From positions 10,630 to 74,629 of the forward strand of contig CAWGRQ010000013.1 of assembly GCA_963824985.1 (NCBI GenBank): 64,000 nucleotides of DNA. The letters are read 5' to 3'. This document shows, piece after piece, positions 1 to 64,000 of this stretch; position 1 is the stretch's first letter; every line of letters starts with the position of its first letter. The notes below the pieces were generated by a model. It worked only from the letters and a program-made list of their open reading frames with translations, did not search any database and had not been told where the DNA came from. The position numbers and the translations under genes were made by a program. Source of the DNA: Terriglobia bacterium (GTDB lineage: Bacteria > Acidobacteriota > UBA6911).

Positions 1-32
1 GCTGAGATGAACCGTTAGACAGGAGGTCGGCG

Positions 33-2510
33 ATGTCCGAAGATCGTTTGGAAAAGGCCGTGGAAGCGATGAAGAGCGAGAATGCCAGTCCCGAGCAGCT
101 GGCCGGGGCGCGGGCGAGGGTCTGGGCGAACCTGGGAAATGCCGGCGCAGCGGCTTGCGCCGAGTTCCGGACCGGATTCCCGGAATATCTGGATGGGCGG
201 CTGGCGGGGAACCGGCGGCTGCTGATGGAAGACCACCTCAGCCGTTGCGTTCCCTGCCGCACTCAGCTTGCCGCCCTGAAGGGCGGCGCCACCGTTGTCG
301 CCATGCCGGACCGCCGGGTATCCTCCTGGCCGCAGTGGCGGACTTGGGCGATAGCCGCGGCATTGCTGGTCGCTGCCCTTTACCTCGGGCGCGACCGCCT
401 CGACACGCTGATGGCGCCGCAAGGCCCGCGCGCTACGGTCGCTTCTGTCGAGGGTGGGTTTTACGGAGTCGTCGAAGGGGTCATTCAAAACGGCGCGACC
501 ATCAGGGAGGGGCAGGTAGTGCGTACCGGCCCCGGCGCACGTGCCGTATTGCGCCTTGCCGATGGGTCGGTGATCGATGTCAATGAACGTTCCGAACTTT
601 TTGTGAGGGCCGCCTGGAGCGGTCAGACGGTTTACCTGCAGCGCGGCGACATCATCGTTCGGGCAGCTAAGCAGCGCCGCGGCCACCTGCGCGTCGAGAC
701 GCGCGATTCGGTCGCATCGGTTCGGGGGACCGTGTTTGCGGTTTCGTCCGGGATGGGCGGAACCCTGGTCTCCGTCGTGGAGGGTTCCGTGGCCGTCAGT
801 CAGCCGGGGGGGGATGTCGTATTAAGCCCCGGCGAACAGGCCGCCTCAAATCCGGCGCTGACAAATTCCGTGCAGGATGCTGTGTCGTGGAGTCCGGACG
901 CCGAATCCTACACCGCACTCCTGGGGTCGCTGGCCAAGATTGACAAGCAGATGGCCGCCTTGCCGATTCCGGCCCTGCGCACCCAAAGTCGCCTGCTCTC
1001 CATGCTTCCCGTGAATGCCCTGGTGTACGGCGCGGTTCCCAACCTCGACGGGATCATCGGCGAGACCGTGGGGCTGGTGGAACAGCAGTCGGCTGAAAAT
1101 CCCGTCTTCCGCTCCTGGTGGAGTTCCAGTGCCGGACAGGAGCTGAGGCTGGTGCTCGACCGGATCCAGACGGTGACCCCGCTGCTGGGTGACGAGATCA
1201 TCTTTACGATCTCGGCGGGTGCTCCGGGAACGAGTGAGGAGTTCCCCATGGTGCTCGCGGAAATACAGCCGGGCAAGAGCGCCGAGCTGGCAAAGGCTCT
1301 GGACGCGTTGGCCGCACAAACGGGGAACGCCTCTCTCCCCTATTCACTCACCGATACCCTGATGGTCATCTCCAACTCATCGGCGAACCTGCGGCGGGCC
1401 ATCGGGTACATGGGCCAGGGAGCCGCAAGCCCATTTGCCGCGGCCATCGCCTCCCGCTACCAGCGGGGGGTCGGCTGGCTGCTCGGCATGGACCTGGAAC
1501 AGCGGTTTGCCCAGGCTAGCGGCGCCGCCGGGTTCCAGTTGACGGGTGCGCAGCAGATGAAGCATCTCTTTCTCGAGCAGCGCACGCTCCAGGGCATCGA
1601 GCAGAATGAGGTCACGCTCACCTTTCAGGGGCCGCGCACGGGTATAGCCTCGTGGCTCGCGAACTCCGGTTCAGGCGGCGCCGCCGAGTACATTTCCAGC
1701 GACGCCGTGATCGCGGGTTATGTGGCTACGCGCGAGCCGCGTCAGTTGTTCGAGGAACTCGCGGCGCAGCTGGCGAAAGTGGCGCCCTCCGCTACCGGAG
1801 AACTCGGCGCGGCGGAGACCAGGCTTGGGACCGGATTTATTCAAAACCTGGTCGCCTCGTTCGGCACCGAGTCGGCATTTGCGCTGGAAGGCATCTCGGT
1901 GACCGGCCCGGTCTGGGTGCTGACCTGCCTCGTGAACGACGCTCCAACTCTCGAAGGCTCGATCCGCAAGCTGGTGGACCTGGGCAATGCTGAATTGGCC
2001 AAGGTAGATCCCTCCCGACAGATTACGCTCACGCAGGAGACGGTCGACGGGCGCACCTGGACCACAATGAAATCGGGGACGTTTCCGCTTTCGGTTACCT
2101 GGACGTTCGACCGTGGCTACCTGGTGGCTGCGTCCGACCGGGGTACGGCTGCGCGCGCCATCGCCACGCGTAACGGCGGTTCCCCACTCGTCTGGTCCTC
2201 AGCTTTTCAGCAGCAGCTGCCGGCTGCCGCCGGGCTGCATCCCGCGGCGTTCGTCTGGCTGAACACCAAGGGGGCTTTCGAAGGATTGGCGGCGTTGCTG
2301 CCGAACCCCGCTCTAAAGCAACTGATCGGGGAGCGCGACCCGGTTCTGGTGGCTTTGGATGGAACTGTTGAACAAATTCATGCCGCCAGTCGTATTCGAT
2401 TATCGGGATTGCTTGTGGACGTGATGTTGCTGGAAAGCCTGAGCCGGGTGCGCTCAGGCCCTATAAACCCACTCTTCTCTCAGGGAAGCGTGCAGCCTGG
2501 AATACGCTGA
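33..2510 (+). CDS. anti-sigma factor (zf-HC2 N-terminus, one TM helix, FecR-like segment, large extracytoplasmic C-terminal region)
   Basis: 825-aa ORF. AGGAGG at 21-26 lies 6 nt before the ATG. H-x3-C-x2-C motif HLSRCVPCRTQL, hydrophobic helix WAIAAALLVAALYLG, FecR-like VRTGPGARAVLRLADGSVIDVNERSELFV. Confidence 0.8.
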   Translation: MSEDRLEKAVEAMKSENASPEQLAGARARVWANLGNAGAAACAEFRTGFPEYLDGRLAGNRRLLMEDHLSRCVPCRTQLAALKGGATVVAMPDRRVSSWPQWRTWAIAAALLVAALYLGRDRLDTLMAPQGPRATVASVEGGFYGVVEGVIQNGATIREGQVVRTGPGARAVLRLADGSVIDVNERSELFVRAAWSGQTVYLQRGDIIVRAAKQRRGHLRVETRDSVASVRGTVFAVSSGMGGTLVSVVEGSVAVSQPGGDVVLSPGEQAASNPALTNSVQDAVSWSPDAESYTALLGSLAKIDKQMAALPIPALRTQSRLLSMLPVNALVYGAVPNLDGIIGETVGLVEQQSAENPVFRSWWSSSAGQELRLVLDRIQTVTPLLGDEIIFTISAGAPGTSEEFPMVLAEIQPGKSAELAKALDALAAQTGNASLPYSLTDTLMVISNSSANLRRAIGYMGQGAASPFAAAIASRYQRGVGWLLGMDLEQRFAQASGAAGFQLTGAQQMKHLFLEQRTLQGIEQNEVTLTFQGPRTGIASWLANSGSGGAAEYISSDAVIAGYVATREPRQLFEELAAQLAKVAPSATGELGAAETRLGTGFIQNLVASFGTESAFALEGISVTGPVWVLTCLVNDAPTLEGSIRKLVDLGNAELAKVDPSRQITLTQETVDGRTWTTMKSGTFPLSVTWTFDRGYLVAASDRGTAARAIATRNGGSPLVWSSAFQQQLPAAAGLHPAAFVWLNTKGAFEGLAALLPNPALKQLIGERDPVLVALDGTVEQIHAASRIRLSGLLVDVMLLESLSRVRSGPINPLFSQGSVQPGIR

Positions 2511-3485
2511 ATGCCATCGCCGGTTGTTGAACTGGAAAACCTGAAGGTCAACCTGGGACGGCGGGAAATCCTTCGCGGGATTTCCTGCCGTCTCGGCGTT
2601 TCGGGGGTTGGGAGGGCCGTCGGGCTCCTGGGCCCCAATGGCGCCGGCAAGTCGACGCTGATTCTGACTCTGCTTGGTTTTCACCGGCAAGCCGGTGGCC
2701 ATGCACGGGTTTTGGGTTTCGACTGCCACCGCCAGACGCGCGACGTGCGGTCCCATGTCGGATTTATGCCCGAGACGGACTCTTTTATCGCCAACATGTC
2801 GGCGGTCACCATGTTGCGCCTGATGGCGGAACTTTCGGGGCTTCCGGGCAAGGCGGCGCTGGAAAAGGCCCACGAGGTCCTGTTTCATGTCGGCCTCGGG
2901 GAAGCGCGGTATCGGGAGCTGAGAACTTATTCCCTGGGAATGAAGCAGATGGCGAAGCTTGCGCAGGCTATCGTCCACGGCCCTGAGCTGGTGATTCTCG
3001 ACGAGCCCACCAACGGGCTTGATCCGGCCGCCAGGAGGCGGATGTTGAAGCTGGTTCAGGAAATGAAAGAGGAGCAGGGAATGAACGTGCTCCTGTGCTC
3101 ACACCTGCTGCGCGATGTCGAACAGGTGTGCGATGAAGTGGTCATCATGAAGGACGGCATGATCGTTCACGAATGCAACCTGGAGGAGGAGCGGCGTTCG
3201 AACAAAAGTTTCGTCGAGCTGGAGGTTTCCGGGAATGATGGAAATCTGCGCGAGGCCTTGCCACACATCGGCGCGGAAGGGATAAGCGAAGGGAGCGGAC
3301 GCTGGCGCATCGTGCTCCCCCCGGGTGTGGATGTCCAGGCGATCTGGGTTCTGATGGCGCAACAGGATCTGCGGGTGCGGAAACTCACCCACCGGCGCGA
3401 CACGCTCGAAGAGATTTTTTTAAAGGCCATGGGCCACATTGCTCATACACCTGGAGAAGGGGCGGGGGCTGGAGTCGGGGGATAG
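2511..3485 (+). CDS. ABC transporter ATP-binding protein
   Basis: 324-aa ORF whose ATG directly abuts the anti-sigma TGA. Walker A GPNGAGKST, signature YSLGMKQMAKLAQAI, Walker B LVILDEPTNGLD. Confidence 0.9.
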   Translation: MPSPVVELENLKVNLGRREILRGISCRLGVSGVGRAVGLLGPNGAGKSTLILTLLGFHRQAGGHARVLGFDCHRQTRDVRSHVGFMPETDSFIANMSAVTMLRLMAELSGLPGKAALEKAHEVLFHVGLGEARYRELRTYSLGMKQMAKLAQAIVHGPELVILDEPTNGLDPAARRRMLKLVQEMKEEQGMNVLLCSHLLRDVEQVCDEVVIMKDGMIVHECNLEEERRSNKSFVELEVSGNDGNLREALPHIGAEGISEGSGRWRIVLPPGVDVQAIWVLMAQQDLRVRKLTHRRDTLEEIFLKAMGHIAHTPGEGAGAGVGG

Positions 3486-3615
3486 GTGATCGGGGGCATG
3501 TCGGGTCAGGGGAGGTGTGCAGGCGCCCTGCCCGGTCGGCGGTTCGTAACCCGCCGCTCAACACCCAAACAACCCCGGGATTGAGCCTCCGGCTCGGTCC
3601 ACATCGGGAGAAAAC

Positions 3616-4476
3616 ATGGCGGTTTACAGGCGCGGATATCACCGGTATCAGGGGCCGATCACGGGACCTGGAACGAGGTTCATGGTGTTGCCCCGCTTTG
3701 CCTGGCGCCGGCTGTTCCAGCAGCGCCTGGTCACCTCGCTCATGGTGGTTTCCATCGCCTGGCCCCTGCTGTGCGCGATCTTCATTTACCTCAGCAACCA
3801 TGCTGAGCTGCTAATGGGGCTGAGTCGCGAGTTCCGGAGTTTTCTCGAGGTGAACGGCAGGTTCTTCCTGGTTTTCATGAATGTTCAGGCGGTGTTCGCA
3901 GTTTTTCTTGCCGCGCTCATCGGCCCCGGACTGATTGCTCCCGACCTGTCCAACAACGCCCTGCCGCTTTATTTCAGCCGTCCGCTTACCCGGACCGGTT
4001 ACGCGGTGGCGCGCCTGATAGTCCTGTTCGGGATGATCTCCTTGATTACCTGGGTTCCGGGATTGATCCTTTTCGGCATGCAGGTCGGCATGGCGGGTGG
4101 CGGGTGGTTTTGGGCGAACTGGACGATCAGCCTGGGCATCTTCCTCGGTTTTACCATTTGGGCGCTGCTGGTTAGCATGGTGGCGCTGGCGAGCTCCGCG
4201 TACGTCAAGTGGAGGATCGTGGCCGGCGGACTGGTGCTGGCTTTCTTTTTCATCCTGAGCGGCGTGTCGGTGATGATCAACGGGGTCTTCCGCGTGACCT
4301 GGGGGCATGCGTTGAACCCGGGATGGGCTGCGTATCGGGTATGGTGCGCGTTGCTCGGCATTGATCCGCCCGCGGGTCCCGGGGTGATGGCATGCGCTCT
4401 GGTGCTGGCGGCACTCCTGCTGCTGCTGGCGCTGGTGCTGGAGCGAAAATTGCGCCCGGTGGAGGTGGTTTCATGA
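3616..4476 (+). CDS. polytopic membrane protein, probable ABC-2-type permease partner
   Basis: 286-aa ORF with about 6 hydrophobic segments. Its stop overlaps the start of the next ATPase gene (ATGA at 4473-4476). Confidence 0.6.
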   Translation: MAVYRRGYHRYQGPITGPGTRFMVLPRFAWRRLFQQRLVTSLMVVSIAWPLLCAIFIYLSNHAELLMGLSREFRSFLEVNGRFFLVFMNVQAVFAVFLAALIGPGLIAPDLSNNALPLYFSRPLTRTGYAVARLIVLFGMISLITWVPGLILFGMQVGMAGGGWFWANWTISLGIFLGFTIWALLVSMVALASSAYVKWRIVAGGLVLAFFFILSGVSVMINGVFRVTWGHALNPGWAAYRVWCALLGIDPPAGPGVMACALVLAALLLLLALVLERKLRPVEVVS

Positions 4477-5402
4477 ATGCGCCGGCGGTGATCTTCAGCG
4501 AGGTGTCGAAGTTTTACGGTGAAGTGCTCGGCGTGAACCGGGTCACTCTGCACATCCCTCCGGGAATCACCAGCCTGGTCGGGCCGAACGGTTCCGGCAA
4601 GACCACGCTCATGAACTTGATGACCGGGCTCATTCACCCCGATCACGGATCGATTCTCATGCGTGGGCTTTCCCCTCGGGATCCGGCCAATCTGATGCGG
4701 ATTACGGGCTACGCGACGCAGTATGACGCCGCGCCGCGCTGGGCGACCGGCTTCAGCTTCATTACCACGGGGCTGCTGCTGTTCGGATACAGTCGGGCTC
4801 AGGCGGAAGAGAAAGCCTGGAAGGCGCTCGAGCGCCTGAGCCTCACCGAGGCGGCCCATCGCAAAGTGGCGGCCTACTCGAAGGGAATGCGCCAGCGCGT
4901 CCGCCTGGCGCAGGCGATTGCCCACGAGCCCGATCTGCTGGTGCTGGACGAACCGCTCAATGGGCTGGATCCCCTGGTCCGCGCCGAGACGATCGCATTG
5001 TTCCGCTCCTGGGCGGCCCAGGGCCGGCACGTGATCCTGTCCAGCCACGTGCTTCAGGAAGTGGATGTTATCAGCGATCAGGTCATTCTCATTGCCAACG
5101 GCATGATTGTGGCGGAAGGTGAAATCCGCAACGTGCGCGAAGAGATCCACGACCACCCCAGTCAGTTCATCATCCGCTGCGGGGATGCTTCGCGCCTGGC
5201 GGCCGAGCTGTTTCAGGAGGACCACATCACCGAAGTCAAGTTGAATGACGATCGCCTGGGATTGCTCGTGATGACTCGGGACCGCGAGCGGTTTTCGCGC
5301 ATGCTCGGCCGCATCGCACTTGATGGCCACCGCATTGACGGCGTCATCCCGGCCGATGAAAACGTGGATGCCCTGTACGAATATCTGATCGGCGGCAGAT
5401 GA
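4473..5402 (+). CDS. ABC transporter ATP-binding protein (second ATPase of the cluster)
   Basis: Walker A GPNGSGKTT, signature YSKGMRQRVRLAQAI, Walker B LLVLDEPLNGLD. Start moved to the ATG at 4473 (MNAPAVIFSEVSKFYG), which overlaps the upstream stop. The ORF-track start at 4392 is an in-frame extension into the permease gene. Confidence 0.85.
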   Translation: MNAPAVIFSEVSKFYGEVLGVNRVTLHIPPGITSLVGPNGSGKTTLMNLMTGLIHPDHGSILMRGLSPRDPANLMRITGYATQYDAAPRWATGFSFITTGLLLFGYSRAQAEEKAWKALERLSLTEAAHRKVAAYSKGMRQRVRLAQAIAHEPDLLVLDEPLNGLDPLVRAETIALFRSWAAQGRHVILSSHVLQEVDVISDQVILIANGMIVAEGEIRNVREEIHDHPSQFIIRCGDASRLAAELFQEDHITEVKLNDDRLGLLVMTRDRERFSRMLGRIALDGHRIDGVIPADENVDALYEYLIGGR

Positions 5403-5421
5403 TCGCGGTCGAGGGGGAACA

Positions 5422-7026
5422 GTGATGATCTGGGGCAAAAAGAGAAGACAGGTGAATGATCCGGTATCCGGCCCGCCGCCTCAGTCTCCCGGCCTTATGG
5501 TCCCATCTCCCGCGACCCAGGCATGGACGATCGCAAAGATCGAACTGCGGCGCGCCTTCTTTTCCAAACGCGCCTTCTGGGTTTATGGGCTGGCCCTGTT
5601 TCCGGCGGTGATCTTCTTCGGGCACGGCATCGAGATCAAAATCCGGCGCGATCGCCTGGCGGCAGGAGGCATTACCCCGGCGGCTCTGATCGACAGTGCC
5701 CGGGAGGGGGAATCGATCGATGAGGTGCTGAAGCGCCTCGGCCGACCCTCTCGCGACAACCGGTGGGAAACGCGCAGGCGGATCCGTGCCCAGGGGGAAG
5801 TGACCGGCGTAACCAATAATGTCATCGACCCTCCGGCCGAGGCCAGGTTTGTCCGGCTGAACATCACCCGCCCGAGCTATAGCGGCGAGCCGACCGCAAG
5901 GATATACGAGTTTGAAATTTACGGTCCCGGCCATCCCGGCAACCTGGCCCTGCGCCGTCCGGCAACCGGCAGCGTCCCCTGCTCGGACGCCCAGGGACCC
6001 GAAAAAGCGTTCAACGGCAGTGTCGCCGGGGGTACGGACGACTGCTGGTGCACGCACGAATGGGACCGATTCCTTCAGGTGGACCTCGGATCCGTGATGA
6101 AGGTGCAGCGCTTCATCGTCAAGCATGCCAGCGCCGGCGGCGAGAGCAGTGAATCCGACACGCGCGAGTTTAACATTCAGGTCAGCCCCGATGGCAGGCA
6201 ATTCTCGACGGTCGCGAACGTAACCGGCGCCCGGTTCGTGGACGAACGTGTGGCCTGGCGCGAGCTGGTTTATTTCGACGGGCGCGCTGAGAAGCGGCTC
6301 CAGTTTTCGGATGGTAAACTCAAATCCAAGCAGGTGCGTGAGTTGTTGAATTTCGAAGAGGACCGCCAGATCTTTGCCGGAGTTTTTCAGTATTTCTATC
6401 TGCGCCTTGCGATTTTCTTCGGCTGCCTCGGCATTTTCATGAACCTGTTCCGCGGTGAGATGCTGGATAAGACGCTGCATTTCTGGTTTTTGGCCCCCTC
6501 GCGGCGCGAGGTGCTTTTGGCCGGCAAATATGGCGCCGGCCTGATCTCGTCCACCATCATCTTCGCCGGCGGGGCGCTCCTCTGCTTTGCCATGATGCTG
6601 TGGCCGCACGACCCGGTCCAGGTGCAGGCTTATTGGCAGAGTTCGGGCATGGGGCACGCCTTCTGGTACACGGTGGCAGCCGTGCTGGGCTGCGTCGGCT
6701 ATGGGAGCGTCTTCCTGGCTGCCGGTCTTTTGCTGCGCAATCCGATCATCCCGGCGGCGGTCCTGCTTGGATGGGAAAGCATCAACGGATTTCTGCCGGA
6801 GATTCTGCAGAAACTGAGTGTGCTCTACTACCTCCAATCGCTGTGCCCGGTTCCGGCCCCCACCGACAAAGGCGCCCCGGCTCTGATTCAATTGCTGCTG
6901 TCCCCTGCCGCCCCGGCCTCGCGCCTCGGCGCCATCGTGGGCCTGCTGGTGGTGACCGCGCTGGTGCTCTGGGTGGCATGTCTTGCCATCCGCCGCATGC
7001 AGATCTCATACGGCACCGAAGCCTGA
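5422..7026 (+). CDS. ABC-2-like membrane protein with a ~250-aa extracytoplasmic insert carrying F5/8 type C (discoidin/CBM32-like) signatures
   Basis: 534-aa ORF. N-terminal TM helix FWVYGLALFPAVIFFGHGI, then ARFVRLNITRPSYSGEPTARIYEFEIYG and NLALRRPATGS...AFNGSVAGG..W..LQVDLGSVMKVQRFIVKH...FNIQVSPDGRQFSTV, then multiple C-terminal TM helices. Confidence 0.7.
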   Translation: MMIWGKKRRQVNDPVSGPPPQSPGLMVPSPATQAWTIAKIELRRAFFSKRAFWVYGLALFPAVIFFGHGIEIKIRRDRLAAGGITPAALIDSAREGESIDEVLKRLGRPSRDNRWETRRRIRAQGEVTGVTNNVIDPPAEARFVRLNITRPSYSGEPTARIYEFEIYGPGHPGNLALRRPATGSVPCSDAQGPEKAFNGSVAGGTDDCWCTHEWDRFLQVDLGSVMKVQRFIVKHASAGGESSESDTREFNIQVSPDGRQFSTVANVTGARFVDERVAWRELVYFDGRAEKRLQFSDGKLKSKQVRELLNFEEDRQIFAGVFQYFYLRLAIFFGCLGIFMNLFRGEMLDKTLHFWFLAPSRREVLLAGKYGAGLISSTIIFAGGALLCFAMMLWPHDPVQVQAYWQSSGMGHAFWYTVAAVLGCVGYGSVFLAAGLLLRNPIIPAAVLLGWESINGFLPEILQKLSVLYYLQSLCPVPAPTDKGAPALIQLLLSPAAPASRLGAIVGLLVVTALVLWVACLAIRRMQISYGTEA

Positions 7027-7063
7027 CTTTCTCCCAAGAAAATTCCGGAAAATTCGGTAGATA

Positions 7064-7444
7064 ATGCAGAAGGCGTTTGATGCTGCTCTGCAGATTGCGG
7101 TACGGTTCGAGGTCGATCTCCACATGGTCAGCGTTGAGGAATACCTGCCGCGGTTTGCCCAGACCGTCGAAGAGGTCAGGGGAGAAAAGGAAATAGCGGA
7201 CGACTACTTCGAGCCCCTCGCCGAACAGTGCCGGCGTCGCGCTGCCCTCAAGGGCAAGACGCTCCATACCGACATCATCGTCGGCCACGGGGTGAAAGCC
7301 ATCGTCGAATTCGTCCGTCAAGGCGGTTACAACCTTCTCGTGGTCGGCTTCACGGGACACTCAAGGATCTATGACCACATCTGGGGAGGGACTTCCCAAA
7401 ACATCACCCGTTTCGCACCCTGCGCCGTGCTGGTCGTCAAATAG
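7064..7444 (+). CDS. universal stress protein (UspA family), apparently lacking the first beta-strand
   Basis: 126-aa ORF ending LLVVGFTGHSRIYDHIWGGTSQNITRFAPCAVLVVK (USP C-terminal ATP-binding motif). An in-frame TAG sits 2 codons upstream of the ATG, so the usual N-terminal ILVavDgS segment is absent. Confidence 0.65.
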   Translation: MQKAFDAALQIAVRFEVDLHMVSVEEYLPRFAQTVEEVRGEKEIADDYFEPLAEQCRRRAALKGKTLHTDIIVGHGVKAIVEFVRQGGYNLLVVGFTGHSRIYDHIWGGTSQNITRFAPCAVLVVK

Positions 7445-7506
7445 AATCCTCGGCCGGACGTACAGGGGAGAGGAGAAGTGGCGGCAGCGTCAAACGTCAG
7501 CCGGCG

Positions 7507-7794
7507 TAATTGTTTAGCCAAATCAAATGGATGAAGAAGCAAAACGCAAAGACGCAAAGACGCAAGGGCGCAAAGATCGACTGAGCAACGGGCGTGGGCG
7601 CAGCGCTTCGCGCTGGCGCATCCTTGGGCGAGCCGCGGGAGAAAGCGCGGGCAGCGGCTACTCAGGAGGATTGCGCTTTCTCCCGCGGCTCGCCCAAGGA
7701 TGCGGCCGAAGGCCGCCCATGCCCGCGAACCGAAAGGAATCTCTTTGCGTCCTTGCGTCTTAGCGTTCTGCTGTTCAGCATCGGCTAAACAGAT
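7507..7794. repeat. MITE-like nested palindromic element (family B, CGCAAAG-repeat arms)
   Basis: Terminal inverted TGTTTAGCC (7511-7519) and GGCTAAACA (7783-7791). Arms are tandem ACGCAAAG-like units (7541-7577) against CTTTGCGT-like units (7738-7770). Perfect 31-bp inner inverted repeat at 7618-7648 / 7673-7703. Flanked by an 11-bp direct repeat GTCAGCCGGCG (7496-7506 and 7795-7805). Confidence 0.8.
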
Positions 7795-7795
7795 G

Positions 7796-8503
7796 TCAGC
7801 CGGCGCGTCCCGCATTCCTCAGCACCGACGCCATCTTGTCAGCGATTTCTTTCGGCAGGCCGCTTGCATGCAGGCGCGCGACGGCACTCTCGACATCGTA
7901 CCGAGTGCGTTTCAATGTGACCTCGCCGTTCTGCCAGATCGCCAGGCAGGCGCGCGGATCGCCATCCACCGGCATACCCAGGCTGCCGGGATTTACCACC
8001 ATGAGCCGGCCGACTCGCCGGACGAACGGCTTGTGCCTGTGACCCAGGAAAAGCCACTCCTCTTTTTCGGCTAACGCACCTACTGCTTCAAGCTATTCCG
8101 ACTCCGGGGCGTCGCCGCACAGGTACTCATAGGTTGGATCGCGCGGCGTCGCATGCACGAGATGGAATCGCGTTCCCGATTCTTCAATTGTGAGCGCGCT
8201 AGGCAGTGATCCGAGGTAGGTCATGGCTTCGGCGCTCAATCGCGGCCGGAAATGCTCTCGGGTGGCAACAGAAAGCGCGTAGGAAATCGGTGAGCTGCGG
8301 CAATTCGCCCCCGTTGCCATAGCCAGATCATGATTGCCGCTGACGGCAATTGCACCCAGTCCTTGCACCTGACGGACAACCTCTTCAGGCGCCGCGCCGT
8401 AATCGACCAGGTCCCCCAGGACGAGCAACCCGTCATAGGGCTCATCGATTGATTCAAAGGCGTCGGTATTGGCGTGAATATCGGTGAGGATCAAGTAACG
8501 CAT
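7796..8503 (-). pseudogene. calcineurin-like metallophosphoesterase (YfcE/MJ0936-like) interrupted by an in-frame TAG
   Basis: The ORFs 8093-8503 (MRYLILTDIHAN...LGDLVDYG...SGNHD) and 7796-8002 (MVVNPGSLGMPVDGDPRA...) are in the same frame. The 30 codons between them read LEAVGALAEKEEWLFLGHRHKPFVRRVGRL (GHxH motif). The only break is a TAG at 8093-8095. Confidence 0.8.
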
Positions 8504-9204
8504 GCACTCCTCCTGCGGTTCCGCTCCACCAGTGGCCGGAGGATGCGCATGGGAATGACAAACCAGAGCAAATCCGTGTTGAACATGAAGAGGGTTCCGG
8601 TCGCAACATGCGGAATGCGTACCTTGCCGACCTCGATGTCGAATGGCTCAACCGAAAAGTGAACCGCCAGCGCCCGCTCGATATTCCCGGCCAGGCGATC
8701 CCGAAAGCCTTGAACGGCGCGCGTCAGCGTGGCCCGGGCCTTCTCCAGAGGGACGCAGAATAATTCGCCCTCTCTGAAGGAGATACCGGTCATTTCGCGG
8801 CGCATCGATTCTTCGAGCCACTGCTCGTAGGCGCGGCTGAGCTTCCAGAGATTCGCTTTCAGCCCGGACAGCTTCGCCTGAATCTCACGTGTAACGCGCC
8901 CCTCAACTTCCGGGAAGATCTCTCCCATGCGCTTCATGACCCAGGGACGGGTCTGGCCGGCGCTCTCGCGCGTCAACGCCTGCAACTCCATTCGGATTGA
9001 TTCAAAGCTCGTTTTCTCATTGAGAACCTGGCTCTTGAGATCCGAGCGGTTCGCGTCGGCACGATCTGCGGCTGCCAGCGCCAGCGAGAGGTAGTCGCTC
9101 GTGCGCTCCATCAGCGTCTTGAACTTCTTCTGAATGGCCTGAAGACGGCCGACAACAGCGGAGAGCGGAGGATTGGATTCAACTGTGATCTGGGCTTCGG
9201 CCAT
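8491..9204 (-). CDS. hypothetical helical protein (237 aa) with a hydrophobic C-terminal segment; first gene downstream of the fluoride riboswitch
   Basis: Long ORF with no competing frame. The ATG at 9204 (MAEAQITVES...) was chosen because the ORF-track TTG at 9258 lies inside the terminator U-tract. The C-terminus LLWFVIPMRILRPLVER overlaps the phosphoesterase start by 13 nt. No family recognised with certainty. Confidence 0.6.
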   Translation of the reverse strand: MAEAQITVESNPPLSAVVGRLQAIQKKFKTLMERTSDYLSLALAAADRADANRSDLKSQVLNEKTSFESIRMELQALTRESAGQTRPWVMKRMGEIFPEVEGRVTREIQAKLSGLKANLWKLSRAYEQWLEESMRREMTGISFREGELFCVPLEKARATLTRAVQGFRDRLAGNIERALAVHFSVEPFDIEVGKVRIPHVATGTLFMFNTDLLWFVIPMRILRPLVERNRRRSACVT

Positions 9205-9255
9205 GATCGAGAACCCATGGTTTCGACTTCGATCGGTTATCCGACAGGGGCCATG

Positions 9256-9291
9256 CAAAAAACCCCGCCCGGGAATCCCCTGGGCGGGGTT
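9256..9291 (-). terminator. intrinsic terminator (expression platform of the riboswitch)
   Basis: Minus strand AACCCCGCCC-AGGGGAUUCCC-GGGCGGGGUU followed by UUUUUU. 10-bp GC-rich stem, about 50 nt upstream of the ATG at 9204. Confidence 0.7.
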
Positions 9292-9335
9292 CTTATGGAT
9301 CCATGCTTTAACTCCTACCCAGGCCTTTTCTCGAG

Positions 9336-9384
9336 GTAGGAGTTATCAGGCCAGATACGGCCGGTTATGGCGAACTCCATCGCC
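9336..9384 (-). promoter_or_regulatory. fluoride riboswitch aptamer (crcB RNA motif)
   Basis: Minus strand GGCGAUGGAGUUCGCCAUAACCGGCCGUAUCUGGCCUGAUAACUCCUAC. It has a P1 GGCGA/UCGCC, an AUAAC linker, a short hairpin GGCC-GUAUCU-GGCC, and a pseudoknot GGAG...CUCC followed by terminal CCUAC. It is near-identical in layout to fluoride aptamers as I recall them. Confidence 0.75.
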
Positions 9385-9390
9385 AGCACA

Positions 9391-9419
9391 ATCCTACCAA
9401 TGCTTGAATTCGGAAACAA
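9391..9419 (-). promoter_or_regulatory. candidate sigma70-type promoter for the riboswitch leader
   Basis: Minus strand TTGTTT, 17 nt spacer, TAGGAT. The -10 ends 6 nt before the first G of the aptamer. Weak match to consensus. Confidence 0.3.
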
Positions 9420-9524
9420 GCCACTTCCGCCCGCAAGATCCGGTGAACGATGGCGTTCTCCGCGATGATCTGTGGCAGACTCTTTCGGCCGAGCTGTAAC
9501 CGGCGCGGGACTTCCAAAAAAAAC

Positions 9525-9556
9525 GCCACGGATCACAGATTGCACAGATTCAAAAA
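9525..9556. repeat. degenerate fragment of the CCACGGAT-type repeat (family A)
   Basis: GCCACGGATCACAGATTGCACAGATTCAAAAAG: tandem CACAGATT x2 followed by CAAAAAG, resembling the left arm of the 14.4-kb and 40.1-kb elements. Confidence 0.3.
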
Positions 9557-9904
9557 GCCTGGCAGTTTCTTGAAGATCTGTATCCGAGACAAATGCGCGG
9601 GTATGGAGAGATGGATCCGGCGGCGGGAGGGGATCTTACCTGGGTGCTTCAGGAGGTCCGGAGGCTAGCGGAGCCCGGGAGAAACGCCTCTCCCGGATCC
9701 AGGCCGAACCTGCACTCGCTCGCCAGCTCGAGCGATTGTCTCAGATCATTGCGCGTCACGGACTGGTCGAGTACCTTCCCGCCTTGGATTCGATAATTCG
9801 AAAGCTCGAATCTCATCGTTTCGAGATAGCGGTCTTCGGTCGGCTCGCGGACGGGTGGGGAGGCGGGGCGGAGCTGAGTTCACCATCGATCGGGTCCATG
9901 GCCC

Positions 9905-10130
9905 ATGCTCTACGGCAGAGAGAGGGATATCCGGAATCTGGTAGCAAACTTGCGGCACGGAGTGCACACCCTCGTCTTCGGCGCACCAGGCTCCGGTAAG
10001 AGCGCCCTGCTCCAGGAATCTGCCCGTCTTCTCTCCTCGAATCAAGCATCAGAACGGCTCGTCGCTTACGTGGGGGACTGCGGCTCCCGCAAGGTCTTAC
10101 TCAGAATCTTCTTAATCAGAAATAGCGCGG
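9905..10130 (+). pseudogene. N-terminal fragment of a P-loop (AAA-type) ATPase, truncated
   Basis: YGRERDIRNLVANLRHGVHTLVFGAPGSGKSALLQESARLL (Walker A). The frame then runs into the 3' end of the convergent, clearly coding 10150-10653 gene and loses protein-like character. Confidence 0.4.
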
Positions 10131-10149
10131 ATTGGTTCGCGCCCCATTC

Positions 10150-10653
10150 TCATTTCTTCACTGCGAAGGAAAAGTGCTGCTGTGCCATGACCCATCGGCC
10201 GCCCCGTTTCTCGAGAACGCCCGACCAGCGGGTGTCTTCCCAGTTCGCCGGCTGGCCCTTCCATTCATTGATGTCGTCCAGGAGGCAGAAGAACCAGGCT
10301 ACGTCCCCGGATCTGGAGATCTTGATTTTGAGGTCCCGTAGTTCGTACCGGACGGCCTTGAAATCAGGGCTGCTCCAGATAGTCTCCGCCTTTTTGAATT
10401 CCTCGAAACCCCTGACGACCGCGCCGTCAGGGTGCACCTCGAGAAAGTCCGGATCGTTGGCGATCACGCCGTACAGGAGCCGGAAGTCCTTGGTTTTGGC
10501 CCAGCCGATGCAATCCCGGATCGACTGTTCAATCTGCTTCAGTTCGTCGCCGCCGGACCTGTATGAGTTGCCGGCCGGGCCCCATGCGGCGAAGAAAAGG
10601 AGCGTCATGGCTATACCGAGACAGATAACTATGATGGAAATAGGCCTTTTCAT
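10150..10653 (-). CDS. SnoaL-like/DUF4440-type (NTF2-fold) protein with N-terminal signal/anchor
   Basis: 167-aa ORF. N-terminal MKRPISIIVICLGIAMTLLFFAA. Body ...IEQSIRDCIGWAKTKDFRLLYGVIANDPDFL...DVAWFFCLLDDINEWKGQPANWEDTRWSGVLEKRGGRWVMAQQHFS, typical of the NTF2-like fold. Confidence 0.7.
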   Translation of the reverse strand: MKRPISIIVICLGIAMTLLFFAAWGPAGNSYRSGGDELKQIEQSIRDCIGWAKTKDFRLLYGVIANDPDFLEVHPDGAVVRGFEEFKKAETIWSSPDFKAVRYELRDLKIKISRSGDVAWFFCLLDDINEWKGQPANWEDTRWSGVLEKRGGRWVMAQQHFSFAVKK

Positions 10654-10839
10654 GCTGCCCCCATTTCGCGAACTTCAAGATCGGGAAACTGCCGGTTTGA
10701 GAATCTCATCTGTGTGAGAACTTCAGGTCCGGATGATTGCCGGCTGCAGCGAGCCACTGAATTTCGACTGCCGGTATCCAGCAAGTCAGGAATTCCTGAA
10801 GCATCTTCCTGGTTTCCATCAACGAAGACGATAATGGGA

Positions 10840-11110
10840 GGATTGGAGTTCCATCGAATCGCACGACGCATTTCCGGGAAGGTGGTCGTTTTCAGTATCA
10901 CACCGGGTACCTCGACGGGATGCCATGTCCTGAAGCTGAGCATCGTCGATGCCATGCTGCTCCGGCCGCTGCCATTCCCGGACCCGGATCGAGAGGTGTA
11001 TGTGAGCGGGGTGAATGCCAAGCGGGCGGCAGCGTCTTCATCCTGGGGTCGAAGCGATCGGCAGGCACCGCCGAATTCGTGGCGCCTCGAACGCTGTACC
11101 CCCAGTGATT
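10840..11110 (+). pseudogene. remnant of the N-terminus of a MacB/FtsX-type (ADOP-family-like) permease
   Basis: The + frame reads FHRIARRISGK...LSIVDAMLLRPLPFPDPDREVYV, matching the conserved N-terminal xxFSVVxAVLLRPLPxxxPDRLV block of these ~800-aa permeases. Only ~100 recognisable codons remain before the TPR gene's 3' end. Confidence 0.35.
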
Positions 11111-11285
11111 TGAAAACGGGACCCGTGAGCAACGCTGGCAAAAGAAAATTTTCCAGCTCTGACCCCACACTCAGGCCACCCGAACCCAGGAAATCTCGGG
11201 CTGAGTTCGTCAGAGCGATTCCGGCCGCAACGATCTCGTGTCTTAGGAAACCTTTATCGCGAGCGATTGCGGGTCGCGATCGGAA

Positions 11286-12182
11286 CTACTTTCGGGCGCG
11301 GACCAGCTCGGCTTCGGCGGCGATGAAGCCGAAGGCGGGCCAGTAGCTTCTCGAGACAATCTTGCGGAAGATCTCCATCGCGCGCTCGCTGCGCCCGTTG
11401 TACAGATGCCAGTTGGCCACGCCGTAACCCAGCGTGGCGATCTGAAGCGGGGTGGCACTCTGCATGTTGAGCAGATCCTCTTCGTTCCTCGATCCCTGAT
11501 ACATCATCAGGCGGCTGTAATAGTCGCTGTTTTCTTTGACCTTCAAGTTCGGCTTGATGCGGGCAAGCAGGCTCGCTGCCTTCTCCGCCTGCCCGGCACG
11601 GCGATAGGCCATATACAGCCAGTCCGCAGTGGATACCAGCGAGTCGTCGGTCTTGGCGGGATCGCTTTTCGTCTGGTCATCGGCGACGGCCAGGCAGCTC
11701 TCATACCCCGTCACCGCGCGGGCGAAATCGCCGCGCAGATAGTAGGACAAACCCAGGTGGTACCAGATGTCGAAGTCCTTGGGATTGAGCTTTGCCGCTT
11801 TTTCGAGATCCGCGGTCGCTTTCTGGAACTGCCGTGTGGATATATATCGGTGCCCGCGGTGGCGATAAAGCATGGCATTGTTCGGCGCCAGTTTGATGCC
11901 GCGGCTGAAGGTGGCGATGGCGTCATGATAGCGCCAGATGCCGGCCTGCGCCAGGCCAAGGGAAATGATGTTGTCAATGTTCTTCGGATCCGCCTGGAGC
12001 TTGGCTTCCGCCGCGGCAACTGCGCCATTCTCATCCTTCTGCGCGAAGCATTTCATGCCCAGGGGCGAGATTAGTTCGGGCTTGTCTCCCGCAGACTGTT
12101 GTCCGCCGCTCAGGGTCGTTGCGGTAAGAGCAGTAACGATCAAAAACAGGGAAGCACCTCGAATCGGCAATTGGACGGCCAT
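11286..12182 (-). CDS. TPR-repeat protein with signal peptide
   Basis: 298-aa ORF. AAGGAGGA lies 5-6 nt upstream of the ATG. Signal-like ASLFLIVTALTATTLSG. Repeated TPR-like units (AIATFSRGIKLAPNNAMLYRHRG, ADLEKAAKLNPKDFDIWYHLG). Confidence 0.85.
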   Translation of the reverse strand: MAVQLPIRGASLFLIVTALTATTLSGGQQSAGDKPELISPLGMKCFAQKDENGAVAAAEAKLQADPKNIDNIISLGLAQAGIWRYHDAIATFSRGIKLAPNNAMLYRHRGHRYISTRQFQKATADLEKAAKLNPKDFDIWYHLGLSYYLRGDFARAVTGYESCLAVADDQTKSDPAKTDDSLVSTADWLYMAYRRAGQAEKAASLLARIKPNLKVKENSDYYSRLMMYQGSRNEEDLLNMQSATPLQIATLGYGVANWHLYNGRSERAMEIFRKIVSRSYWPAFGFIAAEAELVRARK

Positions 12183-12241
12183 ATAAGTCCTCCTTGCCCG
12201 TTAACTATATACCTTAATAGGTCGACTCTGACGCTCCGATA

Positions 12242-12490
12242 TCACCGGATCTCCTTTCCGGGGGTGTCCCGGCCTCCCTGGTGCACGATTAGGCCGGTCA
12301 CTTGCCTGCACGCATCCTTCACGAATGTCACCTGTGCATCGACGGCCTTGTAAAAGAAGCCGGTTTCCGACTCCGGATATACCGCGATGACCGTATCCTT
12401 CATTTGCAGAGGATCGAGAATCCTCCTGGTGACCAGGGTCTCATAACTCATCCCCGCCTTGAGATGACGTCGGACCGGCTTCTGTGGTAA
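12242..12490 (-). pseudogene. remnant of a beta-lactamase-family serine hydrolase (internal and 5' deletions)
   Basis: GMSYETLVTRRILDPLQMKDT (PF00144-type block) is joined directly to a DUF3471-like tail FFYKAVDAQVTFVKDACRQVTGLIVHQGGRDTPGKEIR. There is no catalytic SxxK region, and upstream residues are not protein-like. Confidence 0.45.
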
Positions 12491-12533
12491 AATCGCGCCC
12501 GCACCTGCAGCCACGATCGGATCGGGAAGGGCC

Positions 12534-13085
12534 ATGAGCGACCAAATCCGGAAAACAGGAAAAATCATATTGGATGGCGCCGGGATCGACCTGGCGATAA
12601 CGCGGATGGCGGCAGAGATCGGGGAGACGTTGGTGCCGCTGGGCGTATTCGCCATCATCGGGATCCGACGACGCGGAGTGCCCCTGGCCATCCGGCTCTG
12701 CCGGAAGCTTGAGGCCAATCTCAAGAGATCGATTCCAAACGGCATCCTGGATATTACGCTCTACCGTGATGATCTCACCACGGTTGCCGACCGTCCCGTA
12801 CTGCGGGGCACCGCCATCGACTTCGATGTTAACCAGGTGAACCTCGTCCTCGTGGATGATGTCCTGTACACGGGGCGCACCGTGCGCGCCGCGCTTGACG
12901 GGTTGGTGGACCTTGGCCGCCCGAGACGGGTCCAGCTCGCGGTGCTCATCGATCGCGGGCACAGGGAGTTGCCGATCCAGGCTGACTACGTCGGAAGATA
13001 CGTCGAGACTGCCGAGGATGAGATTGTCGAGGTTCGCCTGATGGAAACGGATGGTGAGGAACAGGTAGTTCTGGTAAAGAAATAG
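12534..13085 (+). CDS. pyrR: bifunctional pyrimidine operon regulator / uracil phosphoribosyltransferase PyrR
   Basis: 183 aa. PRPP-binding VLVDDVLYTGRTVRAAL and LIDRGHRELPIQADYVG. Confidence 0.9.
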   Translation: MSDQIRKTGKIILDGAGIDLAITRMAAEIGETLVPLGVFAIIGIRRRGVPLAIRLCRKLEANLKRSIPNGILDITLYRDDLTTVADRPVLRGTAIDFDVNQVNLVLVDDVLYTGRTVRAALDGLVDLGRPRRVQLAVLIDRGHRELPIQADYVGRYVETAEDEIVEVRLMETDGEEQVVLVKK

Positions 13086-13088
13086 CCT

Positions 13089-14363
13089 ATGGACCTCATT
13101 CTTCGTCAAGGCAGGATCGTCGACCCCGCACAAAACCTCGACCAGGTCGGGGATCTCGGGATCCTCAAGGGCCGCATCGCCGCAATCTCTGGAAATATCT
13201 CTCCGAAGGGAAAAAGGGAAATCGATTGTACGGGTCTGGTGGTGGCGCCGGGCTTTCTCGACATGCACGTCCACCTGCGCGAGCCCGGCCGCGAAGACGC
13301 CGAAACGATTGAGACCGGAACGAAGGCCGCCGCCCGCGGCGGTTTCACCGCTGTGGCCTGCATGCCGAACACCCGGCCGGTCAACGACTCGGACGAAGTT
13401 ACTGCCTTTATCCTCAAGCGTGCGCGGGAAGTTTCGCCGATCCCGGTTTATCCCATCGGGGCGATCACCTTGGGGAGCCGTGGGGAGACCCTTGCCGATA
13501 TCGAGCGTATGGTGCATGCGGGCATTGTCGCCATCAGCGATGACGGCCAGCCGGTCCAGAACAGCCAGGTCATGCGGCGAGCCATGGAAGACGCGCGCTC
13601 CCTGGATATCCCGGTTATTGACCACTGTGAAGACAAGGACCTGGCCGCCGGCGGCTGCATGAATGAAGGCCTTCAGGCCGCGTTGCTCGGAGTGAACGGC
13701 ATCAATCCCGCGGCCGAGGAAGTCCAGGTAGAGAGGGACGCAATTCTGGCCCGCCGCACCGGCGCGCGAGTGCACATCGCCCACATTTCCTCGCGGCACT
13801 CCCTGGAGACGGTGCGTCGCGCGCGGGCCGAAGGGATTGCGATCAGTTGCGAGGTCACGCCTCATCATCTGCTGCTGACGGAAGAGAGCGTCAGCGCCTG
13901 CGGCGCCAACGCCAAAATGAACCCGCCCCTGCGCACCCGTCAGGATGCGGAAGCCCTGGCCGCCGGCCTGGCGGCCGGCATCATTGATGTGATCGCTACC
14001 GACCATGCGCCGCATACCGGGCCCGACAAGCAACGCGGAATCGACAAGGCGCCTTTCGGAATCGTCGGTCTGGAAACCGCCGTGGGCCTGATCATGGACC
14101 GTCTGGTCCGCCCCGGCATCCTCAGCCTGACGGGCATGGTGGCGGTTTTTTCGCTTAACCCGGCGCGGATCCTGAAGCTGGAACGCGGCACCCTGGCCTT
14201 GGGAAGACCTGCCGACATCACCATCCTGGATCCCGACCTGCGATGGGAGGTGCGCGCCGAGTCATTCCTTTCAAAAGGCCGCAACACTCCGTTCGAAGGC
14301 TGGAAGCTGCGCGGCGGCCCCGCCATTACCATCGTTCAGGGAAACGTGATTTGGAGCCGATAG
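13089..14363 (+). CDS. pyrC: dihydroorotase
   Basis: 424 aa. PGFLDMHVHLREPG metal-binding motif, and DHAPH near the C-terminal half. Starts 3 nt after the pyrR stop. Confidence 0.9.
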   Translation: MDLILRQGRIVDPAQNLDQVGDLGILKGRIAAISGNISPKGKREIDCTGLVVAPGFLDMHVHLREPGREDAETIETGTKAAARGGFTAVACMPNTRPVNDSDEVTAFILKRAREVSPIPVYPIGAITLGSRGETLADIERMVHAGIVAISDDGQPVQNSQVMRRAMEDARSLDIPVIDHCEDKDLAAGGCMNEGLQAALLGVNGINPAAEEVQVERDAILARRTGARVHIAHISSRHSLETVRRARAEGIAISCEVTPHHLLLTEESVSACGANAKMNPPLRTRQDAEALAAGLAAGIIDVIATDHAPHTGPDKQRGIDKAPFGIVGLETAVGLIMDRLVRPGILSLTGMVAVFSLNPARILKLERGTLALGRPADITILDPDLRWEVRAESFLSKGRNTPFEGWKLRGGPAITIVQGNVIWSR

Positions 14364-14444
14364 CCTGGGAGCCTGCTCATCCGCGCCCAGCCCCTGCATT
14401 ACTCATGAACGGTATCCGTTCAGCCCTCCGGTCTGAGACAGCAA

Positions 14445-14625
14445 AAACCTGCCACGGATTTTACGGATTCCACGGATTTTGTGAAGGCACTACCAAAAGA
14501 TGATGTCTCCTGCAGCTTCCAGGATGCCGGCAAAGACGAAGACATCATTTGGAGTGCCTCGATACGCGCATATCCTGTGCATATGAATCCATGGAATCCG
14601 TGGCTGCTTGTGAAGGAGCTGCACA
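14445..14625. repeat. palindromic repeat element, family A (CCACGGAT-repeat arms)
   Basis: Left arm CCACGGATTTTACGGATTCCACGGATTTT (14452-14480), right arm GAATCCATGGAATCCGTGG (14585-14603). Central imperfect hairpin GAAGGCACTACCAAAAGATGATGTCT / AGACATCATTTGGAGTGCCTC. A homologous copy lies at 40092-40184. Confidence 0.75.
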
Positions 14626-14679
14626 ATTGCCATGAAAGTCTTCCGCAAACCTGCGGATGCGGATCGTACGGACGGTTTT

Positions 14680-15042
14680 CTATTTTTGTTTGTTATGTTT
14701 GGGAAGGGATTTCGTACCGGAGGGGGGCGCCTGATCGGATTGAGCCTCGGGGACTTCCAGTACGATCTCCCCTTTGCGTCCATACCCCTTCTCGCGCGCG
14801 ATGCGCTCGATGGTCAGGGCGTCGTTGCGCAACGACTCGACCGAGCGCCGGAGCGTCTGGATGGATTCTTCATGGGCTTTGTTGATTTTTTGCTGGCTTT
14901 CCAGTTCGGCCTGTTTTTTTTTCATGTCCATGTATCCACCCGGACCGAAGATGCTGAACAGGCCGATCAGCAGGGCGATCAGAATGGATACGATGAAAAA
15001 CGCCTCTTTGGCGTGGGATACCCGGCTTCGGCGGTGAGCCAT
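14680..15042 (-). CDS. ftsB: septum formation initiator (FtsB/DivIC family)
   Basis: 120 aa. One TM helix FFIVSILIALLIGLFSIFG followed by a coiled coil KKKQAELESQQKINKAHEESIQTLRRSVESLRND and ...ERIAREKGY. Confidence 0.75.
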   Translation of the reverse strand: MAHRRSRVSHAKEAFFIVSILIALLIGLFSIFGPGGYMDMKKKQAELESQQKINKAHEESIQTLRRSVESLRNDALTIERIAREKGYGRKGEIVLEVPEAQSDQAPPSGTKSLPKHNKQK

Positions 15043-15144
15043 GCGCTTTTCCGATCAACGTGCTGATTGACTTCGACCTTACGCTGGCATGATACTGAGG
15101 TGTCTGATATCAATCAACGGATTTGTGACCCGAAACCTCCCTCC

Positions 15145-15489
15145 ATGAAGGCGATTCTCGTTCTCACCACCGCCGATACACCAGAGCTGGCTCAAACCAT
15201 CGCTGCAGCCCTTGTCGAAGCCGGCGAAGCCGCCTGTGTCAGCATCATTCCCGGAGTGCGCTCGATCTATCGGTGGAAAGGCGAGGTTTGTGACGAAGCG
15301 GAATTGCTGTTGTTGATCAAGACGGCAGAAGAGAAGTACGAATCGGTGCGTTCCCGGATCCGGCAACTCCATTCCTATGAGATTCCGGAGGTGATTGCGC
15401 TGCCGATTGAGGCCGGGGATCCTGATTACCTGGGCTGGTTGTGCGCCCAGGTGCATGCGAGCTCCGGGGAGAACCCGCAGCATTCTTGA
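15145..15489 (+). CDS. cutA: divalent-cation tolerance protein CutA
   Basis: From the ATG at 15145: MKAILVLTTADTPELAQTIAAALVEAGEAACVSIIPGVRSIYRWKGEV...YEIPEVIALPI. The ORF-track start at 15067 is an upstream extension. Confidence 0.8.
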   Translation: MKAILVLTTADTPELAQTIAAALVEAGEAACVSIIPGVRSIYRWKGEVCDEAELLLLIKTAEEKYESVRSRIRQLHSYEIPEVIALPIEAGDPDYLGWLCAQVHASSGENPQHS

Positions 15490-15559
15490 TCGTCTCTCGT
15501 GAATGCGGGTTAACGGCAGGCCGGAACCAGGTTGCCTTGCGCCCGGCGTCCCCGGCGCC

Positions 15560-16330
15560 CTATCGGTGTTTCCACCGCGGGGCGCGCTTTTCCATGAAGG
15601 CCCGGATCCCTTCGATCGGGTCCTCCAGGTCCATCAGATCGTTCAGGTACAGCGACTGAGCCTCCCGCAGATTGTTATCCAGCTCACGCAGGCGGCCGCC
15701 GCGGGCTGACCGCAGCGCCAATTCCATGACGGCGGACGAGGATCCCCGAAAGCCCGCCAACAACTCATCGAGGGCGGCGTCAAGAGCGTCTTCCGGCAAG
15801 GCACGGTGAATCAGTCCAATCCTCTCTGCTTCCAGAGCGTCGACCGGTTTGCCGGTCAGGATCATCTGCAGCGTCCGCTGGGCCCCGATGCGTTGGGGCA
15901 GGAGCAAGGCAGCAAGCGAGGGGATGGTCCCCACCTTGATTTCGGGCTGTCCGAAGGTCGCCTGGAGCGAGGCCAGCACGAAATCGCAACATGCGGCCAG
16001 CTCGTTGCCGGCCCCCAGGGCGACGCCGCCGACCAGCGCCACCGTCGGCCGGGGAAAGGAACTGATCGTGAGCGCTGCCGTGTGGAACTGATCAAGGAGG
16101 AGGAAGGCCGCCCCCCGGGTCTGCTGCATCATGTCCAGACCGGCGCTGAAAGCGGCGCAGTCTGAATCGATAACCAGCATCCGTCCCGGGGGCGAATCGC
16201 CGAGCGATTCCAAAAGCTCCTGAATCTGCTTCAGCATTTCAATATTCAGGTAGTTCAGTGGCGGACGCCGCAGGGTAAGGCGAATCAGGTCTCCGGCGGT
16301 GGTCAGGGATATGAGTTCGGATCCGTTCAT
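15560..16330 (-). CDS. enoyl-CoA hydratase/isomerase (crotonase) family protein
   Basis: 256 aa. ...VIDSDCAAFSAGLDM..., VALVGGVALGAGNELAACCDFVLA, ...EGIRAFMEKRAPRW. Confidence 0.85.
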   Translation of the reverse strand: MNGSELISLTTAGDLIRLTLRRPPLNYLNIEMLKQIQELLESLGDSPPGRMLVIDSDCAAFSAGLDMMQQTRGAAFLLLDQFHTAALTISSFPRPTVALVGGVALGAGNELAACCDFVLASLQATFGQPEIKVGTIPSLAALLLPQRIGAQRTLQMILTGKPVDALEAERIGLIHRALPEDALDAALDELLAGFRGSSSAVMELALRSARGGRLRELDNNLREAQSLYLNDLMDLEDPIEGIRAFMEKRAPRWKHR

Positions 16331-16407
16331 GAGTCCAGTACTCTAACACATTTTTGGAAATATCGGGGCGTCAGCAAAAACTACTCCGGTGAAATGGCTG
16401 CGGATTA

Positions 16408-17937
16408 ATGTCCGGAGGGGTGATGTCTGGGTCAGCGGCATATCTGCGCCGGAGTCTGGCGACCCTCGAGTGGATTGATTCGACGTGGCCCGAGGCGATC
16501 ATCATTGTCGACGGCCATCAGGCGGGGGTGTGGAAAGACCTTCATTTACGCTGGAGGGTTGACGGGGACCGGATTCGCCTGCAGTTGCATCTGGCGGGCG
16601 GTGGCCTGGCGTTATGGATATCTTCCGTTCAGCCGGATACTTTGGGGGTGAGGATGCTGATCCACGGCCGTCAGCCGGCGCGGGAAATCCGGGTGACCTG
16701 GGCAGGGACAGTCAAGTCCGGGGAGGCAGGACGGCACGAACTGCTCGAATCTGCAGGCGCCTGGGTCCGGCAACGATTCCCGGGGGGCCTCATAGTCTCG
16801 CCGGGTCAGGTTCCGGACCGGTCTCACTCCCTTTCGGGCAGCTATCTGCGGTTGCGAGTAAAGTGGAGGGCCGCCGATCACCTGGTTCTGGCATGCGCCC
16901 CCGGGGAGGCGGAGGGCCAGGTCGCAGGAATCCTCACTCAGGCGCTGCTGTGGCTGTCCTGCCTGGTTACGGGAGGGGGGCTCAACGGGGTCCCAACGGT
17001 CCACCTGCTGATCCCAAGGGGAGACTCTTCCGTCCTAGTGCATCGGTCGAACCTGGTGAACCCGGCTCTGGTGCGGATCGAGATCCTCGAGTACACCGAA
17101 GGCGCCGCGCGGCAGTGGGAAACGCGAACTCCCGACCCGCCGGCCCAACCATGCGAAAATCGGGACTTTCGCTGGCCGGTGCTGGGGCCTTTTCGCTGGA
17201 GTCCGCTGATGGCGCGGGTTCTGGCATTGGCTCCGGAACACATTCAGCGCTATCCGAGGTTCGATGGCCACGATTCCTTACGGCTGTATGGGCTTGAGTT
17301 CGCCCGGGTCCTGGGCGTCGAGCGCGACCGGATCTGTTTCGGTACCGGTTCCCACCAAATGGAATTGACGGAGGATACCTTCGAAGACCTGCGTGCCCTG
17401 GTCGACGAGATCATTTACTACCGCCGGCCCGACAGCCCGGCTTCGGAGCACCCTTACTACCGGAGGCAGTCGGAGCGGTGGCTCGAATGCCTTCTGCTGA
17501 GTGATGTGGCCCGTTTATTTCCCGAACTGGTTCCGGGCGCCGTCTATCCGCAAATCCCGGTCTATCTGGGGAAAGTCCCGGGCCGAGTCGACATCATCGG
17601 TGTCGATCGCGAGAGCAACCTCGTGGTAATGGAACTCAAGGCCGGCGAAGATATTGAAATGCCGATGCAATCCCTCGACTACTGGGGGAGGGTGATCGGA
17701 CACAATCTCAGCGGGGATTTTGAAAGGCGTGGATACTTTGCCGGCCTGCGTCTGAGCCGGGCGGCCCCCAAGATCTACCTGGTGTCGCCCATATTTTCAT
17801 TCCATGATTCAACCGAGAGGGTGCTCCGCTGGTTGGATCCGAAGCTCGAGGTTTCAAAAATCGGCATTAATGAAGACTGGCGTTGCGGGGTGAAAATCCT
17901 ACGGCGCATCCGCGGCAGGTGCGGAAAACTCAAGTAG
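16408..17937 (+). CDS. large uncharacterised protein with C-terminal PD-(D/E)XK (RecB/NucS-like) nuclease signature
   Basis: 509-aa ORF. C-terminal GRVDIIGVDRESNLVVMELKAGEDIEMPMQSLDYWGRV (D...ExK...QxxxY pattern). The first ~370 aa match no family I recognise. Confidence 0.6.
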   Translation: MSGGVMSGSAAYLRRSLATLEWIDSTWPEAIIIVDGHQAGVWKDLHLRWRVDGDRIRLQLHLAGGGLALWISSVQPDTLGVRMLIHGRQPAREIRVTWAGTVKSGEAGRHELLESAGAWVRQRFPGGLIVSPGQVPDRSHSLSGSYLRLRVKWRAADHLVLACAPGEAEGQVAGILTQALLWLSCLVTGGGLNGVPTVHLLIPRGDSSVLVHRSNLVNPALVRIEILEYTEGAARQWETRTPDPPAQPCENRDFRWPVLGPFRWSPLMARVLALAPEHIQRYPRFDGHDSLRLYGLEFARVLGVERDRICFGTGSHQMELTEDTFEDLRALVDEIIYYRRPDSPASEHPYYRRQSERWLECLLLSDVARLFPELVPGAVYPQIPVYLGKVPGRVDIIGVDRESNLVVMELKAGEDIEMPMQSLDYWGRVIGHNLSGDFERRGYFAGLRLSRAAPKIYLVSPIFSFHDSTERVLRWLDPKLEVSKIGINEDWRCGVKILRRIRGRCGKLK

Positions 17938-17940
17938 GAG

Positions 17941-18117
17941 TCAGGTCTGCTTTTTATCGCTCTTGTCGGGCTCTTCCTCGCCGCCCTTGATGGCGGATTT
18001 AAAATTCTTGATCCCTTCGCCCAGGCCCTTTCCCAACTGAGGTATTTTGTTTACCCCGAAGATAAGGACCACGATGACCAGCACTACCAGCAATTCGCCC
18101 ATTCCCAGGTTCGGCAT
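17941..18117 (-). CDS. tatA: twin-arginine translocase subunit TatA/E
   Basis: [51 protein letters not shown] lies 4 nt upstream of the ATG at 18117. Confidence 0.9.
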
Positions 18118-18175
18118 ATAGCCCTCCAACGACTTACATCAGTCAAAGAGTACTTGAGGGGGATGAGTAAGTCAA

Positions 18176-20080
18176 TCAGAGCAGAATTCGCTCACTCCCC
18201 TGCCGGCGCGTGAAACGCTCCCGATCCAGGTATTCGAGGAGGGGAATGGCGTGTTTTCTGGTCAGGCCGAAGAGTTCCTTGAACTCCGCGACGCCAAACC
18301 GCGCGCCGGCTGGATAGCGTCCGCGGATCTTCTCCTTCATCTCCTGGATGGTCGTCCGGTGATACGCCAGGTCTTCAGCGACGCGGATCAGGATCCTTTC
18401 TTTGAGCATCCAGGAACAAATCCGGCGCACTTCCACCGGATCAGAGGCCAGGAGCGACGCAATTTCTGACAGGGCGGGGGGCTGCCAGCCAGCCTGAAGC
18501 AGCAGCTCTTCTATGCTTTCCTTGCTCTTGAGCCCCGCTGGCGACAACTGGACTTCCCGGCCATGCAAGGAGATCACGTCTTCGTTGAGCGAGATCCGGC
18601 GTTCTTCCGAGAGGCGATCGAGGCAAAAGCGAAAGATTTCCTGGGGAACGCGGTCGTAGGTTCGGGTGCGCAACTCTTCCCGTGAAATGCCCCGGAGCAG
18701 GGGATTCTCCTGATGGAAACGGGCCACCAGGGAGACGGTTTCTTCTTTCAGGGCCGTGATTACGGCGGGCATCACTACGATGGGGATCGGTCCCGGCACA
18801 ATGACCATCTCCCCGGCGGCAGCGGCAGCGGCACATTCAAGTTCCAATGCCGCCTGGGGTATCCCCGTGGCCGCCACCAACTGGCGCAGCCCCATCATCT
18901 GTTCGGGGTGCATCTCCACCAGGCCCAGCAGCCTTTGTTTGCGATCGCCCGCTTCGATGCCCCGCAGGAGCTCCGGCGCCCGCCGGTCGGTGACCTTGTG
19001 CTTGACCGGCATCGGGTTGAGGATCCGGCCGCCGCCGATCGTCATGGTCGGAGAGAACTGGCGGATGATAAACGCGTCCCCCTGGAGACAGAACGTCGGC
19101 AGGTCGAGCCTGAGCTGCGCTACGGCAGACTTGCCCGGCTCCAGCAGGGTCGGGCCCAGCAGCGCCACGCGGGCGAGCACCTCGGTCGTGTCGTGATGGA
19201 AACGGACCTTGGCGAAATTCCGCAGGGGACGCGCGGTGGGGAGCAGATCGAGCCGGACGTCGAGGATCCGGGTGGCCCCAAACAGGTGCGGCACGGTCAG
19301 GCACATGCCTCGACGGACCTGGGACAGGTCGACGCCCTGGAGATTGACGGCAGTTCTCTGTCCGGCTCCCGCGATCGCGGTAGCCTCTCCATGGACCTGC
19401 AGGCCGCGCACCTTGGCTACCAGTCCGCCGGGGATCAGCTCGACCTCTTCATCCTTGCGCAGACCCCCGGATATCATGGTTCCCGTAACCACCGTGCCGA
19501 ACCCGCGGATGCTGAAAGCGCGATCAATGGGCAATCGCAGTAACCGGCCGGCCGGACGTTCCGGAACCGAGAGGGCGAGCTCTTTGAGCGCCTGCTTCAG
19601 CTGCTCGATGCCGGCGCAGGTCTTCGAACTGACGGGGATGACCCGGGAGCGCTCCAGGAAAGAGCCTCTGACCAGATCTCCGATTTCCTCCTGAACCAGT
19701 TCGACGAGCTCGGGATCGACGAGGTCGATCTTGGTAATTACGACGATTCCTGAAGTGACTCCCAGAAGGCGGCAGATATCGAAGTGCTCCCGGGTCTGCG
19801 GCATGACTGACTCGTCCGCGGCCACGATCAGGAGCACGCAGTCGATTCCGCCCACCCCGGCCAGCATGTTTTTGACGAATTTCTCGTGGCCGGGGACATC
19901 GACCAGCCCGATGTGCACCCCGTCGAGTTCCAGATGGGCGAATCCCAGGTCGATGGTAATCCCGCGGAGCTGCTCCTCCTTCAAGCGGTCAGGATCCACT
20001 CCGGTAAGCGCCTTGACCAGCGCGCTCTTGCCGTGATCGATATGTCCCGCCGTGCCCACGATCAGGTGGCGAAGGTGCAT
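18176..20080 (-). CDS. selB: selenocysteine-specific elongation factor SelB
   Basis: 634 aa. N-terminal GTPase [29 protein letters not shown], and a long winged-helix C-terminal region. Confidence 0.9.
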
Positions 20081-20418
20081 GGTCAGAACCCCTTGTCTGC
20101 AGGATGAGGGATTGAATGGATCGGGGGAAAAGCCGGTTTCTCATGCCAAGGGTTCATCCGGGACTGCCGGATCTTTCTCACCCCGGATGCCCGGATGCTG
20201 CTCCCGCCGGTTCGGCCAGCCTCCCCACGGCACGCTGTCCGTGCGGGAATTGCGGATTGGATTCGAAATCGCTTGACTGAAAATCGAGCCATAAGTACGC
20301 TTATTGATTTGCCAAGCAAACGGCGGACGCGAGCCGGCGGGCTCGCGGGAAAAGCCAATATTAGTGCACGGAGCCTCGCTTAACCAGTCAAAACCCGACC
20401 CGGACCCCAGGTTGCGCC

Positions 20419-21753
20419 ATGTTAGAGAATCTGTCCAATAAGCTGCAAAAAATCCTCAAGGATCTCCGCGGGCAGGGGCGTGTCTCCGAACGGCACATTG
20501 ATGCCACCACGCGGGAAATCAGGAACGCGCTGCTGGATGCGGATGTCCACTTCAAACTGGCCAAAGACTTCGTTCAGAAGGTGAAAGAGCGGGCCCTGGG
20601 CCAGGAGGTCATGCAATCGCTGACCCCCGGGCAGCAGGTGGTCAAGGTGGTTCGGGACGAACTGATCGAGCTTCTCGGCGGGGTTCAAGCCGAGCTTCAG
20701 TTTTCCAAGCAGCCGCCCACGGTTTTCCTTCTCGTCGGATTGCAGGGGTCGGGAAAAACCACAACGGCGGCGAAGCTGGGATTGTGGTTGTCGCAGAACA
20801 ACCACACCCCGCTGTTGTTTTCCGTTGATGTGTACCGGCCTGCCGCCGTGGAACAGCTGCGGGTTCTTTGCGACGATAACCGCTTGGGTTATTTTGATTT
20901 GCCTGGAAACGATGACCCTCTTGCAAGAACCGATCATGGGTTACGGCATGCCCGGAACGCGGGATATGACGCAGTGCTGATTGATACTGCCGGCCGGCTC
21001 CACATCGACGATGAAATGATGGTCGAACTGGACAGGATCAAGGAGATGGCGCGGCCGACCGAAATCCTGCTGGTAGCGGATGCCATGACAGGGCAGGACG
21101 CCGTTCGCAGTGCCCGGGATTTTCACGCGCGCCTTGGGCTGACGGGAGTCCTATTGACCAAGATGGACGGCGATGCACGCGGCGGTGCAGCCCTGTCCAT
21201 CAAGAGCGTGACCGGCCAGCCGATCAAATTCGTAGGCACCGGCGAGAAGGTGGACGCTCTTGAGCCATTCCACCCGGATCGGCTGGCCGGCCGGATTTTG
21301 GGGATGGGGGACGTGCTTTCGCTCATCGAAAAGGCAGAAAAGGTGGTGGATGAGCAGGAAGCCGTCGAGATGGCCGAGAAGTTGCGCAAAGATGAGTTTA
21401 CCCTCGATGACTTTCGCGATCAACTGCGGCAGATCCGCAAGCTGGGCTCCATGGAACAGATTTTGGGGATGCTCCCGAACATCGGCCCGATGCGCGGGCT
21501 CAATCAGCTGAAGGTTGATGAGAAGGAATTGATTCACATCGAGGCCATCATCAACTCTATGACTCCCAAGGAGCGCCAATATCACCATATCCTGAACGGC
21601 AACCGCAAGAAACGGATCGCGCGTGGCAGCGGCCGACCGGTTCAGGAAATCAATCAGTTGCTGAAGCAATATCTTGAGGCCCGCAAAATGATGAAAAGCC
21701 TCAACCGGGGAATCTTGCCCCGCATGATGAAGGGGATGCGGTTTCCCGGGTAG
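20419..21753 (+). CDS. ffh: signal recognition particle protein Ffh
   Basis: 444 aa. GLQGSGKTTTAAKL, DTAGRLH, M-domain GMGDVLSLIEKAE. Confidence 0.95.
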   Translation: MLENLSNKLQKILKDLRGQGRVSERHIDATTREIRNALLDADVHFKLAKDFVQKVKERALGQEVMQSLTPGQQVVKVVRDELIELLGGVQAELQFSKQPPTVFLLVGLQGSGKTTTAAKLGLWLSQNNHTPLLFSVDVYRPAAVEQLRVLCDDNRLGYFDLPGNDDPLARTDHGLRHARNAGYDAVLIDTAGRLHIDDEMMVELDRIKEMARPTEILLVADAMTGQDAVRSARDFHARLGLTGVLLTKMDGDARGGAALSIKSVTGQPIKFVGTGEKVDALEPFHPDRLAGRILGMGDVLSLIEKAEKVVDEQEAVEMAEKLRKDEFTLDDFRDQLRQIRKLGSMEQILGMLPNIGPMRGLNQLKVDEKELIHIEAIINSMTPKERQYHHILNGNRKKRIARGSGRPVQEINQLLKQYLEARKMMKSLNRGILPRMMKGMRFPG

Positions 21754-21859
21754 GACGCAGGCTGTCTGCCCGGGCGGTGCGCCGGCAATACCAATTGCAT
21801 CCACACGGTTTATGTGACAATATTACGATTGGTTAACGCTATTCAATTTGGGAGGAGTT

Positions 21860-22111
21860 TTGTTAAGGATACGATTGACTCGGATGGGTGCCAAGAAAAA
21901 GCCGTTTTATCGTGTTGTGGTTACGGAGCAACGGCAGGCTCGCGATGGAAGCTTTGTGGAAATTGTCGGACGTTACAATCCGGTCACAAACCCTCCAGCT
22001 ATTGAGCTGAATATGGAGCGGGTTCAGCACTGGATCGCCTGTGGCGCTCAGCCCTCAGAGACTGTGCGCTCTCTGATCCGCAAGGTGCCGGCACAGGCTC
22101 CACCAAGCTGA
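21860..22111 (+). CDS. rpsP: 30S ribosomal protein S16
   Basis: (M)[36 protein letters not shown] at 21851-21857. The start is either the TTG at 21860 or the TTG at 21848, left uncertain. Confidence 0.85.
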
Positions 22112-22194
22112 AAAGGGCTGACTCGATGCCAGAACTCCGGAGGGCTCACGATCCTAAATGATGTGGAAGGTTGGATTTTCCCGTGGAGGCGGCT

Positions 22195-22425
22195 ATGAAG
22201 GATCTGGTTGAAATGATTGCGAAAGCGCTCGTTGATAATCCTGAACAGGTGGTTGTGACGGAGATAGAAGGGGAGCAGACTACGGTGCTGGAGCTCCGCG
22301 TCGCCCCATCGGATCTCGGCAAGGTGATCGGGAAACAGGGCCGCACGGCACGATGTATCCGGACTCTTCTGGGCGCGGCGGGCATGAAGCTCCGTAAGCG
22401 GTTTGTCTTGGAAATATTGGAGTAG
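22195..22425 (+). CDS. KH-domain RNA-binding protein (YlqC/UPF0109)
   Basis: [21 protein letters not shown]...[28 protein letters not shown] upstream of the ATG at 22195. Conserved position between rpsP and rimM. Confidence 0.85.
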
Positions 22426-22958
22426 TGGATCCTTCCGTCGGACCTTCTCATATTGCAATTGCCCGAATCGTCAGGACTCGCGGGATTCGCGGTGAAGTCC
22501 TGGCTGAACTGCATACGGACTTTCCTGAACGTTTCAGCCTCCTGAATCGAATCTGGGTGGAATTCCCGGATGGCAGCAAGGAATGTCTTACGCTTGAGAG
22601 CTGGTGGCTGCACCAGGGCCGGCCGGTATTGAAATTCGGCGGAATTGACACGATCACCGAGGCGGAACGCCTGATCGGCGCCTGGGTCGAGGTCGAAGCC
22701 GGCCAGACGATCCCGCTCCCTGAGGGTACCTATTGGGATCGGGATCTGGTGGGTTGTACGCTGCGCAACCTCGAGGGTGAATCGCTTGGTGTTGTGAAGG
22801 AGATCCTGCGCATCGAGGCCAACAGCCAGTTGGTGGTGCAGGGGGAGAAGGGCGAGTTTCTGGTTCCCCTGGTGTCCGCGATCTGCAGGGAAATCTCGAT
22901 CGAACGCAGGGAGATCCTGGTGGAGCTCCCCGAAGGGTTGATGGACCTGAACAAATGA
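22425..22958 (+). CDS. rimM: 16S rRNA processing protein RimM
   Basis: 177 aa. IARIVRTRGIRGEVLAE... and a PRC-barrel C-terminus. GTG start overlaps the upstream stop by 1 nt. Confidence 0.85.
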   Translation: MDPSVGPSHIAIARIVRTRGIRGEVLAELHTDFPERFSLLNRIWVEFPDGSKECLTLESWWLHQGRPVLKFGGIDTITEAERLIGAWVEVEAGQTIPLPEGTYWDRDLVGCTLRNLEGESLGVVKEILRIEANSQLVVQGEKGEFLVPLVSAICREISIERREILVELPEGLMDLNK

Positions 22959-23638
22959 GATTTGATATCATTACAATTTTTCCGGAGCTGTTCCATGGCG
23001 TTCTGGAATGCGGGATGATCCGGCGCGCTCGCCAGTCCGGATTGCTGGACGTACGGATCGTAAACCTCCGCGATTTTACCTCCGACAGGCATAGGAGTGT
23101 GGATGACCGTCCTTATGGGGGTGGGGAGGGGATGGTTCTGATGCCGGAACCACTGTTTCATGCGGTCGAGGACTGTCGGGCTGAGGCTGGAGTCGCGGGA
23201 GCGCAGGTGGTGCTCCTGTCGCCCCAAGGCAAGGCTTGGTCTCAGGCGGCAGCGCTGGACTTCGCGACAATTCCGCATGCAATCCTGATCTGCGGTCGAT
23301 ATGAAGGCGTAGACCAGAGGGTTGTGGACAGCCTCGTGGACAGGGAAATCTCGATTGGAGATTATATCCTGACGGGCGGAGAGATTCCCGCAATAGTAGT
23401 GCTTGATTCGGTGGTGAGGCTCCTGCCCGGGGCGTTGGGAAACAAGGAATCGGCATTAAACGAGAGTTTTTGCACAGGTCTCCTTGATTGCCCGCAATAC
23501 ACGCGCCCTGCCGAATTCCGCGGCTTGTCCGTGCCCGAGGTCCTTCTCTCTGGCGATCATGCCAGAATCGACCGATGGCGCAAGGAACGGGCATTGGAAA
23601 AAACTCGGGAGTGCCGACCGGAGATGGTCAAGAAATAA
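22955..23638 (+). CDS. trmD: tRNA (guanine37-N1)-methyltransferase TrmD
   Basis: 227 aa. [13 protein letters not shown]..., [31 protein letters not shown] overlap with rimM. Confidence 0.95.
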
Positions 23639-23655
23639 TTCCCAAGGAGTGTGTT

Positions 23656-24037
23656 ATGAACTTGCTGCAAGCGGTCGATAATTCACAGATGCGGACGGAT
23701 ATTCCCCGGCTTCGATCCGGCGACACGGTGCGCGTTCACGTAAAGATCAAGGAAGGCGACAAATACCGCATCCAGATCTTTGAAGGCGTGGTGTTAAGCG
23801 TCAAACGCCATGGAATATCGTCCACGTTTACGGTCCGGAAGGTCTACTTCCGGGTATGGAGTTGAGCGTATTTTCCCGCTTCACTCTCCGATCCTGGAGA
23901 AGGTTGAAGTCGTAAAACAGGGGAAGGTGCGCCGCGCCCGTCTGTATTATCTCCGCGGGCGCCGGGGTAAGGCGGCCCGGTTGAAGGAAATCGGAAGGAC
24001 TGAACGCCCGACGCCAGGGGTTCCGGTCCAGGAGTAA
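23656..24037 (+). CDS. rplS: 50S ribosomal protein L19, split by an apparent 1-nt frameshift near 23843-23846
   Basis: Frame 1 (ATG 23656, AAGGAG upstream): [63 protein letters not shown], then YFRVWS*. The next frame continues (S)[48 protein letters not shown]. Confidence 0.85.
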
Positions 24038-24049
24038 AACTCAGCCTCC

Positions 24050-24670
24050 ATGTGGAGCCACGACTACTTCGAGAAGACTCTGCGACAAAACGGTTTCCGC
24101 ATGATCGCGGGGGTCGATGAAGTGGGCCGCGGGGCGCTTGCCGGCCCGGTGGTTGCGGCGGCGGTTGTTCTTGACGGCACCGGAGATTACAGCCCGATCC
24201 GGGATTCCAAGGTAGTGGGTGCGCGCCTTCGCCGGAAGTTGGCGGAACGGATCCAGAACGAGGCCTTGGGTGTCGGTGTCGGATGGGTTTCTGAATCCGA
24301 AATCGATCGCATCAATATTCTCCGCGCCACCCACCGGGCGATGCACCAGGCCATCGCCAGTTTATCCGTCCCGCCTGACATGGTTCTGGTGGACGGTTTT
24401 TTCCTTCCGGGGCTGGAAATGCCGTGCATCGGCATCATTGGCGGTGATTCCCGCTCCTATTCCGTTGCTGCGGCATCGATTGTGGCCAAAGTGCAACGGG
24501 ATGGTTTCATGGCCTCGCTGGCGCCGGACTATCCGCAGTACGGCTTCGACCGCAACATGGGTTATGGTACCGCGTTCCACCGGCAGGCACTTACCAGCCA
24601 CGGACCTTCCCCCTACCATCGACGAACTTTTCAAGGAGTCTTAGCCACGGGAGGAACCGATGGCCACTGA
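24050..24670 (+). CDS. rnhB: ribonuclease HII
   Basis: 206 aa. AGVDEVGRGALAGPVVAAAVVL and DSKVV motifs. Confidence 0.9.
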   Translation: MWSHDYFEKTLRQNGFRMIAGVDEVGRGALAGPVVAAAVVLDGTGDYSPIRDSKVVGARLRRKLAERIQNEALGVGVGWVSESEIDRINILRATHRAMHQAIASLSVPPDMVLVDGFFLPGLEMPCIGIIGGDSRSYSVAAASIVAKVQRDGFMASLAPDYPQYGFDRNMGYGTAFHRQALTSHGPSPYHRRTFQGVLATGGTDGH

Positions 24671-27377
24671 CAGCAAAGCCCGAATCCTGCGCGAAGGGGA
24701 ACGGTACGTCCAACAGGGCAAAATCAACCAGGCGATCAGTGAGTATCTGAAGATCGTCAAGATCGACCCGGAAGACGTTTTGACCCTTAACACCATCGGG
24801 GATCTGTACCTGCGCCAGGGCCGGGTGAGCGAGGCAAACCGGCTTTTTCTCCAGGTTGCGGAGAGCTATGTCCGCAATAATTTCCTGCTGAAAGGGATCG
24901 CGGTTTACAAGAAGATCCTGAATACCGACCCGCATAACCTGCAGGTCAACCTGCAGGTCGCTTCACTCTACGCGCGTCAGGGGATGAATGTCGACGCGCG
25001 CAGCCAGTATTTATATGTCGCTGACCTGTATGCCCGCGAGGGGAGGACCAGCGAATCGCTCGATGCCTATGAAAAGGTCGTGGAAATCGACCCGATGAAT
25101 GCCCCGATACTCCTGAAACTGGCGGAAACCTATCTGACACAGGGTTTGCAGGACAAAGCTCACATCTGTTTCTCCGGCGCTGCCCGGGCTCAGATGAAGG
25201 CCGGAGATATCGGCGCTTCGATGTCGGCTTTCCGGAATGCCCTGGCTATTGATTTGGGCAGTTCCGATGCGTTGAAAGGGTTCCTGGAAACCGCTCTGCA
25301 GACGGACGACCTCCGAGGCGCTTTGAACCTGGTCAAGGAATCGATCACAAAGGCTCAGGACGATCCCGAACTGCACGAGCTTCTGGGCCGTTCCTATCTG
25401 GCTGCCAACGATGCAGAACGCGCCGAACAGTATTTCCTGGCGGCTCTGCGTGAAGATGACTCCCGCTACGGATGTTTCCTGCAGTTGAGCAAGTCACTCC
25501 TTCAGGCCGACAACCCGGACCGGGCTCTGGCGTGTCTGCAGCCCATCCTCTCCACTCTGATCTGCAGGCGGGAGACTGAAAGGCTTGTCGATGCCTATCA
25601 TCTGATTCTGGCGAAATACCCGTCGCACATCGCCACCCTGACCAAGCTATCCGAAATCCTGTCCGCGACGAACGATGAGCAGCGCAACCTGGAGGTGCTT
25701 GAGAGAATCGTAGATCATCATCTGAGTGAGGGGAATCCCAGCGAGGCTCTGGAGGCGATGGAAAGCATTCTGGCGATTGCTCCCGAGTCCGAGCCGCATC
25801 TGAACCGGCACCGCGAGGTATTCGAACTGGCCTTTCCCGGGAGAGCGTACCGGGTACCCCGGGCGGTGGCGGAAGCAGCCGAACGCAATGCTCAGCGGAA
25901 CATGCAGGGAAGCGATTCCTCGGCGGGCCTTCCCGCCTCCGAAGATGACGGCTCAAGTTCCACTATCGTCGAGATCGACCTGCTCCTCAACTATGGAATG
26001 AAGGAAAAGGCTCTGCAGCTGCTGCGCACGCTGGAGGCTGCGACGCCGCTGGATAAGGAGGTGCGGCGCCGGTTGATTACAATGTACCGCGAAAGCGGCG
26101 AACATCGTCTGGCAGCCGAACAGCACCTGTTGTTGTCGGCGATTTACCGCAAGGCCGGGGACCTGGAAACAGCGGAAAAATCCTGGGCTGAAGCTCGAAA
26201 ACTGGCTCCAGATTGGGTAAGTGGTGACCTGGATGTAGCCGCCTTCGCCCAGAAATGCGGGATTTTCATGGAGCCCGCTAAAGCGGACGCTCCCTTCAAG
26301 GAGCCCGCGGGGAGCCAGGAAGTTGACCTGTCTGGCGATCTGTCCGAGATCTTTTTTAAGGACACCCAGGAAGAAGCCGACGTTGCGCCGGGCATGTCCG
26401 GGATCCCGGAGGAGGCGACCGAATTTCCTCAGGACCTGCCGCGCCCGCCGGCTCCCGAATCGATCGCGGAGCAGCTTCAGGAGGTCGACTTCTATATTCG
26501 CCTCGGATTCCATGATGAGGCGCGAGCCAAGCTCGAAGAGATCGCCATTACCAACCCTGACCATGCGGAGCTGGCCTCACGTTTCGAACAGCTTGGCTTG
26601 CAGCCTTCCTCGGATGAGGATGCCGTGGTTATTGCGCTCCCGGAAGGGGGAGGGCAGATACCTGATCTTCCGGATGCAGCAGCGCATTCCGTGACCGGGG
26701 GGGCACCGGTACCGGCGGCTTTCGAGGATATTAAATCTTCGGTGACTGAGGACGACCGGATTGCAAATGACCTGGAAATGGCGGCCAGCCACTTTGGCGC
26801 CAACAACTGGTTTGAGATGACCGAAGAGCCGGACCAATCCCCTGCGGGGAGTAAAATGGACCTGTCAAGGCCCCCGAAGGCGGATTCGGCCAGGATCGAA
26901 GAGGCGCCGACCAACGCCATGTTTGCCGATCTCATGAATGAAGTGAATGCGCTGACGGACCAGGGGATCACACGCGAGGATTTCGAAACTCATTTCAGTC
27001 TCGGCATTGCCTTCCGCGAAATGGGTCTGACGGAGGATGCCATCAAGGAATTCCAGCAGGCCTTGAAGGCCCTGGATCCGGATAAGTTTCCCCGGGAGGT
27101 CATTCAGAGTTGCGGGATGCTGAGCACCTGTTTCCTGGAGAAGGGCATGCCTCGATCCGCCATCCGCTGGTGCCAGACCGGGCTGGGGGTAAGGGAAATT
27201 TCCCCACACGAAGCGATCGCTCTCCGGTATGATATGGCCGAGGCGCACTCCTCGGCCGGCGATTTCCGTCGGGCGCTGGAGTGCTTTTCGGAGATATTTG
27301 GTATCGATCCCAGTTATCGTGACGTGGCACAGCGGATCGATAACCTCAAGAGCGATCAACAAAGGCATGCTCCATAA
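24660..27377 (+). CDS. large TPR-repeat protein with central acidic low-complexity region
   Basis: 905-aa ORF. Many TPR-like units (AISEYLKIVKIDPEDVLTLNTIGDLY...). Acidic, proline-rich middle section. C-terminal TPRs (AIKEFQQALKALDPD). Confidence 0.8.
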   Translation: MATDSKARILREGERYVQQGKINQAISEYLKIVKIDPEDVLTLNTIGDLYLRQGRVSEANRLFLQVAESYVRNNFLLKGIAVYKKILNTDPHNLQVNLQVASLYARQGMNVDARSQYLYVADLYAREGRTSESLDAYEKVVEIDPMNAPILLKLAETYLTQGLQDKAHICFSGAARAQMKAGDIGASMSAFRNALAIDLGSSDALKGFLETALQTDDLRGALNLVKESITKAQDDPELHELLGRSYLAANDAERAEQYFLAALREDDSRYGCFLQLSKSLLQADNPDRALACLQPILSTLICRRETERLVDAYHLILAKYPSHIATLTKLSEILSATNDEQRNLEVLERIVDHHLSEGNPSEALEAMESILAIAPESEPHLNRHREVFELAFPGRAYRVPRAVAEAAERNAQRNMQGSDSSAGLPASEDDGSSSTIVEIDLLLNYGMKEKALQLLRTLEAATPLDKEVRRRLITMYRESGEHRLAAEQHLLLSAIYRKAGDLETAEKSWAEARKLAPDWVSGDLDVAAFAQKCGIFMEPAKADAPFKEPAGSQEVDLSGDLSEIFFKDTQEEADVAPGMSGIPEEATEFPQDLPRPPAPESIAEQLQEVDFYIRLGFHDEARAKLEEIAITNPDHAELASRFEQLGLQPSSDEDAVVIALPEGGGQIPDLPDAAAHSVTGGAPVPAAFEDIKSSVTEDDRIANDLEMAASHFGANNWFEMTEEPDQSPAGSKMDLSRPPKADSARIEEAPTNAMFADLMNEVNALTDQGITREDFETHFSLGIAFREMGLTEDAIKEFQQALKALDPDKFPREVIQSCGMLSTCFLEKGMPRSAIRWCQTGLGVREISPHEAIALRYDMAEAHSSAGDFRRALECFSEIFGIDPSYRDVAQRIDNLKSDQQRHAP

Positions 27378-27690
27378 GCTTCCTCTCGAGCTTCCGGATT
27401 CCGGCATGGAAACCCGGGACAAGCCACGTTCAAGTTCCAAGCTGGCTTGGATGCTGAGCATCGTTTACATCCTCTATTCCCTGGAAGTCGGAGTTTTCCT
27501 GATTTCTCTCCCCTGGCTCGACATTTGGGAAAATAACTACCTCACGTTTCGTCTCCCCCTTCTGCGCATGGTGATGATCAACCCATTCCTGAAGGGTGCA
27601 GTTCTGGGGCTCGGCATAGTCAATCTGTTTATAGGATTCAAGGAAATTGCGAACCTGCGCAATGGACCGACCAACTACTTTTCCCGGTAG
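27367..27690 (+). CDS. small membrane protein, function unknown
   Basis: From the ATG at 27367: two or three hydrophobic helices (LAWMLSIVYILYSLEVGVFLISLPW, FLKGAVLGLGIVNLFIGF). Start uncertain; the ORF-track start at 27229 lies inside the TPR gene. Confidence 0.5.
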   Translation: MLHKLPLELPDSGMETRDKPRSSSKLAWMLSIVYILYSLEVGVFLISLPWLDIWENNYLTFRLPLLRMVMINPFLKGAVLGLGIVNLFIGFKEIANLRNGPTNYFSR

Positions 27691-28375
27691 ACGCCCAATC
27701 TTCTATTACATCACCGATCGCCATCAGCTGCCGGATCCGTCACCAACCGCTCTGCTGCTGCAAATCCGGCGGGCGATTTCATGGGGCGTGGACTTCATTC
27801 AGCTGCGTGAGAAGGACCTGCCCGACCGCTCCCTTTTTGACCTTGCGACACGGGCTGTTCGGCTGGCCCGTGGCACTTCGTGCCGCATTATCGTCAACGG
27901 CCGTGCCGACATTGCGTTCGCCTCCGGCGCCCACGGGGTTCATCTTCCAAGCAGGGGATTGCAGGCTGCCGACTTTGTCCCACACCTTCCGAAACGATTT
28001 CTGCTTGGAGTCTCCACCCACTCCCTCCCCGAGGCCCGGCGGGCGGCCGCGTCCGGAGCCGACTATCTGCTGCTCGGACCGGTTTTTCCCACGGCATCCA
28101 AAATCGGCCTGGGAACGCCCCTCGGGCTTCGGCGTCTGCGTCAGATCTGTTCAGCTCTCCCGGTTCCCATTCTGGGTCTGGGAGGCATCCGCCCGTCCGG
28201 CATCGCCGGCATTCTCGACGCGGGAGCGGCTGGGGTGGCCGGAATTCGCCTCTTCCAGCGGGAACTTGATGGTTTTGTCCGAGCAGACTACCGGATCCCG
28301 GCCGGCACTGGCGGAAAACCGGCACAAACAGCCTCAGCCCGCTTCCGGAGCGCCCCCCTTCGTCGCCGGATGTAA
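27662..28375 (+). CDS. thiE: thiamine-phosphate synthase
   Basis: FYYITDR..., VDFIQLREKD, IIVNGRADIAFASGAHGVHL, GVSTHS, ADYLLLGPVFPT, ILGLGGI. Start uncertain (TTG 27647 or ATG 27662). Confidence 0.8.
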   Translation: MDRPTTFPGRRPIFYYITDRHQLPDPSPTALLLQIRRAISWGVDFIQLREKDLPDRSLFDLATRAVRLARGTSCRIIVNGRADIAFASGAHGVHLPSRGLQAADFVPHLPKRFLLGVSTHSLPEARRAAASGADYLLLGPVFPTASKIGLGTPLGLRRLRQICSALPVPILGLGGIRPSGIAGILDAGAAGVAGIRLFQRELDGFVRADYRIPAGTGGKPAQTASARFRSAPLRRRM

Positions 28376-28523
28376 TCAGCTCTTTTGTAATTGTTTAGCT
28401 CCGCATTCGCGCTATACTCGATCGAAATGCCGGGCGCCTGGAGAATGGCGCCCGAAATCTAATATTGGCGCTCGTGAACGACCTTATATTGAGCGCTTTC
28501 TGAATGTTCCAGCAGGCCGGGGA

Positions 28524-29087
28524 ATGGATCCGATTTCTGAGCTCGTGCGCCGATGCATTCATGGTGATTCTGGCGCCTTTGAACGCCTGGTACGGGATCA
28601 TATGAACAGCGTTCTGGGGTTGGCCTACAACTACGTCGGCGATTTCGGCATCGCGGAGGATATTGCCCAGGAGACCTTCGTACAGGCTTTTCAATCGCTT
28701 GATACGCTGAGAGATCGCGCCCGATTCAAGGTGTGGCTGTTGAAGATCGCCAGAAACAAGTGCATCGATGCCATTCGGCGCAGCCCCCGTTGGGTCTCAT
28801 TGGATCAGAGCCGGGAATTGCAGCGGCAGATTTCCCTGCATCCGGCCCCGGTTTCGGAAGAAGAACCGATCGTGTTCACCGAGGAGGATCTGCTCAATGC
28901 GCTCAAGTCGCTCCGCGAGGATTATCGCGAGATCTTCGTCATGAAGCACATCGACAATCTCTCCTACAGGGAGATTTCTCAGGTTCTGGGTATGACCGTT
29001 TCGGCCGTGGGCGAAAAACTCTATCGGGTTCGCTCGATGATCCGGAACCACCTCGAGAATCGGAAATCCGGGAGCCACACATCATGA
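28524..29087 (+). CDS. ECF-type RNA polymerase sigma-70 family factor
   Basis: 187 aa from the ATG at 28524. Region 2 DIAQETFVQAF...FKVWLLKIARNKCIDAIRR, region 4 YREIFVMKHIDNLSYREISQVLGMTVSAVGEKLYRVR. The 426-aa ORF-track entry is a spurious upstream extension. Confidence 0.9.
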   Translation: MDPISELVRRCIHGDSGAFERLVRDHMNSVLGLAYNYVGDFGIAEDIAQETFVQAFQSLDTLRDRARFKVWLLKIARNKCIDAIRRSPRWVSLDQSRELQRQISLHPAPVSEEEPIVFTEEDLLNALKSLREDYREIFVMKHIDNLSYREISQVLGMTVSAVGEKLYRVRSMIRNHLENRKSGSHTS

Positions 29088-31513
29088 CCTGCACAAACAT
29101 TCCTCCCCTGCTTTCCCTGTTTCTTGACGGGGAACTTCCCCGCGAAGGCGCCCTGGACGTTAAAGCCCATCTTGCGCAGTGCGCGGAATGCCGCACGCTG
29201 TTTGAACACTGGAAGCAGCAGGGAGCTTCTTTGCGCGGCTACCTGGGTCGTCATGCGCCAGGCGAGGATTTTGTCCGCAGGGTACTCGACAAACAGCCCA
29301 CGCTGCAGCCAAGAGCTGAGCCGCTCGGGCAGCGCAGGGCAGGCCGCGGCGCCCTGGTGCGCTGGCTGCCGGCTGCCGCCGCGATTCTGCTCGCATCGGT
29401 CATTCTCAACTACCTCTTTCCGAATCGGGAATCCATAGGGTACGCCCGGGTTATCGACCCCGGGGATCTCGAAGTGCTGCAATCCAGCGCCTGGGTGCCG
29501 ACGGCGGCGGGCGAGATTCTGCGTCCGGGGGACTGGCTGCGCAACCCGGTGCCGGGAACAGCCGAGCTTCTCTGGCGCAATGCCACACGCCTGATGGTAG
29601 AGGCGGGGACACTGGCACACATTCCCGATCGTCTGCAGCAACCGGGGGAGCAGGTCATCCTCCTGGGCGGGGAACTGCGGTCGGAAATCCAGGCAGGCGG
29701 CGGCGAGTTCCAGGTGCGCACGCCCGCGGGTTCGGTGACCGGCACGGCCGGAGGCTTCTCGATCCGCGCCGGATTCGCTCTTCTGCCCAGGATGGCATCC
29801 GCCGATCCCAACACCGTTCTGACCGGCAGCGTCGTTCCGTTCAGTGAGATCGAGATCAGTGCCGGGAGAGTAAAGCTCCTGACAGCCGGCGGAGCCCGCG
29901 AATTGGAGAAGGGGGCGCGGGTTTCATTTTGCGAGACAACGATCGTTGCTGCCAAGGCCGAATCCGCCCCCATCCAAGCCTCTCTGCGGCTGGTCCCCGA
30001 TGCCGCCACGCCCGAGGAACTCTCCTCGTTCCTGGCCTCTACCCCGGAAGGCCTTCGCCTGCGGCTTGCCGCCAGCAATGTCAGCCTGTCAAAGCTGCTT
30101 GAATGGGCGACCGGAGCCGAGGTAAGTGCTCAGGGCGCCATCCTGGTCTCGGGCGTCCTCGATTTTCCCATCAATGCGAGCCCGGAAGCCCTTGCGCGGG
30201 CGGTTGGGAAGGCACTGGACCTTACGATTTCCTGCCGGCAGGAAGTGGTTCGCCGGTCCGTGGCGGACTTCAGACCGAATCAAACGCCGGTTTTGGACTG
30301 GAGTCAGGGGAAGTTCGCCATCCGGAATTCGGCCGCCGGCCTGATGACCTTCGAACTGCGCAACGTTCCCGCCGGGCAGGCCTTCAGGATTTTGCGCCCC
30401 GTCATAAAGGACCTGCCGGAAATTTCCGCTTCAGCCGAGTGGGTTCCGATCACCCTTCAGGCATCGGACCTCAGCCCTGCAGATGCGGCGGCACACATCG
30501 CCTCGGCGCTTGATCTGCAAATCGAAACGGCAGATTGCCGGGTGGTGGTCATTACCATCGCAAGTTCCGGACTGATGTCTCCAGGTGATGGACGTGCAGG
30601 TCAGGATCCCGCCTCTCCCGCGCAACCGGGCGCACGGCCGGGCAGCGGATACCCGGTCATCCCTCGCGATGGGGAGCCCGCCTCATCTACTGCTGCCCCG
30701 GCGCCCCTCAGGGTTGCTGCCGACGGAGTGACACTCACCCCCGCTTCGACCATCAGCCCATCGATGATATGGCCCGTCTGGCAGGTCCTGCGCGGCGGTA
30801 ACGGCGTCGACGGATATCCGAATCCGACCGTGTCCGGGAGGAGCAAGGTCGACGGCAAGGTTACACGGAAGGAAAGGGAATATCTCGGGCTCGGAGATCT
30901 GATGCCCCTCCCGTCGCCTTCCACGCATATGATCTGGCCCGCACTTGGCCCCGATGATCATCTGGGCGGCAAGGCGTACTGGGTGCGCAATTTCGTGGGA
31001 TTGCCGGCCCGCACAATCTGGGATGGATATGATCGGGACGGCCGGCTCCTGGCGCAAGTCGCCGTTTACGTGGAGGCGTCTTCGGATGGCACCCTGCTCC
31101 CGGCAAGTGATCTGCCCGGCTACCTCGGTGAAGGAGGACATTGGGAGACCTTGAGCGACGTTCCCCTGGTCGGATCGCGGGTTGACAAATCGGGTCTGGA
31201 AATGGCGCTGGGGTCGCCCATTGCGTCCGAACGCCTGCCGCGTCAGTATTCGGTTCCCGGATTGTGGCTGGCTCGATTGGGTGGACAGGTGTGGCTGGTC
31301 AACCCTGGTGAAGACGAGGCGACGGTTGTCGTTGCCCTGATGAGAAACGGAAGCGCTATCTATACCACGCGCCTTACGCTTGCGCCTCATGGCGGAACCG
31401 TCTGGCCCGATTGGTCCTCGGGGATGGGATCCGAGTTTGCGGGCTCCGACTCACTCACTACGCTGGTCATCCGCGCGATTCGCGGAACGGTCGCCGCCGG
31501 TCCCGCAAAATAG
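29084..31513 (+). CDS. anti-sigma factor (zf-HC2) with large extracytoplasmic region
   Basis: ATGA overlap with the sigma gene. MTCTNIPPLLSLFLDGELPREGALDVKAHLAQCAECRTLF (H-x3-C-x2-C), TM helix WLPAAAAILLASVILNYL, FecR-like segment, ~550 further residues of unknown fold. Confidence 0.8.
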   Translation: MTCTNIPPLLSLFLDGELPREGALDVKAHLAQCAECRTLFEHWKQQGASLRGYLGRHAPGEDFVRRVLDKQPTLQPRAEPLGQRRAGRGALVRWLPAAAAILLASVILNYLFPNRESIGYARVIDPGDLEVLQSSAWVPTAAGEILRPGDWLRNPVPGTAELLWRNATRLMVEAGTLAHIPDRLQQPGEQVILLGGELRSEIQAGGGEFQVRTPAGSVTGTAGGFSIRAGFALLPRMASADPNTVLTGSVVPFSEIEISAGRVKLLTAGGARELEKGARVSFCETTIVAAKAESAPIQASLRLVPDAATPEELSSFLASTPEGLRLRLAASNVSLSKLLEWATGAEVSAQGAILVSGVLDFPINASPEALARAVGKALDLTISCRQEVVRRSVADFRPNQTPVLDWSQGKFAIRNSAAGLMTFELRNVPAGQAFRILRPVIKDLPEISASAEWVPITLQASDLSPADAAAHIASALDLQIETADCRVVVITIASSGLMSPGDGRAGQDPASPAQPGARPGSGYPVIPRDGEPASSTAAPAPLRVAADGVTLTPASTISPSMIWPVWQVLRGGNGVDGYPNPTVSGRSKVDGKVTRKEREYLGLGDLMPLPSPSTHMIWPALGPDDHLGGKAYWVRNFVGLPARTIWDGYDRDGRLLAQVAVYVEASSDGTLLPASDLPGYLGEGGHWETLSDVPLVGSRVDKSGLEMALGSPIASERLPRQYSVPGLWLARLGGQVWLVNPGEDEATVVVALMRNGSAIYTTRLTLAPHGGTVWPDWSSGMGSEFAGSDSLTTLVIRAIRGTVAAGPAK

Positions 31514-31775
31514 CATCCTGGAAACAGGGAGAATCGGTGGCTACGGGCATCCTGGCCACGGCGGCCATCGCGATATTTCTGCGCCGGAAATAGAAAATCC
31601 GGCGACCGCGGCCCTGTATGTGGCGGCTCCCCATCTCATGGTCGAAAAACATTTCGGGATGAATCTCACCCCCCACTGATGATATTGTTCCGTCCTCGGG
31701 ATCTGCAGTTTTTGTCAGGCGGGCGCCGCAGGGGCAAGCATACTTCGGATAAACTCTTCGCATCGCCGCTGGGAA

Positions 31776-33119
31776 ATGGCGAATCCCGATAGACAAAGGA
31801 GAACGACATTGACCGACACGAAAATCACTCTGCCCGAATCCGACATTCCGACCCACTTTTACAACCTCGTCGCAGATCTGCCCGTGCCACTCAAACCGCC
31901 TCTGCATCCGGGTACCAAAGAACCGATCGGTCCGGAAGCGCTCGCCCCGATTTTCCCGATGGGCCTGATCCAGCAGGAGGTTTCACAGGCCCGGGAGATC
32001 GCCATTCCCGCCGAAGTGCGTGACATATACCGCCTCTATCGGCCCAGCCCGCTATTCCGGGCGCGCGCCCTGGAAGAACTGCTCGACACGCCGGCGCATA
32101 TCTATTACAAATCAGAGCATGTAAGCCCGGTAGGCAGCCATAAGCTGAACACGGCGGTTATGCAGGCGTATATGAACAAGAAGGAGGGGGTGAAGCGGCT
32201 GGCAACGGAGACCGGCGCCGGCCAGTGGGGAAGCGCGCTGGCCTGTGCCTGCAAGCTGATGGGCCTGGAATGCATGGTGTACATGGTGCGGGTCAGCTAT
32301 GACATGAAGCCGTATCGTCGCATCATGATGAAAACTTACGGCGCCGAGGTTGTGGCCAGCCCATCCAGTCTTACGGCGGCAGGCCGTGCCGTTCTCGCCG
32401 AGCATCCGGATACCCCCGGCAGCCTGGGGATTGCGATTTCGGAAGCGGTGGAAGATGCGGCCGGACGCGAGGATACAAAGTATTCCCTGGGCAGCGTCCT
32501 GAATCACGTCCTGCTCCATCAGACGATCATCGGGCAGGAGGCCAGGAAGCAGATGGAAATTGCGGGTGAATACCCGGACATCATCATTGGATGCCATGGG
32601 GGCGGCAGCAACTTCGGCGGCATTGCCTTCCCGTTCCTGGCCGACAAGATTCGCGGGGATAGGAAGAATCTGCGAGCCATCGCCGTCGAGCCGGCCGCAT
32701 GTCCCTCGTTGACGGCGGGCCGGCGCGAATATGACTTTGGGGACGTGGCCGGGAGCACGCCGCTGCTGATGATGCACACCCTCGGACACAAGTTCGTCCC
32801 GCCCCCGGTGCATGCGGGCGGCCTGCGGTATCACGGCTCGGCGCCGCTTGTGAGCCATGTGCTCGCGCTCGGATTGATCGAGGCGGAGGCTTACCATCAG
32901 GGCGAAGTTTTCGAGAGCGCGGTCAGGTTCGCGCAATGCGAAGGCACCATCCCCGCGCCGGAATCCGCGCACGCGGTCCACAGCGCAATGGTGCATGCGC
33001 TCCGGGCCCGGGAGTCGGGGGAACGCAAGGTCATCCTGTTCAACCTCTCCGGGCACGGCTATTTCGATATGGCTTCCTATGAGACCTTTTTGAACGGAAC
33101 CATGGACAGAATGGCGTAG
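31776..33119 (+). CDS. trpB: tryptophan synthase beta chain-like protein (TrpB2 type), stand-alone
   Basis: 447 aa. PLP lysine context [38 protein letters not shown]. No trpA adjacent. Confidence 0.85.
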
Positions 33120-33219
33120 GCAGTTTCGGGGACGGGCTCCATAACCTCGAAATACCGAGACGCTGCCCTGTACGGCCGATGATAATTTCGAGCTTTTCGC
33201 GCCTGTCCCCGAAATTGGG

Positions 33220-33735
33220 TCACTTTTTCAGGGCGGCGACGGCGCCCTCGTGGGCAGCTTCGGTGACGTCGATGGATTTGTTGACCAGGTTCCACACCTC
33301 TTCACGCAGCTTCCCTTCAGCCAGCTTCTTCAGGCCGGCCAGCGGCCTGGCCGCGGCTTCCGTGGCCGACTTCAGACTTTTCAGGGCCTCCTGAAATTTT
33401 TCCGGATCGGTTTTCGGGTGCTGCGAGGCGTCGTCGAGATTCATCATGACGGCGCGCAGAATCCGGAAGTATCCATCCATCATGTCCTCGACGCTGAAAA
33501 ATTCCAGCGGGTCTCCCGGCGCCGATTCCTTGCCCGAGAGACGCTCGGCGGCCGTTTTCAGGCGCAAGGCGGCAAACTCAAGATAGAGTTTGACGCGCAT
33601 GCTGATTTCCTGCGCATCCTGAATCTTTTCGATTTCGAGAGGGGTGAGGAATTCCTTGGCCGGCGCCGGGGGGCCGGCTTCGGCATACATGGCGCCGAGC
33701 AGAATGAAACCGGCCGCACACATCCATCGTCTCAT
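33220..33735 (-). CDS. secreted helical protein, function unknown
   Basis: 171-aa ORF. Signal-like MRRWMCAAGFILLGAMYAEA. Helical, Lys/Glu/Ala-rich body. Confidence 0.55.
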   Translation of the reverse strand: MRRWMCAAGFILLGAMYAEAGPPAPAKEFLTPLEIEKIQDAQEISMRVKLYLEFAALRLKTAAERLSGKESAPGDPLEFFSVEDMMDGYFRILRAVMMNLDDASQHPKTDPEKFQEALKSLKSATEAAARPLAGLKKLAEGKLREEVWNLVNKSIDVTEAAHEGAVAALKK

Positions 33736-33847
33736 GGGCGCTTCCTCCGACTGTGCTTATTGTACCGTGGAACCGGCCAGAGTGCGAGTCTCCTGCAATT
33801 CCGGCCGGCTCGGTCTTCGAAAAGCGCGGTGCCAAGGATGGCAGCCG

Positions 33848-35818
33848 TCACATCATCGGCGGGACTTCGCAGCCGAGAAGATCGAGCGCCTTGGTGAGCT
33901 GGCTGCGCACCAGATCAACAATCAGGAGCAGATGCGCTCTTCTGATTGGATCGGGTTCCGACAGGATGTGATGCTTGTGATAGAAGAGATTGAACTTCTG
34001 GGCCAGGTGGAACGCGTATTTATCCAATTGAGCCAGTTCCAGAGAATTCGTCACCTGGCGCACGACCTCCGGCAAACGGGCCGCCTGGTAACAGATTTCC
34101 CAGAGTTCGTCATTTTCCGACAGAAAGATTCCAAGTCCTTCAGGGTCCATCGGCGCAGGGATTTCCTCCAGCCCCGCCCCGGCGAGCTTCCGAAAGATGT
34201 TGTTGGCGCGGACCACGGCGTATTGCACATAAGGTCCGGTTTCCCCGTCGAAGCTGAGGGCTTCTTTGAAGTCAAAAGCGATGACCGTATTGCGTGCGAA
34301 GCGCAACAGGAAATAGCGCAGTGCTCCCACGCTGATGATGCGTGCTATGTCGGCCGCCTCCTCTTCGGAAAGCGCGTGCCGGGCCTTGACCTCCTGAAGG
34401 GCCTTGGCCTGGAGCGTATCCAGCAGGTCATCCGCCTTGACCCCGAGGCCCTTGCGCCCCGAAACTTCGACATAGGGGCGTTTTCTGTCATCTTCGGAAA
34501 GCTCATATCCCAGCTCTTCACAGCAGGCCGGGCTCAGCGCCACCATCTCGTATGAAAAGTGGGTTGAGTTTTCCGCCTGCTCCCTGAACCCGAGTGACTG
34601 GAGTCCCTGGAGCACGATGTTCTGCAGATAGGATTGACGCGCGTCGATCACGTTGTACACGCGACGGCCGCCTCCGAAAGCGGGGGGATGCACGCCCGGC
34701 TGGGCCTCGGCGCTCGTGATCCACAGGGCCCGTCCACCGCCGGCCTCGAACGGGCGATAGTGGAAATCGAGCCCCAGCAGGCCGAATTTCCAGAGTTGAT
34801 AGGCAATATCCTTGCCCACGTACGTGACCGTGCCGTCGGACCGGACGATGATCTTTTCCTCGTCTTCCAGGTCTTCTCGCGACGTGGAGGCGGAGACTTC
34901 GCCTGCGGTTCTCATCACCCAGCAGCCCTGGTTTTTCCCATGCTCGACGAAGTACACGGCCCGCCGCTCGCGCAGGAGCTGGAACGCCCGTTCCCAGAAG
35001 TGAAGGTGCAGAATTTCACTTTCCCTCGGCAGCAGGTCGTAGTCGACATTAATGCGCGCCATCGTGGCCAGATGGGCGCGCACCACCCTCATGGCCACAT
35101 GCTCGGCCAGCTCGGCAGTCGGGTTGCCGCCGGCCTCAATCGCCTGCAGGGTGAGGCTGCGAAATTGTTGATGGTCCGGCGATTCCGCGTAGAAATGAGC
35201 GACGCCCGCATAGACGTCCCAGCAGTAGTAGTCGAACTTGCCTTCGAGAGCGGCCACCTCCGCGAGCGTCTTGCCGAGCATGCGCTCGAGCCCCACGACC
35301 ACATCCGCCACCTGGACGCCGGTGTTGTCGAGGTAGTTCTGGACTTCGACGGAATGGCCGAGAAACCGCAGGCAGCGCACGAAAGTATCCCCCAGGGCTG
35401 CGTTGCGCAGATGGCCGATGTGTGCCGCCTTGTTCGGGTTGATGTTGGTGTGTTCGACAATCGTCTTTCCGGCGCTGTCCGGCGAAGGGGACAATCCATA
35501 TTGCTTTTCCGCGATGCTCCGTGCCAGACGGTTCGCCAGACTCCCGCGGTCAAGATAAAAGTTCAGGTAGCCGCCTCCGGCCACGTCCACCTTCCAGATG
35601 CCGGGGATCGACTGAGCCTCCTGGGCAAGTTCCCGGGCGATATCCTTCGGGGCGCGCCGGACCTTGCGGGCCAGGTCAAACGCGATCGGCAGGGCCAGTT
35701 CGCCGAGTTCGATGCGGGGAGGGGTGGTAAAGGGGAGCGAATCATAAGCAACCTGGTATTTCTCCAGGATGATGCGTTGCAGCATGTCTTCGATGTTTTT
35801 CGCGAGCGCAGATAACAT
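33848..35818 (-). CDS. argS: arginine--tRNA ligase
   Basis: 656 aa. NPNKAAHIGHLRNAALGD (HIGH motif), with anticodon-binding (DALR-type) C-terminal region. Confidence 0.9.
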   Translation of the reverse strand: MLSALAKNIEDMLQRIILEKYQVAYDSLPFTTPPRIELGELALPIAFDLARKVRRAPKDIARELAQEAQSIPGIWKVDVAGGGYLNFYLDRGSLANRLARSIAEKQYGLSPSPDSAGKTIVEHTNINPNKAAHIGHLRNAALGDTFVRCLRFLGHSVEVQNYLDNTGVQVADVVVGLERMLGKTLAEVAALEGKFDYYCWDVYAGVAHFYAESPDHQQFRSLTLQAIEAGGNPTAELAEHVAMRVVRAHLATMARINVDYDLLPRESEILHLHFWERAFQLLRERRAVYFVEHGKNQGCWVMRTAGEVSASTSREDLEDEEKIIVRSDGTVTYVGKDIAYQLWKFGLLGLDFHYRPFEAGGGRALWITSAEAQPGVHPPAFGGGRRVYNVIDARQSYLQNIVLQGLQSLGFREQAENSTHFSYEMVALSPACCEELGYELSEDDRKRPYVEVSGRKGLGVKADDLLDTLQAKALQEVKARHALSEEEAADIARIISVGALRYFLLRFARNTVIAFDFKEALSFDGETGPYVQYAVVRANNIFRKLAGAGLEEIPAPMDPEGLGIFLSENDELWEICYQAARLPEVVRQVTNSLELAQLDKYAFHLAQKFNLFYHKHHILSEPDPIRRAHLLLIVDLVRSQLTKALDLLGCEVPPMM

Positions 35819-35993
35819 GGGCGGTATCGCTCCTCAAGTGATTGGGCCGACAAAAGATACTCCAGTTGCGGACCCAAATCAATCGGCAGGGATTGCCGCC
35901 TCTTGACTTCCACCGGAGCGACCCATAGACTCAACTGGCTTTGCGGTGCCGCGGGATTTGGCGCGGCAACCGTGGGGCGGAACAGGAATCGGC

Positions 35994-37322
35994 ATGAAGG
36001 CAGAACCTCCAATCGTAAGCAATGATCGCGACATCGATCGGCCCGGAGGCCGTCCGCCCGGGAAAATTCTCTATCTCGAGCCCTTTTCGGGAATCAGCGG
36101 CGACATGTTTCTGGCCGCCCTGCTGGATCTTGGTGCCGATTACGCCAACCTCGAGAAAAAACTGAGTATCTTGCCGCTGGCCGGCTACCGTCTCTCCTGG
36201 GCGCGATGCCAGCGTGCCGGCATTCAGGCGGTGAAATTCGACGTCGAATGTGGCGAGCACGATCACCATCCGCATGCGCACCCGCACGGGTCGGCGATTC
36301 ATGAGCACGGGCATGAGGGGCACGGACACGCCCAGCGCAGCTTTCACGATATCCGCCAGCTGATCGAGACCAGCGGACTCTCGGACTGGGTTCGATGGAA
36401 ATCCGTGGAGACATTTCGCAGGCTGGCGGAAGCCGAGGGCAAGATCCACAATCAGGCCCCGAATGATGTTCACTTCCATGAGGTCGGGGCCATCGATTCC
36501 ATCATCGATATCGTCGGCGCCATGATTGCCATCGAGGAGTTGCAGCCGCTTTACCTGATGTCAGCGCCGGTCAACGTGGGCCAGGGAGAGCTCGAGTGCA
36601 GGCACGGCCGCTATCCGGCCCCCGGCCCCGCCGCCCTGGAACTGCTCAAAAGGGTGCCCGTATACGCCAATGCGGTTGCCGGGGAACTGACCACGCCGAC
36701 CGGGGCGGCTCTGCTCGCCTCGCTCTGCGAGCGCTTCGGGCCTCGGCCAATGATGAACGTGGAGCGGATCGGTTATGGCGCGGGCGCCCGGGAGATCCCC
36801 GGCGCCGCAAATGTATTGCGGGTTACCCTGGGCGAAGAGGTGATGTGCGCTCCGGCCTCCCTCTCCGCCGGGCAAGTCGCGGTGATCGAGGCGACCGTGG
36901 ACGATATGAGCCCGCAGCTGTTCGGCCACTTCCAGGAAAAGGCGCTTGCCGAGGGGGCACTCGATGTCTATGCCATCCCCGCTCAAATGAAAAAGAACCG
37001 GCCGGGTATGAAGATAACGGTGATCTGCGGTCCGGAACCTTCTCGGATCGAAGCCATGACCCGCCTGATGTTCGCGGAGACGACGACCATCGGCGCGCGC
37101 TACTATTTTGCGCAGCGCAAAACCCTCGCGCGCGAGTTTCAGAAGGTCGTGACCGAGTATGGCGAGGTGACGGTCAAGGTTTCTTCCCTGGCGGGGACGC
37201 GTATGAATTTTGCGCCGGAATATGACTGCTGCCGTCGTCTGGCTCAGGAGAAAGGCGCGGCTTTGAAGGATGTGATGGCGGCGGCCGTGCGTGCCTTCCT
37301 CGAGCTCGGCCCGAATTTCTGA
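35994..37322 (+). CDS. larC: LarC-family nickel insertion protein (DUF111/UPF0272)
   Basis: ILYLEPFSGISGDMFLAALLDLGAD, His-rich HDHHPHAHPHGSAIHEHGHEGHGH, FHEVGAIDSIIDIVGA. ATG at 35994 preferred over 35946. Confidence 0.85.
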   Translation: MKAEPPIVSNDRDIDRPGGRPPGKILYLEPFSGISGDMFLAALLDLGADYANLEKKLSILPLAGYRLSWARCQRAGIQAVKFDVECGEHDHHPHAHPHGSAIHEHGHEGHGHAQRSFHDIRQLIETSGLSDWVRWKSVETFRRLAEAEGKIHNQAPNDVHFHEVGAIDSIIDIVGAMIAIEELQPLYLMSAPVNVGQGELECRHGRYPAPGPAALELLKRVPVYANAVAGELTTPTGAALLASLCERFGPRPMMNVERIGYGAGAREIPGAANVLRVTLGEEVMCAPASLSAGQVAVIEATVDDMSPQLFGHFQEKALAEGALDVYAIPAQMKKNRPGMKITVICGPEPSRIEAMTRLMFAETTTIGARYYFAQRKTLAREFQKVVTEYGEVTVKVSSLAGTRMNFAPEYDCCRRLAQEKGAALKDVMAAAVRAFLELGPNF

Positions 37323-37402
37323 GCGTTTCATTTTGCGGAATCGCCGGGCATGTCCCGTTTTAGAAAACGATTCCAAGGCTGTCCCCATGGAGATGTATAC
37401 CA

Positions 37403-37789
37403 ATGTCTGAAGAGAATCCGGAACAACCGGTTGCGGCCCCGATGGAACCGAAGGCTCAGGCCGAAACCAGGATTGGTATCGAGGAATTCACCCGGGTCGA
37501 TATGCGGGTGGGACAGGTCCTGGAAGCCGAACGGGTGGAAGGATCGCGAAAGCTCATCAGGATGCGCGTCGACCTTGGCTCGGAGGTGCGGCAGGTGGTG
37601 GCCGGCATTGCCGGTGCGTATGAGCCTGCCGACCTGTTGAATCGGAAAATAATCGTGGTTGCAAACCTGAAGCCCGCCAAACTCATGGGCATCGTATCGG
37701 ACGGGATGGTCCTTGCGGCCACCGCGGGGGAACGGCCGGTTTTGGCCACCTTCGCCGAGGATGTCCCTAACGGCGCCCGGCTCAAGTAG
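37403..37789 (+). CDS. tRNA-binding domain protein (CsaA/Trbp111-like)
   Basis: 128 aa. FTRVDMRVGQVLEAERVEGSRKLIRMRVDLG...IIVVANLKPAKLMGIVSDGMVLAA. Confidence 0.85.
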   Translation: MSEENPEQPVAAPMEPKAQAETRIGIEEFTRVDMRVGQVLEAERVEGSRKLIRMRVDLGSEVRQVVAGIAGAYEPADLLNRKIIVVANLKPAKLMGIVSDGMVLAATAGERPVLATFAEDVPNGARLK

Positions 37790-37801
37790 GGAAGCCGGCA
37801 C

Positions 37802-38581
37802 ATGATCGTTGACTCGCATACCCATCTCGACATGTCCCAGTTCGATGGGGATCGGGTCGATGTGATCGGGCGCGCGCTCGATGCCGGCGTCGACCTCATC
37901 ATTGCGGTGGGAACCGGGACGCCCCAGGGCGCATCCATCGAGAAGACACTGGATCTGGCCGAGCGTTTCGACTTCATTTATGCCGGCATCGGAGTTCATC
38001 CCCATGATGCACGCCATGCCGACGAGCCGTATTGGGAGAAGATCGAGACCCTGGCGGAGCATCCCAAAGTCGTTCTTTGGGGGGAAATCGGTCTGGACTA
38101 CTATTACGATCTCTCGCCACGGGAGGTGCAGCGGGAAGCCTTCCGCCGGCAATTGAGGATCGCCCGGCGCCGCAATCTTCCGGTGTCGATCCACTGCCGC
38201 GATGCCTGGGCGGATCTGATGGCCATCGTTCGGCAGGAGTACGCGGGAGCCGTTCCGAGAGGGGTATTGCACAGTTTTACGGGTACGCGGGACCAGGCGC
38301 TCGAAGGAGCCGGGCTGGGCTTTTTGATTTCCTTTTCCGGAATCGTGACGTTCAAGAACGCGGGGCCGGTGCGGGAAGCGGCCCGAGCGGTCGAGCCTGG
38401 CCGTCTGTTGGTGGAAACCGACTGCCCCTACCTGGCTCCGGTGCCCCATCGGGGCAAACGGTGTGAGCCTGCGTTCGTGCTCGACACGGCCCGCGCCCTG
38501 GCGCAGCTTCGCGGCATGGATTTTTCAGATCTGGCCCGGGAATCCTCGGCGAATATGCGCAGCCTGCTGGGGATGACCTAA
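37802..38581 (+). CDS. tatD: TatD-family metal-dependent hydrolase
   Basis: 259 aa. MIVDSHTHLD, GEIGLDYYY, SIHCRDA, HSFTG, ETDCPYLAP. Confidence 0.9.
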   Translation: MIVDSHTHLDMSQFDGDRVDVIGRALDAGVDLIIAVGTGTPQGASIEKTLDLAERFDFIYAGIGVHPHDARHADEPYWEKIETLAEHPKVVLWGEIGLDYYYDLSPREVQREAFRRQLRIARRRNLPVSIHCRDAWADLMAIVRQEYAGAVPRGVLHSFTGTRDQALEGAGLGFLISFSGIVTFKNAGPVREAARAVEPGRLLVETDCPYLAPVPHRGKRCEPAFVLDTARALAQLRGMDFSDLARESSANMRSLLGMT

Positions 38582-38905
38582 TGACGCTGCGGCATGGGCA
38601 TTGACCTCCGGCCGGAAACCGCGGCCCGAAATTGCGGCGCCGCCGAGTTTGTGATTTGCTCGGGCAGGATTCTTCGGCCCGGGTTTTAATATCCGCATGG
38701 GAAATGGGCCTCAGACGGGTTTGGAAAGAAGTAACGTTCCGGTTCCGGATCGTCCGGATTGCGGGGCGGTTGGCGTTCGTCCTGTTTCACAATCTGACCC
38801 GACCGGTGACCGGTGAGGCTTTCCCACCGCGGCCCGCCGACCTGTGATAAGATCTGGATGGCGCCGTGAGCCGGAGGTCAAACCATCAGCAATGAAGAGT
38901 GCACA

Positions 38906-39880
38906 TTGAATCAACGAGATTTCTACAAGCTGGTTGAAGAGGGCCTCGCGCAAGTCGAACTGGAGCTGCATCGCCATTCCAGTTCCAATGTTCAGCTGAT
39001 CGACCGGATCGGTCGCTACATCCAGGACAGTGGCGGCAAACGCATCCGCCCCGCCATGCTTCTACTGAGCGCCCGGATGGGCGGGTTCGAGGGGCCTGCC
39101 TGTTATCGGCTGGGAGCGGTGGTGGAGATGGTCCACTCGGCGACATTGGTTCACGACGACATCATCGATGACGCCAAGGTGCGCCGCGGCCATGAGTCCG
39201 TCAACGCGCACTGGGGAAACGAAATTACCGTTCTTATGGGCGACTGGCTTTACATGACCTCTTTCCAGCTGGCTCTCGGTGAACGGCATTTCAAGATCCT
39301 CGACATTCTCGCCGACGTCACCAGGAAAATGGTGGAAGGGGAATTGATCCAGCTGAGCATGAACCGGAACCCCGACGTAACCGAGGAGCAGCACCTGGAT
39401 ATCTCCATGCGTAAGACCGCCTATCTCTTCGCGGCCTGCACGCAAATGGGGGGCATTCTTGGGTCGGCGAATCAGGAACAGGAGGAGGCGCTTTGGTCAT
39501 ACGGCCTCCATGTGGGCATGGCGTTTCAGATGGTTGACGATGTCCTGGACTTCACCTCCACCGAAAGCACCCTGGGAAAGCCGGTGTGCAGCGATTTGAA
39601 GGAGGGGAAACTCACCCTCCCCCTGATTTACCTGATGCGCGATGGACTTCCTGAGCACCGGGAGCTGATCAGGACCATCATTCGCGAGGATGGCTTTGGC
39701 GGCGCCTGGGGGGCACGGGTCCTGGATCTTGTTCGTGAGTACGGAACCGCGGAAAAGGTGCTCGATAAGGCTTCCGAATATGCCCGCCGCGCACGAAGCT
39801 GTCTGGACGGGTTCGCCCCGTGCGAGGCGCGGGATGCCCTGCTGGCGATTCCGGATTACATCGTCCAACGAGACCGTTGA
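38906..39880 (+). CDS. long-chain polyprenyl diphosphate synthase (IspB-like)
   Basis: 324 aa (TTG start). GGKRIRPAMLL, first DDxxD LVHDDIIDD...RRG, second FQMVDDVLD. Confidence 0.9.
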   Translation: MNQRDFYKLVEEGLAQVELELHRHSSSNVQLIDRIGRYIQDSGGKRIRPAMLLLSARMGGFEGPACYRLGAVVEMVHSATLVHDDIIDDAKVRRGHESVNAHWGNEITVLMGDWLYMTSFQLALGERHFKILDILADVTRKMVEGELIQLSMNRNPDVTEEQHLDISMRKTAYLFAACTQMGGILGSANQEQEEALWSYGLHVGMAFQMVDDVLDFTSTESTLGKPVCSDLKEGKLTLPLIYLMRDGLPEHRELIRTIIREDGFGGAWGARVLDLVREYGTAEKVLDKASEYARRARSCLDGFAPCEARDALLAIPDYIVQRDR

Positions 39881-40091
39881 CGGGGCAGCGGGTCGTCATG
39901 CATCTGCCGGCAATCCCGGCCCGCCGGCCGCTCCGCAAATGACCTTTTTGGATAACACTGCCGAAGTCTCCTTGGAGATTTCCGGTCCCTTTCCAGACCC
40001 CAGCTCCGAAGGCGCTCGCCCCCTTCGGTGATTGTCTGGCCCCTTGATTCTGTGGTCACCGGTCGGGAATGTGGTCAGAGGCAGCAAAATC

Positions 40092-40184
40092 GGCCACGGA
40101 TTTCACGGACTTCTTAAAAGCACTACTATTGACGCGCCTCGATATGCGCCTGCCTTGTGCATCTAAATCCGTAGCAGCCTGTTG
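40092..40184. repeat. palindromic repeat element, family A, shorter copy
   Basis: GGCCACGGATTTCACGGAC...AGCACTAC...GCCTCGATATGCGCCTGCCTTGTGCATCTAAATCCGTAGCAGCCTG aligns with 14451-14610 (GCCTCGATACGCGCATATCCTGTGCATATGAATCC...) but lacks the central hairpin. Confidence 0.7.
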
Positions 40185-40224
40185 TCGTCACTGACCCCGG
40201 GGCTGAAATGTCGCCCGCTTCCGG

Positions 40225-42489
40225 CTATTTCTTACCCCGAGCGGATCCCGGAAGGTCTTCAACGAACAGTTTCTTAGGGATAATCGGGATGGCTTCCAGC
40301 TGATCGCCGGGTTGTGCCCCGGCGAGAATCTCGATGGTGGGGAATGCTTCCACGGGCTTGTCCTTGAGGATCTCCTGCATGTATTGCATCCAGATGGGCA
40401 GGGCGACGACCGCGCCGGCTTCCTTGTCTCCCAAGGTCTTTTTCGAATCGAAGCCGACCCAGACTGCGGTCGTGATTGACGGGCTGAAGCCGACGAACCA
40501 TGCGTCGGCGAAATCGTTGGTCGTGCCTGTCTTGCCTCCCAGCGGCCGGTTCATGGATGCGGCGGCTTTGGCCGTTCCCTCCTTGACGACTTCCTGAAGC
40601 AGCCCGAGCATTTTCTCGGCGATTTCTGGGGAAAGCACGCGGCGCGTCTGCGGCTCCGCCTGTTCCTTCAGGGCGTGGTCGTAATCCTCAATCTTGCGGA
40701 TAAAATATGGCCTTGGCTGAATCCCGAGGTTGGGGAAGGTGGTGAAGGCGGTGGCCATCTCGAGAGGAGTGGCCTCGCAGGCGCCAATGGCAAGGGGCAG
40801 ATAGGGTTCCATCGGGCCGCTGAGGCCGAATCTCCTGGCCATGACGAGCACGTTCTTGATCCCGATCAGCGAGGCGAGCTTGATGGTCGGCACATTCCGC
40901 GATTCGATCAGCGCCTGGCGCAGAGTGATCTCGCCTTTGAACTTGCCATCGTAATTGGAAGGCTGCCATACCCTGCCAAGAGTGTCGGTAAAACTGATCC
41001 GGGCGTCGATGATTGTGTCCGTCGGCTCCATCCCCTGTTCGATGGCCGTCGAATAGACGAACGGCTTGAAAGTCGAACCGACCTGGCGCATGGCCTGCGT
41101 AGTGCGGTTGAATTCACTCTCCTCGAAGTTGTACCCGCCGACCATGGCCTTGATTTCACCGGTGGCATTATCCAGCGTGATCAGCGCTCCCTGTACCGTG
41201 GGAACCTGGTCCAGCATCGCGGTTGCGGTTTTATTGGCTTCGTCGAGCGAATTGATCCTGAACATCGCGAGATCGCCAGCCCTGAGAATCTGGGATGGCA
41301 GTTTGGCCCGGGTCCAGGCAATCTCCTTGGGGCCGAGGATCGCGCGATATCTTCCGACGCGCACGGTCATTTCAGGATCATCGATGCTCTCGACGAGCCC
41401 GGGAATCGTGTCCCCCGGCTGCAGCGATGAGCGCCAATCCGGATGGGAGTATGTCTCCAGCCTGACTGCCGGGTCTTTGAGCACATTTTCGACTGGGCCG
41501 TGCCAACCCTGCTTTTTATCCAGGTCGCTCAGGCCGTCGTGCAGTGCGCGGGTGGCGGCGGTCTGCATTTCGATGTTCAGCGTCGTGTAGACGCGCAACC
41601 CCCGGCGCCAGATGACGTCGGTCGTGTACCGGTCCGTCAGCGACTGGCGCACCCATTCCACGAAATAGGGGGCGAGGCCGGTGTTCCGTGTGCGGGGCTT
41701 CAGCTGGATCGGTCTGGCCTTGGCCTCCGCCGCCGCTGCCGCCGAGATCATCTGCTCGGCCACCATGCGGTCGAGAATGTAATTGCGCCGGTTGCGGGCC
41801 GCCTCGGGATGAAGGATGGGAGAGTACCCGGATGGGTTCCTGGGCAGCCCGGCGATCATGGCGCACTCATCCAGCGTGAGCTCCTTGAGCTGCTTGCCGA
41901 AGTAGGTATCGGCCGCGGCCGCGACCCCGTAAGCGCCGTGTCCGAAAATGTGCTGATTGCAGTACAGGGTGAGGATCTGGCGCTTGGAATATCTCTTTTC
42001 GATCTTCCAGGCGATGAGCAGTTCCTTGACCTTCCGGTCGAGGGTCTTCTCCATGTTGCCCATGAGCAGACGGGCAAGCTGCTGGGTGATGGTGCTCGCC
42101 CCTTCGGCGCTCCTCATGGAAACGATGTCTCTGTAGGCGGCACGCAGGACCGACAGGTAGTTGATCCCGGAATGACTGTAAAACTGATCGTCCTCGGCTG
42201 CGAGAATGGCCAGCTGCAAATGGACGGGGATATCTTCATAGGGGACGACGATCCGTCGCTCGATGGCGAACTCCCCGATGACCTTGTTGTCGTCGGAGTA
42301 GAGGTCGGTGATGACGTCGGGACGAAAATCTTCGAGGCTCTGGATTTTGGGGAGATTGTACTCATATCCGGCGAGCACGCCGAACACCACGCCGGCCATG
42401 GCGAAGCAGGCGATCAGGACCCCGTACAGGATAATCAGCCATTTCGGAAGTCCGTGCTTCTTCTGCGATCGTAAATTCACCCTTGCCAT
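40225..42489 (-). CDS. mrcA: class A penicillin-binding protein (PBP1A-type transglycosylase/transpeptidase)
   Basis: 754 aa. N-terminal TM anchor. Glycosyltransferase motifs AILAAEDDQFYSH, GASTITQQLAR, RKVKE. Transpeptidase SxxK (GSTFKPF) and KTGTT. Confidence 0.9.
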   Translation of the reverse strand: MARVNLRSQKKHGLPKWLIILYGVLIACFAMAGVVFGVLAGYEYNLPKIQSLEDFRPDVITDLYSDDNKVIGEFAIERRIVVPYEDIPVHLQLAILAAEDDQFYSHSGINYLSVLRAAYRDIVSMRSAEGASTITQQLARLLMGNMEKTLDRKVKELLIAWKIEKRYSKRQILTLYCNQHIFGHGAYGVAAAADTYFGKQLKELTLDECAMIAGLPRNPSGYSPILHPEAARNRRNYILDRMVAEQMISAAAAAEAKARPIQLKPRTRNTGLAPYFVEWVRQSLTDRYTTDVIWRRGLRVYTTLNIEMQTAATRALHDGLSDLDKKQGWHGPVENVLKDPAVRLETYSHPDWRSSLQPGDTIPGLVESIDDPEMTVRVGRYRAILGPKEIAWTRAKLPSQILRAGDLAMFRINSLDEANKTATAMLDQVPTVQGALITLDNATGEIKAMVGGYNFEESEFNRTTQAMRQVGSTFKPFVYSTAIEQGMEPTDTIIDARISFTDTLGRVWQPSNYDGKFKGEITLRQALIESRNVPTIKLASLIGIKNVLVMARRFGLSGPMEPYLPLAIGACEATPLEMATAFTTFPNLGIQPRPYFIRKIEDYDHALKEQAEPQTRRVLSPEIAEKMLGLLQEVVKEGTAKAAASMNRPLGGKTGTTNDFADAWFVGFSPSITTAVWVGFDSKKTLGDKEAGAVVALPIWMQYMQEILKDKPVEAFPTIEILAGAQPGDQLEAIPIIPKKLFVEDLPGSARGKK

Positions 42490-42622
42490 AACGCAGCCAA
42501 GTATAACACCCGGCGGCAGCGGGAGGTAGACGGTTGACCGCGATTCAGGCGTTCCCGGCCCGCGCTCTTCCGCGTCCTGAGATGTCCGGTGACCCTCTCA
42601 TGAATAGTGCCGGCTCATGGTT

Positions 42623-42982
42623 TCAGGCCTCGGGCACGGCCTCTTCATGAGGCCCGCCCCGGTCCTTCGAGTCCAGAAACGTGACCCGCGCGGCGATCAC
42701 CTCCGTGGCGTAATGCTTCTCTCCGGGGGGCTTTTCCCAGGAGCGGGTTTGCAGGGATCCTTCCACGCAGACCAGCTTGCCTTTGTGCAGGTGCTGGAGG
42801 CACAGCTCCGCCGCCTTACCGTACGCGACGATGCGATGCCACTCCGTAATTTCCTGCGGCGTGCCGTTTCCCGGGCGGAATTGATGAGTGGCCAGCGTGA
42901 AACTGGAAACCCGCGTGCCGCCGCCGGTGACGCGATCTTCCGGATCCTTCCCTAAACGTCCGATTAAAATAACCTTGTTCAT
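42623..42982 (-). CDS. ssb: single-stranded DNA-binding protein, short form without the acidic C-terminal tip
   Basis: MNKVILIGRLGKDPE...TEWHRIVAYGKAAELCLQHLHKGKLVCVEGSLQTRSWE. Ends ...GGPHEEAVPEA. Confidence 0.8.
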   Translation of the reverse strand: MNKVILIGRLGKDPEDRVTGGGTRVSSFTLATHQFRPGNGTPQEITEWHRIVAYGKAAELCLQHLHKGKLVCVEGSLQTRSWEKPPGEKHYATEVIAARVTFLDSKDRGGPHEEAVPEA

Positions 42983-43184
42983 GCTTCCCATGGGCATTCA
43001 TCCTTGTTTGAGCAGGTTCGATATGGACCGGCGCGGACCGTCCGCACCTCAATTCCACATGTTCATATCTACCTAACCGGCGATCCCGCCGATTGAGCCA
43101 AAAAATCTTGCCGCGGCATGGGCTCGTCATCCCGGATTCCGCCGCAAGCCGCTCCGCGAACACGGCTGCGAATTTGATCGGCCG

Positions 43185-43232
43185 CATGGTACGCTCTAAT
43201 CTGGCGTGCATGGTACGCTCTAATCTGGCGTG
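43185..43232. repeat. perfect 24-bp tandem duplication
   Basis: CATGGTACGCTCTAATCTGGCGTG at 43185-43208 is repeated exactly at 43209-43232. Confidence 0.95.
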
Positions 43233-43293
43233 TTTGATGTGCCCGGGGGACGGGGAAAAGGTCCTTCCCCCAAATTCGTTTCAGGCTATTTGC

Positions 43294-43322
43294 TTGACAG
43301 GTAAGGCCCTCTTTGTTACATT
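43294..43322 (+). promoter_or_regulatory. candidate sigma70 promoter of the str operon
   Basis: TTGACA (43294-43299), 17 nt spacer, TACATT (43317-43322), about 90 nt upstream of the rpsL TTG start. Confidence 0.5.
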
Positions 43323-43413
43323 TGAGCGGTTTTTCCCTATGGCTCAGCTGCTGTGTCCGCAGTCGGACAGTTTTAGCGGGGGGTCATTAGCGAATGGTAA
43401 AGGAGAAAAGGGT

Positions 43414-43788
43414 TTGCCGACCTTCAATCAGCTGGTTCGATCTGGCCGAAAGAAGATTCGTTATAAGACGAAGAGTCCTGCTTTACAGGGGAGTCCGCAG
43501 CGGCGAGGAGTCTGCACTCGGGTGTACACGTCTACGCCCAAGAAACCGAACTCAGCGCTTCGCAAAGTAGCTCGTGTTCGTCTAACCAACGGGATTGAGG
43601 TAACCACCTACATCCCGGGGATCGGACACAACCTGCAGGAACACTCCATCGTGCTGATCCGCGGTGGACGTGTCAAGGACCTCCCCGGGGTTCGCTACCA
43701 TGTGGTGCGGGGAACCCTGGATTCCGTAGGAGTCCAGGAACGAAAGCGTTCCCGGTCCAAGTATGGTGCCAAGCGGCCCAAAAGCTAG
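43414..43788 (+). CDS. rpsL: 30S ribosomal protein S12
   Basis: (M)[38 protein letters not shown]...[19 protein letters not shown] start with AAGGAG 8 nt upstream. The 231-aa ORF-track entry is an upstream in-frame extension. Confidence 0.95.
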
Positions 43789-43949
43789 CCACTCCTTCAA
43801 TTAGCCGTCTTAGGGTGACGAGTTTACGCCCTGCGAGAATCTTCGGAAAGGCATTTGCCAGTGCCGACGGGTTTCGCTCTCCGGGGGAGCATTTCTCATT
43901 GCGGAGAGAAGAGGAATATTAAAAAAGAGGTAGCAGGAGATCTTCAGGT

Positions 43950-44420
43950 ATGCCGAGGCGTAGAGAGGTACCAAAGCGGGAAACTCTGCCGGATCCCATA
44001 TACAGCAGCACGCTCATAACCAAATTCATCAGTTGCATGATGGTGGCGGGCAAAAAGAGCGTGGCGGAAAGCAACTTTTACGGCGCCCTGGATTCGATCC
44101 GGGACCGTACGAAGGAAGATCCGGTCAAGGTGTTCAAGAAGGCTATGGATGCCGTAAAGCCTGTGCTTGAGGTGAAATCGCGGCGTGTCGGTGGTGCCAC
44201 CTATCAGGTTCCCATTGAGGTTGCCCAGGACCGGCGCACCTCCCTGGCGATCCGCTGGCTCATCTCCAACGCCCGGGGCCGAAGCGAAAAAACCATGAGA
44301 GACAAGCTGGCCGCGGAGATTCTGGATGCCTCCAACAATCGCGGCGGCGCAATCAAGAAGAAGGAAGATACCCATCGCATGGCGGAGGCGAACAAGGCGT
44401 TCGCCCACTATCGTTGGTAA
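43950..44420 (+). CDS. rpsG: 30S ribosomal protein S7
   Basis: 156 aa. [18 protein letters not shown]... Confidence 0.95.
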
Positions 44421-44434
44421 TGAGGTAGGATCCC

Positions 44435-46528
<2,094 letters not shown>

Positions 46529-46548
46529 GCAGGAGTCTGGAGGGTTCC

Positions 46549-47736
<1,188 letters not shown>

Positions 47737-47748
47737 CACTGGGAACCT

Positions 47749-48075
47749 ATGCTTAACGAAAAGATCAGAATACGGCTGAAAGCCTACGATTACAGAGTGT
47801 TGGACCAGTCGACATCGGAGATCGTGGATATTGCCAAGCGTACCGGCTCCCGCGTTTCGGGTCCGATCCCGCTGCCGACCGTGAAAAACAAGTTCTGCGT
47901 GCTTCGTTCGCCGCACGTGGACAAGAAATCGCGGGAGCAGTTCGAGATCCGCACCCATAAGCGGCTGGTTGATATTCTCGAGCCGACGCCCCAGACAGTC
48001 GATGCGTTGATGAAACTCGACCTGCCGGCGGCGATCGACGTGGAAATCAAGGCCTTTGGAACGGAACATAAGTAA
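47749..48075 (+). CDS. rpsJ: 30S ribosomal protein S10
   Basis: 108 aa. [29 protein letters not shown]...[13 protein letters not shown]. Confidence 0.95.
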
Positions 48076-48172
48076 AGAAAGGGAGGGGCCAGGTATGTGA
48101 TGGATTGCGGGATGACGAACCGCATTTTCTTCGTCATTCGGCAATCGTCATCCGGCCGGCCCGGTGACGCAC

Positions 48173-48802
48173 ATGGTCGATGGACTTATCGGAGTCAAGG
48201 TGGGGATGACTCAGATCTTCGAAGAGGATGGCAGGGTTGTTCCTGCTACAGTGATCAAGACCGGTCCCTGCATCGTGGTCCAGAAGAAAGTCAAAGAGAC
48301 CGATGGATACGATGCCGTGCAGCTGGGCCTGGTGGAGTTCATTCGTCCCTCGCGGGTGAAAAAGCCCCGCGCCGGCCACTTCAAGAAAGCCGAAGTGCCT
48401 CCGGTTCGAATTCTGAGAGAGTTCGGATTTGATGACGGCGAGGAGCCGGTCAAGGTGGGCGACCAGATCCTGGTTAACCAGGTATTCCGGGCGGCAGACG
48501 AGGTTGCGGTAACCGGCACGAGCAAGGGGCGCGGCTTTGCCGGTCTGATCAAGCGGCACCACTTCGCCGGCGGCGCCGCGAGTCATGGTTCCATGTTTCA
48601 TCGGGCGCCTGGATCCATCGGCGCTTCCGCATTCCCGAGCCGGGTGCTGCCCGGGATGCGTGCCGCGGGACACATGGGGAATGAGCGGGTGACCGTGAGG
48701 AACCTGCGCGTGGTGCGGGTTCAGGACCAGGACAACCTGCTGGTGGTCAGGGGCGCGGTTCCCGGACGAAATGGCGGATACGTAATCGTCACAAAGGCAT
48801 AG
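48173..48802 (+). CDS. rplC: 50S ribosomal protein L3
   Basis: [16 protein letters not shown]... The ATG at 48173 fits the usual L3 N-terminus; GTG at 48164 is an alternative. Confidence 0.9.
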
Positions 48803-48848
48803 ATGCAAGATTCCCCGGCTGCACGGGGCGGGAAATCGAGGTTCAGGA

Positions 48849-49476
48849 ATGGCTGAGATTGAAGTAAAAAACCTCGCGAATGAGGTGATCGGCAAGCTGG
48901 AGCTTTCCGACGAAGTGTTCAAGGCCCCGGTGAATGAGCCGCTGATCTGGGAGGCGGTGAAGCATTACCAGGATTCGCTGCGCGCGGGGACCGCGGCGAC
49001 CAAGACCCGAGGCATGGTGCGCGGCAGCGGCAAGAAGCTCTGGCGCCAGAAGGGGACGGGCCGCGCCCGCATCGGCAGCGTCCGCAGCCCGCTATGGAGG
49101 CACGGGGGCACCGTCCATGGGCCACAGCCGCGAAGCTATGTGTACGCCTTTCCGCGCAAGAAGATCCGCGGTGCCCTCCGTTCCGCCCTGTCGGCGCGGT
49201 TCGGGGAAAACTGCCTGACGGTCGTCGATGCCTTTCAGCTGGAAGGGCCCAAGACCAAAGACCTGCAGAAGATCCTGCGGGGTTTCGGTGCGGGGCGCAA
49301 GATCCTGCTGATCGGACTCGAGTGCGGATCGCAACCTGGAACTATCGTCCCGAAACCTCCCCCGGGTGAAGGTCGTGCCGGGCCAGGGGGTGAATATCAA
49401 TGATATCGTCAACCACGAGCTGCTGATTTTTTCCAAAGATGCGATTCTGCAGGTGCAGGAGGTATTGAGCCGATGA
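48849..49476 (+). CDS. rplD: 50S ribosomal protein L4, split by an apparent 1-nt frameshift near 49320-49327
   Basis: Frame A reads canonical L4 to ...GRKILLIGLE, then CGSQPGTIVPKPPPGEGRAGPGGEYQ*. My translation of the next frame from 49327 gives [49 protein letters not shown], the canonical L4 C-terminus, ending in an ATGA overlap with rplW. Confidence 0.85.
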
Positions 49477-49766
49477 AGGAAGCATACAGCATCCTGAAAT
49501 TGCCGGTAATCACCGAGAAGAGCACCTTCCAGAAAGAGAAGCACCAGACTCTGACCTTCGAGGTCGCGCGCGATGCCAACAAGATCGACATCAAGAGCGC
49601 GGTGGAGAAGGTGTTTAAGGTGAAGGTCGCAAGCGTGCGCACTGCCAACTTTCACGGCAAGATGCGGCGCCAGGGGCGTTTCGCAGGCCGCAAGCCGGAC
49701 TGGAAGAAGGCCTACGTGACGTTGAAGAAGGGCGAAAAGATGTTTGAATTTTCCGAGATGGTTTGA
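49473..49766 (+). CDS. rplW: 50S ribosomal protein L23
   Basis: 97 aa. [11 protein letters not shown]... Confidence 0.95.
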
Positions 49767-49789
49767 TCTCGGCGGGAGTTGCGGTAACC

Positions 49790-50617
49790 ATGGCAATCAA
49801 GACATACAGGCCCACTTCGCCAGCGATTCGATTCCGGACCACTCTTGTTAATAAGGATCTGGCTACGAGCCGGCCCCTCAAGCGGCTGACGGAATCGAAA
49901 CGGAGAATCTCCGGGCGGAACAACAAGGGGCATCTCACTATCCGGCATCGGGGTGGGGCTCACAAGCGGCTGTACCGGGTCATGGACTTCCTCAGGGAAA
50001 AGAGGGACATCCCCGCGCGGGTCGCATCGATCGAGTACGATCCGAACCGTTCGGCGCGGATCGCCCTGCTGACTTACGCGGACGGCGAGAAGCGGTACAT
50101 TCTGGCCCCGCACGGATTGAAACCGGGCGCGACGGTGGTCGCGGGGGAGGGGGCGGACATCCTGGTGGGCAACGCCCTGCCGCTTAAGAACATCCCCCTG
50201 GGGACAATGATTCACAATATCGAGCTCAAGCAGGGGAAAGGCGGCCAGATGGCCCGATCCGCCGGAGTTGCCGCCCAGCTGCTCGCCAAGGAAGCCGGCT
50301 ATGCGCAAATCAAGATGCCGTCGGGCGAAACCCGCATGGTGCATCTCGACTGCTACGCCACCATCGGCCAGGTCGGCAATCTTGATCATGAGAACGTTTC
50401 GATCGGCAAAGCCGGACGATCGCGCTGGATGGGCTGGCGGCCGACGGTCCGGGGCGTGGCGATGAATCCCATCGACCACCCGCACGGCGGCGGTGAAGGC
50501 AAAACCTCGGGCGGGCGTCACCCGGTCAGTCCCTGGGGATTGCCGACCAAGGGCTACAAAACGCGCAACAATAAGCGAACCCAGCGTTTTATCATCAAGC
50601 GCCGGGGCAAGAGATAG
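49790..50617 (+). CDS. rplB: 50S ribosomal protein L2
   Basis: [15 protein letters not shown]... from the ATG at 49790. [19 protein letters not shown]-like block. Confidence 0.95.
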
Positions 50618-50629
50618 GCGGAGCGTGGT

Positions 50630-50920
50630 ATGGCAAGATCGGTGAAAAAGGGCCCGTTTGTGGATGATCACCTAATCAAAAAGGTGCGGGCGTTCAGTTC
50701 GGCGACCAGCCGCACGGTCATCAAGACATGGTCGCGGCGCTCGACGATCACGCCGGAGATGGTGGGCTCCACCATCGCCGTACACAACGGGAAAAAGTTC
50801 ATCCCGATTTACATTTCGGAAAACATGGTGAGCCACAAGCTGGGCGAGTTCGCGCCCACACGCATATTTAAGGGGCACACCACCAAGGTCGCAGAGAAAG
50901 CGACCGCCGTCAAGACGTAG
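50630..50920 (+). CDS. rpsS: 30S ribosomal protein S19
   Basis: 96 aa. [15 protein letters not shown]... Confidence 0.95.
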
Positions 50921-51080
50921 GGAATGTTGGGCGGCGCCCGGCATGCCCGGCGACGGGGGCGAGCGCGGTCCGCGGAATCGACAGCAGGAAAGGGAAAGTG
51001 CACGGCAGGCTTTCAGCGACGGCGGCCCCTCGGGATCGTCGCGCCACCCGGCCCGCCGGTCACGGCCAACTGGATTCGAT

Positions 51081-51434
51081 ATGGAAGCAAAGGCGAGAGG
51101 AAAATATCTTAAAGGGTCGCCGCAGAAGGCTCGCTTGGTGATCGATCTCATTCGCGGCAGGAATGTCCAGGAGGCGCTGGCGATCCTGAAGTTCACGAAG
51201 AAGCGCGCCACGCGACCCATTGAGAAAGTTCTGCTCTCCGCGGTGGCGAATGCCAAGGAGAAGAACGCGACAGCGGATGTCGACACATTCATCGTGCATC
51301 GTGCCGTGGTGGACTCGGGTCCGACCAAGTGGCGCCGCCGGGTTCGCCCTGCCCCCATGGGGCGGGCCTACCGTCAGCAGCGCCGCTACAAGCACATCTC
51401 GATCACGATCAAAGGCAAAGACATAGAGGAGTAA
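51081..51434 (+). CDS. rplV: 50S ribosomal protein L22
   Basis: MEAKARGKYLKGSPQKARLVIDLIRG... The in-frame upstream ATG at 50943 would add a 46-aa basic extension and is considered less likely. Confidence 0.85.
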   Translation: MEAKARGKYLKGSPQKARLVIDLIRGRNVQEALAILKFTKKRATRPIEKVLLSAVANAKEKNATADVDTFIVHRAVVDSGPTKWRRRVRPAPMGRAYRQQRRYKHISITIKGKDIEE

Positions 51435-51446
51435 GGAGGTACCCCC

Positions 51447-52097
51447 TTGGGTCAGAAAGTTCATCCTTACGGTTTTCGGCTCGGCATCAACCGGACATGG
51501 CGCTCGCGCTGGTTTGCGCGCAAGGACTATGGAGCCCTGCTGCACGAGGACCTAAACTTGAAGGTCATGCTCAAAAAGAAGTTCGCGCATGCAGGTGTGT
51601 CGCGGGTCGAAGTCGAACGGGCGGCCAATAAGCTCACGATCATCATTTTCACCTCCCGCCCCGGCATTATCGTCGGGAAGAAGGGGACCGAGATCGAGAA
51701 GCTGAAAAAGGATCTGCAGGTTCTTACCGGCCGTGACATCAACCTCAAGATCCAGGAGGTGAATAAGCCGGAGCTCGACGCGCAGCTGGTGTCTGAGGGG
51801 ATCGCGCAGCAGTTGGAAAAGCGCATCGCCTTCCGGCGCGCCATGCGCCGGGCCGTCGATTCCACCCTGCGCTTCGGCGCCAAAGGGATCAAGGTGCGGA
51901 CCGCGGGCCGGCTAAACGGCGCGGAGATCGCACGCACGGAATGGTACCTGCATGGGCAGCTCCCCTTGCATACGATTCGTGCCGACATCGACTATGGTTT
52001 CGCCGAGGCAAACACCACGTACGGCGTGATCGGCGTCAAGGTCTGGATCTATAAGGGCGAGGTTTTCGAAATGCAGAAGCCCGAGCTCGGGCGGTGA
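51447..52097 (+). CDS. rpsC: 30S ribosomal protein S3
   Basis: (M)[12 protein letters not shown]..., KH domain. TTG start. Confidence 0.95.
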
Positions 52098-52121
52098 TGT
52101 GTTTAGCGGGAGCAGAAGTAC

Positions 52122-52544
52122 ATGTTGATGCCGAAGAAGGTAAAATTTCGTAAGCAGCAGAAAGGCAAGCGGCGCGGCAAGGCGTGGCGGGGCTCGGAGG
52201 TCACCTTCGGAGACTACGGCCTGAAGGCGCTGGAGTCGGGGTGGGTGACCGACCGCCAGATCGAGGCGGGGCGCGTGGCCATCACCCGCTTCATCAAGCG
52301 CGGCGGCAAGATCTGGATTCGGGTGTTTCCCGACAAGCCGATCACCAAGAAGCCCGCGGAAACCCGTATGGGGAAGGGCAAAGGCGCCCCGGAAGGCTGG
52401 GTTGCCGTGGTTCGCCCCGGCAAGATCATCTACGAAATGGAAGGGGTGGATGAGAGCGTCGCCCGGGAGGCCTTGCGGCTGGCGGCGCACAAAATGGCTG
52501 TCAAGGCTAAGTTCGTGAAACGTTTCGGCATGGAGGAGGCATGA
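52122..52544 (+). CDS. rplP: 50S ribosomal protein L16
   Basis: 140 aa. [15 protein letters not shown]... Confidence 0.95.
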
Positions 52545-52762
52545 AAGCTTCCCAGATGAGAGAAATGTCCAGGGAGGACCTGGTGCTGGAAGAAGCCGAG
52601 CTGCGCGAGCAGCTGTTCAAACTCCGCTTCCAGGCGGCGACCGGGCAGCTCGAGAGCGCGTCCCGCGTCAACAGCGTGCGCAAGGATATCGCACGCGTCC
52701 AGACTGTCCTTCGAGAAATGGAGCTGGCGGAAGTGGCCAAGAAACAAGGGGCAGGAAAATGA
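52541..52762 (+). CDS. rpmC: 50S ribosomal protein L29
   Basis: 73 aa. ...[24 protein letters not shown] overlap with rplP. Confidence 0.9.
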
Positions 52763-53031
52763 CGAACGCGAACGAGAACAAGCGGGGCATTCGTAAGGCG
52801 CAGGTGGGAGTCGTCATAAGCGCCGCAATGCAGAAGACGGTAACCGTCGCGGTTGACAGGCTCGTCCGGCACCCGCTTTACAAGAAGACGTTGCGGAAAA
52901 CATCAACATTCCTGGCCCATGATGAGAACAGCTCCTGTGGGGTCGGGGATCGGGTACGCATCGTGGAAACCCGCCCGCTGAGTGCACGAAAACGCTGGCG
53001 GGTCACGGAAATCCTGTCCAAAGCTACCTAA
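52759..53031 (+). CDS. rpsQ: 30S ribosomal protein S17
   Basis: 90 aa. GVVISAAMQKTVTVAVDRLVRHPLYKKTLRKTSTFLAHDE. Confidence 0.95.
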   Translation: MTNANENKRGIRKAQVGVVISAAMQKTVTVAVDRLVRHPLYKKTLRKTSTFLAHDENSSCGVGDRVRIVETRPLSARKRWRVTEILSKAT

Positions 53032-53107
53032 ACCGGCGGAAACCGGATCGCGGACAACGCCGTCCGGATGCGGAATGCGGGGCCAGAACAGGTGAGGTAA
53101 TGCAGCC

Positions 53108-53476
53108 ATGATACAGATGCGAACAATCTTGGAGGTGGCGGACAATTCGGGAGCCCGAAGGATCTCCTGCATTCTGCCGCTGGGAAACCAGGTGGGGCAC
53201 GTTGCCAGCCTGGGAGACATCATTACCGCGAACGTGAAGGAGGCATCTCCCGACGGCAGCGTGAAGAAGGGCGATGTGGTCAAAGCCGTGGTCGTGCGCA
53301 CGCGCAAGGAGTACCGGCGCAAGGACGGCACCTATATCCGCTTTGACGACAATGCCGCGGTGCTCATCAACGATCAGAAAGAACCGATCGGAACGCGCGT
53401 TTTCGGTCCGGTAAGCCGCGAACTCAGAGAACGGGACTTTTTGAAGATTGTGTCGCTGGCTCCGGAAGTCATCTAG
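53108..53476 (+). CDS. rplN: 50S ribosomal protein L14
   Basis: 122 aa. [17 protein letters not shown]... Confidence 0.95.
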
Positions 53477-53502
53477 TGGCGGTCGAGCGAGGATCCGAAG
53501 CA

Positions 53503-53829
53503 ATGAACAAGGTGCATATCAAGAAGAACGATCAGGTTTATGTCCTGCTGGGTAAGGACCGGGGCAAGACCGGCAAAGTCCTCAGGGTCTTTCCGGACAA
53601 GAACCGGGCCATCGTGGAAGGGCTGAACTTCATTCAGAAGCACACCCGGCCGAATCCGCAGAAGAATGTCAAGGGCGGCATCCTGCCCAAGGAATCTGCG
53701 ATCCACCTGTCGAATCTGATGGTGGTGTGTAAGCGCTGCAACAAGCGCTCGCGGATTGGATTCAGCGAGCTGCAGGATGGGCGTAAGGCCAGGGTTTGCA
53801 AAAAATGCAACGAGTTATTGGATGAGTAA
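53503..53829 (+). CDS. rplX: 50S ribosomal protein L24 (CxxC...CxxC form)
   Basis: [29 protein letters not shown]... C-terminal [12 protein letters not shown]...RVCKKCNE. Confidence 0.9.
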
Positions 53830-53843
53830 AGGCGTATTCAGCC

Positions 53844-54398
53844 ATGAGTAGATTGCGCGATTTCTACAAGAATGAAGCGGTGCCCGCCCTGACACGGCAG
53901 TTTAAGTACACCAACGTGATGGCGGTGCCCCGGATGATCAAGATCAACGTCAACATGGGGCTCGGCGAGGCCATCGCCAATGCCAAGATACTCGACACCG
54001 CCGCCGAAGAGCTGGCGTCGATCACCGGGCAGCGGTCCGTGGTCACCAAGGCCAAGAAGTCGATTGCGGCCTTCAAACTGCGCCAGGGGATGCCGATCGG
54101 AGTCACCGTCACATTGCGCGGCGACCGCATGTACGAGTTCTTCGACCGGCTGGTTAATGCCGCCCTGCCGCGCGTGCGCGATTTCCGCGGGGTGCCGTCG
54201 CGCTCCTTCGACGGGCGCGGGAACTACACGCTCGGACTGCGCGATCAGCTGATCTTCCCCGAGATCGATTACGGAAAGGTCGACAAGGCGCGCGGCATGA
54301 ACATTACGATCGTTACCACCGCGAAGAGCGACGATGAGGCCTTCGCGCTGCTGACCCTGATGGGAATGCCCTTTGCAAAAAGGGAACAACAGTCTTAA
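53844..54398 (+). CDS. rplE: 50S ribosomal protein L5
   Basis: 184 aa. [16 protein letters not shown]... Confidence 0.95.
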
Positions 54399-54434
54399 GA
54401 ATGCTGGCGGGACGCCGCCTGATGAGGAGTGATC

Positions 54435-54620
54435 GTGGCAAAAACGTGTTTACGGGCCAAGGCCAAGCGCGAACCCAAGTTCAAAGTGCGGGGCTATACC
54501 CGCTGCCTGCGCTGCGGCCGGCCTCGGGGAGTGTACAGGAAATTCCAGCTCTGTCGCATCTGCTTCCGGAACCTGGCGCTGTCAGGGGAAATTCCGGGCG
54601 TTACGAAGTCGAGCTGGTAG
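54435..54620 (+). CDS. rpsN: 30S ribosomal protein S14 type Z (zinc-binding, 61 aa)
   Basis: (M)[47 protein letters not shown] at 54435 with GAGGAG 5 nt upstream. Confidence 0.9.
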
Positions 54621-54696
54621 AGAGCGGGCAGACTGCCGAATCCGGTGCTTTTGTTCCGGACACGGTGGAACCGGCCCCGGCTGGAGAGTTGAACCT

Positions 54697-55095
54697 ATGA
54701 CTATGACCGATCCGATCGCCGATCTGCTGACCCGGATTCGCAACGCCATCGCATCGAAGCACGAGGCGGTCGATATTCCGTTATCGAAGATGAAACTGGA
54801 AATCGTCCGGATTCTGAAGGAAGAAGGATATGTCTCCAATTATGCGGTTACTCCCGACGATAAGCAGGGCGTGATCCGCATCCACCTGCGCTATGCGGCG
54901 GGCAAGGTGCCCGTGATCAGTTCCCTGACCCGGGTCAGCCGCCCGGGGTGCCGGGTTTACGCCGGCAAATCCCGCATCCCGACCGTCCTGGGCGGCATGG
55001 GGGTCTGCGTGGTGTCGACCTCACAGGGGCTGCTGACCGGGAAGCAGGCACAGGAAAAGGGGCTCGGCGGAGAAGTGCTCTGCACGATCAGCTGA
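54697..55095 (+). CDS. rpsH: 30S ribosomal protein S8
   Basis: 132 aa. MTMTDPIADLLTRIRNA... Confidence 0.95.
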   Translation: MTMTDPIADLLTRIRNAIASKHEAVDIPLSKMKLEIVRILKEEGYVSNYAVTPDDKQGVIRIHLRYAAGKVPVISSLTRVSRPGCRVYAGKSRIPTVLGGMGVCVVSTSQGLLTGKQAQEKGLGGEVLCTIS

Positions 55096-55130
55096 GGACC
55101 AGGATTGGATTGCAACGGTAAAGGTGTGCT

Positions 55131-55691
55131 ATGTCTCGAGTTGGTAAAAAACCGATAAAGATACCCAGCGGCGTCAAGGTTGCGATCAAGGACGGCGTGG
55201 TGGAAGTCCAGAATAAGACGCTCAAGCTCTCCAGTCCGATTCCGCCCGGCATCCACTTCAAGCTGGAAGGCGATGAACTGTTGGCCCTGCGCGATTCAGA
55301 TGAGAAGCCGCTGCCGGCTTATCATGGCTTGGCCCGGGCCCTGGCTGCCAATAACGTGATTGGTGTCACCCAAGGCTTCACCCGCACGCTCGATATTGTC
55401 GGTATCGGGTTCAAGGCCGATGCCAAGGCAAAGGCCGTCACGTTCAGCTTGGGATATTCGCATCCGATCGAATTCCCGATCCCGGAAGGCATCACGATCA
55501 AGGTCGAGCGCCAGCCGCGGTCGATCCAGAATTATGTCGCCACGGTTACCATTTCCGGAGCGGATCGCCAGTTGGTCGGGCAGGTGGCTGCGGACATTCG
55601 CGCTCTGCGCCGGCCGGACGCTTATAAGGGCAAGGGTATCCGCTACACCAATGAGACGATTCGGCTCAAGGTAGGAAAGAAGGGTGCATAA
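55131..55691 (+). CDS. rplF: 50S ribosomal protein L6
   Basis: 186 aa. [17 protein letters not shown]... Confidence 0.95.
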
Positions 55692-56059
55692 TGATTACTC
55701 CTATTGATCGCGTCCAGGAGCGCTCCAGGATTCATCAGAGAATTCGCCGAAAGCTGAGCGGCACCGGAAACCGGCCGCGATTGTGCGTGTTTCGCAGCCT
55801 GGCTCATATTTACGCACAGGTGGTCGACGATCTGACGGGCAAGACTCTGGTTTCGGCCTCGACGCTCGAGACCGAAGTGGGCGGCGACAAAAAGCGGGCG
55901 GGCAACATCGGGGCGGCAAAACTGGTCGGAAAAACCGTGGCGGAGCGAGCAAAGGCCAAAGGGATCGAAGCGGTGGTTTTTGATCGCGGGGGATACCTGT
56001 ACCACGGCCGGGTAAAGGCGTTGGCGGAAGCGGCCCGCGAAAGCGGATTGAAGTTTTAG
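55691..56059 (+). CDS. rplR: 50S ribosomal protein L18
   Basis: 122 aa. ...[20 protein letters not shown]...[28 protein letters not shown]. Confidence 0.95.
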
Positions 56060-56068
56060 GAGGATCGC

Positions 56069-56563
56069 TTGGAAAAGATCGATGTAGGCGGCCAGGAGTT
56101 GAAGGACCAGGTGGTGTCCATCAACCGCGTTACCAAGGTGGTAAAAGGGGGCAAAAACCTGAGTTTCAGCGCCCTCGTGGTGGTTGGCGACCAGAACGGC
56201 CTGGTCGGGTACGGCATGGGCAAGGCCAAGGAGGTTCCCCAGGCCATCAAGAAGGGAGTGGAACAGGCGCGCAAAAACCTGATCCGGGTCCCCCTGAAAG
56301 GCCGCACGATCCCCCACGCCATCGTCGGGCGCTTTGGCGCCGGGAGGGTGATGCTCAAGCCGGCGTCGGAAGGGACCGGCGTCATTGCCGGAGGGGCGGT
56401 GCGGGCCGTGGTTCAATCGGCCGGGATTTCCAACATCCTGACCAAGTCGCTGGGCAGCACCAACCCGCACAATGTGGTCAAAGCAACCTTCGAAGGCCTG
56501 AAAAACCTCAAGGAGGCCGCCGCGGTCGCAAAGCTGCGCGGCAAGCAGGTCGAGGAAATATAA
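56069..56563 (+). CDS. rpsE: 30S ribosomal protein S5
   Basis: 164 aa. [27 protein letters not shown] start. Confidence 0.95.
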
Positions 56564-56566
56564 ATT

Positions 56567-56791
56567 ATGGATGGCAAGAAGCATAACGAACCCGCCGAGG
56601 GAGCGACCCTGCGCATCAAGTACTACCGAAGTGCGATCGGGACGCCCGGCAAACACAAGCTGATCATTAAGAGCCTCGGTTTTAAGCGCCTCAATCAGGT
56701 GGTGACCCGTGTGGACACGCCCGCCGTTCGTGGGATGGTGGCGCAGGTGCCCCACCTGGTCACGATTGTGGTTTCGGAACAGGGTGAATGA
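56567..56791 (+). CDS. rpmD: 50S ribosomal protein L30
   Basis: 74 aa. [30 protein letters not shown]. Confidence 0.9.
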
Positions 56792-57246
56792 CGATGGCAC
56801 TGACATTGAACACTTTATCTCCGGTCCGGGGAGCGAATCGCAAGCCGAAGCGCGTCGGGCGCGGTATCGGCAGCGGTCACCCAAAAACCGCCACGAGGGG
56901 CCACAAGGGGCAGAAGTCGCGCTCCGGGTCCTCCATTCGCCCCGGTTTCGAAGGCGGCCAGATGCCCTTGCATCGGCGTTTGCCCAAGCGCGGCTTTCAC
57001 AACATCTTCCGCAAGGAATTTGCCATTGTGAACCTGGAAAGCCTCGCCGAATTCCCGGCCGGTGCAGCTGTCGACCCGGCGATCCTGGTTGAGAAAGGAA
57101 TCGTCCGCAAGGCGAAGGACGGCATCAAAATATTGGGTTCAGGGGAACTGGCGCACGCGCTGCATGTGCGCACGCACCGGATCAGCAAAAGCGCGATGGA
57201 GAAGATTCAAAAGGCAGGTGGCACGGTGGAGATGATCGCCGGCTAG
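56788..57246 (+). CDS. rplO: 50S ribosomal protein L15
   Basis: 152 aa. ...[27 protein letters not shown]. Confidence 0.95.
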
Positions 57247-57283
57247 TTCGTTTTTCCGGCACAGACCGAACGGTTGAAAAACA

Positions 57284-58699
57284 ATGCCAGATGACAAAAG
57301 TCCGATTCTAAGTTCGATACTCAACATCGCCAGCATTCCGGACCTGCGCAGGCGGGTCTTGTTCATGCTCGGGCTGCTTGCCGTCTATCGCCTCGGTGCG
57401 TTCATTCCCACGCCGGGCATCAACCACGAGGCCCTGGAGACCCTGTTTGCCTCGCAATCGGGAACCATCTTCGGTTTCCTGGACATCTTCTCGGGGGGCA
57501 ACCTGAGGCGCTTCAGCATCTTCGCCCTCGGCATCATGCCCTATATCACGGCATCGATCATTCTGCAGCTGGCGACCGTCGTCGTCCCTTACCTGGAGAA
57601 GCTCTCCAAGGAAGGCGAACTCGGGCGGAAAAAGATCACCCAGTACACGCGCTATCTGACCGTGGTGCTGACGCTGTTCCAGGGATTCATGACCGCCGTT
57701 GCGCTCGAAAAATCGGGAGGGGGCGGCGCCGGATCCATCGTGCTGAATCCCGGCTGGGGTTTCCGGTTCATGGTCATGATCACGCTGACGACCGGAACCG
57801 CATTCATCATGTGGGTGGGCGAGCAGATCACCGAGCGGGGGATCGGCAACGGGATAAGCCTGATCATTTTTGCCGGCATCGTCGTGGGCCTGCCCCACGC
57901 GATCCTGACGATGATCCAAAACGTACAGCAGCGGACCTGGTCGCTCTTTACGGTGATCATCCTGCTCATCGTGATGATCGTCACCGTGGCGGCGGTCGTG
58001 TTCGTGGAACGGGGGCAGCGGAAGATTCCGGTTCAGTATGCCAAGCGCGTCGTGGGGCGCCGGGTCTACGGCGGCCAGGCGACGCACCTGCCGTTGCGCG
58101 TCAACTCGGGAGGCGTAATCCCGGTCATCTTCGCCGCATCCATCGTTTCCATCCCTTCGACGCTCGGCGTCGTGTTCCCGCAGACGTTCCTGCGCACATT
58201 GTCGCAGCAGCTTGCACAGGGGATGCCGCTCTATAACCTGCTGTATGTTGCCGGGATCATCTTTTTCGCCTTCTTCTATGTCAGCATCATTTTCAATCCG
58301 ATGGAAGTGGCCGACAACATCCGGAAATATGGCGGGTACATTCCCGGCATCAGGCCCGGCAAAAGGACCGCGGAGCACATTGACCGGATCCTGAGCCGGC
58401 TCACGGCCGCCGGGGCCATATATCTGGTGCTGGTCTGCCTCCTGCCGGAATTTCTGATCACCGGATTCAAGGTCCAGCCGCTCCCCTGGATTGGCCCCTC
58501 GCTGGACAACTGGCTGACGGCCGGCGGACTGAGCTGGATCACCACCGGGCTGGGGGTGACCTTCTATTTCGGCGGCACGTCGCTGTTGATCGTGGTCGGC
58601 GTAGCCATGGACACGGTGCAGCAGATTGAGTCCCAGTTGATCATGCGTCACTACGACGGATTTTTGCGGAAGGGTCGCATTCGCGGCCGGAGAGGATAA
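57284..58699 (+). CDS. secY: preprotein translocase subunit SecY
   Basis: 471 aa with 10 hydrophobic segments. GIMPYITASIILQL. Confidence 0.95.
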   Translation: MPDDKSPILSSILNIASIPDLRRRVLFMLGLLAVYRLGAFIPTPGINHEALETLFASQSGTIFGFLDIFSGGNLRRFSIFALGIMPYITASIILQLATVVVPYLEKLSKEGELGRKKITQYTRYLTVVLTLFQGFMTAVALEKSGGGGAGSIVLNPGWGFRFMVMITLTTGTAFIMWVGEQITERGIGNGISLIIFAGIVVGLPHAILTMIQNVQQRTWSLFTVIILLIVMIVTVAAVVFVERGQRKIPVQYAKRVVGRRVYGGQATHLPLRVNSGGVIPVIFAASIVSIPSTLGVVFPQTFLRTLSQQLAQGMPLYNLLYVAGIIFFAFFYVSIIFNPMEVADNIRKYGGYIPGIRPGKRTAEHIDRILSRLTAAGAIYLVLVCLLPEFLITGFKVQPLPWIGPSLDNWLTAGGLSWITTGLGVTFYFGGTSLLIVVGVAMDTVQQIESQLIMRHYDGFLRKGRIRGRRG

Positions 58700-58728
58700 A
58701 CGCTTTCTGATACCGTTCGGCAGCACCT

Positions 58729-59406
58729 ATGGCGAGAAAAGCCCTGATACTGCTTGGACCACCGGGAGCCGGCAAGGGGACGCAAGCGCGTATGCTGGCG
58801 GACCGCGCGGGCTACCCGGGCATTTCCACGGGGGACGTGCTGCGGGCGGCGGTAGAGAAGCATTCGGAATTGGGGGAACAGGCTCGGAAACTGATGGAGA
58901 CCGGCGAACTGGTTCCCGATGACCTCGTCAATGCGATCATCCGGGGGCGGATTCTCGAGGATAGAGCCCGGCCGGTGTTGATCCTGGACGGGTACCCGAG
59001 AACGCTGGGCCAGGCGGAATTTCTGGAGTCGCTGGCTGCCCGGGAAGGGATCGATACCCTCGCCATCGGTATCATGGTCGAGGATGAGGCCCTGGTGGCA
59101 AGGCTGTCGAAACGATGGAACTGCCCGCGGTGTGGCAGGATCCACAACAACGGGCCGGATGCCGACGGGGATCGCGGTCGTTGCGAGGAATGCGGAGCGA
59201 CCCTGGTCCAACGAAAGGACGACCGACCGGATGTCGTCCGTGAGCGCCTGCAGATTTACCATCGCACGACGCAGCCGCTGATCGACTTTTACCGGCAGCG
59301 CGAACGCTATATTGAGGTGAACGGAGAAGGATCGGCAGACCGGATTTTCGGCCTGATCGTCGCAATCGTCAACGGAGAACAACAGGATCGCACCGCATCG
59401 CAGTAG
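58729..59406 (+). CDS. adk: adenylate kinase (zinc-lid type)
   Basis: 225 aa. [13 protein letters not shown]. Lid CPRCGRIHN...CEECG. Confidence 0.95.
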
Positions 59407-59426
59407 TCGGCGGCGCGGGGTCAATT

Positions 59427-59645
59427 ATGCCCAAAGAGGATGCAATCGAGGTTGTCGGGACCGTGCTCGAAACGCTCCCGAACGCCATGTTCCGGGTGGA
59501 GCTCGAGAACAAACACATGGTATTGGCTCATGTGTCCGGGAAGATGCGCAAGAATTTCATTCGCATTCTGCCCGGCGACAAGATTCTGGTCGAGCTTTCC
59601 CCGTATGATCTGACCCGGGGACGGATTGTCTACCGGTACAAATAG
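59427..59645 (+). CDS. infA: translation initiation factor IF-1
   Basis: 72 aa. [51 protein letters not shown]. Confidence 0.95.
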
Positions 59646-59737
59646 GCATGGAGCCGGTTCCTGAGCGGGCCGGATCCGCAGCGCGCCGGGAGGCGCCGGA
59701 CCTCATTGAGCCGTCGCATCGCCGTGGAGTGATTTTT

Positions 59738-59851
59738 ATGAAAGTGCGTTCATCGGTTAAAAAAATCTGTGTCAAGTGCAAGGTCGTACGCCGCAGGGGA
59801 GTGGTGTACATCCAGTGTCCCAACCCCAAGCACAAGCAGCGACAGGGTTGA
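59738..59851 (+). CDS. rpmJ: 50S ribosomal protein L36
   Basis: [37 protein letters not shown] (37 aa) from the ATG at 59738. The ORF-track entry extends it upstream. Confidence 0.9.
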
Positions 59852-59887
59852 GGCCGGACTCCTCACTCAGATTCAGGGAGGTTGACT

Positions 59888-60250
59888 GTGGCTAGAATTG
59901 CGGGAGTGGATCTGCCGATCAACAAGCGGGTGCAGATCGGGCTCACATATATCTTCGGCATCGGACGGAGCCGGGCGACGAAAGTCTGCCAGGAAGCCGC
60001 CGTCGATGTCGCCATCAAGGTGAAAGATCTCACCGAAGATCAGATCGTGCGCATCCGGAACATTATCCAGAGAGACGGGATGGTCGAGGGGGATTTGCGC
60101 AAGGCCGTGTCCATGGACATCAAGCGACTCATGGAGATTGGCTGCTATCGCGGCTTGCGGCACCGCCGCGGATTGCCGGTGCACGGGCAGCGGACCCACA
60201 CCAACGCCCGGACCCGCAAGGGACCGCGGCGGATCGTCGGCAAGAAGTAG
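59888..60250 (+). CDS. rpsM: 30S ribosomal protein S13
   Basis: (M)[14 protein letters not shown]... GTG at 59888 with GGGAGG 7 nt upstream. Confidence 0.9.
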
Positions 60251-60316
60251 CCGCACGGGGGGCCGCGCGGCCCAGTCGGCTGCGTCCAGGCAACGGACCG
60301 GATCAGGAGCGAATCA

Positions 60317-60724
60317 ATGGCGGATAAGGCAAAGAAGACCGGAAAGAAGAAGACGGGGAAAAAGCGGGAGAAACTCATCATCCCGAACGGCATCGCCCAC
60401 ATCCTGGCGACGTTCAACAATACGATCATCAGCATTACCGACCTCGAAGGGAACCTGCTGACCGCCTCCAGTGCGGGTGCTGCCGGTTTCAAGGGGTCGC
60501 GCAAAGGCACTCCGTTCGCCGCGCAGCAGGCGGCGACCACGGCGGCGGCCGGCGTCAAGGAATATGGGCTGCGCTCCTTGCAGGTATTTCTCAAAGGTCC
60601 CGGGGCCGGGCGCGAGTCTGCGGTCCGGGCGCTGCAGGCCGCGGGCATCGAAGTGAAATCCATCCGCGATATCACTCCGATCCCCCACAACGGCTGCCGG
60701 CCGTCCAAGCGTCGCAGGGTTTAA
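60317..60724 (+). CDS. rpsK: 30S ribosomal protein S11
   Basis: 135 aa. [22 protein letters not shown]. Confidence 0.95.
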
Positions 60725-60795
60725 GCGTGGGCGCCGTTCCCGCTCCCGGGAAGGAGATCGGGCGGCACCGCGAAGTTCGTAAGAGGAGAATCAAT

Positions 60796-61428
60796 TTGGC
60801 TAGATATCGCGAAGCAAAATGTCGGCTCTGCCGCCGGGAAGGGATGAAGCTCTTTCTCAAGGGAGACCGGTGCTTCAAGGACACCTGCGCCATCGAAAAG
60901 CGCAATTTCCCTCCGGGCCAGCACGGCCATGACCGGCGTCAGAAGACGGTCGGATACGGGTTGCAGTTGCGGGAGAAGCAGAAGGTGCGCCGCATTTACG
61001 GCGTGCTCGAGCGCCAGTTCGCCAATTACTTCAGCAAAGCCGATAAGAAAAAGGGGATCACCGGGGAAACCCTCCTGCTCTCCCTGGAATGCCGGCTCGA
61101 CAGCGTGGTCTGCCGCCTCGGTTTTGCGGCCTCACGGGATCAGGCGCGCCAGATTGTTGCTCACGGGAATGTCCGTATCAACGGCAAAAAGGCGGATATC
61201 CCGTCGCTCGCGGTTAAAGTAGGCGACGTCATCACCCTGAGGGACAGAACCAAAAAAGTACAGCAGATCCAGGATTCGATCGCCTCGATCGGCGGCCGCG
61301 GCGGCGTGCCGGCCTGGCTGGAGCTCGACGCTGCCAACCTCAAGGGGACCGTCATCGCTCTGCCGAAGCGCGAAGACATACAGATGCCGATCGACGAGCA
61401 GTTGATCGTTGAACTCTATTCGAAGTAG
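60796..61428 (+). CDS. rpsD: 30S ribosomal protein S4
   Basis: (M)ARYREAKCRLCRREGMKLFLKGDRC... TTG at 60796 with GAGGAG 6 nt upstream. Confidence 0.9.
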   Translation: MARYREAKCRLCRREGMKLFLKGDRCFKDTCAIEKRNFPPGQHGHDRRQKTVGYGLQLREKQKVRRIYGVLERQFANYFSKADKKKGITGETLLLSLECRLDSVVCRLGFAASRDQARQIVAHGNVRINGKKADIPSLAVKVGDVITLRDRTKKVQQIQDSIASIGGRGGVPAWLELDAANLKGTVIALPKREDIQMPIDEQLIVELYSK

Positions 61429-61554
61429 CGGGCACGGCTCCAGGGCAGGGGCATGGACATTCGGTGGTGACCGCCGGAAGGGCGCTGCGGCGGCTGCGTA
61501 TTGACAGCCGAAACCGGAACGCCTGGCCGCGGGACCGAGCTAATGGAGACGGAT

Positions 61555-62544
61555 ATGACCAAGGGTTTTCAAAAACCGAAACGACTGATTTGCGACCACG
61601 AGACGTTGAGCCCGACCTACGGGCAGTTTTATGCCCAGCCATTTGAACGCGGATTCGGCACGACGATCGGAAATGCGATGCGCCGGGTCCTCCTGTCGTC
61701 GATCGAAGGGGCGGCCATCACCGCGGTCAAAATCGAAGGGGTCTTGCACGAGTTCACTCCGATTCCCAATGTAACCGAGGACGCGACCAACATCATCATG
61801 AATCTGAAGCAGATCCCGATCCTCCTGCATGGGGATCAGGCGCGGACCATCTATCTCGAGGTGGATCAGGCCGGGGAGGTTACGTCGAGCCGCATTTCCG
61901 CCGACCCGGAGGTGGAGATCCTCGACCCGAACGTCCACATCGCAACCATCGGCGATGGCGGGACTCTGAAGATCGAGATGCGCATCAAGAACGGCCGCGG
62001 CTATGTTCCCGCGGACGAAAATTTCGAGGAAGACCTGCCGATCGGCTACATCCCGCTGGACAGCGTGCACTCCCCGATCAAGAGGGTCAATTACAGCGTC
62101 GAGGCCGCCCGCCTTGGCCAGACGACCGACTACGACAAGCTCATCCTCGACGTGTGGACCAACGGCTGCATCAAGCCGCAGGATGCCATTGGACAGGCCG
62201 CAAAGATCATGAAGGACCACATGCAGATCTTCATCAATTTTGAGGAAGGTCCCGACGTGGTGGAGGAAGTGCCCAATCCGGCGGATGCCCGGATCGAGGA
62301 AAATCTCAAGCGGTCCGTCGAGGAACTTGAATTGTCGGTCCGCTCCTACAATTGCCTCAAGAACGCCGACATCAAGACCATCGGGGAACTGGTTCAGAAA
62401 ACCGAAGGGGAAATGCTCAAAACCAAGAATTTCGGCCGCAAGTCCTTGAACGAAATCAAGGAAATCCTGTCGGAAATGGGTTTGTCGTTCGGCATGAAGC
62501 TTGGTGATGACGGCAGGCCGCTGCCTGCACCCAAGCCGGAATAA
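61555..62544 (+). CDS. rpoA: DNA-directed RNA polymerase subunit alpha
   Basis: [11 protein letters not shown]...[25 protein letters not shown] lies 6 nt upstream of the ATG at 61555; ATG 61543 is an alternative. Confidence 0.9.
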
Positions 62545-62580
62545 CCGGGGAGAACCTGAAGGACATCGGAGATTTCATTC

Positions 62581-63027
62581 ATGAGACATCGAAACGCCGG
62601 CAGAAAGCTGGGACGTAAAACTCCCCACCGCATCAGCATGTTCCGCAACCTGGTGACTTCGCTCCTGGACAAGGAGCGGGTCCGCACCACACTGCCCCGG
62701 GCCAAGGAAGTGCGCCCGATCGCAGAACGGATGATCACTCTCGGCAAGCGGGAATCGCTGCATGCCCGGCGACAGGCCCTGGCTTTCGTCAAGGATCCCG
62801 AGGTGGTGGCCAAGCTGTTCAAGACGCTGGCGCCGCGCTTCGCCAGCCGCAACGGCGGATACACGCGCATCGTTCGCCTGGGTTTCCGCCAGGGCGATGG
62901 CGCCCAGATGGCTATTCTCGAACTGATCGGCAGCGGATACAAGGCATCCAAGGCCGAAGAGAAGAAAGGCGCCAAGAAGGCGAAAAAGGCGGAGAAAGCG
63001 GAGCCTGCGGCTGAAGGCAAGAAATAG
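62581..63027 (+). CDS. rplQ: 50S ribosomal protein L17 with Lys/Ala-rich tail
   Basis: 148 aa. [17 protein letters not shown]... Confidence 0.95.
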
Positions 63028-63058
63028 GCCGCCGGCGTCGCCACTTTCGGAGACCGGG

Positions 63059-63694
63059 ATGGAAGCAGGTTCCGGTCCTGAGCCTTGGTTTTACCCTAAT
63101 ATGACTTTCGATAAGGTTCCTCAGGCAAAGTTACCCACCCGCTTCGGGGAATTCACGATCTATGGTTTTCGCGATTCGGTGACGGGAGAGGAAGCCGTCG
63201 CCCTGGTCGTCGGCGATCTCCACCTCGAGGACCCCGTCCTGGTTCGTGTCCACTCCCAATGCCTGACCGGGGACGTTCTGGCTTCGGAGCGCTGCGATTG
63301 TGGGGATCAGCTGCACGAAGCCATGCGCCTCATTTCCCTTAGCGGGCGCGGAGTGCTGGTCTACCAACAGCAGGAAGGGCGCGGCATCGGCCTGATCAAC
63401 AAGATCCACGCCTATGAATTGCAGGATCAGGGGTTGGATACGGTTGCCGCCAACCTGGAACTGGGTTTCCAGGCCGACCAGCGTGAATATCGCCTTCCGG
63501 CAGAGGTCCTGAAATACCTTGGGGCGGTACGGATACGCCTGCTGTCGAACAACCCCGACAAGGTGCTTGGCCTGGAAAGGGAGGGAATCAGGATCGATGA
63601 GCGAGTGCCCCTGGAAATCTCCCCGAACTCCTCAACCCATGAATACCTCAAAATCAAAAAAGAAAAACTCGGCCACATTCTCTCCAAAGTGTGA
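63059..63694 (+). CDS. ribA: GTP cyclohydrolase II
   Basis: 211 aa. [39 protein letters not shown] lies 6 nt upstream of the ATG. Confidence 0.9.
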
Positions 63695-63785
63695 GCCCCG
63701 GACTCCCTTTCAGGCCCGCCCCAGCCCGGCACCCGGATCCAATCCGAATGCATCCGCGTTCTTCCGTATCCTTCTCCGAAAATAG

Positions 63786-63945
63786 CTCTTTGCGCCCTCG
63801 CGTCATTGCGTTAAAACAGATCAACGCAAGGACGCCAAGACGCAAAGTCGCAAAGCCAAAAGATTTTCAGGCGTCACTGGGTGCGCCACGGCGCATGAGG
63901 AGCTGCGATGTCCGGCTTCGTGAATAACGGGCTAAACAGTCAGTG
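63786..63945. repeat. palindromic repeat element, family B variant
   Basis: CTCTTTGCGCCCTCGCGTCATTGCGTT-AAAACAGATC-AACGCAAGGACGCCAAGACGCAAAGTCGCAAAG forms an imperfect hairpin built from the same CGCAAAG units as 7541-7577/7738-7770. GGCTAAACAG recurs at 63930-63939 (compare 7783-7792). Confidence 0.65.
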
Positions 63946-64000
63946 TCGGGTGCCTGTCTTTCCACTCGGTCGCCTGTTCGAATGCCAGGGCGATGCGGCA

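Follow-up and report, generated by a model that had tools for sequence, protein, structure and literature searches.

A fluoride riboswitch that has probably outlived its dynamin-like cargo in an Acidobacteriota genome

The toxicity of fluoride is commonly attributed to inhibited enzymes and is usually countered by export, and the locus described here raises the question of what a fluoride riboswitch controls when no exporter gene stands behind it. The locus lies in a 64,000-nucleotide stretch of contig CAWGRQ010000013.1 from a Terriglobia bacterium of the phylum Acidobacteriota, which was analyzed as a whole and is referred to below as the window. A preliminary description had proposed an undescribed fluoride-responsive module, in which the riboswitch precedes a 237-aa protein of no recognizable family and a calcineurin-like metallophosphoesterase (MPE). 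We consider it probable that the locus is the eroded remnant of a fluoride-response island that is intact in other Acidobacteriota, and that its products are most likely non-functional.

The aptamer itself was recovered over its full length. A cmscan search matched the fluoride riboswitch model (RF01734) at 9393..9330 on the minus strand (49.8 bits; gathering score 34; E = 8.2e-11; model positions 1–64 of 64), which upholds the aptamer call made earlier and indicates an apparently intact element. The expression platform (9257..9345, minus strand) consists of a hairpin followed by an intrinsic terminator. In the hairpin, at about 9345–9309, the 3′ strand of the aptamer pairs with GGUAGGAGUUA, and the terminator comprises a GC-rich hairpin and a U-run at 9294..9257 (minus strand), with the stem CCCCGCCC/GGGCGGGG at 9289–9263 and U6 at 9262–9257. 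The leader (9400..9240, minus strand) folds with a minimum free energy of −75.5 kcal/mol (z = −4.44); none of 200 shuffled sequences folded as well. From the U-run to the ATG at 9204 there are 52 nt, thereby placing the terminator in the 5′ UTR of the 237-aa open reading frame (ORF), in line with the spacing of about 50 nt given before. The aptamer-plus-terminator block (9400–9258) was conserved with loci L006, L007, and L009 by blastn, and no decay is visible in it, unlike in the cargo. By analogy with the known working of this riboswitch class, fluoride binding to the aptamer would be expected to prevent termination, and fluoride probably still switches transcription on at this site.

No classical exporter is among the cargo, and the earlier statement that the 64 kb hold no crcB or CLC gene was confirmed. 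Three CrcB queries gave a best E-value of 0.057 in the window by tblastn, and no small ORF with four transmembrane segments or CLC-sized ORF with multiple segments was detected across the 64 kb, the absence of CLC being judged from the transmembrane scan only. At the stricter threshold, the window ORFs with at least three transmembrane segments were two ABC-2-like permeases and SecY only.

The first ORF behind the terminator (8491..9204, minus strand) starts at the ATG at 9204, and its length of 237 aa and the segment LLWFVIPMRIL were as previously described. Pfam and NCBIfam searches assigned it to no family and returned only noise (Syntaxin, E = 0.3; LysB, E = 0.09), and a dynamin-type GTPase domain with motifs G1–G4 was absent from it by Pfam search and by alignment to relatives. 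All 16 of its 16 homologues were parts of dynamin-like proteins (DLPs), so that a low-confidence guess at a dynamin stalk or paddle in the preliminary description proved correct, while the claim of an unplaceable family gave way to that of a probable remnant without GTPase domain and C-terminal helices. When aligned to full-length proteins of 558–567 aa, the ORF was found to comprise codons 1–28 of the full-length gene (DLP1), then the stalk helices with the hydrophobic tip, and lastly a novel tail, RRRSACVT. Residues 272–481 of the L006 DLP1 map to 9147–8518 with 63% identity (tblastn), and the N-terminal 28 aa scored 22.1 bits against the family N-terminal profile, a value that 0 of 2,000 shuffles reached. 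Missing from the ORF are the GTPase domain (about residues 29–280) and the last ~75 residues. On this homology, the ORF is an apparent double-deletion derivative of a dynamin-like GTPase and not a new free-standing family.

The AF2 model of the fragment shows long helices (pLDDT 75.6), and Foldseek with this model alone gave no match below E = 1. The structure search on the fragment that had been advised earlier would thus have missed its identity, which was found by homology to full-length proteins. The C-terminal helices (residues 470–556), which pack against the retained helices in the full-length model, are absent from the ORF. The segment NLFMFNTDLLWFVIPM is hydrophobic and non-helical (mean Kyte-Doolittle value 1.37), and the model places it at the tip of the stalk, which makes it a putative membrane-binding tip, or paddle.

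The family can be placed through its intact members. Full-length DLP1 (~558 aa) matched Dynamin_N (PF00350) with E = 5e-21, and the G1, G3, and G4 residues (GxxxxGKS, DxPG, and TKxD) are invariant in the full-length relatives. Its best PDB sequence matches were C. jejuni DLP2/DLP1, Nostoc BDLP, and IniA, whereby the profile matches to C. jejuni DLP1/DLP2 (5OWV/5OXF; PMC6104087) and Nostoc BDLP (2J68/2J69) had E-values of 2e-20, 4e-19, and 6e-17. The AF2 model of the full-length protein (pLDDT 84) gave IniA (1e-18), BDLP (2e-17), and the C. jejuni DLP as best Foldseek matches. The mycobacterial IniA of iniBAC (PDB 6J72/6J73; PMC6715688), the best structural match with ~590 aligned columns, resembles DLP1 in its length of ~600 aa, its GTPase domain, helical neck and trunk, and membrane-interacting tip, and in being stress-induced; it differs in sharing only ~17% identity and in being induced by drug treatment instead of a fluoride riboswitch, and the window copy differs from it further in lacking any GTPase domain. 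Most bacterial DLPs are encoded in pairs within operons (PMC6104087), and they have roles in membrane fission, fusion, or surveillance induced by stress (PMC6715688, PMC8844932). The idea of a heterotypic pair in C. jejuni matches the pairing of DLP1 with a second protein, DLP2, in the intact islands; unlike the C. jejuni pair, the two island DLPs lie in divergent operons with one riboswitch each. Also unlike the C. jejuni and Nostoc systems, the island DLP2 carries an N-terminal extension of ~190 aa, and a small P-loop ATPase is encoded behind it. We know of no fluoride link for the C. jejuni and Nostoc proteins. Searching 1.84 billion representatives with a stalk-specific profile of the family gave 502 clusters at 50% identity. 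The Eleos/LeoABC defence system was also considered as an assignment and rejected, with no full-length LeoA or LeoBC match and no PADLOC match of any kind to the window ORF.

The second gene of the locus, the MPE (7796..8503, minus strand, 235 codons), is a pseudogene as written. Its earlier assignment to the calcineurin-like family stood, with Metallophos_2 at 68.4 bits against a cut-off of 27 (E = 9e-19), Metallophos at 41.3 against 21.5, and the metal-binding motifs DIH (DxH), GD, GNHD, and GHRH (GHxH) in the translation. The assumption of an intact enzyme did not stand, because an in-frame TAG at 8093–8095 (about codon 136), the sole internal stop, leaves a fragment of 136 aa. At this position a Trp is found in 5/5 orthologues (L006, L014, L023, L028, and L039; 60–70% identity, 233–237 aa), through which the subfamily recurs in fluoride operons. 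The TAG corresponds to a single G-to-A change, and in this metagenome-derived contig it could have arisen from a sequencing error. The YfcE model TIGR00040 scored 43 bits, under its cut-off of 56.25, and the closest solved relatives were 3RQZ, an uncharacterised metallophosphoesterase (E = 5e-23), and the archaeal 1NNW/2GJU, in the YfcE/MJ0936-like branch of PF12850. These have the metal-binding motifs in common with the MPE, from which the window copy departs by its stop codon, and to our knowledge none of them has a known substrate.

With its start at 8503, the MPE shares 13 nt with the 237-aa ORF, and an SD-like AGGAGG lies ahead of its ATG. The overlap had been reported correctly, and its interpretation as a natively coupled arrangement was not sustained, as most relatives have an enolase gene, with or without an MFS gene, between DLP1 and MPE. 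Since the DLP1 frame ends in the novel RRRSACVT tail, the overlap is best interpreted as the junction of a deletion. In L039, a DLP gene is directly followed by an overlapping MPE gene, so the ancestral order is uncertain and the 3′ deletion may amount to ~0.2 kb rather than ~2.8 kb. A USP gene at 7064–7444 was considered as a further operon member and rejected: it is convergent, shares only 27% identity with the USP of the islands, and has a large inverted repeat between itself and the MPE.

Remnants of further island genes were detected on the plus strand beyond the riboswitch. By tblastn with the DLP2 proteins of L006, L008, and L010, and by blastn, a DLP2 remnant was located at 9569..9855, with residues 97–133 at 9569–9670 and residues 139–207 in another frame at 9661–9855 (E = 1e-25 to 1e-33). 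Only residues ~97–207 of 552–695 are left, and the riboswitch, 5′ end, GTPase domain, and stalk of this gene are missing; an Rfam search of 7000–10300 detected no second RF01734 signal and no degenerate riboswitch 5′ of the remnant at E ≤ 10. It is followed by the remnant of a small P-loop ATPase (AAA_16/AAA_22/STAND-like) at 9905..10102, where residues 1–63 of the ATPases from the same three loci aligned by tblastn with E = 1e-13 to 1e-17. Of ~230 residues, only the first ~63 are homologous, and the rest of the ORF, nominally 270 aa long, overlaps an unrelated minus-strand ORF (10150..10653). Enolase and MFS genes are absent from the window island. The remaining ~60 kb of the window contain long intact ORFs, including a ribosomal-protein operon, so the damage is local to the island.

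Read as the decay of a once complete island, these findings imply that DLP1 would have lost its GTPase domain by an in-frame deletion, and its C-terminal helices as well, that the enolase and MFS genes and the DLP2 riboswitch would have disappeared, that the MPE Trp codon would have turned into a stop, and that DLP2 and the ATPase would have been cut down to short fragments. Separate lesions in MPE, DLP2, and ATPase within 3 kb fit a loss of selection on the whole island. The dN of the 237-codon frame against intact orthologues was 0.19–0.34, compared with 0.19–0.22 between intact clades, with dS saturated. As dN is not raised in the still-open frame, the decay would be recent or the fragment still constrained. 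As a test of relaxed selection on the remnant, dN/dS was discarded as uninformative (dS saturated, dN not elevated). The window copy would then be a genomic fossil of modest interest by itself, a riboswitch outliving its cargo after deletions that dismantled the island and took both GTPase domains.

The locus might instead be a trimmed module that still functions, in which the GTPase-less stalk/tip protein would act as a fluoride-induced membrane binder, for example as a scaffold or modulator of other DLPs, translationally coupled to an MPE whose TAG is a sequencing error or is read through. This is essentially the model of the preliminary description. Such a module would account for the 237 open codons with their authentic start, the retention of the most conserved stalk/tip motifs (NLW.LSRA and FMFNTDLLWF), the long helices predicted by AF2 at pLDDT 75.6, and the lack of detectable excess dN, and it agrees with the intact riboswitch and terminator, the SD-like sequence before the MPE ATG, and the naturally overlapping DLP–MPE pair in L039. 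We nevertheless regard it as unlikely: the ORF forms a cluster with one member among 5.8 billion clusters, homologue and cluster searches found no other GTPase-less version of this architecture, the packing helices (residues 470–556) are missing, the last 8 residues of the frame form an unrelated tail, and MPE, DLP2, and ATPase carry independent lesions within 3 kb.

It is very improbable that the true genome has an intact island and that the deletions, frameshift, and stop were introduced by mis-assembly or sequencing errors. At least six separate lesions of differing kinds fall within ~3 kb, against long intact ORFs in the other ~60 kb; the deletion junctions lie away from repeats prone to assembly collapse, and one deletion is exactly in frame with the start preserved. 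The metagenome-type source of the contig would favor such an artefact, as would further fragmentary versions of the gene in metagenome assemblies (L005 with frameshifts, L001/L002, and P0016), but an independent MAG, L012, has a similarly eroded island. Least credible of all is an anti-phage role (Eleos/LeoABC-like or DynA-like) for DLP and ATPase genes merely adjoining fluoride genes, which is suggested by phage protection through DLPs such as DynA (PMC8844932), weak PADLOC LeoA matches (E = 5e-7 and 2e-8), and STAND/AAA_16-like features of the small ATPase, and is opposed by the restriction of those matches to ~60–90 residues around the P-loop in intact DLP1 and DLP2 (27–32 bits), by fluoride riboswitches directly 5′ of the genes and fluoride-type operon partners in many unrelated contigs, and by the ATPase carrying its own fluoride riboswitch in L035/L036.

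On the preferred reading of an eroded island, the value of the locus is that of a pointer to a dynamin-like family under fluoride-riboswitch control almost everywhere sampled. Among loci picked by protein homology and not by riboswitch presence, RF01734 was found directly 5′ of DLP1 in 23/23 close loci with a visible 5′ flank, and all close homologous loci found in genomes belonged to Acidobacteriota. In a clade of 40–45% identity, it was directly 5′ of the DLP in four of the six distinct loci sampled (L031, L032, L033/34, and L035/36), and the question posed earlier, whether RF01734 recurs upstream of homologues, can thus be answered in the affirmative. One further locus of this clade, L039, has the order riboswitch, crcB, DUF190, DUF190, DMT_6, DLP, and MPE. 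Enolase lies 3′ of DLP1 in ~20 loci. The intact islands of Acidobacteriota are arranged as riboswitch, DLP1, and enolase, in some cases followed by MFS and MPE, with a divergent unit of riboswitch, DLP2, and ATPase. In many unrelated contigs, the operons of DLP and ATPase genes also contain enolase, crcB, DUF190, Na/H exchangers, and USP. The proposal of an undescribed fluoride-responsive module therefore holds for the relatives, which have full-length DLPs, enolase, MFS, MPE, and ATPase, and does not hold for the window, where the island is eroded.

We put at about even the chance that this distinct family of dynamin-like GTPases (~535–580 aa) is a core, unrecognised effector of the fluoride riboswitch regulon in Acidobacteriota, Thermodesulfobacteriota, and other lineages. 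In this proposal, the members from Acidobacteriota usually have a second DLP and a small P-loop ATPase as partners, and in several lineages the family shares operons with enolase, crcB, DUF190, Na/H exchangers, USP, and a conserved metallophosphoesterase of 235 aa. A literature search, with the 2012 Science paper and its supplement outside its reach, returned no paper linking a fluoride riboswitch to dynamin, dynamin-like proteins, or DUF190; titles on fluoride riboswitches and GTPases included none on a dynamin link, and a dynamin family under such control is apparently unreported. DLP1 would be a GTPase of the IniA/BDLP type, and both DLPs may bind the inner membrane through the hydrophobic stalk tip and, powered by GTP hydrolysis, tether, reseal, or remodel a membrane stressed by fluoride or HF. 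The neighboring genes would replace fluoride-inhibited enzymes, namely enolase and probably the binuclear-metal phosphoesterase, and would also adjust the ion balance. The physiological roles of bacterial dynamins are poorly defined. If the proposal is true, a simple chemical inducer would provide them with a definite physiological trigger, and fluoride or HF toxicity would have a membrane-damage component that is countered by dynamin-driven membrane remodelling. The link between riboswitch and dynamin is a hypothesis that lends itself to direct testing, since NaF is a cheap inducer, and it extends the list of candidate fluoride-response proteins by dynamins, a P-loop ATPase, and a conserved subfamily of MPEs.

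A functional analogy for the proposed mechanism is offered by Bacillus subtilis DynA (PMC8844932), which surveys and repairs the membrane when it is under stress; unlike the island DLPs, it is a two-headed fusion that is not riboswitch-controlled and is triggered by pore-forming antibiotics and phage. Fluoride riboswitches are already known to control enolase and USP genes (PMC5533749). In the Enterobacter cloacae FRM operon (ppaC-uspA-eno-gpmA-crcB-orf5249; PMC5533749), as in the intact islands, one riboswitch drives extra copies of fluoride-inhibited enzymes, including enolase, together with USP. That operon differs from the islands in having crcB and a pyrophosphatase and no dynamin-like GTPase, MPE, or P-loop ATPase, and in being experimentally validated.

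On the minus strand, at 9393..9330, the window has its only Rfam match at gathering threshold, a fluoride riboswitch aptamer (RF01734, 49.8 bits against a gathering score of 34, E = 8e-11), which is a standard member of its family. A hairpin 3′ of the aptamer pairs with the aptamer's 3′ strand, a GC-rich terminator with a U6 run lies downstream at 9294-9257 (minus strand), and the 161-nt leader folds far more strongly than shuffled sequences (z = -4.4). An ATG at 9204, 52 nt past the terminator, opens a 237-codon frame that runs to 8491, and a second frame, starting at 8503 and overlapping the first by 13 nt, matches the metallophosphoesterases (MPE; Metallophos_2, E = 9e-19). The aptamer and both genes had thus been placed correctly in the preliminary description.

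The 237-aa ORF matched no family in Pfam or NCBIfam, and only 16 relatives, all metagenomic, emerged when 5.8 billion protein clusters were searched. All 16 are parts of longer, dynamin-type proteins, the N-terminal pieces carrying Dynamin_N/MMR_HSR1 domains, so the ORF does not represent a self-contained family. Scanning a single genome from each GTDB species identified seven loci with homologues of the ORF, whose full-length protein is hereafter called DLP1; all seven are from Acidobacteriota MAGs, one of them a complete 6.9-Mb chromosome (OY761556.1, locus L006). Full-length DLP1 in the Acidobacteriota genome loci is 558-581 aa long and contains a Dynamin_N domain (E = 5e-21); all 34 family members compared share the same G1, G3, and G4 residues, and PDB entries matched by the family profile were those of the C. 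jejuni DLP2/DLP1 pair, Nostoc BDLP, and IniA (E = 2e-20 to 6e-15). In the AlphaFold model of the full-length protein (pLDDT 84), residues 50-245 form a GTPase domain and residues 246-430 long helices; a hydrophobic tip that is not helical and contains FMFNTDLLWFVIPM spans residues 431-469, and helices return over 470-556. The top Foldseek matches of this model were IniA (1e-18), BDLP (2e-17), and Cj-DLP. By sequence and predicted fold, DLP1 is therefore a bacterial dynamin-like protein (DLP), and the low-confidence suggestion that the ORF resembles a dynamin stalk/paddle proved right. A full-length query revealed a wider clade of equal length at 38-46% identity, whose members are partly annotated as "dynamin family protein" and include one from Thermodesulfobacteriota. 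With a stalk-only profile, 502 representatives were recovered (50% clustering of 1.84 billion proteins), 165 of them at E <= 1e-30, and the full-length matches were nearly all 535-580 aa. The DLP1 relatives are a discrete DLP subfamily.

Comparison with intact loci by blastn and tblastn resolved the window copy into three collinear blocks: riboswitch and terminator (9400-9258), DLP1 residues 272-481 (9147-8518, 63% identity), and the MPE (8502-7811, 68% identity). Residues 1-28 of the window ORF scored 22.1 bits on the full-length family's N-terminal profile, and 0 of 2000 shuffles exceeded 6.6 bits. The authentic start codon has therefore been kept, and residues ~29-280, which hold the whole GTPase domain, were lost by an in-frame deletion with its junction between IQ(E/K)K(Y/F) and QFKF. 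At the 3′ end, DLP1 homology stops past LLWFVIPMRILRPLVERN, and the frame continues across AGGAGG, the ribosome-binding site of the MPE, to finish in RRRSACVT, a tail of unrelated sequence; DLP1 lacks its final ~75 residues, and the enolase gene (with the MFS gene where present) of most relatives is missing too. Given these features, the 13-nt overlap, previously read as translational coupling, is present but most simply a deletion scar. In a distant relative (L039) the DLP gene is followed directly by an overlapping MPE gene, so the 3′ deletion in the window may measure ~0.2 kb or ~2.8 kb. The assignment of the second frame (8503..7796, minus strand) to calcineurin-like MPEs stood, but the enzyme is not intact: a TGG-to-TAG change at 8093-8095 interrupts it at codon 136, a position occupied by Trp in 5/5 orthologues (60-70% identical, 233-237 aa). 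Upstream of the riboswitch, the plus strand carries pieces of DLP2, a second dynamin-like gene that is divergent from DLP1 in intact islands, one piece (9569-9670) covering residues 97-133 and the other (9661-9855), which lies in another frame, residues 139-207. These are followed at 9905-10102 by the first ~63 residues of a small P-loop ATPase, the gene after DLP2 in intact islands. The riboswitch belonging to DLP2 is gone, with no signal in 7000-10300 at E <= 10.

The other genes of the window, including the ribosomal-protein/SecY operon, are long and intact, so the damage is local. The window ORF lacks the GTPase domain that defines bacterial dynamin-like proteins and is thus best termed a DLP remnant. 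Transcription is probably still fluoride-responsive. As the ORF is a fragment without a GTPase domain and with an incomplete helical bundle, accompanied by an MPE cut at codon 136 and by fragments of partner genes, the cargo is most likely non-functional. Could the ORF instead be a functional stalk-only protein, with the stop in its MPE an error? Its frame is open and has no excess of non-synonymous change, though dS is saturated, but it stands as a singleton, and the lesions next to it point to lost selection on the whole island; we consider this unlikely. An assembly artefact is less probable still, because at least six lesions of different kinds adjoin ~60 kb of clean sequence.

Two further features lie beside the remnant. 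A USP-domain gene at 7064-7444 (plus strand, E = 1e-15) aligns only from position 16 of the Pfam profile, without the usual N-terminal strand, and is only 27% identical to the intact-island USP; perhaps it is truncated as well, or else an unrelated paralogue. Between its end and that of the convergent MPE gene (7796), a nested inverted repeat at 7538-7772 has perfect 32-nt inner arms (7617-7648 and 7673-7704, 24-nt loop, arm unique in the window) and GCAAAGAC repeat-rich outer arms of 25-28 nt, and may act as a bidirectional terminator or represent a MITE-like insert. Damage was also seen elsewhere: in L012 (4700-6309) nothing remains but residues 1-143 of DLP2 and residues 447-549 of DLP1, L001 (1355-2614) and L002 (1927-3186) have DLP1 in two split ORFs without residues ~252-404, L005 (937-2609) has a DLP gene with two frameshifts, and in the homologous protein P0016 the N-terminal part with the GTPase is fused to the tip motif. 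These cases point to recurrent DLP gene loss or to assembly problems.

Loci for the analysis of riboswitch association were chosen by protein homology alone, so the result is unbiased in this respect. Recurrence of RF01734 upstream of homologues, proposed earlier as a check, was found directly upstream of DLP1 in 23/23 close-clade loci with a visible 5′ flank (3 metagenome contigs, 6 genome loci, and 14 metagenome loci, some of them near-duplicate contigs); outside this set were six loci without the 5′ gene end and the eroded L012, which has no riboswitch. In L006, one riboswitch drives DLP2 and the ATPase, a second drives DUF190, a Na/H exchanger, and USP, and a third drives DLP1, enolase, MFS, and MPE, in these orders, the first unit being divergent. 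Wherever the 5′ end of DLP2 can be seen, a riboswitch of its own precedes it; enolase follows DLP1 in about 20 loci, and the MPE is co-operonic with DLP1 in L006, L014, L023, and L028. Among six distinct wider-clade members sampled, four (L031, L032, L033/34, and L035/36) have a riboswitch immediately upstream of the DLP; in L035/36, an ATPase and crcB-DUF190 come next in the operon, each under riboswitch control. In L039 a riboswitch precedes crcB, two DUF190 genes, DMT_6, DLP, and MPE, and in L037 the DLP is last in a string of Na/H exchanger, USP, enolase, and ATPase whose head lies off the locus. Aptamer and terminator thus stand upstream of DLP genes whose operon partners are enolase, USP, Na/H exchangers, crcB, and DUF190. 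That the DLP/ATPase genes form a phage-defence system is hardly credible, since PADLOC matches do not extend beyond the P-loop region and fluoride marks the regulatory context in every case. The window itself appears to lack a crcB or CLC gene, as noted earlier, within the limits of the searches made: three CrcB queries gave no match (best E = 0.057), and ORFs with at least three TM segments at a stricter threshold were only two ABC-2-like permeases and SecY.

Dynamin-like proteins appear to be a new cargo class for fluoride riboswitches: no such link is made in the 2010 paper on the crcB motif (PMC2864571) or in the papers retrieved by full-text searches, and a gene-association table from 2012 may mention it. 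The fossil in the window is itself of low interest, and the family-level association matters considerably more. Rising fluoride causes fluoride riboswitches to switch on downstream genes; binuclear-metal phosphoesterases are fluoride-sensitive, and AlF4-/MgF3- complexes trap P-loop GTPases. Enolase is inhibited by fluoride, and extra enolase copies belong to known fluoride operons (PMC5533749). Bacterial DLPs are often paired and act in membrane tethering, fission/fusion, or stress surveillance (PMC6104087, PMC6715688, PMC8844932), and fluoride lyses some bacteria (PMC12700350). In intact islands, fluoride would induce DLP1 and DLP2, which may bind the inner membrane through their hydrophobic tips and spend GTP to maintain or repair it under HF/fluoride stress, a stress that would be especially relevant in acidic peat and soil, the source habitats of many of these MAGs. 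We put forward this membrane-maintenance role tentatively, rating it likelier than the rather doubtful alternative that the DLPs compensate for or buffer GTPase inhibition by fluoride-metal complexes.

Fluoride riboswitches were unusually dense in the related loci, with 55 RF01734 matches across about 290 kb from Acidobacteriota and one unclassified lineage, and three within 2.5-3 kb in L006 (2805-5382), L013 (1300-3911), L009 (1857-4359), and L035 (4913-7540). The small P-loop ATPase (~210-235 aa) recurs beside DLPs in fluoride operons (L006 2-691 and L010 1147-1851, minus strand; L035 6736-7362, L037 2680-3387, and L033 11192-11674, plus strand) and has its own fluoride riboswitch in L035/L036; it matched no characterised family and shows weak AAA_16/AAA_22/NB-ARC/STAND similarity. 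DUF6062 genes adjoin the DLP in two unrelated distant-clade contigs (L031 6772-7512 and L037 4279-4977) and are candidates for another uncharacterised component of the fluoride regulon. In the fluoride island of L014, the MPE gene has a group II intron domain match close to its 3′ side (4215-4289, minus strand; RF00029, 40.4 bits, exactly at gathering score). In L032, an nhaA-I (Na+) riboswitch at 8118-8171 (RF03057, 51.6 bits) precedes a Na_H_antiport_1 gene immediately 3′ of the operon of fluoride riboswitch, DLP, and MFS, so that two ion-sensing riboswitches adjoin.

Follow-up and report, generated by a model that had tools for sequence, protein, structure and literature searches.

The minus strand of the 64-kb stretch of DNA analysed here (the window) encodes a genuine fluoride riboswitch, ordinary as a riboswitch, which lies in the native leader of a conserved operon for a dynamin-family GTPase and an enolase, sometimes joined by an MFS transporter and a YfcE-like metallophosphoesterase. 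This operon has decayed in the window, so that an apparently intact switch now controls gene remnants only. We hold the joint reading, comprising the identity of the riboswitch, the nature of its ancestral operon and the decay of that operon, with considerable confidence. With less assurance, we lean slightly towards a broader proposal: that dynamin-like GTPases of ~556 aa, often paired with a second dynamin-like gene (552-688 aa) and usually sharing a transcript with enolase, are an undescribed core member of the fluoride-riboswitch regulon, and that the window holds a degenerate copy of their operon in which the switch has outlasted the genes.

A search of the window against the 4227 families of Rfam 15 (cmscan) returned RF01734 (Fluoride, crcB motif) as its sole match, at 9393..9330 on the minus strand. 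The match covers model positions 1-64 in full, untruncated, and at 49.8 bits, where the family has a gathering score of 34 (E = 8.2e-11), it is far beyond chance. The original prediction had called a fluoride aptamer here and had proposed this very check, an RF01734 score above the gathering score on the minus strand; the call is supported by the outcome, and the 49 nt that it quoted read exactly GGCGATGGAGTTCGCCATAACCGGCCGTATCTGGCCTGATAACTCCTAC from 9384 to 9336 on the minus strand. All the elements that it listed are present, namely P1 (GGCG/CGCC, 9384-9381 / 9372-9369) and the variable P3 hairpin (GGCC/GGCC, 9362-9359 / 9352-9349), both formed by standard pairs in the cmscan alignment, together with the GGAG/CUCC pseudoknot, the joiner and the terminal CCUAC. 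The pseudoknot lies outside the Rfam RF01734 model and was judged by the complementarity of its strands, which read GGAGUU (9378-9373) and AACUCC (9344-9339). Alongside both helices, the aptamer has the conserved joiners (GAUGG..., AACC, CUGAU, ...UAC), and the upper-case consensus bases of RF01734 are all matched save one, a G that is replaced by A at 9344. Every feature of RF01734 membership that is open to sequence analysis is found in this RNA, which is predicted to bind fluoride selectively, as a Mg2+-F- cluster, and to change its structure in response. The absence of a credible ORF over 9260-9560 was likewise borne out: no Pfam match was found for the three ORFs that overlap this interval (76, 54 and 108 aa), nor for two more upstream. 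A scan of viral contigs for the aptamer gave 0 matches.

The substitution at 9344 had been singled out as the one position that differs from known examples (GAUAAC). The difference is real, since A stands here in place of the G of the consensus GAUGAC, but it is not unusual. GAUAAC is a frequent natural variant: the pattern GATGGAGTTCGCC...GATAACTCCTAC occurs in at least 120 stretches of GTDB species genomes, a lower bound from a search for exact occurrences in a set with one genome for each GTDB species. Among the matches listed, its carriers are mainly Acidobacteriota (Terriglobales), and some are Nitrospirota, Planctomycetota, Bacteroidota or Methanoperedens. The position equivalent to 9344 is one that we take to be paired in the crystal structure of the fluoride riboswitch. 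We compared this position with the last base of the loop in 18 distinct aptamers from dynamin-linked loci, which had been gathered without regard to the base at the 9344-equivalent. The two bases are U/A in 11 aptamers, U/G in six and C/G in one, and an unpairable combination occurs in none of the 18. This pattern fits a sixth pseudoknot pair, in which A would replace a wobble G and thereby turn U.G into U-A.

The leader as a whole is predicted to fold with -70.3 kcal/mol (z = -5.65 against shuffles), and nine leaders of the same architecture were compared (those of the window, L102, L121, L123, L124, L126, L127, L128 and L130). Upstream of the aptamer, a promoter-like site can be read from the sequence (9419-9391), with -35 TTGTTT (9419-9414), a 17-nt spacer and -10 TAGGAT (9396-9391), the latter ending 6 nt upstream of the aptamer GGCGA; the pattern TTGnnn-17/18-TAnnAT stands at the same position in seven intact orthologous leaders. 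At the other end of the aptamer, the minimum-free-energy fold contains a hairpin of 12 bp (9345-9309; hairpin 1), a candidate anti-antiterminator that joins UAACUCCUACCU (9345-9334, the 3' strand of the aptamer) with GGGUAGGAGUUA (9320-9309) at -15.0 kcal/mol. Since hairpin 1 uses the 3' strand of the aptamer, it competes with the pseudoknot. Its pairing is kept in all nine leaders, with a single exchange of C-G for U-A in L130, and it has no U-tract. About 18 nt further on, the same fold forms an intrinsic terminator (9291-9257), AACCCCGCCC-A-GGG-GAUU-CCC-GGGCGGGGUU, whose 10-bp outer stem and 3-bp inner stem (-26.1 kcal/mol) are followed directly by U6, giving the G+C-rich hairpin and U-tract of a Rho-independent terminator. 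The position and sequence of this terminator are conserved in the other eight leaders. A scan for consensus promoters and terminators listed neither the promoter-like site nor the terminator and was too strict for both: the promoter-like site matches only 7 of 12 consensus bases, and the terminator was probably missed because of its bulged stem, with 11 nt enclosed by the outer stem and no more than three pairs in the inner one.

A third pairing in the leader is a candidate antiterminator (9323-9279), in which CCUGGGU.GG (9323-9314) would pair with CC.GCCCAGG (9288-9279), a C-rich partner that lies within the 5' arm of the terminator. The window duplex has a predicted energy of -17.5 kcal/mol, and 1.2% of composition-matched shuffles are as good (RNAduplex). 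Comparable duplexes can be drawn in all nine leaders (-15.4 to -23.6 kcal/mol, with shuffle fractions of 0.004-0.063), although these tests are not independent because the leaders are related. For a nascent transcript with a locked aptamer that does not yet include the 3' arm of the terminator, the antiterminator is the predicted fold in three of six leaders, including that of the window. L128 is the sole leader with an improved helix, its single mismatch having become an A-U pair to give 11 contiguous pairs. Clean compensatory changes in the antiterminator were found in none of the nine leaders, and its register shifts from one leader to another.

The ancestry of the operon is apparent from related loci. 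In L121, L123, L124, L126, L127, L128 and L130, the same aptamer, hairpin and terminator immediately precede the gene for an intact Dynamin_N protein, the intact GTPase being ~556 aa long with a Pfam match to Dynamin_N. Among 15 non-redundant related loci for which upstream DNA was included, 14 have the dynamin-family gene preceded by an RF01734 match at a distance of 15-175 nt, and this holds down to 41-45% protein identity; the exception is L138, where the gene lies within a CLC / DUF190 operon. Enolase follows the GTPase in L123, L124, L126, L127, L129, L130/131, the P0081 locus, L135/136 and L139. A YfcE-like metallophosphoesterase is found downstream in L124, after the enolase, and in L127, where an MFS transporter also lies downstream of the GTPase-enolase pair. 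Moreover, L127, L128/129 and L130/131 carry a second, divergently transcribed dynamin-family gene (552-688 aa) with a fluoride riboswitch of its own. The orthologous leaders precede GTPase-enolase operons in islands with DUF190, an Na+/H+ exchanger, Usp, CrcB or CLC, and DUF190, Na+/H+ exchanger, Usp and CrcB genes are classical members of the fluoride regulon (PMC11139923; PMC5533749). It is through these orthologous leaders that the leader in the window can be assigned to fluoride-toxicity genes, the window itself holding remnants only.

The first gene behind the leader in the window, identified by tblastn and by alignment to intact proteins, is a 237-aa ORF on the minus strand (9204-8491). 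It has no Pfam or NCBIfam match, and its homologues include longer Dynamin_N proteins. In tblastn comparisons with the intact proteins of L123 and L124, GTPase residues 272-481 match 9147-8518 with 65% identity (E 1e-80), and residues 1-29 match weakly at 9207-9121. Residues ~30-271, which comprise the entire GTPase domain, have been removed by an in-frame deletion with its junction at ~9121, and the last ~76 residues are absent beyond a second deletion junction at ~8518, with RRRSACVT* in their place; neither the missing N-terminal nor the missing C-terminal part was found elsewhere in the window. A Dynamin_N domain with a P-loop (PF00350) is not present in this ORF, and since the GTPase domain is absent we regard it as a remnant and not as a functional member of the dynamin family. 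The whole enolase gene has been deleted. The YfcE-like metallophosphoesterase gene (8503-7796, minus strand), recognised by its Pfam Metallophos match and its L124 orthologue, is interrupted by an in-frame TAG (8095-8093) that stands for the Trp of ESEW in the L124 protein (TGG to TAG). The Metallophos match covers the first 136 aa and the frame runs on past the TAG; the L124 phosphoesterase aligns over its full length with 8506-7799, collinear and 69% identical, and the domain is otherwise recognisable. No crcB follows the riboswitch, and within the 64 kb of the window no homologue of enolase, crcB, CLC, the Na+/H+ exchanger or DUF190 was found. A related collapse can be seen in L102, a long-read metagenome assembly from Acidobacteriota, where the same leader precedes ~65 N-terminal GTPase residues fused to the middle of the phosphoesterase. 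This is a second, independent collapse of the same operon, brought about by a different deletion.

Since every downstream gene is damaged, the switch may have no current function. It is conceivable, though in our view doubtful, that the riboswitch is simply left over, being neither under selection nor useful any longer even if it still folds. All three formerly controlled genes are deleted, truncated or interrupted, the operon of L102 collapsed independently, and the window is devoid of the crcB, CLC, enolase, Na+/H+ exchanger and DUF190 homologues named above, all of which speaks for such a leftover. The condition of the RNA argues against it: the aptamer scores 49.8 bits where those in orthologous leaders before intact operons score 45-55, the promoter-like site, hairpin 1 and the terminator appear undamaged, and the remnant ORFs contain no frameshifts. 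Because this possibility concerns the present usefulness of the switch and not its identity or mechanism, it overlaps with the explanation that we favour, a genuine riboswitch at the head of a decayed GTPase-enolase operon.

A single contig is the source of both the deletions and the TAG, and its genome, judged by its only database record and its closest relatives, is probably metagenome-assembled; these lesions could reflect strain mixtures or assembly error. Misassembly or strain mixing might then have joined the leader to truncated genes while the real operon is intact, an explanation that we consider improbable. In its favour, the exact 237-aa product has one occurrence among 15 billion sequences, on one contig of 85.9 kb that is presumably metagenomic in origin, and the breakpoints lie near gene ends. 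However, the first deletion is in frame and preserves both the true N-terminus and the leader, the phosphoesterase is collinear save for one base, and in an independent long-read assembly (L102, on a 646 kb contig) the operon has collapsed in an analogous but different way.

As for how the leader works, a fluoride-ON transcriptional switch is most likely. Transcription would probably start from the sigma-70-like promoter at 9419-9391. Without fluoride, the 3' strand of the aptamer, AACUCCUACC, would pair with the downstream GGGUAGGAGUU to form hairpin 1 (9345-9309), and the strong terminator (9291-9257) would end transcription. With fluoride, the pseudoknot would hold the 3' strand of the aptamer, and the freed G-rich strand could pair with the newly made C-rich 5' arm of the terminator, allowing RNA polymerase to read through. 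Such a relay, with its third, antiterminating pairing, is needed because the helix that overlaps the aptamer is not the terminator. The sequence comparisons show the identity of the aptamer, the presence and conservation of the hairpin and terminator, and the place of the leader at the head of a conserved operon, whereas the promoter, the pairing of the antiterminator and the ON logic are what we infer; in the antiterminator relay taken alone, which draws on nascent-transcript folds and duplex energies, our confidence is moderate. An attempt to prove the antiterminator thermodynamically failed, as the terminator forms in equilibrium folds whether the aptamer is locked or not, and the antiterminator would consequently have to act kinetically. 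The fluoride riboswitches are a class of ON switches, often with a terminator overlapping the motif (PMC2864571), and in Enterobacter cloacae a fluoride riboswitch mediates a 176-fold induction of enolase, a target of fluoride (PMC5533749; reviewed in PMC11139923). The ON logic agrees with this published behaviour.

Ribosome-mediated antitermination, in which fluoride would free an AGGAG in hairpin 1, the 3-codon ORF AUG GAU CCA UAA (MDP*, 9304-9293) would be translated and a ribosome stalled at its stop codon would cover the 5' arm of the terminator to permit read-through, is highly improbable and was rejected: the AGGAG lies 7 nt before the AUG, the UAA ends 1 nt before the terminator stem, and many Acidobacterial fluoride riboswitches that share this CUCCUAC / GUAGGAG hairpin clearly control crcB at the level of translation, but the other eight leaders (L102, L121, L123, L124, L126, L127, L128 and L130) conserve no short ORF and lack the AUG, and in them the G strand reads GGGUAGGGC instead of AGGAG with no start codon after it. 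The 3-codon ORF, being absent from those leaders, is not counted among the functional parts and is probably fortuitous. A perfect 10-nt palindrome, ATGGATCCAT (9295-9304), overlaps this non-conserved ORF between hairpin 1 and the terminator and contains a BamHI site.

With the proposed relay, the expression platform would be of a standard three-helix design, and the riboswitch can be compared with several known systems. P1, P3, the conserved joiners and the pseudoknot that links the P1 loop to the 3' ACUCC are common to the window and the transcriptional crcB type of Bacillus cereus (RF01734). The logic expected of the class fits as well, in that a competing downstream helix uses the 3' strand of the pseudoknot and an intrinsic terminator would give the ON response (PMC2864571). 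In the classical type, exemplified by Nitrospirota sequences (CUCCUAC...GUAGGAGUUUUUU), the competing helix is the terminator, whereas the competing hairpin in the window has no U-tract and a separate terminator follows ~18 nt on; the operon controlled is that of a dynamin-like GTPase and not crcB. Acidobacterial translational crcB riboswitches, which occur in the phylum of L102, the closest named relative, have the same GAUAAC and the same CUCCUAC / GUAGGAG hairpin right after the aptamer. There, GUAGGAG is the Shine-Dalgarno sequence of crcB, with a GTG or TTG start within ~10 nt and no terminator, while in the window a terminator and another operon come after the hairpin. The fluoride-resistance operon of E. 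cloacae FRM (riboswitch, ppaC-uspA-eno-gpmA-crcB; PMC5533749) offers a further parallel, since its riboswitch drives extra copies of enzymes sensitive to fluoride, enolase among them, and a universal stress protein is encoded nearby, and the islands of L123, L127 and L135 similarly hold enolase, Usp, an Na+/H+ exchanger and DUF190. However, the E. cloacae operon has no dynamin-family GTPase, and in the window it is the enolase that is gone.

On the protein side, the GTPase domain of the intact orthologue matches by sequence Campylobacter jejuni DLP1/DLP2 (PDB 5OWV, E 1.6e-12), Mycobacterium IniA (6J72, E 1.1e-09) and Nostoc BDLP (2J68, E 2.7e-08). Like DLP1 and DLP2, the dynamin-family genes often come in pairs (L127, L128 and L130). 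The window copy differs from these bacterial dynamin-like proteins in being a remnant without a GTPase domain.

In the literature, full-text searches returned no paper that joins "fluoride riboswitch" with "dynamin", or fluoride and riboswitch with "dynamin-like"; papers joining crcB and dynamin were unrelated, and no described link of DLP1/DLP2, IniA or BDLP to fluoride was found. A 2024 review of the fluoride regulon never mentions a GTPase (PMC11139923), and reviews of this regulon list exporters, Na+/H+ antiporters, pyrophosphatase, HAD phosphatases, enolase and formate hydrogen lyase, with no GTPase among them. Provisionally, judged by these full-text searches and by PMC11139923 and PMC2864571, the association of the riboswitch with dynamins is new to the searchable literature. 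The physiological roles of bacterial dynamins are, to our knowledge, still poorly understood. By tying a dynamin-family GTPase to fluoride stress, the intact relatives suggest a specific inducing signal, which would make the role of bacterial dynamins testable; if dynamins do belong to the fluoride regulon, fluoride stress would be a defined and inducible condition under which to study them. The riboswitch itself adds nothing new to its class, and Rfam finds it at once. The locus as a whole provides a clear case of an RNA switch outlasting its operon, which makes it a useful example when the loss or re-use of regulatory RNAs is considered.

Several further features were observed at the related loci. 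In L123 (1297-3908), L127 (1333-3910), L130 (3589-9495) and L132 (3913-6540), three separate RF01734 riboswitches lie within a few kb of one another in fluoride islands. The units that they head differ and comprise a dynamin-like gene, DUF190-Na+/H+ exchanger-Usp, GTPase-enolase, CrcB-DUF190 and an NB-ARC/AAA_22 gene. Riboswitches of the nhaA-I class (RF03057, 50-52 bits) occur near fluoride-riboswitch loci in L102 (1524-1578) and L134 (7118-7171), the latter directly upstream of an Na_H_antiport_1 gene. In L124, a group II intron domain (RF00029, 40.4 bits, at the cut-off) was found on the minus strand at 4215-4289, just 3' of the intact phosphoesterase gene. In L137, a tRNA-Sec gene (1009-1100, plus strand; 70.6 bits) adjoins a phage-type integrase upstream of the riboswitch-controlled dynamin-family gene, an arrangement which suggests that the dynamin unit lies on an integrated element; L134 also has an integrase just upstream.

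The surroundings of the riboswitch in the window contain other elements and remnants. A universal-stress-protein gene on the plus strand (7064-7444) converges on the decayed operon. Its Pfam match to Usp begins at profile position 16, so that the first beta-strand is apparently missing, and the gap between this gene and the ABC-2 permease gene upstream is only 37 nt. The protein is only 24% identical to the Usp of intact fluoride islands. On the other side of the riboswitch, the plus strand at 9905-10150 encodes the N-terminal 82 aa of a STAND / AAA_16-type ATPase, P-loop included, a fragment whose frame then enters a SnoaL-like gene on the opposite strand (10150-10653); the fragment looks like a further gene remnant. 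Between the Usp gene and the end of the phosphoesterase gene lies a palindromic element of ~300 bp (7491-7805). It contains a perfect 32-nt inverted repeat (7617-7648 / 7673-7704) nested in imperfect inverted repeats of 20-28 nt made of GCAAAGAC-like units. A 16-nt direct repeat, CA(A/G)A(C/T)GTCAGCCGGCG, marks both of its ends (7491-7506 and 7790-7805). In this organisation, the element looks like a miniature inverted-repeat mobile element (MITE).
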